A stretch of 62,475 nt of DNA, filler included, from Platydemus manokwari (taxonomy: Eukaryota), in NCBI GenBank assembly GCA_037951405.1. It is 5 parts of 5 records of this genome, joined end to end, with 100 filler letters (N's around TTAATTAATTAA, not from the genome) between each part and the next. Parts side by side here need not be neighbours in the genome. Positions count along the whole stretch, not along the records: positions 53,165 to 62,475 come from JBBMOY011267651.1; 4 more parts are not named here. One strand, 5' to 3'. Shown one piece after another: positions 1 through 62,475 of this stretch. The notes below the pieces were generated by a model that was not told the origin of the DNA, did no database searches, and saw nothing but the letters and a program-made list of their open reading frames with translations. The position numbers and the translations under genes were made by a program. Numbering within the stretch: the stretch's first letter is position 1; every line of letters begins with the position of its first letter.

Positions 1-220
1 ACAAAGTTAATTAACAATACAGCTTCTTGTATAAAGTACCAGTGTATGAGCACTTTTACTCAGATGAAGGTGAAAACTGTAAAAATATGGATTTAGTTCA
101 ATAGGTTGTCAAATATATTTACCGAAAATTCAAATAGATAATAATTATAGTAAATAACTGTTCATAGAATATCACCAGTACTAATGTTTTCAACGAGAAG
201 ACATCACACACACACGTATA

Positions 221-377
221 TAGTATTCCTCATTCTAACCGCCGCATTTTTCCAATGTTATAAAAAATAAAAAGTTCATTTAATTGTTCTTCTTTATTAT
301 TTTTCTTATAAAAGATTCCTCTTCACCGTCACATTTTTCAAATTTCCCAAAAGTGGTGGTTAGGAGAAGGAATACTG
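221..377. mobile_element. pogo/Tigger-like MITE (Tc1/mariner superfamily), ~157 bp
   Basis: Imperfect ~28-bp terminal inverted repeats (tagtattcctcattctaaccgccgcattt vs reverse complement cagtattccttctcctaaccaccacttt), flanked by TA at 219-220 and 378-379; no coding capacity. Confidence 0.6.
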
Positions 378-2019
378 TATATATAAATGCATATTGAGAA
401 AGCTTATATTTGAAAATAACGATAAAATACTACAAGCTTTGTCTCTAAAGCATTCCTTTATACTTATGCAAGCAATCACTGACAAAAGTATGATATACTG
501 GTTTGTTTTTGTTTATTTCTAGACTGACATTTCATCCAACAACTAAAATCTCTTGTGCCATGTCTGTACAACATTTGATGAATTCGACATTGTGGGAAGA
601 TAAATAAAGATTTAAAAAGTAGATCATTAACGGAACAGCTATCCATAAACGTTTTCACATCTATTGGAGAGATAGAAATTGTTGAAGAAATATTGACTTG
701 TCATTACCAACAATTACTTCTAACCTTATAGCTGTAGATTATACCTTGTTCGTCAGCCTGTGGATCTCGTAATATTCGAAATTTACTTAACTCGATAAAT
801 TACAGAATAAATATCTTAATTCCAAATTAAAAATTGTTAAAGATTATGAAGAGGAATCAGTAAACAATTTTATAAATATTTTCTATTTTTCAAGTCAATC
901 GACTAACTCATTTTCAACAGCTTTCTTTAGTTGGGTATTAGGTTAACCTTCCTCTCATTATAAACGTCTTTATATCTTGGAGAGATGTCTCCAAGTCCGC
1001 TCACATGGTCATGAGATACCATTTTTATGGTACTCTAAGTCATTCTCTAGACTCTGAAGTTTTGATGACTTATTTCAGAAAATTTTTATACAGGAGATCT
1101 TAAAGTTGTCTTTAAACGTAGAGATGATCGGTTTGTAGCAAATTGAGTCACCATGTTAACTAATGGAGAGATCCAGTAAAGTGAAAGAGATCTTTCAAAA
1201 CTTGGTTCGTGTAAAGACATATACCAATGCAACTTTGCTCATCCAATTGAATTTATAAGTTAAGAAGGATAAAAAGTTTACTGAGGAGAGTTAAAGCACC
1301 TGAATAGTAACAATAGTTAAACAATACAGGATAGGTGATTTGAGAAAATAAAGATTATTATATTGTAGAATATTTTGATCTCAATGACCGATGTTATAAC
1401 GATTTTCAACAGCGGATTTCACTTTTCTACAATAGAATCTAAAATATTATTATACAGCGTATAATCTTCACCATTTGAATCTGATATCTATTAAATGATG
1501 ATTTCAATGTGATAATCAATGTTTATCTTTAATTGATGCAATCACTTCTTGCACAAAAAACCTATCTTGAAAGATTCTATAATTTTCAAAATATTACCCT
1601 TACACCTGTAATAAAGAACGGTAATCGAATAAACTTTTCAAATTGAGAAGAAGCTGTCCAACACATAGGCCTTACTAAAAGCTGTCTTTCAATAATCATG
1701 ATATTAATTCCTCTTTAAAATTGATACAAAAGGAGAGAAAATTTTCTCAAAATATTAGAAAATATTACTTTTGAAATATTATAGAGAAGATACATCTCTG
1801 TAGTTATGCCTTCGAATTCTGGTATTGCAGCTTCCACGAAAATGTATGAAATTATCTTATTCAGAGCGAAGACATTTCTTTATCAGAATTTAAACTTTAA
1901 CAAATTTCTAAAAATATTTCAAAATTCAAAGCAAATACTTTGACCTCTTTACCACAAAACCTGTTACAAGTGTTAGTCACGTGCATTCACAAATGTGCTG
2001 TATTTGTCTTCGTCCCTAT

Positions 2020-2170
2020 TGTAAGCCGCTACTTTTATATAAAAGGCACATCAAAAATGAACTGAAAAGTCACGACAGCAAATTATATTTAAATACAATA
2101 ACATAAACAAATTAATATAATTTTATATTAAATTAAATTTTTATACAAATTTAAATTCAATACAAAATAG
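2020..2170 (+). repeat. Dispersed repeat family C, copy 1 (starts TGTAAGCCGCTAC)
   Basis: tgtaagccgctac...aaaaatgaactgaaaagtcacgacagcaaattatatttaaatac recurs at ~24975-25120 and, more diverged, at ~12143-12310. Confidence 0.6.
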
Positions 2171-2264
2171 AATCTTCAAAAATTTATTCTGTGATAGAAG
2201 ATCAAAAATGTGTCATTTTCAATACTGATGTTTTGATTATTTATGTGTTTCTGTTAATGTATAT

Positions 2265-2559
2265 CAGTGGTTTTCACCTTTTTTGCTGGAGAGGAGCCCC
2301 ACGGAAACATTCCTCTGGCTCGAGGAACCCATGTGCATTAATGTAGCGATTTTAATTATGTTAAATTTAGCATATTTAAACAATAACTAATAATAAAATA
2401 CTACAAATAATTATACAAATAATAATGAAATGATAATAATAATAAAATAGATTTTAGAAATTGAATTTAAAATGTTGTTTATTTGTTCGTTGTTCTAATT
2501 TAGAAATTTAGAAATTGCGGAACCATAGGATTCCGCGGAGCACTGGTTGAAAACCACTG
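2265..2559. mobile_element. hAT (Buster/Charlie-type) MITE, 295 bp
   Basis: TIRs CAGTGGTTTTCACC / GGTTGAAAACCACTG with GC-rich subterminal motifs. The 8-bp flanks atgTAtat and agtTAgat match at 5/8 and keep the central TA typical of Buster-type target duplications. Confidence 0.75.
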
Positions 2560-5500
2560 AGTTAGATAAAGACAAAAAAATTTAAAAGTTAAAATCGATA
2601 GATTCAGTAGTATATGAAAATATTATTGATGATAATGTTAAAAAAATACATAGATAATATCTAATGAAATTTTGAATTTCAATAATATACCGACAATGGT
2701 TAAGGTTAAAGCCTATTTGAAAAACGGTATTATTAAAGCCTTGAAATCAATTCAAAATATGAAATATTGTAGATAAATTTTTTTATCAAAGATAAAAATA
2801 AAAAATTATAAAAAAATTTAATAAGACCCATAAATCAAAATATGAAATAAATTTTAAGAATTTTAGATTACTAAAGTCACGAAAGTAAATTTAAGTAAGT
2901 AATATATTTTATAACAAAAATATTGTAATAATGAAATCAATAAAAGCAGCAATGACAGTAATAATAATAATAATAATGTTTAAAATAATAATTATAGAGG
3001 CTGACCTCAATTTAATATTTCAATCTTCTTATAATATTTCTGTTTTCTGGAATTTCTGTTGGAATAATTACTTGTTCTATGTTTGTGCTCATTACCGATT
3101 CTCTAAGCAGACAATTCAACTGACAATCATAATTCTGCAGGTGCATAACATGTGGTAATATTTCGTAAAGCCACTCGACTAATATTCCGGTTCATGAGAG
3201 GAATCGGTAGAAGTCCAAATCAAGAGAATGCTGTTTAATTTCACAATGAATTCAAATTTCTTTGATACTTTGTCAATGTTCGTGGAGATTTCTCATTTTC
3301 AATACCGTGTCATTCAACTACGAATCAACTGCAGTTGAAATTTGAATTGTATGGAAATAAAGTTAAAAATATTCTTAATCGATCAATTAATCGATCAATA
3401 AAATTGCTTGGACGTTTGTGAGAATTGAATTAATGTAAAATTATTCGTTTAACAGAATGAAGTATATTTCTAGGATTTTGCGTAAACGAGAAATATTTTC
3501 AAAATTTTACAGATATGTAAAATATAGAGGCTAGCATCAAATAAAATGATGAGATGAAATTTAAAGATATTGAGGATATTGTGGTCGAACCACGGGAAAT
3601 TTAATCAGATAGTTGCGATTTGCACTTATCAGCTCAGTCAAAGTAAAGACTGATGAATTCGAATTCACTGTTATTCAATTTCTTCCAAATATTATTATAT
3701 GTTCATAATATGATATTACAAAAGACACAAATTATTATCAAGGAAATTACGATGTGAGCTTTCGGATGCATTTCAAATAGCACTTTGTTGAAACTAGATG
3801 ACTCTTTGTATAAGTTCAAAAGAAATCCCATTACGTTTCCTATTACAGACCAAGTTGGGTATTCCATATTTATTATTCGCTGATTTTTATACACGCATCT
3901 CTTAGAGCCTTATTTGGAATTCAATTCTCTAACCAGAAATATGGTATTGCATTGCCGTTGTCGGTTGTCAGGACTCATGACTAAGTTTAGGTTCATTACT
4001 GTTTGCTTAATTGAAGACAATATTCCTAACTCAAGAAATAGTGTTTTGTCACGACATCACACTAATTGTTTCTGAATTTCTGTACAGTAAATTACTTACA
4101 ATCTCTTACACTGTCAACGATTACGTCTGGATAAGATATAAGTATTCTAATTTGCACTTATGTGACCTATCGCATTGTATTTGGTTCATTATAAGCCTTT
4201 TCATAAGAAGAAATGAAAGATTGTGAATTGTTGCGTATTTTTCCAATATTTTCATGTTTCTAGTAAGTTACTTTTTTGTTTTACTTTGAAACGATAATTC
4301 TCCAATTCCTTTCAACCAATAAACTAAGTAAAGAAGTAAAATCAAATTTACAAAAAGTTACCGGATTATATTATAAAGAAATTATGTTTTAAATAAAATA
4401 TCGGCTTGAATTAATATTTTTTTTCGAAAATCTAATTAAAGATGTTATTTGGAAAAATGAGTTTCTTAAAGTTAATTCAAAAATTGAAATTAAATACAAA
4501 ATTATTGTGTATATTTACATTTCTCAGCATTCTCGGTTTCTGTAATTTAAATGCTTTAGAAAAATGTCTTAATGGTTATCGTCAATGTAAGGTTTTCCTA
4601 TCGCGACATTGACTATATCAGCAGGCGTTGTACTGATAAACTGGTTTTTTGTTATTTCTACTCATTAATTTACGTTATAATCTAAAATCCATTCTTCCAT
4701 AATTCGTTTGCAAGTCAAACCTAATCAAACCAAACCTACAAACCTTGTTATGGGTCGCGAACAGATGCTTTGGTGTCATATAACTGAAGTTACATGTTGG
4801 CATATACCTCAAGCATATATCGTAATGTGTAACTAGAAACTTATTCTGTTAAATAAATCAAAACGTTTAACAGAATAATTATTTTTCCCGATTGAATTCG
4901 AATAAGACAGGAAATCAAGAAATATTGATGCTTATAAGATTGAAGCAGTATTCGCTCAATATATTCTGTTTTTTACTTTTGCTCAATAAATAGCACTTTA
5001 AACAATATTCCGAAACCATATCAGGCTTTCTCAAAGATTATTATCAATTAATATACATATGAAATCCATTAAAATGAAAGAAGACAAAGTCTGGGAAAAA
5101 GTTTCGTTTCTCAATCAAAATTTGTATGTATTTTGAAACAAACAGTGACAGTGATCGAGCATAATGAAACTATAATTGTGATTTCCCTTCGAAAGACCAT
5201 AACAACTATTTGTTTGTTTTGATTTACTTTATTTAATAATTAAACTTTTTCTCAGATATTTAAAGTATTTCAGCTATTAAACATTTGGGCTTAAGCTAAG
5301 GAAAAGGATACTTTAAACTACTTTCGTTTAAATGAATTTTCGCGCATGAGATAATTTTATATGTCTAATAGTGACAAAACATAGTTTTAAACCAAGTTCC
5401 TATTTTAATCCAAACAAATCTATATGATTATTTGAGTTTTTAACTACAGGCATGCTTAATAATAACATTACTTATTTTTATAAAATAATTGTAAAAATTG

Positions 5501-5929
5501 AAAATATCTCTCAATTTGCTTCTAATGTTAAAAACGGGGTCCTCAATAATTTTGAATAAATTGCAATTCGCCCTATTTTTGTGATTTTTTAAAATAATCA
5601 AATATTAAGAGGTTATGCTGCTCTAGTGTATTCAATATTTGATTTCAAACAATAAAAACTTTCTTAAGTACTTAAATAAAAATTTCAAAATGCTTTTAAA
5701 AACTATAATTAAATAAACTAAATAGATTTTTGCAATACAGTCAAATCTTAAATGTTATTTTAGGACCCCTTTTTTAAACTTTAGCCAAGAATATTAATGT
5801 TTATTTAATAAATTGCTTATTTTAAAATGCTTTAGAATTTTGAGTTAGTATTGAGTGTTGCAAAAGTTGCTGTATATAAAACTTAGTTATTATCAGCATA
5901 AAGGATACATTATTTAATACATAATTTAA

Positions 5930-6727
5930 CTGACCCTTAAAACCAAATTAAGAACGGACAAAATCCGTTTAAAAACCACTACATAAAAATCTCTAAATAA
6001 AAAAGTACATGAGAGAAGTAGCATGCAGAAAATGCTTATATGAAGTGGAATGGTAAACACCCTTTTTAGTTGCTGCAAACTATCCCAATCTTTTATACTC
6101 TATCGGAACGACAGAATCATGGATATACTGGCTAAGGAAATTGTTAACAATAAAGAACACAAAGTCATTATAAATAAAGGATGTCAATTTAAGGAATTCA
6201 AATTAATGGTGGATATTCAACTAATAAATTATCGAAAATCCTTGATCGACTTAATCGATGAAAAAATCCCCATGGACGAACCTGCTTTAAGGGCCGAAAC
6301 AGCTCAAAAGAATATTAAAAAATACACAGACTTCAGAAATTCGATCACAACAAAGCGGCCCGGCTGGTCTGTGAAACTGCTCACTATTGTTTTGTAGGGG
6401 TTCTCTGAACTTGGCAAACACAAACAAACGATACAGTCCTAAAGAAATTAGGGATGAATAAGAAAATGATAAATAAAATAGCTCATGCTAGCATAAAGTC
6501 GCATATAAATGCAACGTATTTGCAATACAGATTCCAAACTGGAAAGAGAATAGCAAAAATGCAACTTCATAAATAGTATGGCGGAGACTGAATTGATTGG
6601 AATTTTGAATTAATTGTATGATTGAACTACCGAATTGTGATTCCTAGATCGATCGAAAGAAAGAACCATGTACATACCATATTTTAATGTATGTGTATCT
6701 CGAATATCAATGTCTATGAATTAGTAG

Positions 6728-6728
<1 letters not shown>
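5930..6728 (+). mobile_element. 5'-truncated, decayed RLE-type (R2/NeSL-like) non-LTR retrotransposon, 3' end
   Basis: Translation around ORF 6050-6397 gives a degenerate CCHC knuckle (CRKC...LFSCC) and an RHD-equivalent (YRNDRI). The restriction-like endonuclease tail LIDEKIPMD...KNIKKY...GWSVKLLTIVL*G follows, then a 3' UTR abutting (TA)n. Confidence 0.7.

Positions 6729-6756
<28 letters not shown>
6729..6756. repeat. (TA)n microsatellite
   Basis: About 14 TA units seen directly. Confidence 0.9.
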
Positions 6757-6760
<4 letters not shown>

Positions 6761-7970
6761 AGTACTAGAACTAAATTTTCACGATTACGAAAGTTCGACA
6801 ATCTCAACTTATTTCAAATAAACTTTGGGATTAATACATACCGACTTCTGTACAGGAAGTCTCCAATTTCAATGCCAGTATAAATGTTCACCACAGCAAC
6901 GGTAAACCTGTTAAGGGAGCTTAATATAATTTTAAAACCACCATTAATTTATTCTTGCCGTATATTTCGTATTTTTAGAGGATTAGATAACTAATATGTC
7001 TTGTAGTAATTTTACCCCGGTAAAACGAACATCTTTTATAAATCACTAACTTCCAGAATAATCTGTTTTGTGATAGCTGATACCATCTTGTATTGTATTA
7101 AACTCATTTTATAACAACTGTAACATTCAATAAAGTATTGTTAATTAATCTGCCTTTATTTAATAAAATATAAAACACCATTTCAGTTTTGAGATTTTCT
7201 AAGCAAAGAATTATTATCATCTCATTATCTTTTTAGTGATGCAAGAGTTGTTAATACAATTGGGTTTTGTGGATATAATAATTTATATTACGTCGCCTGT
7301 TTGTCTTCGAACAAGTTCCAGAATGTTTCGAGGAAAAAGCAAAACAGTCGATATTAGTTATAATTATTATTCAGGGTTATAAGAGCTCGCGAGAAGTAAT
7401 CTGTGGGAATAGGATAAATTATAATAAGAAGCCCGATAGTGATAAAAAGTAACATATGAAACACTAGTGAAGAAAAAGATTATTAATTGGTTAAAAATTT
7501 ATCGATTTTAACGATCATTATATTTCTAAACATTCAATAAAACAAAAGGGCAGAATATCATTAAGTTTTTTATTTGAAATTTTTATGACTTTATTGTCAA
7601 GCATTTTTGTTTTATTCCATACCAATTCCCGCTTGTTTTCATTGTGTGTTTCGTTTATCATTTCTGATCATCAATTCACTTAATGATCATTAAATGAATG
7701 CCTCAATTCATCAATATAAATTATCAACTCGGAATTTTTACATGAGCACATCTTGGGGTTTTATATTGCTTTGTCACTATGAGAATTTTTTTAATATATA
7801 AATCAAATGTCTGTCATTTTCATTTGGTTCTTGATTAGATGGACTACATTTCGATACAAATTAGATTGATCAATAAATCATAATCATTGTGGATTATGAT
7901 AACTAAATAAATCAAAATTTCTAATAGATTTATAACAAATAATATATTTATTATTTTATTTAATTATTTT

Positions 7971-8514
7971 TATTGGCTTGGTTCGTGCGGTTTTTTACAA
8001 TTATGGAGAATGGCGAAGAAATTTCCAGACAAACTCTTCAATAATCAACTTTTTCATTGTTGCTACATGAGGCCAAGCATTGGCATGCTGTAAAATTGTC
8101 TGCTCTTATTGGTCCTCTTCACTTTGATTGCAGTATTTACTCGCTTGAGTCGTTCACAATAAAGTTCGGCATTGATTGTTTTGTTTTTTGGCAAGATTTC
8201 GACCTGACCAAGGTGCATCGTTTAAATCAAAATTTCCACTGATAAATATCAAAAACCTCTAACTGCTTATAAACGAAACAAATCATTCTGGTGACTTCTG
8301 CAGCATTTAAATGTTGATTAAAATAAAAAGGAGAAGATGCCGGAATTTTTCATTTTTATCTACCTGGCATTCCATTTTCATTAGGGTAATAAAAGTGAAA
8401 GTTATTCTAAAATCATTTCAGCTGAATAAGTATAACTCAAATAAGTTAAAACAAGAACTTAGTGTGTTTTATTTACAACCAATACAACCGCACGAATTTA
8501 TGCACCAATCCATA
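7971..8514 (-). mobile_element. Internally deleted mariner element
   Basis: Mariner-type TIRs (tattggcttg...gttcgtgcggtt; right end reverse complement ttatggattggtgcataaattcgtgcggtt). Minus-strand transposase remnants: AAEVTRMICFVY, DAPWSGR, KTINAELYCERLKRV, and ILQHANAWPH (decayed HDNARPH motif). Confidence 0.8.
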
Positions 8515-9771
8515 ATTATAATTCAGAGTAAAAATCAAATTGATTTTTATCTTAAGATATTAAAAAATTAATGCAGACGGCAAAGATTAAATAATTTTTA
8601 TTTTAAGGCTGTCGTGATCGATGAGCGGTTCCGAAATCAATGAAGAATTATCACACAACTATCAAATAATCAATAAAATAATTAAATTTAAAAGTATTTT
8701 AATTTTAAAAAATGATTTTACAATTTTTTCAATGAAAAAATCAATCAAAAATAAGATAATTCTGATTAAAGAAAACATAATGAATTGTTTGATCTCGTCC
8801 ATAGTGGGAATGTCGGTAAGATTAAATAAGCATATTCTATTGTATTAGAATTTGAAATGTTTTTTGATAACAACTGAGATAATTGGATTACACTAGCAAG
8901 TTGATTGAAATCTTGGGAATAAATATTAGCATTTATATTTTCAGATTATTAAATTTGAATGGAATATCTGAGCTTGAACTGGAGCATAGTAATCATAAAG
9001 ATCTCGGATTGAAAATGAAAAATAATCACTCTTATAATATTTAAAATTTTTCATAAAATTTTAAATTAAATTTAAATAGTTTTTTAACTAATAAATTTTT
9101 TATTCCATCGAAATTTTTATTATTCAATCTATAAAACGTTAGCTTGATTTTAAAACAACATCAAGACAAGAATTGGAATTCTCATTTTTCGAGGTTAGAG
9201 TTCAACAGTACAATGGAACTGAACTGTTCATGGGTGGGAATAATGACCAGAAAATTGAGTTGAATCACTCAGGAGAAATAAATGCCATGGTGTGCACGTA
9301 GAGATGGTGAATATTGTTAAAATAAATGAACCAAACATTTACATCAAACAATTATAGCCAACTGTGAATAGTGAAGAAGTAAAATCACGATTCTTAGCCA
9401 ATTTATTTCTTTATCTTGAGACTATTCAGCATGCATCAACATGTCCGAAAACATAAAAATAAAAAGTTAAATTAAAAAAATTAAAAATCTGCAGTGCTTG
9501 TAAATTTCTTATTTGACGATCCGATTTGTTGAAGGCATCAATAATATTAATATTTTTTAAAAAAATAAATAAACACGATTCAGTATAAATATAAAGGTAT
9601 CTATATATAATTTATTAATGTAACAATTATATATAAACTTTTTATGAATTGTTTTCATAGGCTTATGGACAGATTATATCGATTTGTTTTGTAATAAAGA
9701 TTTATAAAAGACAAATAATTTATTGGAATCTTAAGATAAATTAACTCAAACAAACTGGGAATTTGTTAAAT

Positions 9772-9822
9772 TTTGATAAATCATTTGATAAATCATTTGA
9801 TAAATCATTTGATAAATCATTT
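9772..9822. repeat. 12-bp tandem repeat (TTTGATAAATCA)x4
   Basis: Four perfect units seen directly. Confidence 0.9.
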
Positions 9823-10149
9823 ATAAAATGTACAGAGATAAAATGCCGACGGGGGAATCTGTTATTCTGGTTCAACAACTGATCAACAGATTTGGATTTG
9901 GGTTAGATATTTTCCATTAAATTCGAGGAGGAAATATTATTATTTGAAACAACATATCTCCAGATCAAAATGAAATGACCACATGAGGAGATTATTTATT
10001 ATCAAATCCTTTATTCGGGAGGTCCTGAATTTTCGATTTTATTTTTGTTATTATTATGGTTAAAATTATTAAATTTAAATATTTATTTTTTATAAATTGA
10101 TTTATTTGATTGTAATCTTCGATAAGTTAATTAAATCATTATATAATCA

Positions 10150-10249
10150 NNNNNNNNNNNNNNNNNNNNNNNNNNNNNNNNNNNNNNNNNNNNTTAATTA
10201 ATTAANNNNNNNNNNNNNNNNNNNNNNNNNNNNNNNNNNNNNNNNNNNN
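10150..10249. other. Artificial contig spacer (44N-TTAATTAATTAA-44N)
   Basis: Identical 100-nt linker with stop codons in all six frames occurs four times in the window. Confidence 0.98.
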
Positions 10250-11130
10250 AACATAGTGTTAGGCAGAAACAAAATGCCACAAAAGAAAAATGATTTTGCA
10301 CCTTTTAACCATTATTTTATCACTTTAAGCAATTGCATGTCTACATAATCATACACGCATAGCAACTAATCAATCACAACTGAGTTGAATGGGAAATTCT
10401 AATAGGAAAAATGAGCATAGCCGCACAATAACACATACATAGGGAGTGGGTACAAAATCAATAAATCCAATTGGAACTTGAATTTCAACAATAGAAAGTG
10501 AGAAAACACGAATACAGTAACCCAGTATATAAAGAGAATGAAAATTATTATTAATTATGACTTTTTATTCAATAGGATTCATTTATTGATTTTTGAGATT
10601 TTTCTACAATAAGCAACCTTTCCCTATTTCATCAATTGGTTGCACTATCAAAAATAAAATTTAATTTTTAAAGTTATAACAATGCCTAACATTAAATAAT
10701 TATTAAATTTTAATTTTAGTCGTCTAATTTGATTAGTGTGGATATCAAGTAACAATCTATTTATACTGAGCCCTACGCAGTTTATATTGTTGTTTTGTTT
10801 CCTGTTCAATTTTCTGATTTCTTAAAAGGGATTTACGAATGTTTTCTGATTTATTTCTCGACGTATTACATTTAATAATAACGTGAATTGATAATTGTGA
10901 ACATTCACTAACCAATTCGTTGCAAAGAGACAATAATTTGAAATAATAAATAAACATAAATTCAAAACTTAAATATAATTCATTAAACACTTCCGGTAAT
11001 ATCGTCTTTATATACGTTACTGCAACCATGTAGTATGTTGGGGATTCATTAGAATCAATATCTGAAATCATGAATACATAATTAATGAAATATTAAATTC
11101 AAAATTTCTTACTTAGTTTGTTGAAAATCC

Positions 11131-11620
11131 TGAAATCAAAACATATGTCTTTGTTTATTTGAAAATTAAAAACTTGAAAATTAAAACATATGTACTTGTA
11201 TGTCTTTATTATTTGGGAACTGGAACACATGCCTTATTTGAAAATTAAACAAGTTCATAAATAAGTTTTGAAACTAAAACATATGTCTTTGTTTTATTTG
11301 AAAACTAAAACAAGCTCACAAAGACAATATGTAAAATTAAAACACGCGCACAAAGCTATGCTTTGTTCCCACACAGAGCAGAGAAAAATAGTATAAATAC
11401 TGGGCAGTGTCTCAGTTAAACCGCTTTACGGTATTTCAGCTAAACTGATCGTATACTCTGAATTGCTATCACTATGAGTAATTATTCTTTTTGTATGTCT
11501 AATTCATTGGTTATTATTGCAATCCCTTCACGGGCTTGTCAATCTATATAACGCTAAAAACTCTTTCTAATCTTCAACCGGGTCCGGGTCTGTGTCCGAG
11601 CTATTAGGCGGCACCGACAA
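11131..11620 (+). repeat. Degenerate ~30-bp tandem array followed by a TATA box and GC-rich tail; LTR-like
   Basis: About 8 units of TGAAAA(T/C)TAAAACA... at 11131-11350, GTATAAATAC at ~11391, and a GC-rich segment ending ...GGCGGCACCGACA. Confidence 0.45.
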
Positions 11621-12672
11621 TACCCACTCTCTTCAGGGATAGGAACCGAGTCTTATCTTCTAGCAACCCTCATCTTACTGTGTAGTTAATAAGCTTTAAA
11701 TTACAGTTTGATAAAGCAACAATAATATTAGATCAGGTTTAATTGGTTGACATGGCTCATTTTTAATTAAAAATATCAATATTAATCGCATCTTATAATC
11801 AACCTTATTAAATCATAGCTACTAATGGAGTTGATGAAGAATTAAATATAAAAGTGACAACTTAAGATAACAAGTTATCTACATCCCTATAAACTCATAC
11901 CATTGCTTTCTTTCTGTTTACAGACAGTATGGCGCTAATATTTTTGAAGCTAGTCTTTATGGGCAAGACAGCTTACTCTTTTTTAATCCATAACAGTCCA
12001 TTTACGTCTAATTTTATCCATTGTATTTCAAAAATAAAGTAAAACCATATGTAATCCAAATAAAATATTCTCTATTACGCAATCCCCATCATTCAAATAC
12101 GATACATTTTATTACTTACTACAAAGTCCGATGATTATTAGCTGTTATCCACTACCATTTTAAAAATCCCTCATTAAAAACGAACTGAAAAGTCAAGATA
12201 CCAAATATCTATTTAAATACAAATATTTAAACAAAAAAAATTAATTTTAAATAAATATGATTTTATATGAAATTAGAATTAAATTTGAATTAAAAATTTA
12301 ATTCATTTAAAATATCCCACATTAGCAAAATATTTATTTAATAGATTCAGTAATTGCTATGAATAGGTTATCGAATATTTTATATATCGGTTTCAGTGAC
12401 TTTTCCCTTGTATTCTCATTGTCCAAAAACGGTTTTAGCTTACGTTTTATGATCATTTTTATGATCATTATCACTATCGCCTGAATAGAATATCTGCATA
12501 ATTAGGAAAATAAATCGTATGTCCCTTAACGCAAAATTTTAGAGAGACTAAGAAGCGACAATGCAACCAATCACAAAAGAGATATTTTCATAATATCCTC
12601 AAAATCAAACTCATTTCTCATTGGTATCATTTTAATAATAAATATGCGTTCTTAAAATTATTATTATTTCTA

Positions 12673-13626
12673 ATGATTTTATCTAGTCACCAAATGAGCC
12701 CCACAGAATATCTCATATATTCAGTAATATCAATAATTATTTCCATATTTGGAATTATCGCTAATCTATCATTTTTAATTGTTCTCATTCTCAAAAAGAT
12801 ACAATCGAGATACACCAAATATGTCCTTGTCAATCAGTCAATTTCTGGTTCATGTTATTGTCTTCTAACGATTCTTAAATTGGTAGCCCAAGGTGAAATT
12901 CGCACAAGAATCTTATGGCTTGATTGGTTCTTTTGTTTTTCTTGGACAAATCAAAATATAATTTGGTATTCGACAATGGTCACAATACATACTCTAATAT
13001 GTGCAACTGTTGATCGATATTGGGCTGTTGTTAAGCCACAAGATTATCACTTAAATATTTCTCGAAAGATTATTTTGAGTTTTGCTTTTATCTATCTTTT
13101 TCCCATATTATTTCTCGGCATTTCATTTTGCGAAAGTAATTTCATCAATGGAACATGTCTGAATGGTGGTGAAGGACAGGTTGAAAGTATTAAAATATTC
13201 CTAAAAGTATATTCCATTTTATATTTCTTCGTCCAATATCTAATTCCAGTTGTCACCATGGTATGCCTACATTATAAAATATACCAGGTCATGTCCAAGT
13301 TGAAAGGGAATGACAGAGAAATAAAATTTGTCAACCGATCATTGTTGAAAGCTACAATAATATTGGTAATGATATTTATATCGACATATGGCTACGATTC
13401 ATTATTCTATTTGTTGAGCTATTTTGGTGTCTTAAAATACGTTATCAATTCTCCATATCAATTGATTGGGGTGTCATTATCTACAATAAATAGTATTATC
13501 AATCCAATAGTTTATATCGCTACAATAAAATCATTTCGCATATATTACTTCTCGATTTGGTTGAATTGTAAATTTAAGAGGTCATCTGTTATTCCGTCAA
13601 CTATCAATGATTCATTACATTTGTAA
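12673..13626 (+). CDS. Orphan rhodopsin-class (class A) GPCR, intronless, 317 aa
   Basis: Seven hydrophobic segments with GxxxN in TM1, Cys at the top of TM3 and in ECL2 (NGTC), DRY (VDRYWAVVKP), TM5 Pro (YLIP), NPxxY (NPIVY) and a helix-8 FR. Confidence 0.93.
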   Translation: MILSSHQMSPTEYLIYSVISIIISIFGIIANLSFLIVLILKKIQSRYTKYVLVNQSISGSCYCLLTILKLVAQGEIRTRILWLDWFFCFSWTNQNIIWYSTMVTIHTLICATVDRYWAVVKPQDYHLNISRKIILSFAFIYLFPILFLGISFCESNFINGTCLNGGEGQVESIKIFLKVYSILYFFVQYLIPVVTMVCLHYKIYQVMSKLKGNDREIKFVNRSLLKATIILVMIFISTYGYDSLFYLLSYFGVLKYVINSPYQLIGVSLSTINSIINPIVYIATIKSFRIYYFSIWLNCKFKRSSVIPSTINDSLHL

Positions 13627-15279
13627 ATGAATTTCAAGCACTGAATTCAACAGATTCCTCAAACAAATTTAAAACTAAAGTTGGAACACAAAGCTTGGAT
13701 GTTTGGAGAATATAATTAATGATTTCATATCTCATTCGACAAGATTAATAATTTGTGATAATTAACATTGGAAAATTTATTCACATATATTTGTCAATTG
13801 TTGAAGTATTTTATCGATTTTAAGTGATTTATTGTTATTTCAAGGTTTTAAAATTGTTTCGCTCCAAATATAGCTTGGCGAAATCACAATAAAGCAGTAA
13901 TATAAAAAGATATCAAAATTGATTCACCTACCCATCACAGAATAAACCATCAGTTGTAATCAGTATCCAACATGGTGTAGAAGTTGAGTGATCAACTTTA
14001 AATAATAATTTTACAAATATTTTATTCCTTAATAAAATCATAAATTTTTAACTGGAAAAAACAATCGACGTGATATGACAATCATTATTTCCATTTCAAT
14101 GAATATTTTCTCAGTTATCGAATAAATACAACAATAAACAGATGTTGTAGACACCAGTGTTAATGATCCAGAAACTCAGGCAGGAACAAACACAATCCGG
14201 AATGATCGTAAAATTATGTAATTTCTAAGGATAAAATAAAGTTGTTCCACATGTGTAAGTTTTTAAAGGTGATTTACTAAAGCTTATAAGAAAGTAGACA
14301 TTGTTTAGTCGGAAATAACATTATGTAGAAATTAAGTTTAGAATATAAAACGCAGTAATTAATAAAATGAAGTCATAATTATAATTAGACAATATCAATA
14401 AAATCAATTCAATGCTATTGATGTTTACAAAATATGCTTGATAAGATTAACAAACAATATCTCTCGCCTATAACATGAATTTCAATAAACAATTTCAAAT
14501 GCCGCTGTTGCGATGCAAGCTGCTAACTGGTTTATTGGAAAGGTTGATCGAAATGTCAAAAGAAAATTAATTTGGTAATGCAAAAATGAAACTTGTTTCA
14601 ATATTGAATCTAATTGTTCAAACAAATATATTGTTGAATCAAAATAGATTCTATATCAGTATTTTGACGAAGGTATTAATGAATATTGTGTATGGGATTG
14701 AATACAATAACAAATAAATGAGGAAAGCTTAAGGAAATCAATTAATTTAATAATTTGAACACCGTAAATAAATCAGAAGTGAAATTATATTTTCCAGCTT
14801 ATTTAAAATTAAATGAAAAATTTCAATATGTTTTTGAATATATTATTTAGTGTTTATAATTCTGTTTAAATTATTAATGACAATAATAATTTTTCTGAAT
14901 ATGATGATCAAATATATAAAATACCACCCGATACTACAGAATTTAATAATATTAATAATTACTTTCAAGAAATTGTTGATGTTTATTAAATTAATGATAT
15001 TCATCAAGATGAAAGTTAATAAACATAAATTTTATAATAAAAGCAACAATAAAATGAAAATTTTCTAACAAAATAAAAAATTAAATTAATTACTTTAGGA
15101 TCTGCTTTATGGTTTGAAAACAATAAAGTTGATGAATAAGGAAATAATTTATGTGTAATATCAAAGATATTAAAACTATAAATTTTGAATGTTTAATTGT
15201 AAATGATAGTAAGTTTTTATACAAAAAGCGAATGTATCTGTCAGATTATATTTAAAAATATTAATGAAATTTTGTTTTG

Positions 15280-16259
15280 TGGGTTGTGATTATTTTATCT
15301 GGTTCTAATGAGGGCTTCAATAGCTCATATGTAGTACACTGCGCAAGCAGATAATTAAGTGATTCACAAAATACCGGGTACCGGAAGGAGATTAGGAGAA
15401 GCGATGACACCAATTAATAGTAATTAATATTAATTAATTATTGATAACTTATGCAATAAAAGGAATAATAAGGATCAACGGCTAAGCTTACAATTACAGA
15501 TGATAGCGGTTTATACCTCTTTCTCTTTGATTAAAACCGATTACCAAAGATGTTTTTGAGCACAGCTTTATAATAATATGATAGACGATACGTACTATAA
15601 GTTCAAATCAGTTTGTTACAAAACAATCTAACTCACTACTTGAAATGGCAATATGGTATTGGTATGTTCTGTCGTCGAGCAAATATTCTACAAAATTCGC
15701 TGGATTCGGCTTAATAGTGAAGTTTCCGCACTATGTAATCTAGTGGTTTTGATGGGCGAGTTCTGGTGTTTCAAACTCCTATTTATACGGTTTTTATTCG
15801 TCACACTTAAATGCTAAAAATCGCTACATGATATTTAAATTCCCCGAGGATTTCCCAAATATTAACTATTATTTTCTTTTAACTATGAAATTTTATTGCC
15901 AAGGATATTGAGAATTTATTATTAATAATATTTAAACTCTTTCCCTTAAATATTATTCCCCTTAATATTATTTTTATTCTATTATAATTTATCCTTTTGA
16001 TGCCATTCCAAGTAAACTTCATATAAATTATCGATATATTATTTTTTTAATAATTAATATTTTTCATTAAATATTAACCCTTCATCTGGAATTCATGAAC
16101 AAAATTGATACAATCGACAACATGACAAATGTATCGAAAAATGATTAATACATCACCTTAATATTCGTCGATGCTACTTAAAATACGTTGATACATTTCA
16201 ATGTATCGAACCTGACTTTTAACAGTGACCATAAGAACTGTTACATGATTTTTGTTACA
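15280..16259 (-). mobile_element. LTR-like family B, diverged copy; boundaries approximate
   Basis: Shares ggatcaacg, tagacgat and a TTGTTACA end with the copies at 32931-33832 and 50010-50668. Minus-strand TATAAATAGG at ~15779-15788. Confidence 0.35.
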
Positions 16260-16453
16260 TATCCTAATTAACGCTATTATTATAAACTTTTACAACATTC
16301 ATAAAACTTGGTTTGAATTACCTTTATACATTAATATGATTTACTAAAATTATACATTTATAAACAGCTTAATTACTTCTATACGTTTATATGAATTACT
16401 AGAGATAAGACACAGATATAAAATAAATAAGAAAAGTATTATTCACACAAAAT

Positions 16454-17133
16454 TGTTAAAGTTTCAATGTTATTTTTTTACTTGGCCCAATCCCCGGCAA
16501 ATTTAGTAATAAAATTTCTAAGGTTAGATAAATTATTAGATAAGAATTTTTAAGGTTTAGGACTTTTAAAATAATAAACATTAAGGGTCCAAGGTAAAAA
16601 CATGACTTGAAATTTACAAATGTGATGGAAATTCCTAGGTGCAAAGTACCGAATCTCAGCATCTATATAAGCTAATGGATTTCCATCACAATTCACTCTT
16701 TGAAATCTCGATAGTGGACCTTTAGAAGGGACTTGTAGAGAAAAGATTAATCGCTCATACAGGAATTGAAACTTTTGAGAAACTTGTAGTTGATAAAGAA
16801 ACGAAAAGGAACCAACTAAATATTTTTATTTAAATTGAAAATTAAATATAACCGTACTCTAAAGGATCCCCTTTGGGAATATTAATAAAATGTATAGCAA
16901 ATTTATTAAGATACTCTCTTTTTGGGTTCTCCCGCTCTCTGTGAGATAACCTCACCAACTTGTTTAAATTTACTGTGAGCTAAACGTGTGTATTAAATTG
17001 TTTGTTGTCATATATAAATTGTTTAATAAAACTTTAATAAGTTTGATTGTTTTATCTTTTTCTACAAACATTTAAATATAAAGCAAGTGAACTGTCGAGT
17101 TGACCCAACAACTTTTAACATCACAACCCAACA
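16454..17133 (+). mobile_element. LTR-like family A (solo-LTR-like)
   Basis: Conserved core cagcatctatataagctaatggatttccatcacaattcactct, AATAAA, and terminal ...acaacccAACA. Homologous to 58320-58937, 44884-45916, 36392-36961 (-) and 34075-34295 (-). 5' boundary approximate. Confidence 0.65.
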
Positions 17134-18339
17134 ATACCTATATTTCTAGCCTGTTCAACTAGAGATTAAAATCAAATTATAAAATCTCAAAATCATCCAC
17201 ACAAATCGAGCTCAGTGGTTACGAGGACCTTAGTCCTAGCCACTAATAAAATATTCTGAGGAATCTTACGGGCATAGCCATAAGAAACCTATTGTACTAT
17301 TATTCTATCTTAACAGAATCCCTCATCAGAAATCGATCAAATTATCAAAATATATTCCCAACATGGAACAACCTGGTTATTTGCTGGATTTTATGATATT
17401 AATTAATTATTAGATTATTAATTGTTGTATTCAATTGAACCAGTGTAATTATTTTAAAATCCCAAATATGCTAATGTATGCATTATGTCAGATACTAATC
17501 ATATTTAAAATCAATTAATTAAATAACTTACACAAATTCTTTGACTGTTTGTGATTAAATGAAACTCTTAAGGAGTCACATGGATTCGCCAACGAAAATA
17601 TGTTGCAATCTGGAATTTCTCTAATTTTTGGCATAGGATTTATATTACTACTAACTTGTATATTGTTAACCTGTGTTTTATTTCTCATATCACAATGATA
17701 ATAATGTAACATTTATACTTACCAAATCATCAGCCCATAATAATAACTTTCAATTGTCTAAATAATATTACGACATTATTGTTTTTTGCGTCCTTTTGTG
17801 CCCTTTCATTAGATTATTATAGCACTTTATTTAAATATTTACCTATCTAGGTTCTCACAAACTTTATAGTAGTTTATCTTTTACATTAATTTTTCATTTT
17901 CTTCGTTAATTACTTTTAGTAAAATAACTTATAAATTTCCTTAATTAGGAACTTCAAATGAAAGTTTTATATAAAGTGCTAAGTATCATTAATTTTAGAT
18001 AAATAAAAAATCTTTTTAGGAATTATATCGTCGTTACCAAAATCAGGAACATTATTTTATTAATACGAAGGGTTCCTGATGCATTTTGCTAAATTCATTA
18101 TTATACGGGTTCAATAATACTAAAAAAAATTTTTACATAAGTAAATTTATTTACAATTATTTAAAATAATTTTTAAAATTGTAAAAATTATTTATTTGGC
18201 CATTCAATTTTTGTAATTTGAAAAAGATGTTTAAATTAATTTTATTACTTTACATTAAATTATGATTTCTTAATAGCACAATAGCCTAATAATGTCTTCA
18301 CCTGTGTTTTAATAATCATCTTTTGATTGATTTTCTGAA

Positions 18340-18968
18340 ATGAATGATATAAAGACTGATAATTATTCAATTACAAATAGTCCTGATATTTCACTTCGTG
18401 AAATTTATATTGGCGAGGATTCAAATATTAGTCTACCTCAAGTAAAAATATATTAGCATACCTCAATATAATATAATTACAGAGTGAATCTATTAATACA
18501 ATCGATAATGAAACTTCGCGAAAAAGTAAAAAATCTGAATCAGTAAAAAACATAAGATTAAGTAACAGAATAGTCCCGACACCGGAAATTTTAGTTGATG
18601 ATATTTTTGAATACCGCTGGCCTCCTGATGATGCAGATGGTGTTGTACCTTTTAGAAGCAATGAAAAGGATTCTGCAGATTGGTTTGTAATCCAGGAAGT
18701 AGTATCGAGTCTACTACAAATTAAGTCTTTTAAAAGAAAATATCCCGATTTATTTAGAAGATTAGTTGATGGCTGGGAAAAGGACTGGCTTTTGAAAAAG
18801 AATATGGTGCCGAGGCCTATTGCAGATTTGGGGCTAACCGCATTAAGATCTGATGAAGTCCTTGCATTACTGGAGAAAGATTATCCAGAAATGCATTCAC
18901 ATGTTTTCAGAATTTTTCAAGAGAGAAAACTGCAGTGGCTTGCCGAGCAACAAAAAGAACAATATCAG
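18340..18968 (+). CDS. PHF10: PHD finger protein 10 (BAF45a/SAYP) homolog, 5' partial
   Basis: Exons 18340-18441 and 18483-18968 with a 41-nt GT-AG phase-0 intron. Spliced frame encodes FEYRWPPD...WFVIQEVVSSLLQIKSFKRKYPDLFRR...LGLTALRSDEVLALLEKDYP, the SAY-domain signature. Donor gttagt at 18969; no further exon found before the spacer. Confidence 0.9.
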
Positions 18969-19733
18969 GTTAGTTTTATACAAATATATTCAATTCCAAG
19001 CATATTGGAAATTTATGATCAATGGAGTTGTAAGTTATGACTAAATTTATATGAATAATTTAATTATAAAAAGATTTTGTAATATGAAAGTGGTATTGGT
19101 ATACATACTAAATATGTCAGTGAATATGTTAGTATAGATAATAATTCTTATTCGGGGTTTTAAAATTTAATATACTTGAATATTTGTTAAATTTCTAATT
19201 GTGATTTTTAACTTCTTGACTTAATTCCACATAGTGCTTTTTTAAATTAAAAATACAAATAAACATAATTTATATGCACTCTCGTGGAATATAAAATTTA
19301 AATAAAATTAGAAATGCCTATTTAAATGAGTTGAATATGCTCCTAAATCACTAATTCTATAGTTTTAAATTCAACTCGAATGATATGCGAATTTTTCATT
19401 GAAAACATACACATTGAACTTGATTGGTTTCTTATTTATAATTATTTTTATTGATAATTAAGATTTTGATTAAATAACATTAAATATGTAATATTTTATT
19501 TAAATTTATAGATTATAAGTTTTAGAAATATTCCGCAAAATTTTCCATTGAAGCTGATCTTCAGGTAGTAAGTAGGTGTATGTCCAAAATCTCTTTCATT
19601 ATTTAAAATTTCTTATTTAAACGCATAAAAACTAATTTCAGAGGCAAAACCAAGGATAGGGTCAAAGTTTTTTTAATAAAACAGAAGAAAGTAAAATATA
19701 TTAAATCAAACATCGACTTTTTAAATATTAATG

Positions 19734-19833
19734 NNNNNNNNNNNNNNNNNNNNNNNNNNNNNNNNNNNNNNNNNNNNTTAATTAATTAANNNNNNNNNNN
19801 NNNNNNNNNNNNNNNNNNNNNNNNNNNNNNNNN
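19734..19833. other. Artificial contig spacer
   Basis: 44N-TTAATTAATTAA-44N. Confidence 0.98.
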
Positions 19834-19844
19834 AATAATAATGA

Positions 19845-19910
<66 letters not shown>
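19834..19910. repeat. (AAT)n microsatellite at contig end
   Basis: About 25 AAT units; likely cause of the assembly break. Confidence 0.95.
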
Positions 19911-19912
<2 letters not shown>

Positions 19913-22900
19913 GGTTGTAGTAATATAATTTATATGCAACCTCGAATTCTTACAAATGGAGCATTCCATAAGTGATATGTTAATAGGACAATGATCGGTA
20001 TGTACAATAACTTGACTGGAAATATGATATGACAGCTATACTTGACATATTTATAACTCCTTATGGTAGCCGTCTAAATCTATAAAGAGGAATAACTACT
20101 GTCTGTCATATAATGAACGATTGTTTAAAAATTTTCAAATTGTTACAACAAATCAATCGAGATTGTGTTATTACGGAACACACTGATGTAGTGTTCTGAT
20201 TTCATTGTCCGATTATGTTATTCAAGCTTTTTTACATAATAATAATAATAACCCTGGAACAAAAAAATCATTAAAATTCATATATCGTATTGAAATTCAT
20301 TTCCAACACTTTCATTGGCTGTTGAACAGCCCTATATCTCGTTGAAATTTCTTCCCTACTTGTTCAACATTACTTATACTCCTTTACTAAAAATGAAAAA
20401 CTATCTGTTCTTTTGGAAAGAACTTTAATAGTTGAATTTAAATTAGTTATAAAAATATCCAGATCAATTTGAAAGTGTTATAGAAATCAATGTTTGAAGA
20501 ATTTTCAGTTCAGTAAAAATTATAATGTGAATTTTATGTCATCCCCCCATTGAATGAATTTTATATTTAATGAAATGGAACATTTCTTAGATATTCTTTT
20601 GTAAATCGATTGCTTGTTTTTGCTAACCAAATTTATATTCGTCATCGATCTGGTTACTTTTGAAAATGATTCATATTAGTATAATTTCTAAAAAATCATT
20701 TAAAGTGGTCATATAGTTTATAAAGAATATATGTATAGTTAGATCGTTTAACAAATCATAAACACGAAAAAATTAATTGATCGATCACATTTATCTATGA
20801 TAAAAATAATCAATCGTTTTAAGATTGTTCCAAAATTTAGACAAATGAATGAATCATATGATATCCAGTAACCAATCGAAATCAAGGTCACTATTTCTAT
20901 ACTGTTGACAAACGTCTTTGTATATATGATTGTCTATAAATCAGAAACAAGTATTGGGAACACAAACAATTAAATCTGGTATTGAAATTGACATGAACTT
21001 GAATCGATTAATATTTTCAAATGAGGATTATTGAATATTCTCTACCCCAAAATTCAAATTGATATTTGGTCTTGGTTATTGATTTATTATTTAATCCAAA
21101 TTAGACGAGCGCTGTAAATTTTAGTCGTGATTAATTGCATTGATATGCGCAAATTGAATTTTGCACTGTTGTTTTGTTTTTGTTAATTTTATCCTGACTG
21201 AGTGTAAATGTTTACATTGATTCGGGTAGTGAAAAATGATATAATCGACTTTGAACTAATTCGTTCAATTATAAAAAATTCTTTTCGAAAATACGTTGAA
21301 AGCTTCGAATCATATTTTATAATATTTTTGAAATAATGCGCCTAAAGTTTTGATAATTGCAAACCTTATTATTAGATTATTTTATACAATAGAATCCAAG
21401 CTAAATGACAGAAAATCAATAAAATTCAATTATCGAGTCGAACAGACTTCAGACAATTTCAAATAAACTTTTCGATAAGGCATTAACCGAAATGTATAAA
21501 TATCTCGTATAAACGTTGTATTTGAAAACACCGTCATGAAAATTTAACTCAATATTCATATTGATTGAAAGCCTTATTTTGAATAAGAAATAATTCGTAA
21601 GCTATGAATTAAATTTTCCAAGTGATATACTCAATATTTTTCGGTTACAGATTTTAGTTGTCTGCTTAAGAATCAAAGTTAAAAACAGAGATAATGGAAA
21701 ACTGTGACAACTTAAGAACAAGCCGGATTTTTTGAAAAATCTGTGTTTCTAAGATCTTAGCATCCAACATTAAGCGCTTGTGTACGAGGCTTTAAAGTTT
21801 ATAAAACTTGTTTATAAAACTATGGCTGCGAATTCAGAGATGAAAAAGTACCGACTTCTAGTTACATGGTAAAAAAAAATCGATTCATTAAAGTTATCAA
21901 TTATCATTGCATTTCAGTGACAATCTATTTAATTAACTTGTTAATTGAATTTGTTATTGATTTATTTGGTAATATTTCGTTTAATTTTGCTGTTTGATAA
22001 TAATCATTAATGGCAGATACTATCAGTATCTGTGCATTATTGATTGATGATATGTGAAACAAAAGTAGGTAGCTTTGCTAGACTGAAAAATTAAAAATCA
22101 ATAAAAAATCGTGAATTACAATAATTATGTAAATTTTTTGATTAAATTTATTTGGATACGTTTGGTAGTGGGTATAATAAATCGGTCCAATATCTTCTAG
22201 TGAATTTATGGATGGGCAAAGAAAGAGCGGAAAAGTCTTATTGTCGTTTTCACTTTAAGTATCATTTTTATATACCTTTTAATATATTAAACTTATAAAT
22301 CAAAAATCAAAGAAATCGATAATAATAATTGACTAAAATTATTATTACAAAATATATATTGATTAATATTATTAACTATAAATGATTGTTACCAACTGCA
22401 ACTGGTTTGTACCAAACTGAGTTGTTACGTGAAGATTATGAATAAAGCTTAATCCTATGGATCGATTGTTATTAAAATGAAATGATAATAATCGATAACT
22501 TGTAGGTTCTAATTAATTGAGCTAAATTTTTATATTTAACTGGTACTCAGTATTTTAAAACCGACTTTACAGCTTTGTACATAATAATATTGATTTGGAC
22601 TCGTCGCCAATAGCTTGAAATTGAATGACTTATATTGATGAAATTTGTTTTCTATCCTTTGCATGAAAAGTCAAACTCATCAACAATAAAACATTAATAA
22701 TGTAAACGAATTATAAACATATTCGAAAGTTATTAACATCCTATCGAAAAATTGAAAAAATAATAAATACATTTTCAATACAGCTGATAATTCTGCGAGT
22801 AAATATTATAGATTATAACAATAAATTATTTTTATCTATAAGTGAGACAAATTAATTTTTTATAATTGCATTGTCAAGTCGATTTGAAATGTGCATTGAT

Positions 22901-23033
22901 GGAATTTCGGTAATTGATATACTCTGGTGTCTGGTTTATGAGTTGAAAATCACATATAGATTTCATTATTATAAATTCTATTTATTTAATTTTAAATCCC
23001 TATATTCACAGAATATATTTATCATTGTCACAG

Positions 23034-26000
23034 GTGGATATTGTTAGGATGTGCATCATTGAGTTCATTGATCGCACCGACAAACCGCTTTATCACTTGG
23101 AGCACTTCATTGAAGGCAATTATATAAAATATAATTCAAATTCCGGATTCGTAGATGAACATACTAGAAACACTCCTCAAGTAACCATTTCGATCAGAAC
23201 TAGACATTTAAGACATCGAATCATTAGGCATTTAGTCATTATACATTCGAAAGATCGGGTCATGAATTGATTGTTGTTGATATACAAGGTGTTGGTGACC
23301 TGTATACGGATCCACAGATTCATACTGCTTGCAAAAATGGTTATGGAAACGGGAATTTGGGACCACGTGGCATGGCTTTATTTTTCCATTCACACAAATG
23401 CAATAATGTGTGCGAAGCCCTTGGATTGGCAAAGTTTGATTTATCTCCATCGGAGAAGAAAAAATTACAAAATTCTCGACTTTCAAGTGTGAGTTTCGAT
23501 TATATTTGAATGATTTCGATACCATTTTAATAAATTTAAACATGATTATTTGATAAAAATTTATTATTTAATGGACATCAATCAATAAGATAAAAATATT
23601 ATTTCTGTTCTCAATCATTTTAATTAATAAAATTCGTCGATGATAATAATTTTAAATCCAGAAAACCCATGACTAAAAATCAATTTTAAGACAAGAAAAA
23701 AGTCTTCGAGATTACCAATAAAATGAAAATAACTTTTATTGTATTTGAAAAATTATTAAAAAATAATTTTACGGAAATTAGGATCGATTGTTGAAGCATT
23801 TTTGTGAAAATCAAGTGGACAGAAAATTCAGGTAATTAGATAATCCCACTTTTGAACAACACACGTCATCATAAACAACTAAATGTGGAAGGGTCAGGAT
23901 GAGAAAGACAATATAATGAATTTTATCATTACATGTAAGCAGCGGCATGATGGTAAACCTGAATGAATACTACTGTATAGCATTGAGTAGAATATAAACC
24001 GCAGAGATTGTTGTGCAGTATCTGTACTTTGTAAATTATCGTACCAGATATGGTGTAGTGTTATGATGATCAGATGTAGTTTCTAAGCTGATCGATAAAT
24101 TTTGTATGACATTTTATTCTATTTCTTTTTTGATAAATAACTTTGGTCAATGATATCTTGTGTTCACGTGAGACCTGTTATTGTAAGATGTTTTAGTACA
24201 AATATTTTTTAGCACCCTACATAAGTATTTAAAAATGTAGTGGCGCACGATTTAAATAAGGAGTCAGATAAGCCCAAGAAGAGCGCTAGTTAGGGTTATT
24301 AGATAACAATGATCCATTATTATCACTTATAAGTACTGAGTCGTTATATCAATTCATTTTCATTTAGATTTCTTCTGATACTGTTGCTATAGTTCAAAAA
24401 ACACCATTTAAATCGTTGCGAAGTAGCAAGCCGTCAAATAATTTGGAAAGTGCTTTGATCGATATGTTAGAAGAACATCTGAATGAAGATTTCAATGATC
24501 CCATTGATGATTTGACCGAACATGGAATTGAACAAAGAAATGATTCACACAAATTTCTTATCTCGTCTCCTGATTCTGGATTTGACAACGATGAAGATAT
24601 TTGCCTGAATATAGCAGACGATTTTTCCAATTTTGATAATCCATGTGATAAAAGGAAAAAACGGTCGCATTTTAGTTACGATAGTTCGAATTCCTACGAA
24701 ACGAGAAAGGTTATATTCTAATTGATATAAGTATATTGATTTCCTCATTTTTCTTGAATTCTTATTGCTAACAATGCTGGACATTTTTAAAACATTCGAC
24801 CAAGACCTAAATAATTATGACGCATTTATTTTTACGTCATTATTAGAGTTGGTATTATTTAGGATATTATTTATTACAGCCAATCATCATTTGTTTTGAT
24901 TGTGCCGAAATATATCTGAATTCATATTCTAAAACGAAATAGTATGGAACAAAAAATACAACATTTTATAGCCATTGTAAGCCGCTACGTTTTTTTAAAC
25001 CACGCATCGAAAACGAAATGAAAAGACACGGTAGCCAATTATATTTAAATCCAATTATTTAAACAAATCAATTTGATTTTATGCAAAATTATATCTTTGA
25101 AAATTTTAATTCAATTTAAAATGCTCAGAAATAAAATAATAAATCGATAAATTGATTTACTTTATTGAATGATGAGATTATCAATATGATATTGGTTAAA
25201 TAAATTTGACGTTAATATGAGCCAAACATGCAATGCTTTCACGGGTAAAAATACCTTGTTAAATATTGATTCTGTTTCTATAGTTTCCGTTATATCTTAA
25301 TTTCCTATTATATCTTAAAAGATTTTAGATTTTAATTTAGAAACATGAACTCTACATCCATGTTCCATTTTCTTAATTTCATTTGCTCAATAGTTTTGTT
25401 TAAAAATAAAGATCTGAAAATATTGTCTCAAAAGTGATCCAGTACCATAAGTACATTTCATGTCTTGTTTTAAATCATTAATCTTAGATTACCACATGAC
25501 TTCATGTGGTTGTGTTGGAAACACAATATTATTTTTCAGAACTCATTTTTGTCTAATTCGAATCTTTATATTTTAAATTCCTTATTAAATGTTATTATTG
25601 AAATATCCATGTGTTTTCTGATATCTATTTATGGATGATTTAATCTGAAATACCTTGTTCAACGGATCTTTATACAATACCATTACCCTTCAAAAATATC
25701 ATTTGTACTCAATCAAAGACGCTCATTCTCTTACCAATATTATCGACAATGTATATGATTCCATTGACAAATGACCGAGATCTTCTAATCAATTCAATTT
25801 TCCTCAATTATAACGATTTCAATTACTTATCCCATTACTTTTTTATGAATTCTTTTAGTAAATTTGGGCCAACACTATTTCTGGTGTGCTATGTTGAAAT
25901 ATTCTATTCGTAAAACCAATTTTAAAAATTAAAATTATAACGATATTTTTTAAAAATGATAAAAATATTTTATGTAGCACCATAAATATACAAGCAAAAT

Positions 26001-29000
26001 CTTTATCTCAACAGCAAATTTGCTGGAAGTTGTTGTGTTATTTTTATTTGGTCTGATTATTTTTGTTCGCTCTTAGATATCTTTTTCCGGGTGTGTAGAA
26101 ATTAGCGGTGTTTCATGTGGATTTACCTGAAATATGGTTTAGTTAGAAATTAGGGTTTTACTAACTTTTGTAAATAGAACAAACAAGACAAATCAATTAA
26201 TGATTATCAATATATTGATTTTTAGAGTGCCACTCAAAATTTAATTCAATTCAGAATTGTTTAGTTATACGGGTTCCGTTGTTAGGTTAGGATCTTTATA
26301 ATGATTAGTGTAAATCATGTTAGAGATTTAGAATATTTTCAATATTGGATTTGAGAATAGAAAGTAGATTTAATTAAAAATTTTTGAAATAAATTTCCTT
26401 ATTAAAATTTTTTAATTTAATTTTTATTTTTAATTTTTATTTTAATTTAATTTCCTTATTCGACTGATAATTTATTTAAACGTGCTGGAATATAAATTTT
26501 AAAATTGAATGATGTATTCAATAGCAGCTGGAATTATTTCTGATTTATAATTAAAAATAAATCTAACACGATTTCGATTAACATTTAATCCTTCTTCGAG
26601 TAAACGCTATAATTCTCACCAGCTGCATAAAGCAATATACAAACCATTGAAAATTTCCCGATAGCTTCAACTGAATGATCTATCAGCTAACTATTTACAC
26701 CGTTTGAAATATTCTCCTTTGATTTAAATTAAAATCAAACAATTCTTAAAATAAATAAATATATCAGAATATCAAATTTTATACTTTTTGCATTTTCTGA
26801 CCTCATCAAAACTAATTATTTGGTGGAAAGGTGTCTTAACTGAAATGTTAATTCTTGTGAGGATATCTTTTATTTTAAGTTTTTTTCAAGAAAATCTAAT
26901 CAATTTATAAGAGTTAAATCTTTAATATTGAAAATAACTTGAAAATTAAATCTACAAAATTCTTATTTTATGGTTTCAATCCCAGTCATTTGATTCGTCA
27001 CATCAAAATTAAAAATTTAAAAAAAATTAATATTTAATACAATATTATAAAATACAACAATCTTCATCGTTAGCAATAGCACATTGTTTTTGATTTCCAA
27101 TGAAGTTTAATATTATATTTCTTTAATCTCGAAGGTTTGGGTAATTCTTTCTTGTTTCTTCGAGCAGTTCCAACTAAGATAATCAATTACGATTATCAAT
27201 TAGTAGATCAACTACCAATTATAATATTTCTTCCGCGTTTGTAAATGGTTCATTTAAAGGTAGTCTGGACTATTATTTTTCCAAATATGAGAATCTACTT
27301 TAAAATTCCTATCAGAATTATATGCCTTACGTTTGTTTAATAAAATAGTAAAGAAAAGTTTGAATTTTTACAAAGAAGTTTATAGCAAATTTAATTCAGC
27401 TTTAACTACTTTTTTCAAGAACTCAAAAAATAATTAGAAAGTCTGTCGATTGTTTTCCCATATCCCATGACGATTAAATATTCAAATTTATATCTTCGTA
27501 TGCTTCTCGTACATTTTAAATTTCGTCAAAAGCATCAAATTCGATGACTGTTAATCAGTTCAGATTCGTATTCCATCCAGTTTTTATGTGGTTCAAAAGT
27601 CTAAGAAATTGCGCTCTTTATTTTTATATATTACGAATCGGATATCATCTTTATAAAATTTGAAATTCTATTTATCTCCGTACTTTGAATATATATATAT
27701 ATATTTAAATAGGACGAAGAATTACTAAACTACATGAAGACTAATCATGTTCATAGACCAAGTTGTGCTATATCAGTAGATATGAATTCTTTGAAAATGG
27801 GAGAATCAATTTTGGGAGAAGTAATTATTTTTATAATATTATTATAATTACTATCATGATATTTGGCTCTGTTGTCACAATAATTGGACAATTCCAAATT
27901 ATTATTTATAAATATCAATAATATAACTATGTATTAATATATTTTTATTATTTTATTTGATAATATTATTTATAAAAATTCGACAATTAGTTAATCAATA
28001 TTTTACGTAAAAATTGTACGAAGTTGAGCAGAATGTTTTGTTTACATCAAATAAAAGACACGACTTTGTGTACGAAAATCGAAATGATATTGGTTTTAAA
28101 GAAACTCCCATAAATAAATCTCATTGATTATGAACAGCATATTATGGTAAAATAAATTATTTGAGAAAATAATCGTTTTTAACACCTAAAAATTCTATTA
28201 CAATAGATTAGAATTGTTCTTGATCTAACTGTATTGAACTAAAAATATCTTGGGTGATTACAGTGGGATTTCATTAACGCATTTGATATCTTGAAATGAG
28301 AAGGAAGGAATATTTTTAATATCGCCTGCATTTCTCTAGATAAGTACGACTCTAAATCAATAAAAATTGCGAAGGTTTTTCCCAATAAATACCTCAAATA
28401 AAATGAGACCAAAAAATTATTCTCTGACACACACACATTTATATATTCCATTAATCAATAAAATTTATCTTAGCTATTTATAAAAAAAAGATTGTCCATT
28501 TAATATTGATAAAATGAAAAATTCACGTGTTTAGTCTAATGATCTATGTTTGTATCTTTGTTTAAAGAAGACTTTCTAAATTTATTTAATTATCTTGGTA
28601 TATTTTTGATCTTGTCCTTTATGGATGTCAGCGTATTATTTTTAAATTGGTTTAAATATTAATTTAATGTTGAAAATTGTCATTGAGATCGTCATATTCA
28701 ATTTTAAACCAGCGGTTTTTGCAAATATAAAACATTTGTTCAAGATTCAGAGAATGCAATTTTTCATTGTTAACAAATAAAAGGATTCTTTGTATTATAT
28801 TCTACCGGTTCTAAAATAATTTGAATACGCTAATCTCCTGTATTTGATCGAATATTATCCTGAAATTAGTTTAAATCAAAATGTGTTTATCACTTGTCGC
28901 TATAATTATTCATTTGTATTCGATATGTTTAAATGTTTAAGACAAGTTGGATAATAATTAGGAAATTGGTGGCGATTCTTCATTTACATTCACGCACACA

Positions 29001-31337
29001 CGTATGTATGTGTGTATATTTGGTTATCGAATGAAAATGCTCTATTGGTGATAAGAAACAATCTTAGAAATTGGACAATTGATTATGGTGTATGTAAACA
29101 TAATTTTATTTGATATTAACAATTATATACTTATACAGGTGTGTGTTTGTGTGTGTGTCGGAAAATAATTTTAATTAAAAATTTAATTTCATTTAATTAA
29201 ATTAAAACATCAAGTGAAATTATTATTTCAATAATTTTGATTGTTTAAAATAGACATATATTATTTTTCGGGTACCATTTTATATTGATTAAAAATGCTT
29301 ACTTAGGATTAAAACCACATTTCATTGCCAATTGTCTTATCAATTTAATTTTAATTTGGTTATGCATTTCGTATTATTATTGTTGATATCATTTTCTGCA
29401 AACATTTCTCAGATAATTTAAAGGAAATAATTAGAAGATATCAATTATACGATTCTATCAGGCAGATATGCAAATGGAACACAATTCACTAGAATTTACT
29501 ATTTTCGATTCAAATCAATGGGTTAGCAAAAGTTTTTTTTTCAGTCAGGAATACTTAGCATTTTTGGTTCTATATATATCTTTATCACCTCTAACAAATC
29601 CATATTATATAATTATTTATTTATATCTAATCTCGATGTCATGGTATTGGTTAATATTTAAACTGGAGGCTTTGTCCGATTTCCACGTCATTGGTTTGTT
29701 TGTACTTTGTGTTTGATAAATTTTATAGTCTTTTACTACCCTTAACACCCTTTCAAATGTTGATAACATCACTTATAGGTGCGAATTGATATCTGAGAAA
29801 ATCGATGGCACCAAGTTAATAAATTAAATTCTTTAATTATTGATGTAAAATTTTAATTTTAAATCCTTAATAATCTTACTACACACACCCATTATAATTT
29901 TATTATTTTCCCGTATGTCGTTCGAAATTTTTTTAAAAAAACATCTATTACACCGAAAATCTTTTAAATAATTTTCTTTTCTTTTAGTGATTTAATGTAA
30001 ATTCCAAGTGTCACGTTTTCTCGCATGAAATATTTTTTTAGATCTATTGATCTTTCCCCGATCTTATTCAATATCGGTTAACAGTTGAACACACAATTTT
30101 GAAAATAGTGATTAATGAACTCCGCGAACCATTGGCATTATTTTCTTGTCTGAAGCCGAATTATTTTTTTTCTGCATCAAAATATACAGCAAGCAAATAT
30201 TAGAAAGACACACTTGTAGTTGCATCAAATTTTGTGACACGAAAATGATCACGTGAAGATATTATTTGCAAGTGTAGGCATTTTGATGAATTAAAATCTG
30301 AGATGATAATTGTTTTTTTGAGATAATCAGAAATGATCAATTGATATGGCTGTTATAATGGATTTTAAACAGCGTTGAAAAGATCTATGATTTTCACAGA
30401 TATTTGTTCTTACTCTTCACTAATTTATGTAAAAATAGCTTATTTATTTACTTAGATTCACCATGAAATTGCTAATATGCATGAATCTGGAAGATTTTCT
30501 GATAAAGCACAGCAAGATGAATCTATTGATTGGGCTGCAGTATTATATCACGAAGATGTTGCTGCCAGTCTCAATTGTTTGGAAGCGATGTTGAATATGA
30601 GTAACTATTTTCTCCGATGGCCATCTAGGGATCTTTTGAAAGATTGTCCCATCCAGGTATTTGGTTTTAGATTTAATTTGGGCTCTTTTTAATAAATGGA
30701 CTGTTCGATTCTGCTTCATTGAAAACACTACGAAATCTGTGTTTTATGGAATCATTTGTTGATATTGATTGATCAACAGCGTTAAAAATTTCATTTTCAT
30801 TACGGAGAATTTCATTTTTTTCTGATTTATGTGTCTACTTTTTTCTCTCAAAATTTTACCTTTATCTATCAATTAGGCGGATCCCGAAATGGAATTCAAA
30901 GGTTGGATTTTTCTTACAAAAGCGGCTGATGCTGGACATCGACCATCCATAATGGCTTTGGCAGACGCCAATGACGTTGCTTTAAGTAAATCTCACGGAC
31001 GTGATCCAGACTGGAGTTCGGTGATTCATTGGCTCGAGAGAACATTGGAAACTATAGATCAGTCCGATGCAAACGGTGAATTTGATTCAACGAATGAAAA
31101 TCCATCGTACATTGTCAAAGCTAGAATGGCATCTATGCTTAGAACTGGAGGTTATGGATTAGAGAAAGATATCGAGCGAGCAGGTATTGTTCATTAGGCG
31201 GTATTTTATTTCATATCTAACTTACTCAAGCTGAATTATACTCGGAAGCTGCCGATGAAGCTACCGCCGCCATGAAAGGCCGTTTAGCATCGAAATACTA
31301 CGAGTTGTCGGAAGAGGTATATGGGGAAATGGAATAA
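23034..31337 (+). CDS. EEF2K: Eukaryotic elongation factor 2 kinase (alpha-kinase), 3' partial, 7 exons
   Basis: Exons 23034-23180, 23228-23488, 24368-24709, 27713-27820, 30456-30656, 30877-31183 and 31231-31337; all introns GT-AG with compatible phases. Kinase motifs: EHFIEGNYIKYNSNSGFV, TPQ/AFSHYTFERSGHELIVVDIQGVGDLYTDPQIHT, GNGNLG, HSHKCNNVC. Then an acidic linker, SILGE/IH, a SEL1-like helical region and the C-terminus AMKGRLASKYYELSEE. N-terminal exons not found in this segment. Confidence 0.96.
23884..24221 (+). mobile_element. Possible solo LTR in an eEF2K intron
   Basis: TGTGGAAGGG...CCCTACA termini, internal TATAAA; flanks taaa/taag. Confidence 0.4.
24975..25120 (+). repeat. Dispersed repeat family C, copy 2
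   Basis: Homologous to 2020-2170 (tgtaagccgctac...gaaaagacacggtagccaattatatttaaat). Confidence 0.6.
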
Positions 31338-31744
31338 ATAATATTGATTATCGAATTTTATCCTACATTTCATCAAAAATATTTGGTATTGAAATTGTGT
31401 AAAGCTTTATTATGTATTCCCATTAGTTTTATATTCATTTTTACGAAATATAATTTGTATCATAAAATGAAATCTTTCCCGAAAATTTTATCGATTTTCA
31501 AGAATTTAAAAAATTTATAAAAGTAGAGCCAGTGTTTAGTGGTTTGTAATGTTTGTTGACATTTAAAACCGATTTTAAAGATAGCATTTCAAATAAAACA
31601 TTATACAGGTTATTTTCAATCTAATGGTCTTTGTTTCTGTTTTCATTTCTTCTCTTTTCAGATTTCGCAATTTTCAGGCTAGCTTCAAATATGGGTTTGA
31701 GAAAACCAGATATTTTAGTTTAGGTAATGTGTTTGTTTGAATTA

Positions 31745-31960
31745 CCATATTATTTCCGGACTATAAGGCGCACCCTAACTATGAGTTGACTGATTCATAT
31801 ATTAAATTAAATTAAAAATATATAGCAAGATTTAATGCTCTTCATCTGAAATGTCACATTCGCTTATATTAACATCATCACCATCTTTTTTTCAATGTTC
31901 CAGCCTTAATAAATCCTAAAAATCTGTTTTAAGGTGTGCCTTATAGCCCGGAAAATACGG
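31745..31960. mobile_element. pogo-like MITE, 216 bp
   Basis: TIRs ccatattatttccggactataaggcgcacc / ggtgtgccttatagcccggaaaatacgg, flanked by TA on both sides. Confidence 0.8.
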
Positions 31961-32930
31961 TAGATATGGATCTTTTGGAATCAGGAACTTGGATACCTTT
32001 ATTGATTTTCTACAATTTGTATTGAGTTTATTTACATGTAATAATCTGATACAAATTCTTTTTCTCAATTCAAACAGAAAATAACATTAATTGATCTGAA
32101 TAATTGAAAATGCTATTTTATCCAAATCGATTCAAGACTTCTATGTTATTTCAAAGTTCTGGTTCCAAATCAGATAAAATCGTTTTTGGAATCAGAAGCC
32201 AAAATATTGAGTTTTATCAATAAAATTATCTTTTAAATATATCAGAAGACAAACAATCAGTCGATTTTCTTGCGAAGGTCAATATGATTTTTCTTCCATT
32301 TTTCGAATAACTGATGAATGTAAATTTCTGTTCTCTGTATTTCAAGGGCTATAATAGCCTCTTCTAATTTTCAGGGTTGACCCATCAGGCACGTTAATAA
32401 GCTCTCCGATGTGAATCTTGTGCCATATTAGGCATCTGTTTTGTGTGTTAAATTATTCATTTAATATTGCATTATTTATTTCAATGGGCAGTTTTTTATT
32501 TACATATTTTTGTTGTGATTCGTGCACATACCATAAATTATTATCATTGATTATCTTTAACTCCTATTTTATATTATTTATGAGCTAATTATGTAACTCA
32601 TGTATAATTCAAAGGCTAATATGCAGCTTGTATACTTTTTAATTCTTAAATAATTGTATAATGTAGTTAAATAATCGATTGTATTCCATTGTTTTAATGA
32701 TTATATTTTTTCTGTTTTATTCATAATTACTATTATTTGAGTTTTACTGCATTTTAATGCTGAACACTAACATAAGCCTAATTAGCAAAATTATCAATTA
32801 ATTCAATTGAAATAGACAGTGTTATTTTGTAGCTCATTTTGAATTTAACAAATATTTATTAGCGAAATGCTGCGAACATTATATTGATTCATTTTCGATT
32901 TTTTATGTAGAAAGTCAAAGTTTGAAATTT

Positions 32931-33832
32931 TGTGATGGGTTTTGGGGCTTGTGCATTTTTGTTTTTTGATCTTATCAGTCTCTAATTTAGCTCTTTGAAG
33001 ATCATTGTCGTCTTGATCAGTCTTAGTAATCAAGCCCAATGTATAATTTATAAACCTTTTTATTTCCTTTTTTACCTCACAATCAATACTATATGAAGGT
33101 AGTATGATCGGCAACAATGTCCTGATTGAATTAAATCCTATCAATATCAAATTATACCTTAACTTATTTCCTATTTGATCTATTTCACTCCAATTAATAA
33201 CACGCTTTAATTACACTAATGATTATTATTAAAACACTGATATAGTAAATGACAGGAAAATTACAATAAGCAAATTGATTTTAAGCTACAATAATTTAAG
33301 CACTGAATAAAAAATTACTAGACGATGAAAACTTAACAATTTCCGGAATAAGCACCGTTCAATTGTTTCCTAATTTTGGAGCAAAACTAAATTACCCTTA
33401 AGAGTGCTGTTTGAGACAAAGCTCGATAATAAAATGATATAACCATAAACTATATAGTAACAATCAGTAGCTTACACTAAAATCGAACTTACGTTAGTTG
33501 CAAATGTCTTCGGAGAATGTCCTCTGTAAAAATGGCATATACTGATTTCGGGCAATAATACGCAATACGTCTTGTAGTTTCCAATAACTAGTGGAGCCGT
33601 TTTGTCCACTGATTTTATCCCTTATACATAATATTCGATATGCAAGCTTTTATTGTCACTTTATTTTATTTCGATACAATTTTCCAACAACTCTCAAGGG
33701 ATTTCAGTTTATTTCGAATTAAATTATTTCTCCTTCTGGAAAATTATTGTTGCTTATTATTAATACCGAAATTATAATATTTTTAATAATAATGGTTTTT
33801 ATCTATCAACTGATTTTCATAATGTTGTTACA
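32931..33832 (-). mobile_element. LTR-like family B
   Basis: TG...CA ends (TGTAACA...CCCATCACA on minus). Blocks cttatcagtctcta, gtcgtcttga, atcaatactatatg and ctagacgatga are colinear with 50010-50668. Confidence 0.6.
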
Positions 33833-34074
33833 TGACATTATATTTTTTTAATAAATAATTAAAGTTAATTTTTATAATTATTATCTACCTTAACAAATTA
33901 TTCATTCCTTTTTTGCTAAGCTTTCACATAAAAGAATTATAAAATGTTATTTCGATAAAAATTGTTACATTAAATATACCATCCAGAACTATTATGATAG
34001 TCAATGTCACGAATAATAAAATACATTGGCTAATTGATACATTTTCAATTCAAGCCAGATGAAAATATTACTAC

Positions 34075-34295
34075 TGTTGGGTTGTGTATGATGTTTCTTG
34101 TTGTTTTTAATGGTCAACTCAACAGCGTGAGTTTTTTAATATGATTTTTTTATAATTATATTAAATGACAAACAAATTAGATTATTTGTTTATTTGTAAA
34201 ACAAATTGATTAACAGCAAATTATTCAAATCAAACTGTTAGGTTCAGGCCTTATTGGTTTTATCGTTTTATTAAGCTTAATGTTATTTGATACCA
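34075..34295 (-). mobile_element. Short family-A LTR derivative, 221 bp
   Basis: On minus reads TGGTATCA...catacacaacccAACA and is flanked by a perfect 4-bp duplication CTAC (34071-34074, 34296-34299). Confidence 0.65.
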
Positions 34296-35160
34296 CTACT
34301 GTCTTAATCAGTTTCTATGAACTCTTGTTTAAGGCCACAGGTGTAATCTACCTTATGTTCATGTTCCTTCACGTCGCACAACCTTATTACGTGAAGACAA
34401 TAGGTTTGGCAGTAGTGATATATTTAAATTAACTTAATTGTCAGTCTCAAATTATTTAAACTGTTGACTATGTTAATATCAATGATAATGAATACTGATT
34501 TATGTACCCTATATGAATAAGAACTCAAATATTTATTAAAAATTAACATCAATACAAAAACTGATTAACAATAATAAAATAAAAATTATAAATTAATTTT
34601 AAAACTATACTATACATCAACTTACAGTTATAATATACCTTACAATTCCTGCATAAAGAAATGGTAACTTACTCCCACTAGCGGAGCAGAACGAATTACC
34701 TTCAAGATTTTTGAGCAACAAACTTCATTATAGGAAATAAAACGATGCGATATACAATTGTGTATAAATATTTTAAAAATTAATTTATTATTTTAGGGAA
34801 TTTCGACCGACTTGGTCGGGGTGGGTTTACTGATTTTATTATTTTACGTACATATAGATAATAATTATATTAAATACCAAGATTTCGAGTTGATTTTTGC
34901 TCAAATATTCCAAAGTTGTTAAAATATAAAAAATACATGGCGATTAAATAAAAATTTATGCAATAAAAATTAATGCACATTTCATACGTATTGCCATGCA
35001 TTGTTATAAAAATGTATACAGTGTTACATATAGTTTTTTAGTGTAAATTAATTGTTGTATTAAATATTTTTATTTGGTGGTCGATTTATTTTAACTATAT
35101 CTGGTTCGCAGGGGCTTCAGTAACCGGTATGAGAACCAAGTTACCGGTAAAATTATGAAT

Positions 35161-35230
35161 TTAGACTGAAGATAAGCGTGCAGAGGAACTGATGTTGCTC
35201 TGAGCCTGAAACGATGAAAATCGTAAATCT
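35161..35230 (+). ncRNA. Hammerhead ribozyme-like motif (type I topology, partly degenerate)
   Basis: CUGAAGA at 35166-35172; long stem II containing CAGAG/CUCUG and AAC/GUU; GAAA at 35208-35211; perfect stem III ACGAU-GAAA-AUCGU, then A17 giving a GUA cleavage triplet at 35223-35225. Stem I (AGA/UCU) is offset by 2 nt. Confidence 0.45.
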
Positions 35231-36391
35231 CGAATGAAATCGAGTTGATTTAAAATATCGTTATCATTTTAAAAGAATTAAAAAATATTTCCTTTGAGGT
35301 CGAAAATGTAATTAGTATCTCCTGAACTAATATAACTGAACACAATGTTTGAGACGAAAACTTTTATTGAAAGCGAAAACAGAACAATTATTATAATCAA
35401 AAATAACAAAAAGATTTTGCAAAATAACCAGTATCTCGCCTGAGTGATTAACCGGCAAATTCTTAAGACGGACTAAGCAGATTATTAATGAAAATGGGAG
35501 ATCTTAATTGCCAACATTCACGCCTAATAATATAAAAATATTATTACTATTAGGAAATTTTGTGATAACGTTACAATATTATTATAATTATGAAACTTTG
35601 TGAATGGAATAATAACTGTTTAATAACTGAATAATAACTCAATAACTGTTTAAGTTTTCGTAAAAAATGATGATGAAAAACAAATCAACACATGATGCTT
35701 ACTGTTATCTGTGTAGTCGATCAAAACTCGCTGTTCAATATAACGTTCATCCCCACTATTCTTGCTCGAAATGGTCAAGAAAATTGACGTCTAATTGTGA
35801 AGTCAGTCCACGTGATATTCGTTTGAAATAATAGCTATCAGGTTCTGTATTCTCGTAAGATGACAATCACCTGCATCGAATGACAAAACTGGGTGTCCGA
35901 CTGAAATTGTCAGTGGTATTTATAGTCAATGTTTTTCCGCCTCCGTCTATCTTGCTTTACTTGACTTAATTAATTATGCTAATTCTTAACCTAATTATTC
36001 TATCTTATTTGCTTAATTTATTTACATTGCCTTATTTTATAATTTCTAATAATTGTCTTAGTTTATAATTTTTATATCTATCTTACTTATTTTATTCTAT
36101 CATCTATTATTTCCTTATCTATTTATTTCTAGTATTTATTATTTACCTATTTATTTCTTATTCACAATTTACTTTTATATATTTTTATTAGTTTATCATT
36201 TCTCCCTCCTTCACCATCTACTCCGCCCTTGTACAATTAAATTACACATAAACATTCATAATGCCAGATTAAACATAAATAATCATAATAATATATGAAT
36301 TGTCAAACACAACAATTGTTTATTATAGGAACACATGGAATAAGAAATAATTGTTTATTAAGAGTTCATCAAATGAACACAGTTTGAATAT

Positions 36392-36961
36392 TGTTGGGTA
36401 TGGCTTTGGCTGCTGCTGATGTTCTGTTTTTCGCTCTGGTAGTCCACAATCAAGGTATACACAGTCTTGGAATTTTATTGTACAGCGGGATTATATGTAT
36501 TGGGTATGTGGTTGTAATGCTTTTGCGATTTTTGAGTTATGTACAATATGGGATGGGGTTGAGATCCAACAGTTGGATCGAAACCCCAATAAATCTATTA
36601 GCTAGAACCAGAGATTTTATAAACAAGTAGGTTAAGTGATCTCAACGTGAATGTGAGAACTTATGTTCCTAACTTCTACAAATTTGAATATAGAATTTAA
36701 AATATTAGTTTCTTTGTTAATTATTATAATTAAATATTGATTATTATTATTAACACTCAAAGATTTATTGATTAATATGTTCTATGATTGGAAAGTTTAC
36801 CGATTGCTTTTCAAAGATTCTTTTCCAGTTTATTCAAAGCTTTAAAAACCGAATTTCATCAGCTAAATATTTAAGAGTGAATTGTGATGGAAATCCATCA
36901 GCTTATATAGATGCTGAGATTCGGCACTTATACAATTCAACCTCACCATCATTATATAACA
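36392..36961 (-). mobile_element. LTR-like family A copy (minus orientation)
   Basis: tgttggg terminus, plus the reverse complement of the conserved core (agagtgaattgtgatggaaatccatcagcttatatagatgctgagattcgg) at ~36874-36924. Confidence 0.6.
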
Positions 36962-38799
36962 CTGTCAATAAATAACACACTGCTAATAAAAACAACACAT
37001 ATATACCCATGTATAGTGTACACCATCTATTATATTCAGAAATTTAGTGCATATACCTATGTACAATATATACCCATGTATTACATACTCCTGACTATGG
37101 ATGAATGCAAATACAAAAGAAGAGCACAAAAGAAATACAATTCAGAATCAAAAAACAAGAGACAATATGATTTTAAAAAACTGCTTTGAAAATAAACAAT
37201 TTATTATATGTGAAGCAATTCAATATTTATGTTTTAAAGATAATTGTTTTGATAAGTGTTCAATTTTTATATTTATTTTATAGTAATTTTATATGCGTTG
37301 TGAATTTCATATTTTTTATATTTTTATGTAGAAAGCAGACGTACAAGAATTTTGGTAGATATAGAGACAATATAAAAGAAAAAAAAAGATAGTATAATAA
37401 AATAAACAATAGAAGAATAATAAAATAACACAATATAATTGTAATATAATAAAATAACATAATAGAATAATAAAATAATATGACGGCATAATAGTGCAAG
37501 AAAATAAACCAAAATAAGATGAAGAAAAGGCCGAAAAGCGGAGGCTGTGAAATGGTCGGAAAATAATATATGGGGGCCACGTGGGCACTTTAAAATAGTA
37601 GCAGTTATGCGGTATAAATACCGAACTGTAACCAATGCGAAAAACACCATAAAACACAACAAAAAAGAGACACGGTAAAATCACATTAAAAGAACGATAT
37701 TCAGAAACCATTAAGAAGCGAACAGGAAATTTGCACAGAAGAATATAGAAGACATTAATCATTGCCGACGGAATAAAATATTAACTAGGAGTAACCACAG
37801 CATCGCGAAAATTTCTTCAAATTACTTTGAGCAGAGTAAGAGTCGTTTATTTTGTTTAGATTAATTTTCATTATCACGCTATCTATTTAAGTAATTATTT
37901 AAATATCGATGATAACCTAATAACGTTTGCATTTAACAAGCTATTTAGTAAGAGCATTCATATTTAATAATTTATATATTAATAAGCCATTTCACAATCG
38001 TACAATTTCATTATTTTATATTGATCTGCCAAAATATCTTTCCTAATTACTAAACCCTGATCCGTCTACTTCGGACGTTGTAGGCTACTTGCTTAGGTAA
38101 CGCACTGACAATTGAATTAAATTTTTTTGTTATTTACTTCGACTATTGTTATATTTTGTTTCCAAATATATTATTCTGTAATGATCGTCTTACGTTGACT
38201 TTTTCTGAAGACATAGGGCGTCGAACATTTGTAATAATCAAATTGACATCACACCATAAATAATAATTGAATTAACTTCAGATTTCCACAATCTATATAG
38301 CCCTTCACTATAATTTATTTAAATTTGGTTAGGGTATTATTTGTCTTCACAAGACCTTTAGAATCATTGAGCAACTTTTCCAATAGTGTGGTCATAATAC
38401 CCGTTATTGAAGCCCCTTAGAGCCAGTGTAAGTCTAAGGCGTGATCGACAAATATAAACAGAGAGTGATAATAGTGAATCCAAATCACGACAAACACATA
38501 AATTATTTAATAAATTATTTAATATATTAATTTGGTTGACATTATAAATTTTTATCATATAAATTGTCTATCTTAAAAATTAATTATTTAATTTCCTTTC
38601 ATTCATTATCTATTTCCAAATATAATTGTTTGATTTATAAATAATAATATATAATTTGTTTACAAATTTATTTTCAGACCTTTTTTACAAATAAAAATCA
38701 TAAAAATTGCCATAATAAAAATTAGAAAAATGTCAACAAAAAATTCAATCAATTGTCATAAATTCATTACCAGAGTTATCAGATCACAAAATCACAAGT

Positions 38800-39249
38800 A
38801 AATACTCAAGAGAAAATGATTCTGGATTGTTGAATCGAATGAATGAATTCGGAGCAGCAAATGTGGAATTCCTGTTGACAATCAGACATCCAAATCCACA
38901 CTTTAGTTTCTCATACTCAAGTCTCCCATTTCCTGTTTGGTTTCACTGGTGCTGTGGGTTTCGGCTTCTTAATGAGCGGCGCAGTAGGCTTTTTAAATTC
39001 ATGTGATTGGGATGATGTTGTTTGGTGTTGTTCGAATTTTTTCCCCGATGTTCTGCTCTTCGCTTCAGCATATGAACTGACGGTAATGGAAGCATTTTCC
39101 TCCTTACTCTCCTCACTATCTGAGTAGAGCACTAGCTGGTAAATGCTTTCCCAACATTGTAATGTACATAAATTGTTGCAAATATACCCCAATGTTATCA
39201 AAATTGTTATTTTGTAATTTATTTTATCATCACGATTTTCCAAAGTCAA
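38800..39249 (-). pseudogene. Decayed ORF of an unknown repeated protein family, copy 1
   Basis: Shares CWES, SEES, TVSSY, FKKP, TAPVKPN, KWET and V(W)IW in order with the plus-strand copy at ~57520-58010. Confidence 0.65.
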
Positions 39250-40365
39250 AACATTTGTAAAAATTTTATTTGCTTTTATTCAATCTAATTATCTACTTGC
39301 TTTACTTTTACAATAAAAACAACATTGTTGATGATAGGAGATCTAGTTCATTCTCAGAAAAGGCATATGTTGATTGTCATTATTATTAAACTGAACTGAG
39401 GGAAACTTTGTATAGCATAATAATAACAATTTTCCTGATAAAGTAGAAAGTCATCTCTCTCAGAGATAGAATTTGTTCTGACAATTGCAAAACTAAACCT
39501 CAAGAAGAAGAAATTTGATGACTTTGTTGTCAGTAAAAATTCCGAATAAGTTCAATTTTGCTATTTAGGCAAACTGCTCCGCGCCATAATCGCATAAAAA
39601 ATTATAAGCTCAGTCTTACAGTTTGGTTAATTTGACACAAAATTGATCCAGGAAAATGTCACTTGTCGATTTTTCATAACTACAAATTTGAAGCACAAAT
39701 AATTATTTAGCTTAGTCTTACAAAGAATTTTCATTGCACATTGATTTGATGAAAATTCCAATATAAAGATACCATTGAGACATCATAAAAATAGCAGAAA
39801 TAAATAAAATATTTTTTTACTGATTTTACTACACCATTATTTTGATAGTTATATTTTAGAGTTCAGGTCACATCTATTAGCCAATACTTATTGAATAAAA
39901 ATGAATAACAAGACTCCTGACTCCAATATAGCGCATATTAATCAATATACAACCACAGTGTATTCATCTAAATCTGGCTTTCAACCGGCAGTCGACCATC
40001 TTTGCATTGATTTTTAAACTCGCGATCTGTGTGTATTTTTTGTGTCATGTTGTATTGTACTTTGATTCGGTGTTTGTTTTTCTGTGTTCTTATTGGATTT
40101 TTAGGTTCTTACACAAGTGGGATTGGCCAATCCCTATATATATTGTGGGGAACTAACCAGGCCATTTTGAGCCAGCCAAAATAACTAAAAAATAAGAATA
40201 AATTAATATACAAATTCTTTTTAAAAATTAAGAAAATAATTCATAAAATTTCTAAATTTGTTTTACTGTACCAAAATTAATCGACATTAAGGTCATTGAG
40301 TAAAATCACATTCAAATCTAAAAATAGATACAACGGTGCACGTAAAACTAAAATAACCACACTTG

Positions 40366-40465
40366 NNNNNNNNNNNNNNNNNNNNNNNNNNNNNNNNNNN
40401 NNNNNNNNNTTAATTAATTAANNNNNNNNNNNNNNNNNNNNNNNNNNNNNNNNNNNNNNNNNNNN
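40366..40465. other. Artificial contig spacer
   Basis: 44N-TTAATTAATTAA-44N. Confidence 0.98.
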
Positions 40466-41494
40466 CATCATTACACATTTGATCTGTCCATGGTATTCTC
40501 ATCATTCTTCTGTAAAACCACATCTATGCAGCATCCAAATAATTTCTCACTACCTTGCTAATTGTCCATGATTATGGTGTGAATTAATTGCATTCATTTC
40601 ATTTGTAAGTTATGATTTATTTCTTTATTGTTTATTTATAACATTTCATTAACTCACTTGCTTGATTTTCGCTTGATTTCGTTTTATTTGTGTTGATAAA
40701 TGTGGTTGTTATTTTTACTTCTCTTAGGTAATCCATTGTATTGTGTTGTATTTTGAATGAAATTCACATTTGATAAAGTTGCTCGAGCAAATTATTTTGA
40801 TTAACAATTCTTATATTGTTCATCTATTCAAATTTAATCATTATTAAAGATTTAAATCTTTATTCATGGAAAACCATTTTAATTTATTGATACAAATTCA
40901 ACGATGATGTAATAAAATCAATACTTAATGACTAATGAATAATTTATGTAATGACCCTGCTCCCACCATTACTGTCTTGGTGGGATAGGATTTCAAAAAT
41001 TAAAACAGAGGTACCAATGTCAAACACACCGAATGGCAAGTCGATAAAATGCATTTCATGCTCGATACTAAATTAGCATTTATCATTCTGTGAAAATGGA
41101 CATGAATATATCACATTGTTTTGGTTATCTAAGAATATCATTGAAAGATAATTCTGATGATTATAAATGATTGAAACTATTATAATATTCAAGTTGTTTC
41201 AGTTGTTTTAAGGAAAAATATTGAAAAGCAACTCTTGTTTAAATTTTGACAAAATATGAGCAAATAATCCAAATCTTCGCTATCCTTGAGAAATCACGTT
41301 TAATTTAAACAAGGAATTTATCAAATAATACAAATTGAATAAACCATGTTTATTGACCCGAATCATATTCATTTCCATGATTAATGACTATTTTATAAAT
41401 CAAAAATATTTTAATTATTTTATTTAGAAATAAAATAATATTATTAACTATCGAATTAGTTTATTTTTCAATTATGTTTTCATACGAATTTTAG

Positions 41495-42208
41495 CAACAA
41501 TCATCACATTTATTGCTTGGCAACAATCAGAATTCATTTACTGATTTAACCACTACCGGTGGCAATCAGCAAAATATTAATTTTGGTAATGGAATCTCAA
41601 ATGCGAATCCGCAGCTTATGCAGTCTTCTTACGCAAATTTTGGAGCCAACTCAGCAATCTCTGTGTCGCCATATCAAATGCCAGGTGAATATCAAAGTTT
41701 TAATTAGATGATATATCGGTTCTTGTATTAATTATTAAGCGCGTGTGACTTGAATTAATTAATGATTTATTATTATTTGGATTGATTAACAAATTTTATG
41801 ATTTTTCAATTGATTGATTCCATTCATTATTTATAAGGTATGATTCAAGCTTATACCCAGCCAACCGTCACAGATCATGGTAACTCGAATAATCCAATCA
41901 CTCAGAATGATTCTATCAATACTGCTGTAAATTTAAACACTAATCCCACTAGTGCATCATGTTTTCATTCTTCCAAAGCCAATAACAATAATAATGCCTT
42001 AACATTGAATTCCGTATCAAACAATCAAAATATATCAACGACATCATCGGTTGCATCGCTTTATCAGAATAATAATCCATTTGATTTACAATCCACTCAA
42101 ATATATGCACATCAAAGATTGTTACAAGCCCAACAACATCAACAAACTAATGCAGCAGGATTGTTTCCTGATTATGCAGCTGTGATGGCTCGATACGCTT
42201 ATCATTAA
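41495..42208 (+). CDS. Last two exons of an unidentified protein with an N/Q/S-rich low-complexity C-terminus
   Basis: Exons 41495-41684 and 41838-42208: acceptor ttttag at 41494 and a 153-nt phase-1 GT-AG intron join ORFs 41513-41707 and 41840-42208 in frame, ending AAGLFPDYAAVMARYAYH*. A ~0.9-kb U/GU-rich putative 3' UTR with AATAAA near 43085 follows. Confidence 0.8.
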
Positions 42209-44883
42209 GGGAAATAATTACATACAGTAACATATATAAATATATATATTTTTTTAATATATACTAATGAGAGCGCTACACATGAGATAATCAATTTCAC
42301 ATCTTATTACTGCAATTGCAATTGATATTATCTATTTATATATATTTTAGTATGCATGAATGCATGGTTGGCAACGGTTTGTGAATGGTATGGTATGGTC
42401 TGTATTTGTGTATGTATTTATGTTTGAATTTATTGTTTGAGTCGGTTGTCTGTTGTTGTTACCTATGAAATACTGATGCTGATGATGATGATAATAATAA
42501 TAATAATAATATTTGTTATTCTTTTATAGATGTTATTTTATTTCTTTTTTCAACAATGAACGATTTTTATTAGTTGCTACTTATATACATATGTTATATT
42601 CTCTTATCAGTTGATGATGGTTGTTTTTAATGTGAACATTTTGAAATACCTATTTTTCTATATATAAAAATGGGACATTTACGCAATTGTGACTTCAATC
42701 ACCGAATTGTTCATTTGTATCAATTGAAATTGATATTTGTCTTATTTATGGCTTCCATTTGTAAAAAAAACTGCTTTATTTAGCTTGTATAGAACAGATG
42801 GACTTATGTATGGCGTGTGTTGTAAATATGTAAGTCGTGTCAATTTTTTGTATTTACAAAACAATTCAATGAGCTCATACAAATATATTTTTGAGTTTTT
42901 ATTGTTTCAATCTTTATCCCACCACCACCAATAGATGGTTATTTGCTTTGTTATTATTTTATTTAAATTATTATTGTTATTTTATTGTTGACATGATATA
43001 TATTGATTTGAGTAGTAGTAACTATGTGGATTTGTTTTCACGTGAATTTTTATTGTAAAAAACAATTTCTGTTTGTATGTTGTAAATAAATAACTAAATA
43101 AACAATATTGTTGGAGAAAGAAAATTCATGTTTAATGCAATATAGTTGGTAACATTTATTTCATTTATGATGTTAGTTTGAACAAATAATTGTAAAATTT
43201 GAATTGTTTTATGTCAAATAGTTGCTAAACGTGTAGATGGTCTTTCAAAAAAGTATTTAAAGTTATTGTTTCAATACAAAATTACCATTATTTTATTAAA
43301 TATTCATTAATATATTTATCATTTACATTGACAAGCGAAAGTATATGTTGGTTGTTTTTTTTTAAAAAAATGGATTTTGGATTAATGTTTTTGAAAAAAA
43401 TTAAAGCCTCTGATTGGTTATTTGAAAGAATTAAGAAAAATTCTAATAATCTGTCAGTAATTATGACTGAAATTTTAGAAAATTTCATAAGCCTTTCCAA
43501 AAATCTATTTTCAATTTCATTGCATTGATTATATTTGATGTTTTATAATCTGTAGAGTAATTCAATAAATTGTCCGAATGAAAAATCTCTCTGTAATGCA
43601 ATTACATCTCGATCAATAATGTTGAAGTTTTTATGCTTCTCTCTCTCCAATAGTCTAGTAAAGCAATTATGTATTGAGAATAGTAAATGATGTAAGTATT
43701 GATGGAGAAATACCAAGAGAGAATATTTGTTTGCATTTGTTGAGCTGACTCCTGGTAGCAGTTACTGAAATGCATTTTGTTAATTTACATTACTGATACA
43801 AATTTCCATTTTAAATTCTATTAGTTAATTTAGAATTTTTTATAAACTTTCATTTTTATAAAATTTTACAATTAAACATTTATTTTCTTTCTTTTTAGTG
43901 TACTTTATGAATTTTACAATTATTTATGTAGCATGATTTTATTTTAATTAACGAGTGTTATGAATCTCCAAAATTAAGAATTTAAACTATTCCAGATAAA
44001 ATCTTGGATTATTATTACTTTTTTAATTTAATGCATTGAAATTCTCTGAACTTTTGAGGACAAGAATTTTATTACAGAACTCAATACAAAAATATGCCCT
44101 TTTGTTGGTAAATTTGATTGGTTGTGGATTTTTTTGGAAGATGGCAAAGAGATTAATAATCTCTGACATTAGTACGATATACTCTCACGAGATCTATGTG
44201 TTTGTAGGTAGATCCTTCGAAGACTCATTCCTGGTCATTGGATAAGTCGATAATTAATTAAATATTATATCAATTACGAATGTTTGTGGCACGTACAGTA
44301 CTCACTGATAGAAACTCAGAATATTTTAATAAACAGAAACTTAAAGAATTTTTTTAAACATTGAAATAATATTCCTTGAGAGGTTTGAATAATCCTTATT
44401 AATTAATCTTTATAAGTCTAAAAATTTTCGCTTCAAGACGAACATCATTTAAATACCTCTGGTTCTGGCATTCATATCTACTCAACAGAGTGTATTTTAT
44501 AAAAAAAAAATGAAACAACCATTAATCGAATGATCAACAGCAATTACTGCCTCTAATAAGTCTCAGCATATTCAATATTTACTTTATTCTATGATTACTG
44601 TTAATAAAAATATTATATTCACTTAATTTTAATTTTTATGCCATTTACTCAACTTAGAAGACAACCAATTATTATGATTTATATTCTTGATATAAACACC
44701 ATAAATACAGTTAATACACAAATTATAAGCTCATACTAGTACAAGATATTAACAGGAATCTAGAAGGTCAATTAGTAGAGATCACAAGTGCCGGCATTGA
44801 TTTTATTTCTAGCATAGTAGAAATATCAAATCATATTCAATAGTCTACCCTATTATTTTATTGACATTTTAATAAAGATGTAT

Positions 44884-45916
44884 TGTTTAATAAATCGTAC
44901 ACACAAGTTAATACTGATATGCAATTAATAATTCAAAATTATAACAAATATACAGAAAATGCGAAAATCATTGCGAATATAAAAACAGCAATATGTCAAA
45001 CATTTAAAAACAAAAGAACCAATAATGATCAATATCGATTTAACATAGCGATATATACAACTGGTTATTGAAATGGGTTGTTATCTAATATCGGTTTGTC
45101 TTATTTGTCCATAGTAATAAAATTTATTTATAATAATTTATCCATAAAAGATAGGTACATATATAACCAAAATAAGGCTTGGCTGGAGAACACAGGTATC
45201 AAAATTGTTTTCTAGTCATACAAATGTTTCTTAATAGGCAGATATTTCCTCAATTAGACGACTGATCTGCACTATACGTCCGCAAGCGCCCAGGTTAGAT
45301 TGTTGAGAATTTGATTGGCTGAGCAACAGGACCACTAAATGGCGTTTGTCTTTCGGGACCCGAAGGATACTTTTCACACTTCCGAGTACCGATCACTCCG
45401 CAATCGACGATGGTTATCACCTACAATTGGACTCAGCAAGGAAATGTGCTCACTTTCATTGTTGAAAATTCGTAATCTTCCACGTCCAGGAGAATATCTG
45501 AAATATTTACAGAACCATATGGTTAAGTATGGTTATAATCAATACCACCCAAACGAATTAAATTTACTAGAAGATAATTTTTTTGAGTAAAGTTTAAATC
45601 ATAATAATATAATTTGTAATAAAGCTCTGAAGGGTCTCACTTTAGGGCAATATCATAAAATCTATATTTCTAAAAGTATAAGGTTTATAGTTGAGTTCTC
45701 ACTATCTCGGTGAGACAACTCTACCTATTTGTTTATTAAATTCTCGGTCTGAGTTAACTTGTTTGAATCTAATGGTGATTTATTTTGATTAATTTTTTAA
45801 ATAAAACTTTATAAAAAACTTGAGTGTTTGTTTTTCTTGAAATTAAATAACAAGGGAAAGAACTGACGCTGTTGAGTTGACCAAACAACCTTTTAAACAT
45901 CACATACAACCCAACA
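44884..45916 (+). mobile_element. LTR-like family A copy, ~1.03 kb, at the 3' end of the non-LTR element
   Basis: The 3' ~300 bp align with 16850-17133 and end cacatacaacccAACA. TG start with matching 4-bp flanks GTAT (44880-44883, 45917-45920). Internal gattggctga (reverse CCAAT) and a near-palindrome tctttcggg-a-cccgaagga. Confidence 0.6.
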
Positions 45917-45920
45917 GTAT

Positions 45921-48900
45921 TGTGGGTAGACCGGATCACTTGTGTGATTAATAAATTCGAAAGTTTATTTACAGTCTTTTTATCGAAGCCTAAAAGATTG
46001 AAAGCCTTATCGTTTTGAGAGTCTCAAGAACCAAGAATACCAAGTTTTATGAATTCAAGGTAAGAGTCATGTCGATCCGCCGGCAGATATCAACAGCGAG
46101 TTGTGATTATTTATATGGGTTATTGAAATGAATTATAATAAGAGATTTTCAAGTTCAATATTGCAGTAAGCTTTTTCTTTAAGTCTGACAACTAAGTTGA
46201 GAGCATCTCGACAGGTGTTATGTCAAGGTCAACATCAGGCCCACGAGAGCGAAGAAAGGAACCTAGAGTATCTAAAACACCACTATGACGAGTAGAAGTA
46301 AGTTTTGGTGTTGCAAGACAATGAATAAGAGCATGTGCAGCAGATTCATGAGAGACAATACATCTTAGACAAGCACTTGATAAATGTTTTTGAGCACGAA
46401 ATGGCTGAAAGTTTAATTTCAGAAGATTATTCCTAACTCTAATGATAAATTCCCAAAGTTCAGGGTGGAACCGATGATCTTTGAGAACTTTATGACTTGG
46501 TAAAAATGAAAGACAGAGAGTGGATTTCTATTGATATGTACATTTGGTCCAACCATGAAAGAAAACCATTGCCACAGCATCATGTAAGATTTGACAAAAT
46601 TTGTGTCTGTGAAGAGATGATATGTGAAAGATCTTATTAGAGTTGGCCGGTGTGATGCTGAGAATAATAGAAGAGTACTCAGTGTGAAAGATACAATCAG
46701 TGCCAAAGCTACGAAGTCACCGAATAGCATGACTTACTTTGAATCACTAGGTAATCTTCGGTTCATAAACAGAAGGAAGTTTAACCGACAGCCATTCAAG
46801 AGCTCGTTCAAGATTTGAAGAGTTCCGTGGAAACAAACAAGCATCGGTTTCATTGATCAAGTGAGCAATGATAAAATTACTGAAGAATATATCACAGCCA
46901 TTAAGAAAACTGAAAACCCCAGCAATTGACTATGCAAAGTAATCATAGAGAGCAGGCATAATTCAAAGCTCTCCAATTTTACGACGAGTATAAAAGAAGT
47001 TGTTATTCAGTTTTTGTACATAGTATTTACCTATAATACCACTGACTAGTTCACGATTTTTCTCATCAAAGCCTGTAAGAATCGAAAAGGATATATTCCA
47101 TGAAGTGAGCTAAGTTGTTGTGTAATCACGTCACGAATACGAAGACGGAAAGGTAAACATGAGTGGAGAAAAGTCTAAAAGCCATGTATGTTTTATGCAG
47201 GGTGGAGAAGAAAATCAATGAAAATCTGAAAGAATATTGTCTAGTTAAAAAGTGATACTAGAGCGTTTTGGTTTTCCAAAAGGAACTCCAAGGTTTTGAT
47301 ATAGATTATTCTGATCGACAAAGGGGACGAGTTGTTGTTCATTTTAATTTCATTTTTGTGATTCGAGTTACCAACATAATTCCCATATTTTTCTCCATTT
47401 AATGTCATGGACACAGTATTTACACTGTTTACAATGTGTGTTAATCTATGTTGAAGATCCTTCCCTATGGTTTCAATTACGACAATGTCGTCTGCATATG
47501 CAAATGTAGTAAATGAAAACCCATAAATTGTTAAGGTTTTTCTATGTCTGCAGAGGACCTAAATAGGAAATATATTGAAAAACAATAAATAGTCATATTC
47601 AAGGGGCCAGCTTGTTTAAGATCACGAAGAGTCGGAATCTGCTTCGTGGTCTGCTTATTGGAGTGATATGTTGAATTCATGTTGTAGTAGAGTTCTTGTA
47701 TAAGACGTATAAGGTGAGCATTGCAACCCGTTTATTTTAAAGTTATCCAAATAAGTTCATGTGGTACGCTCGGAAACGCCTCACGTTGGTTAAGCCAACA
47801 GATATGGGAAAGGATTTTGTTGCGACAGAATTTTTCTCTCAAAATTGAAAGACAAGCATTGTGTTCTGCACAAGCATCTTGAGAAAGGAGAACTTTTTGA
47901 TTTGGTGGGAAAAAATTCCATAAACTATCCAATTCAGCAATCTATTGTTAAGGATGGTGGCAAAGACACAATAAGAGGTATTCTTGAGCTCAATAGGGAG
48001 CCAGAATGTTATAAAATGTGAGGTACACATTTGGCCTGGCTTGAGAAAGAGTATAGTTTTACAAGAAATTCATTTGGCTGGAATAATTCTGCTTACATAT
48101 ATACAGTTAAAAAAGAAACATATCTCTTCAGTAGTTATATTCTGACGAACGACAGAGTCTTAGAATAATGGAATATTAAGAGACCAGTAAGGTAGTAAAG
48201 GATCTGGAGCTGGAATGTTAAAATGATCGACAATATCTTCCATTGATGGAAAAGATAGTGGAGACGCAGAAGGCAATAGTTTCCTGACATCTGATTTTAG
48301 ATGGATATCATATTCTTTCCAGTGTCAAAAGTTAGAATGTGTTTTCTGCAAGAAAGAGTCAGAAGACAGCAAAGACTAGGTTCTTTTCACGAAAGTGATC
48401 AGGATGAAGACATTGAATTGCGCGTTTTCCACTATTTAAAATAGAGCTAATATCAGGTTCATCACCCGCAAATACAGGAATAAACTCAAGCAAGAGCGGA
48501 TGAGTAGAAGAACGACCTGATGTTTGAGCTGGCGGATAAGTTTCTTGATATCTTATAGTATTGGTAATCATGTGATTGATATCACCAGTGAGTGAAAGAC
48601 CTTCCGAAGAATGGAAGATAGGACTTTTATCACAGAAATCAAGAGTATATTGTATCAGAAAGAGACCACAGTAATCATCGTTGAGTTGGCAAGATAAACC
48701 TTCAATATGTAATTGTTTGAAGGTTATATTACAGGAAGAAGCAATAAGATAATGAAATAGTTTATCTAAGTTATCCCAGAGATTAGATTACTTTGAACAA
48801 AGTTGGGCAGTTGAAGGGTCAATAAAAAATAAAGACGACGAGAAAAATCAGCTATATATAAAGTCCAATGACGATTTTCCCAATTGGTCAGCAATAAAGC

Positions 48901-50009
48901 AATTTTCCATTTTCATAGTTTGTGGAAAGGAGAACAGAAGTAGAAAATTTTGTAATCTTTAAGAGTCAAGCCATTGCAGGCTGGGGTCTAATGAAGATTA
49001 TTTCTTCATTCCAAGAAAGCGTAGTTCGAACAAAAGCCTCAATGGCTGGCTAGCTTGGTCAATTGCTCACAAGATCTTCATTTGTGAGTGAAAGGTATAG
49101 GATGTTGTCCTCAGGACTATTGGCTTGAACCTCTGTTTGGTGTTTTGCAAAATGACTTTTCATTGCTGCGTTTTCACAGAGAAAGCCCAAAAAACATTCG
49201 ATTTTTTAAGTCCCATCCTTGAATTTATTCTGTTTACTTAAGTGTTTTTGAATATGATTGATAGACTTGAAAGGAAAGACATATTCTTGAGGGCAATATA
49301 TACATCTAACATGTGAAGTAGAGATCATGATTAAATTATCACTGATTTGGGGAACCACCAAAAAGTTTAGTCAAAGAAATGATAGGAATATTTTGAGAGA
49401 TTTTCGGAAGGAACATATACAGAGGTATTAGAAAAAAGAGAAGGAGAAACAATTTGAAGAGGAGTTGGTTCAATTACAGAACAATCATCACCGGAAAGAT
49501 CTATGTAATTTGAATTAGGTTGATTAGTATCGAGAAGGAGAAAGGCTAGATGTGGGAGTTGAAAGAGCAACATCATCGATATCATAGCTACTAAGATAAG
49601 AGGGGATGACATCAAGATTTATATTTGTACAATTGAAAATATTAGTATTCAGAGAAAATGATATATGTACAGGAGAGTTGAAAGGGACCAAGACTGGAGT
49701 AGCATCAAGATCTACTTCATTTTGGTCAATGAGATTTTGAAAGGATTTTGAAGGTGAAAAGATAATTACAGGAGTAGAAAAAGTTGGAATACGTACACTA
49801 TCTGTTTTTAAAGCAACTTTACTAACGGAAAGATAATTAACAGGGACATAAAAATGGGAGATATCACAGTTGAAGTTGGGTTAGGAGGTGAAGAAGTTTC
49901 CTTATGTTCATTAACAGAATCTGGAAGAATTCCAAACAGTTTGAAAAAATAAGTAGAACTATTTGCAAATTTATAAAAAGCCAAACGGAAAGCAAGAGCT
50001 AATCAGATT
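45921..50009 (-). mobile_element. Decayed NeSL/R5-type RLE non-LTR retrotransposon with Ulp1-like cysteine protease
   Basis: Minus-strand order: P/S-rich N-terminus; C2H2-like fingers (VRCIYCP...HIQKH ~49240-49310; MKSHFAKH ~49140); C48 protease motifs RHWTLYIAD (~48870), FFIDP and CQLNDDYCGLF (~48670); RT motifs AFPSVPH (~47770), FAYADDIV (~47485-47505) and NLGVPFG (~47285); CCHC knuckle CLRC...HALIHC with RH (~46285-46375); PD motif (~46235). Many stops and frameshifts. Confidence 0.9.
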
Positions 50010-50668
50010 TGATGTGTTCTGGGGTTACTTGTTTAATTTTCTTATCAGTCTCTATATTCTATATCTTATTGTGGATCAACGTCGTCTTGACCAGTCTCTG
50101 TGAGCTCTGATCAACCCCTTAAGGTACACTCTATGAAACCTTATTTTATAATCTTCTGTCTTTACCTTGCTATCAATACTATATGGAGATGATATGATAG
50201 GCAGCAATGATCCGAACACTATATTTTATAACTATCAGTCTCAAAATTAAATGTCCTATATCTATATTCTATCTAATCAACAACTCAACCAGCAATTGAT
50301 ACAGTAATGTTTATTGGTTACGAAATATACACCAAATACAAAATTATACAAATTGTTTTGTGTTTTTGAAATACAATATACAATGATAAAATAAATCTAG
50401 ACGATGACACCTACAATTCTGGAAAATAAGATAATATAATATATTTCATTTTAAATAAATATCGTAATAAATTATTGCGTAATAACATATTTTCCAGATT
50501 ATAGGCTTACAATAAAATGAAATTATTGCTACATTGCAATAAACTTAAAAATATCACTACAATGCTGTGAAAATAAAAATAGTTGCTTCATGCAAGAACA
50601 ACTAAATGTTTCGATTTTTAGCATTATCATCAAAATTTAATCAACTTTAGGCGTCAATAATTGTTACA
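50010..50668 (-). mobile_element. LTR-like family B copy between the two non-LTR segments
   Basis: Colinear homology with 32931-33832 and the same TTGTTACA end. Confidence 0.6.
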
Positions 50669-50669
50669 T

Positions 50670-51970
50670 TTTTCACCAGCTAAAAATCATTACAAAACTA
50701 ATTGATATATTATCACTATCAAATAATTACACAAGATATTGTTATAGTCAAATTTGTCACACTTGTCAGAACCCCAACAGATTTATGGTTTGTGGTAGAT
50801 TGTACATAGCATGTACATTTCATTTTTTTTAACAGGCTATCAATCATATTCGTATTTGTCAAAAAGTCAAGGGTACTTAAGTTATCACTGATTTTACCCA
50901 TACTAAGACAGAGCGAAAACTTCTCTCGAAAGATTTGCAGACATTTCTTGTATCCACAAGGTAAATTTTGCAATAGGTCAAAAGAGTAGAACTGTAGAGT
51001 AGAACTATGGAGGTAGATTTTATTGTCAGGCAGCAGTGTGTTGGTGTTTGTATATTTGATATCATGATTTTGAGCTGCGAGAAGTTTTTCTTTTATGGGG
51101 TATTATTATCTGATGGTTTAATTAGAATTTCATCAATTTTACACGTGATTTTGGCTACAGGCTGACTAAAAATCAAAAGGCCCGAGAAAATTTGTGAGTA
51201 TTTGTCTGTACAGTTTTTACAGTCGCAGTTAAGTAGACTTAAAATAGTCCTTATTTTTTAATTTTTACCTTATTGGGTTGGCAACAGTGCACAGGTTTTG
51301 TTTTTAAATTCTATATAAACATGATTGAAGGATTTGTGCTGTTCGCTGTTTGACATTTGGCAATTTGGGCAGCTACAGCGTAGTGCACCAATGTCATTTG
51401 TTGTTTGTTTGATTGTTCTTCTAAGAATTCTATGGGTGCATTTTGAGGTTATCAATGCACTTGAATGAGAAGAGATATTTATTGTTTCATCACTGTAGAC
51501 TAGAATGATTGAATTTTTGTCCTGAGTTTCTAGGGTAGAAATTGTTGTCCCCAGTCGATTGTCTGTTTCATTAATAATTTAAAAATGAAGAGTTTTCACA
51601 TTCGAATTTTTTGAGAAATTTTCGGAGTTTTTCTTCTTCATAAGAAAAGATAGGAATTCTATGTTTTCGCTTCCACTTTTCATTTTGTTTCCGTTGGAGT
51701 ACCGAAATGTTTCTCGTATCGTTCGAAAGGGCTTATCTTGGAGAACCGATGTACGTCGAGAAAAAATTTCCGAATTTTAGGTTGGATTTGCCCATCGAAA
51801 GTCTGAGCCTTGTTGGATTGGTCTTCCTCTTTAGATTCTATCTAAAAAATTTTCTTTTAGGGAACACTGACTGATAACTATTTGGTATTCTTCTGCTGGT
51901 CATCTCATATGATCCCTACTAAGTAAAACCGAGGTAGCTCAACTGTACTCTAACACAGAGATGAGCGTGT
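50670..51970 (-). mobile_element. Probable 5' portion (leader and decayed zinc fingers) of an R2/NeSL-like element
   Basis: Minus-strand remnants CSCPNC...HKSFNH, NCDCKNC and PCGYKKCLQIFREKFSL (C-x4-C-x3-F-x5-L), preceded by a GC-richer leader at ~51700-51970. Confidence 0.45.
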
Positions 51971-53064
51971 GTTAAATTATTCAACTTTGAATTTTCAAAA
52001 TAAAATAGTCCTCATATTCACCTTCTTTAAAATATTATTTTCAACGTGTCATTTTTATCTTGTAATCGTAACTTCTTTTATCTTTCTTATCGTTTCATTT
52101 GATCCGTCATGTCTTTATAGGTCTTTATTTCGTAATTCTTTTTATGCCCTTACTTTGCCCTCTATATTAAATTCTAGTTTATTTATTTCAACAGTTTTTC
52201 CTTTATACTTTTTTAATTTATACACTATTGGTATGCTACTTTGATTTGTCTATTTTCTTTAAAATATAAGTTCTGCTTTGTTTCTGTACCTGTGACATTC
52301 AATGTGTATTCAATCTCTGGTTATATCAAAACCGACTTTAAAATTTCAAACTTAAGAGATCCAGAAAATTAATAAGAAGTATCTTGTAAAGTGTATCGAA
52401 GAAATTAATAGGTATTTTGACAATGAAATTGGGGAAATTAACAAAAACTTCGGAGATTATCCTTCTTTATGACATGAATTTATTAATATAAATAAGACAA
52501 GTATTGATAATCTAGATTATCAATTGCATTTGGTAACATTTTAAAATGATTTACTTGAACTGGTTTATTAATGTTTAATCATTCTCTTAACTATAGTTCA
52601 TAATGTGAATTTAAAGTTAGTTCAGGCATGCAGAATTCTAAAGATTCAAGAAATAATTTTCCTTTTCATTTTTTACCGTTAAATATTTTTTCCGTCTCAC
52701 ATTAAAGGTAATTTTCTCATAATTAAATACAAAGGTCGATTATAACTTCCTAAAAATTCAAATATTTGTTTTAATGATAGTATTCTTATAATTTAATTTT
52801 TCAGATTGTTAAAAGCTTTCCATCTTTTTAGACTTTTATTGTCTTTCTCTTTCCTAGTTTTATCAGGAATTCGACTAATTAATACTCCATTTTAGTTATT
52901 TGATTTATCTAATAAAAATTTAAATGTAAGATATTTCACCATCATTTCAGTGTTTTCAATTTCGCAAGTTTCAATATTAAACTCGTTAAGTTAAATAAAT
53001 TTGAGGAAAATTTATTCTCTAAAGTATTGTTATAATTAACTTCCTCATCAACACAAGCAGCATT

Positions 53065-53164
53065 NNNNNNNNNNNNNNNNNNNNNNNNNNNNNNNNNNNN
53101 NNNNNNNNTTAATTAATTAANNNNNNNNNNNNNNNNNNNNNNNNNNNNNNNNNNNNNNNNNNNN
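53065..53164. other. Artificial contig spacer
   Basis: 44N-TTAATTAATTAA-44N. Confidence 0.98.
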
Positions 53165-54945
53165 ATCTGAATTCAACAATTGACTGGTGAACATTCAAAA
53201 TATGGCAACAATCATAGAAAATCACCAATGTCATGAGAGATGTAGGACAAAATTGTAAACAGATTGACATATCGGCCACTATATCGAATAAAAAGCGTAC
53301 AATTGAACACATCATAACCCCATGAAAGAGTTGGATTTCATTAGCAGCCTCTAGTCTTTTTGGTTAGTATCTTTCATTGTGTTTCACTTTAAATGATTTC
53401 AATGTGGAACCAGTCTTTGTGATTGTCTTTTGATCTGTGCACTGTGTGAGCATTTTAAATAAAAATTTTCCAAGATTCAATTTTATATAAAATTTAATTT
53501 GGTATAAAATATTTTTTGTATAAGCCAAATTAATTTGTTTAAATAAATGGATTTTAATATAATTGGACGTCGTTTTCAATGAGTGATTTTTAAAATTAGT
53601 AGTGGCTTATATATTGTATATTATTCGCAATCTCTGAAAAAATTGTTATACATTATGAATCTAATTGCTTATAAGACACGGTTAAAGTGAAAGTCAATAT
53701 ATTTTAAACTCTATGAAAAATATGTCTACGAAAAACAGTTCTCGAAATATCAACTAGATGCCCATATTTTTCGTTAAAATTTTGAGTGTAGGTTGAGTGT
53801 TGGATTAAAAGTAATTAGTGATTCGTATAGTGTGTGATAAAAAACTTATAATTAATTATTGATTTAACGTTTCATTTATTGATTAAATCAATAAGCAAAT
53901 TTAAACTTTTAGCTGCGATTCTCTAAGTTGAAAATCTACTTTGGGTCTCAGAGCCAGTATGAATAGAAAAACGAACAATTATCAGAGTATTACATGATAA
54001 AATTAATTTCCAGTCGTTATCATTTGTTTCTATCAAAATTTAGTACAGAAAAATTATTTTAGTGAAGAGTTTTTGTAGAGAAATTAATGAATATTTGAAA
54101 TTAATGTGAAAATTTTTCGAGATTGATTATTTAAGTAAATTAAAAGAATGATAAAAATAATAGTAAGGCGGACCTAAAATTTTTGAGCATTTTAAATCTA
54201 ATAAAATATTTTCAAACATGCAAATTAAAACTAGTGCTGTTGAGTTGTCATATAAAATCACACACATCAATAAGTTTAGCTAAAATTATAAGATTATGTA
54301 TCACATATTATTATTTATTGATAAATTAAACGGCTAAATCATATCACCACCACATTTAATCCCCAAAGTAACTCTTACTATTAAAGACTTGCAAATTCCG
54401 TATAGTTGTGAATTACGAATAAACAAATCAGAGTATTAAAGACATGTAATAATTAATGAAATTTTAAAAAATTATAAACCTTATAAAATATTAAAAAACA
54501 TACTTTACAAAGCTTGGTGTAATGATAAAAATATTAATTAAATCATATAATTGAGTTACTTATGTATTTATTAAATTGATGCTTTCAGAAGGTGAGTGAA
54601 ATACTTATAATCTTAACTGAATTATTTAATCTAAATTATTTATTATTTTATAGAATTTCTACAATATTAGAATTATGTATTACTTCTAAATTTAAACCTT
54701 ATGAATAATAATATTAATTTTTAGTCTTACTTCGCAGAAATTATAAATTCATAAATAACTTTTAAAAAGTAAAGAAATAAAATAAATCACTACTACTTAT
54801 TAATTAGAAAAAATTAACATTAATGCTGTTTATTAATTTTCGTTTTAATCATATAATTAATAAACATTTTCAAATTACGACGAATTATTTTGTCATACTA
54901 ATTTTGACATGAATTTTGACTATATTTAATTATTTTTTATTTTAG

Positions 54946-55265
54946 TCTGCTATTTTTAATTTCCAAAGTCTACTCACAGTGATATTGTTGCTGATTTGTA
55001 CATGCACTTATATCAGATTTTTTATGCCTTCCATTCTTGATCGTCACAAAACAGGGTTAATTTTTTATCTACGATTTCGATAATTTTGAATTTTATTTTA
55101 TAATTTTCAATTTAGACTTTTAGGGTTATTTTGGAAATGTGCAAGAATAGGTTAAGTGCTTCTAATGAAATTAATTTTTTAAATATTTTCAATATAGGTG
55201 AACGAAAAAGTCCTTGGGTGGCGTCGTGTTGCATCCTGATGTCTTTTTATGTATTATGGTGTTAA
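54946..55265 (+). CDS. TMEM167: Protein kish / TMEM167; initiator ATG must be supplied by splicing
   Basis: Exons 54946-55055, 55116-55150 and 55198-55265; GT-AG introns of 60 and 47 nt, phases 2 and 1. Spliced translation (M)[70 protein letters not shown] closely matches the kish-A family. Not in the ORF track. Confidence 0.95.
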
Positions 55266-56359
55266 TACAATTTAAATTTTTTAATTTTTACAAATTAATT
55301 TTATTGGTTATGATATAATTATTTTAATTTAATGAATGTGCAGCGGTTTGAAGCTTTAGAGCAATTGGTTTGTTGACTGATTGTTATTAAAATGTAAAAG
55401 AAACTAATAAGATTTGTGTAGAAGATCTCAAATAATCTTAGTTTTGGCATGTGAATGGATCTTTTTGTTTCATTCCAAAACCTTGTTGGAAGCCTTATAA
55501 TTATTTAATAGTGGTGAATTAATTTTGTGTTTTTACTAAAGCTAAGTTTTTTGTTTAATGAAAATTGTAATAGTACAAGAAATGATTTTATCAAATTTAT
55601 AATCATGAATTATTAAAATCTTAGTGATACATTATGTTTTTTAAAATTTATCAATAGGATTATTTTTTGCAATAAATTTAGACTTCACTGATTGAATTTC
55701 CTTATAAAATATTTTGATTTAATCAATATTAAAATTCAGAAAAAACCCATTAAACTTTAAATTTTCGCCTCTTGAAATGTATTATTTGTCGTAATTAATC
55801 TCTTCAGTTAAACATTAAATCTCTTGTTGCTACTTAAAATAAAAGTTTTCCAATTTAAAATTAATATATAAGTATTTTTTATTTTAAATGATTAAAAATG
55901 ATTTATGAAAAATTCTCGAATTTTTTTTAAATCATTCATTTTTTCTCATTTCGTGTTTTGGAATTCTCTATTTTCCCCTGTTGATGGAGTCTGGTGTTTA
56001 TCACCCTATCTGTTTACTTAACAGATGATATGATCCAATTAAATAAGTTTTATAATCAGACTCTCGAACCTGTTGTTCCCAAATTAGAACATGTGATTAG
56101 CAAACTAGTGCTAAGTAATCCATGAGTTCGAACTGTCTATTAATGAAGAAGAAATAATGTTACCGATAATGAAAAAATTAAATATTTATAAAAATATGTT
56201 GTCTATTATCACATGTTAAAATATAATTATGAAAACAACCTATTTAACTCCAGCAGATGATTTAATAATACGATTGAGTACAAGAGGACCAGAAATATAA
56301 CTGAATTTCACCCTTTAAAAATTTTAAAATTATTAAGCATAAATGGCTATATATATGTA

Positions 56360-56760
56360 TATAGCGTGCAATTCATAAGTCGCCGTCTCTAAAACTAAAA
56401 TAAAACAATAGTGAGAACAAAGTAAATATATCGAGTCTGTGAAGTCATACGCACTCGTGCAGTTTCTCGTTGATTTATGCCATCATTCTCTTACAAAATT
56501 TACCACCTTTTTCTTCATTATTTCATCAGACGGTCTTTCTGATCGCAACCTAGTGGATAAGTTTCCGGTTTTTTCAAACTTCTATTTCAAGTATTGAACT
56601 GTTGTCCTAGCTGGTAGTGCACGATTGAAATGTTGAATTTCATGGCAAACTTTATTACTACTCTGGTCACTATTGCATGGCTAACTATAAACACTCTACC
56701 CGCATGGGAAAATTTAATACCTCCAGCTAATTTCTTTATACTTCAATAACGCAACTGATT
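56360..56760 (-). mobile_element. Tc1/mariner-superfamily transposase N-terminal remnant (HTH region)
   Basis: Minus strand gives LPARTTVQYLK*KFEKTGNLSTRLRSERP, matching the P-x-R-x-T-I...KF-x-x-TG...RSGRP pattern. The left end tatagcgtg resembles a TA-CAGGGTG terminus. Confidence 0.6.
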
Positions 56761-57519
56761 AATATAAAATTAGAAATAAAGTACATTAATCAGTGAATAA
56801 TAATTAATATCAATGCGTATAAATATGTGAGTATAGATTATATTATGTTTTGTTGTTTTATTTAGTTTAAGAAAAGGAAACTATTAGGAATCTATCCAAG
56901 CACAAATCAATATAATCAAACAAAACCATAAAAAGACAAAATTGAAATAACAAAATTTTATGTGTTAATATAAATTAATAAAAGTAATATTATCAATGCT
57001 AGATATTAAATTGCTTGATTTAACTTATTATTAAATGTACGCCATACTTGGTTTTGAAAAAAACTCTAAAATAATTAAAAAATGTGAATAAAAAGTAATG
57101 GTAATTGGAGAGGATCATTTTCTAAACCCAATCTTCATTAACCTAAACCAAATAACATGGAAATTATAAGTTGTGACAATTTTATGTGTGAACAATTCTT
57201 ATGACATCTATTTACGAACAATTTACATGATATTTATTTATGTAAATTTATTTATTAAAATTTATTAAATTAACTTATTGTTAAATGATAATTATGATAC
57301 CGATAATGCTGTAATAAGAAAATATGAAATTTAATAACTCTTAAACAATCTTTCTTCGATGAAAATAATTCTAATAATAAACTTTGATCCGAAAAATTTC
57401 CGCTCCGAACTTAAGTGGGTCAATGTTATGAAATGCTCTACCTTTATATATTATTTTTCTACGGATTTTTCCAAATTTTTTAATTTTTAAACCAATTTTA
57501 TTCTCACTCGAGGTACAAA

Positions 57520-58010
57520 TTGTTACGTCCTGATGATTTGGTTGATATTACAATAATGTCTTATGGTATTTGTGATTTTGATGACTCTCAAGAGGGAATT
57601 TACCTAATAGTTAGTTAATCTTTCGTCTCAATTACTTTAGCTCTGGTTTTGCTGGGAAAGCACTGGCTGGCTAATGCTTTACTAAATAGTGAGGAGAGCG
57701 AAGATGAGGAAACTCCATTTACTGTTAGCTCTTATGGTGAATGGAAGCACAAAATAGCCGAGGAAAAAACCCAACAATAACAACAGACACCACAGGAATC
57801 TGTGCATAGAGAAGCGGTATTTAAAAAGCCCATAAAAAACCAGAGACCACCGCGCTTGAAATAAACCGCACCTGTAAAACCAAATTCAGCTGCGCTCATA
57901 AAACCAAACCCAAAATGGGAAACTTGGAAAATCAAAACTGGAGTGTGAATTTGGTCAACGAGAATTCGAATCTTCGATAATCCAGTTCCAACTTTGACAA
58001 TCCAGAGTCA
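57520..58010 (+). pseudogene. Decayed ORF of an unknown repeated protein family, copy 2
   Basis: LRPDDLVDITIMSYGIC...CWESTGWLMLY / NSEESEDEETPFTVSSYGEW...VFKKP...TAPVKPN...KWETWKIKTGV*IW; colinear with the 38800-39249 copy, with stops and frameshifts. Confidence 0.65.
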
Positions 58011-58319
58011 ATTCAGAAATTTGTGAATAACATTAATTGATGACATTTTGATAATCTGAAAAAAACATTTTTTATAATTTGATAATTTGACAAAACATTT
58101 TGAGCTTTGAGCATTGTAAATGATGATTTTGTATAAAAATTAAGTAACATTTTTATGAGTTATGATATTGTAAAATATTATTGAATAAAAATATGTGAAA
58201 TAAATATAGGTTATTAAAAATATGTGCATAAAATATACATTATTATTAATAAATCAGACAATTACAATGAGAAATAAGGTAAAGAATAAACAAGAAATTT
58301 AATATTTAATTTGAAAGGT

Positions 58320-58937
58320 TTATTGTTTTATAATAAAAATTTATAAGGTTAGCTAATTTAATCGAATTTTGAAGTTTAAGAATTTTAAAAATGATAAACA
58401 ATTAGGGTTTAAAGTAAGAAAGTGATTTAAAATTGAGAAGGGTGATTGAAAAATTTAGATACAAAATACTGAATTTCAGCATCTATATAAGCTGATGAAT
58501 TTCCATCACAATTCACTTTAAAAAATCTGAAGGCTTGAAATCTTAATCGGTAGTGACTTGGAAAACTAATTTGGAGCGAAAACTATTTTAATCGATAATT
58601 TGATTCGGCAAAATAATAAAGGTAATAGGTAAACAAGTACTATTAATTACTTAATTTATAAACAGAAAAAATATTTAAAATTTAAATCACTCTTAAGAAT
58701 CCGCATTTGGAGTATATATTACAAACTCTATAATAAAATATTAAAGAATCAAACTAAGTTCTGATGATCACGGTGGGATAACTGCACAATTAGTTTAACA
58801 AACAATTGATTGAGGTAAATTGTCTGAGCCTATGTACTATTGTAATTTTGTGTTTATTATAACTAAATAAAAAACTATATAAAAAACTGATTTAGAGAAC
58901 TCACATAAACAGCAAAAACATCATACACAACCCAACA
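58320..58937 (+). mobile_element. LTR-like family A copy
   Basis: Colinear with 16500-17133, including cagcatctatataagctgatgaatttccatcacaattcact and terminal catacacaacccAACA. Confidence 0.65.
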
Positions 58938-60233
58938 GTTTGGAGATAAGGAAAGTGGAACTGGTCACTTATTTTTTATTATAATTTTATTAACTATAGA
59001 ACCTTCACAAATAAAAAAGCGGTTAAATAACAGTGCTTGATGATTTAAATGGAATGAATTCTTAACCCCATTTTGCTGCACTAACTGCACTAAAATTGTG
59101 TTTAATAAATCTATCTGTTATAACAAGATACAATTTAACTACTTTTATACCTAGTAAATAACAAAATACTGTCCAATTCTTGGACAAAAATAATTTATAG
59201 GACGCTTTCATAATATTGGCTCACAAACAGTACGACAAGATTGAGTCTAGCTCCATAAATATGATATATAAGACCGAATATACACGCATATGATTTCATA
59301 TCGCTTACCTATAACCTAGAAAGGCAATCATAACTTGGAAAGAAGTTTTTAAAGAATCTTCTTGTTATTGAACAGGATATATACTTCTAGATATAATTCG
59401 TGAGAATCACCCTTTAATAAATATTCTTCTAAATTTGAGTCTTGAGCTTTAGAATGATTCTAGTCGTTTCGGTATTAAATTCAAGAACAGAGTTCACAAG
59501 CAAATTTTATAAATCTATTTATGTCAAAAATATGCTTCAAATAACCTTTACTTGAGTCAAGAAGAGTTTCTAGAAATGAGTTTACAAAGATAGAACTATT
59601 CTATAACTTCTTTAAAATTAGAGATTGGTAATGGTTTTTTCGTTAATGCTTCAATTGTGATACTGATTGAGTTTGATTTCAACTTCCGAATACTTGTTCC
59701 TTTGTTACAAGACTGAATAAAATTATTTATTATTTTTTTTATTTAATTAATTTTTTTGTTTTCAGTCTTTATATTACAAATATTGAAGTATAATAATGAT
59801 TGAATTAGAAAATGAATTATAGTGTATTACAAGTACTTGTTCTTTTATGATAATTACACATTTCAAATTACTTTTATTATTTATTTCTGAAAATATAACA
59901 TTTGTTTAAGTAATCCATTTGCAAATGATGATTTTCAAAATTATAGTTTTTGTTAATTTTAACTGTCATTTATTTTATTTAAAATTTTTAAAGTCTACTA
60001 TCGTTTATATTTGATTTTTCCAATTTTCGTTTTATTTAAAGTGAATTTATTTAATTTTCTAATACTTTTCTATTTGGTTCTAAAATTTTACAATTTAAGA
60101 TATTTATAAAAACTATAATTCCGATTAATATCATTTACGAACTTAGAAATAAAGTTATATGAAACCAGTTTATATTTATTACTAATGTTACTTTTTACAG
60201 TACATTTTGACTCTACCATTGGTTATATTTTAG

Positions 60234-60452
60234 GCAAGTTTATTTAAAAAAGCTGTCTACGACAGTCGACCACTTTGGAAACTAGTTCAACGAAGATATG
60301 ATCCTCAAAAGATAATTAAAGAACAACTCAAATTTAATACCTATACTCCTCTACCTAAAATACCTTTTTTAGTCTGTTGGACTACTTGTGTTGGTGTAGC
60401 TGCAGCAGGAATTTATATTTATGGATGGGAGATGTTCGAGGATTATGATTAG
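60234..60452 (+). CDS. Coding exon of a ~73-aa single-pass microprotein, possibly mitochondrial; ATG must be supplied by splicing
   Basis: After acceptor ttttag, a GC-richer open frame reads ASLFKKAVYDSRPLWKLVQRRYDPQKIIKEQLKFNTYTPLPKIPFLVCWTTCVGVAAAGIYIYGWEMFEDYD*: basic N-terminus, one TM helix, acidic tail. AATAAA at 60483-60488. Not in the ORF track. Confidence 0.6.
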   Translation, partial: ASLFKKAVYDSRPLWKLVQRRYDPQKIIKEQLKFNTYTPLPKIPFLVCWTTCVGVAAAGIYIYGWEMFEDYD

Positions 60453-61204
60453 GACGATAGTTTATATTTATGATGCTTAATTAATAAAGATAGTTCTAGT
60501 TATTTTTAACTTGATTTTATTGAATTTCGTTTTTTAAACTATCGTTATTTATATTGATTTCTTAATTAAGCATTAATGTAATTGTTTAAAATTCTTCAAA
60601 TTATATGTTATCACGTCTCCGCGACAACAAATATTTATTTGACATGTTATCGTTATTAATAGATTCAATGCAGAAAAATTCTAATTTTAAAAAGAAATCT
60701 AACCAATTTGTAAATATTATGGATTAAGAGTGTCATCACTTAGTGCGTTGGCATATATTATCGGTTATCCAAGAAAACTTCATGATTTCACTAGCAAAGC
60801 TCATGAAGTACGAATAAAGAAATATATCTACGAAAAAATATTAATGAAATATCACAAAGTAAAAAAATCGAGAATAAACCAGTTATCATACGACTCACGT
60901 AATCATATTTAACAACTGAGGAAACTAAGGAAAAATATAAACTTTTAATTATAACTATTATTTTCTTTAAAGCAGTTTTATCAATTTAATTTGTCAAGTT
61001 CATTTTTTCAATTAGCAATATTGAATTAATTATATTTTTAAACATTGTTTTTATCATTTTAAGGAAATCAAGTCTTATTTATTGAAATATATAAGGAATT
61101 GGATTAAATTTTATTTCATAAGGAAACTATTTCCATTTTATTTTATTATTTTGTTTTTATAATTATAAATTAATATATAAATAATTACTTATAAATAAAT
61201 TATC

Positions 61205-61651
61205 ATGACAACGGTTCTTATGAAACGATTAAAAATGGAATTGAAATTTTTAAAAGAATGCCCATTAGTTGATGCCAAACCAAATGAAGATGACATTCTT
61301 CATTGGAAAGCAACTGTTCAAGGACCTCCTGACAGTCCCTATGAAGGAGGAATATTCAAATTTGATCTCTTCCTGCCTTCAGAGTATCCTTTTAAGGCAC
61401 CACAAGTCAATGTAGTTACAAAAATATTTCATCCCAACATACTTGAATCGAGAATCTGTGTGGATATTTTAGAAAATGGGTGGACTGCTGTTATGAACAT
61501 TCAAAAATTGCTTTTATCAATAGCATCTTTATTGACGGATCCCAATACTGCAAGTCCACTCAATGCCAAGGCGGCAAAATTATATGATTCGAACAGACAT
61601 AAGTACAATGAAGAAGTAATTCAATGGGTAAAAGATTTTGCATCAGAATAA
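61205..61651 (+). CDS. Ubiquitin-conjugating enzyme E2, divergent Ubc4/5 (UBE2D-like), intronless, 148 aa
   Basis: KRL..EL, W.ATVQGPPDSPYEGG.F, YPFKAP, TKIFHPNI, catalytic Cys in RICVDIL, LLTDPN..SPLN..AA; AATAAA at ~61693. Confidence 0.93.
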   Translation: MTTVLMKRLKMELKFLKECPLVDAKPNEDDILHWKATVQGPPDSPYEGGIFKFDLFLPSEYPFKAPQVNVVTKIFHPNILESRICVDILENGWTAVMNIQKLLLSIASLLTDPNTASPLNAKAAKLYDSNRHKYNEEVIQWVKDFASE

Positions 61652-62475
61652 AATGAAACTTTTATTTCTATATTAAGCACATCATAAATATTAATAAATT
61701 TGAAATAATTATTTTTTACTTTGACTTCAATTGACAACTCGAATCTAATTATATATGCGCAAGAGGTCAATATGTATCTTAAGAATATTGTTCTTTGGAA
61801 TAGGCATAATTATATTTATTACGTTTTTAACATTTTGCTTGATTGAAAGCTAATGTGTCTCCATACAGAAAAAAATTCACACAGAGCAAAAATATAATGT
61901 AAAATTATGTATAGTAACATGACAAAATTTTGTAACTAGTTTAGTTCTCAGAATATATGTAGTATTGCTTAATGTACACCCAGAGGAGTTCTTGATATTT
62001 GATAGCAGAATATCTACAACGGTTACTGGGAATTTTGTTATACAACCAGAGGGGGTCTCTATATTGATAGATTATCGGAGGTATACTACTTATGGAGTAT
62101 GTGATAATTTTATCATACTGTTTTTTAAATTCAAAAGTTCCGTTAGCCTACTACTTGTATAAGTCTCTTGAGTTCTTATTTTTTACTTAGTGGAATACCT
62201 TTTTACTTATTTTAATTAGTGCCAATTTTCATTATTTATTGATTTGGTTTTTATAATTGCAATTATTATTTCATTTTATTTATCCTACTTATTAATAATT
62301 ATCGATTAATTATATTTGATCATTGCTTTATTTTGATGTTTATTTATTTATTCATTTAGAAATTACTTTACTTTATTTTCCCTAAGTTCATTGCACTACT
62401 TTATTGTGATTTATTTAATTTTTTAATAAAGTCATTGATTTAATTTATCGTCGCTTTTTATTGATCATTCTACAA

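Follow-up and report, generated by a model that had tools for sequence, protein, structure and literature searches.

A kish-A gene beginning at codon 2 in Platydemus manokwari: a candidate for initiation by the AUG of a spliced leader

The spliced leaders (SLs) that have been reported from flatworms all end in ATG, and cis-splicing and trans-splicing widely use the same acceptors in these animals (PMC12582326). The AUG delivered in this way can be used as the initiator codon of the mRNA that receives it. Passages of PMC3510090, PMC9851317 and PMC7653826, citing Cheng et al. (2006), describe this use as conserved in Neodermata, in schistosomes as well as in Echinococcus, and put the number of Schistosoma mansoni cDNAs needing the SL AUG at more than 40. 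An earlier interpretation of the DNA treated here, made from the sequence alone (the sequence-only reading), had taken it as established that flatworm SLs end in AUG and can provide the initiator, and the passages of PMC9851317 and PMC3510090 together with PMC12582326 bear this out. In the published cases the junction between SL and coding sequence has been proven by SL-bearing cDNAs or reads. The case closest to the present one is Smp_028410 of S. mansoni ("Transmembrane protein 167A"), which belongs to the orthologous gene family and has been found experimentally among the frequently SL-trans-spliced transcripts (Boroni et al., 2018; PMC5832876): its SL-trapping mean is 146,528 and it has 59 SL-bearing RNA-seq reads (PMC5832876, supplement 5), the average for genes in both S. 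mansoni data sets being 507 read counts (PMC5832876). At the level of the gene, the kish orthologue is a strong SL client in another flatworm. The supplements of PMC12582326, PMC3510090, PMC7653826 and PMC8629364 hold no entries for kish or TMEM167.

The window, by which we mean the whole stretch of DNA analysed, comprises 62,475 nucleotides from the flatworm Platydemus manokwari. Its last piece (53165-62475, 9.3 kb) is very AT-rich, with a GC content of 0.18-0.35 per 500 nt, and carries the kish-A gene whose parts are listed in Table 1. Exon 1 opens TCTGCTATTT at 54946, that is, with the Ser that stands second in the conserved N-terminal MSAIFNF, and the joined exons make up 70 codons and a stop in a family whose length is about 72 residues. 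The sequence-only reading had placed the start of kish at an acceptor exactly at codon 2, with the Met alone absent; the exons, their translation and the acceptor-exon joint, tttttattttag/TCT, all agree with that description. Both family motifs are kept, the N-terminal M-S-A-[IL]-F-N-F-Q-S-L-L (less its Met) and the central one. GC is 0.31-0.41 in the exons vs 0.15-0.17 in the introns.

Protein searches were run exon by exon and not with the joined three-exon protein; in one of them the frame of exon 1 was lengthened by nine open read-through codons (54946-55080), which admits 72-residue proteins. Exon 1 alone matches the Pfam family DUF1242 (Kish, PF06842) with an E value of 2.5e-14 and 53.3 bits, the cut-off being 25. 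Its identity to kish proteins of animals and fungi is 78-87%, with 87% the highest value in the protein collection, from which the kish protein of this gene is itself absent. Every named one of its 594 HMMER matches is a kish protein; the best single-domain match among 1.8 billion representatives is the kish protein of Echinococcus granulosus. The top HMMER match of all (P0001) was rejected as a kish relative: it is a spurious match, a tandem-repeat ORF of 1,440 residues in which the hydrophobic core is weakly matched 25 times. In the contigs of one DNA sequencing run, the depth over kish-A equals the single-copy baseline, and no second copy at a likeness of at least 90% was found in them; nor do they contain any spliced joint over kish-A. 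The locus is most likely an intact, single-copy kish-A gene, in which the intron following the start codon retains its ancestral position.

Table 1. Features of the kish-A locus in the window and the start region of kish in five parasitic flatworms (a slash marks a splice joint)
Feature	Position	Strand	Description
kish-A (TMEM167A, DUF1242) gene	54946-55265	+	three exons: codons 2-71 and stop
kish-A exon 1	54946-55055	+	codons 2-37 and two bases of codon 38; ends GG/gttaat
kish-A intron after KTG	55056-55115	+	60 nt, gttaat…atttag, phase 2, GC 0.15
kish-A exon 2	55116-55150	+	11 residues between split G codons
kish-A intron after exon 2	55151-55197	+	47 nt, gttaag…atatag, phase 1, GC 0.17
kish-A exon 3 (last)	55198-55265	+	21 residues after split G, begins ERKSPWVA…, TAA stop
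U-rich tract and AG acceptor	54926-54945	+	…ttattttttattttag; candidate SL trans-splice acceptor or intron-1 cis acceptor
ATG/AA without donor	54909-54911	+	34 nt before acceptor; frame stops after 6 codons
Best in-piece cis first coding exon	54148-54162	+	ATGATAAAAATAATA/gtaagg; would put MIKII before SAIFNF
Echinococcus multilocularis kish			ATG/GT, 35-nt intron, AG/TCN
Hymenolepis diminuta kish			ATG/GT, 35-nt intron, AG/TCN
Fasciolopsis buski kish			ATG/GT, 39-nt intron, AG/TCN
Paragonimus westermani kish			ATG/GT, 38-nt intron, AG/TCN
Schistosoma japonicum kish			ATG/GT, 47-nt intron, AG/TCN

Where does the initiator methionine come from? The acceptor joins codon 2 in phase 0, and its last three bases (TAG, 54943-54945) are at the same time the AG of the acceptor and an in-frame stop immediately before the codon for Ser2. 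A start further upstream that is simply read through into the exon is therefore impossible. Since, in addition, codon 28 is the first in-frame ATG in the genomic sequence, splicing must bring in the start codon. The obvious source would be an upstream exon ending in ATG and followed by a GT donor. The sequence-only reading had found no ATG/GT in the 1.8 kb upstream, and a count on the + strand gives the same result: ATGGT does not occur between 53165 and 54945, the 1,781 nt that make up all of the upstream sequence in the piece. This stretch contains 29 ATGs and has a G content of 0.125 and a T content of 0.376, from which about 1.4 ATGGT would be expected and none with a probability of about 0.26. 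By composition the absence is unremarkable; it is notable only beside the relatives. An ATG/GC joint was considered as an alternative donor and rejected, as the sole ATGGC (53202) does not lie in a donor-like context.

The position of the acceptor is a property of the family. Met stands immediately before Ser-Ala-Ile/Leu-Phe in 124 of the kish models fetched from databases, which range from fungi to vertebrates. In 59 other models SAIFNF is preceded by Q, which is a read-through CAG acceptor, and many more have unrelated predicted first exons whose joint falls exactly at Ser2. Judged from these models, the codon-2 acceptor marks an intron position that is ancestral for kish-A in animals, and exon 1 normally consists of the 5′ UTR and the ATG only. 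Thus, an acceptor at codon 2 is by itself no evidence for trans-splicing.

What sets the present locus apart is seen when it is placed beside its relatives, namely the genomic kish loci of the five parasitic flatworms in Table 1 and a DNA contig (L009) in which ATG/gtaaga lies about 160 nt upstream of the kish acceptor. Two further kish contigs (L002, L008) were set aside as uninformative on flatworms, being intronless RNA contigs with an ordinary 5′ UTR before the ATG. In a MAFFT alignment, the codon-2 acceptor of the window aligns with the intron-1 acceptor of the five flatworm loci, with which it is identical in position and phase. The other introns have counterparts too: that after KTG is common to the window, cestodes and trematodes, and that at 55151-55197 is shared with F. 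buski. Whereas the five relatives have ATG/GT 35-47 nt before the acceptor, the window has an ATG followed by AA at 34 nt and lacks ATG/GT for 1.78 kb. By this comparison the kish-A locus is atypical, in that the nearby cis donor of every relative inspected is absent from it.

The best explanation, to which we give an even chance of being right, is that an AUG-terminated SL trans-spliced to 54945/54946 supplies the Met of kish-A. The pre-mRNA would start a short way upstream of the acceptor, an SL with AUG as its last three bases would be joined onto 54945/54946, and the product, …AUG-UCU-GCU…, would be translated with Met-Ser-Ala-Ile-Phe-Asn-Phe restored. Two parts of this explanation are inferred, first that P. 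manokwari possesses an AUG-terminated SL and second that this SL joins at the kish-A acceptor. An SL AUG at this acceptor would be in frame, and an AUG there is needed to match the orthologous N-terminus. The locus resembles the published SL-AUG mRNAs of flatworms in that its ORF starts with codon 2 directly after an acceptor, in phase 0, in that an AUG-ending SL would exactly restore its N-terminus, and in that the 1,781 nt upstream of it in the piece contain no ATG/GT; it differs from them in that it is known from genomic DNA alone. No SL RNA gene was detected in the 9.3-kb piece by an Rfam scan or by an ATGGT scan of both strands. Initiation at an SL AUG is a known mechanism of flatworms, of which kish-A, if the explanation is true, would be a new instance.

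The proposal of the sequence-only reading that SL trans-splicing may replace an exon contributing only the ATG has thus gained on one side and lost on the other. It is favoured by the fact that all five flatworm loci have the cis ATG/GT that is absent here and that Smp_028410 is SL-trapped, and it can no longer draw on the codon-2 acceptor, which is ancestral. S. japonicum, a congener of S. mansoni, keeps a genomic ATG/GT 47 nt upstream of the acceptor, and therefore cis- and trans-splicing there could yield the same protein; in the window the donor is absent. Because the intron lies directly after the ATG, SL trans-splicing to the acceptor would give the same protein as cis-splicing, so that the cis exon could decay. 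More tentatively, and with a degree of doubt, it may be supposed that the ancestral ATG-ending exon has been lost in this lineage, the donor being gone and an ATG/AA being left, and that the SL AUG is now the sole start codon of kish-A, a universally conserved protein of 71 residues; the locus would then be a clean case of a coding exon replaced by an SL, made possible by the place of the ancestral intron. The ATG at 54909-54911 may be the relic of the lost exon end, as it shares a column with the exon-1 ATG of Fasciolopsis, Hymenolepis and Echinococcus in the MAFFT alignment; it is a lead only, since by the upstream base counts chance alone would put an ATG 30-50 nt before the acceptor about 29% of the time. 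Contigs of the DNA run agree with the window in this region, with no read-level variants. If the explanation is true, the SL could stand in perfectly for exon 1 thanks to the ancestral intron right after the ATG, and, if it is confirmed, a start-codon exon can become dispensable through an AUG-ending SL.

The chief rival to initiation by an SL is ordinary cis-splicing from an exon 1 (5′ UTR and ATG) that lies more than 1.78 kb upstream, past the edge of the piece, as with the long intron 1 of vertebrate kish-A. We regard it as unlikely, if far from negligible. In most animals the ancestral intron behind the ATG is served by a cis exon, maybe kilobases away, and both the models with Q before SAIFNF and the many alternative first exons joined at Ser2 fit such a gene. 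The 200 nt upstream of the acceptor, with a GC content of 0.155, are intron-like in composition, and equally outron-like; the high-copy repeat at 53357-53740 is what would be expected of an intron expanded by insertions, and chance could account for the lack of ATGGT in 1.78 kb. However, a long first intron would sit oddly with the remaining two introns of the gene, which measure just 47 and 60 nt, and in six of six genomic relatives inspected the ATG/GT is at most about 160 nt away.

It is very improbable that the locus is a non-functional copy whose exon-1 donor was recently lost (ATG/GT to ATG/AA) and which is not translated, a working kish being located elsewhere. The donor-less ATG at the ancestral distance would suit such a history, but 70 of 70 codons are open in a genome of 25% GC, the four internal splice sites are canonical, the conserved motifs are intact at 78-87% identity to distant animals, and the depth is that of a single copy with no second one at a likeness of at least 90%. 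Least probable of all is a cis first exon within the piece, for example 54148-54162 (MIKII) or 53758-53787 (MPIFFVKILS), giving an N-terminally extended Kish: the exon at 54148-54162 named by the sequence-only reading is indeed present and in frame with a good gtaagg donor, one of six such in-frame possibilities (ATG…/GT) upstream, but exons of this kind are to be expected of random AT-rich sequence, none has exon-like GC, and Met stands directly before Ser in the 124 database models.

The locus also bears on annotation. Gene finders miss or mis-build kish in flatworms, and a locus like the one described here would be annotated as start-less or as beginning at Met28. Errors at the 5′ end are frequent in the flatworm kish models of the databases, the ATG-only coding part of exon 1 having been missed. 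The models of F. buski and S. japonicum, of 85 and 108 aa, respectively, run on through intron 1, and that of E. granulosus (103 aa) opens with an unrelated exon. For Mesocestoides corti (62 aa) and Hydatigera taeniaeformis (45 aa), an internal Met has been taken as the start.

A second ORF without a start codon is located in the same piece at 60234-60449 (+). It comprises 72 codons, begins directly after a ttttag acceptor with an in-frame TAG, lacks an in-frame ATG for about 65 codons and has an exon-like GC content of 0.347; its TAG stop is followed 34 nt on by AATAAA at 60483. According to predictions, the product crosses the membrane once and has an acidic tail. No match was obtained in Pfam or PDB, and the Atlas gives only weak leads to small mitochondrial membrane proteins. 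By analogy of layout with kish, the ORF may be a second client of the SL AUG; it could instead have a cis ATG exon, the nearest ATG/GT being at 59631.

Taeniid tapeworms have an ORF of 68-71 residues within about 100 nt after kish. The cDNA-derived Taenia solium protein Q8MPC6 starts MHTMFSK, and a chimeric model derived from the genome joins an exon at HTMFSK. The corresponding site of E. multilocularis reads tag/TGCCCTATG (L001, 6380-6596). On these sequences, the first Met of Q8MPC6, which is not encoded in the genome at the acceptor, looks like an SL AUG. Homology between the taeniid small protein and the ORF at 60234-60449 was considered and rejected, BLASTP giving an E value of 1.8 and neither protein having a Pfam family.

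The surroundings of kish differ between the window and the parasitic flatworms. In E. multilocularis (L001, 6001-9845), H. diminuta (L005, 5001-10289), P. westermani and S. japonicum (L006, L007), an AIF-like Pyr_redox_2 gene follows kish on the same strand after about 400-550 nt, and in E. multilocularis a 68-residue ORF (6390-6596) lies between the two, an arrangement to which Taenia models point as well. The kish-AIF arrangement looks like a conserved, operon-like cluster; it is absent from the window piece. Here, an intronless gene for a ubiquitin-conjugating enzyme (E2) with its own ATG is found at 61205-61651 (+), encoding 148 residues (UQ_con, E 1e-41). This E2 is unusually divergent, its best identity being 66%, to a metagenome contig, and all others being below 50%.

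The piece also contains three very high-copy repeats, at 56237-57004, 58349-58540 and 53357-53740, with depths of about 51,000, 12,000 and 1,300, respectively, vs a baseline of about 12-20. No recognised protein domains were found in them. In the repeat at 56237-57004, the ends are imperfectly inverted, near 56378-56404 and 56856-56882.
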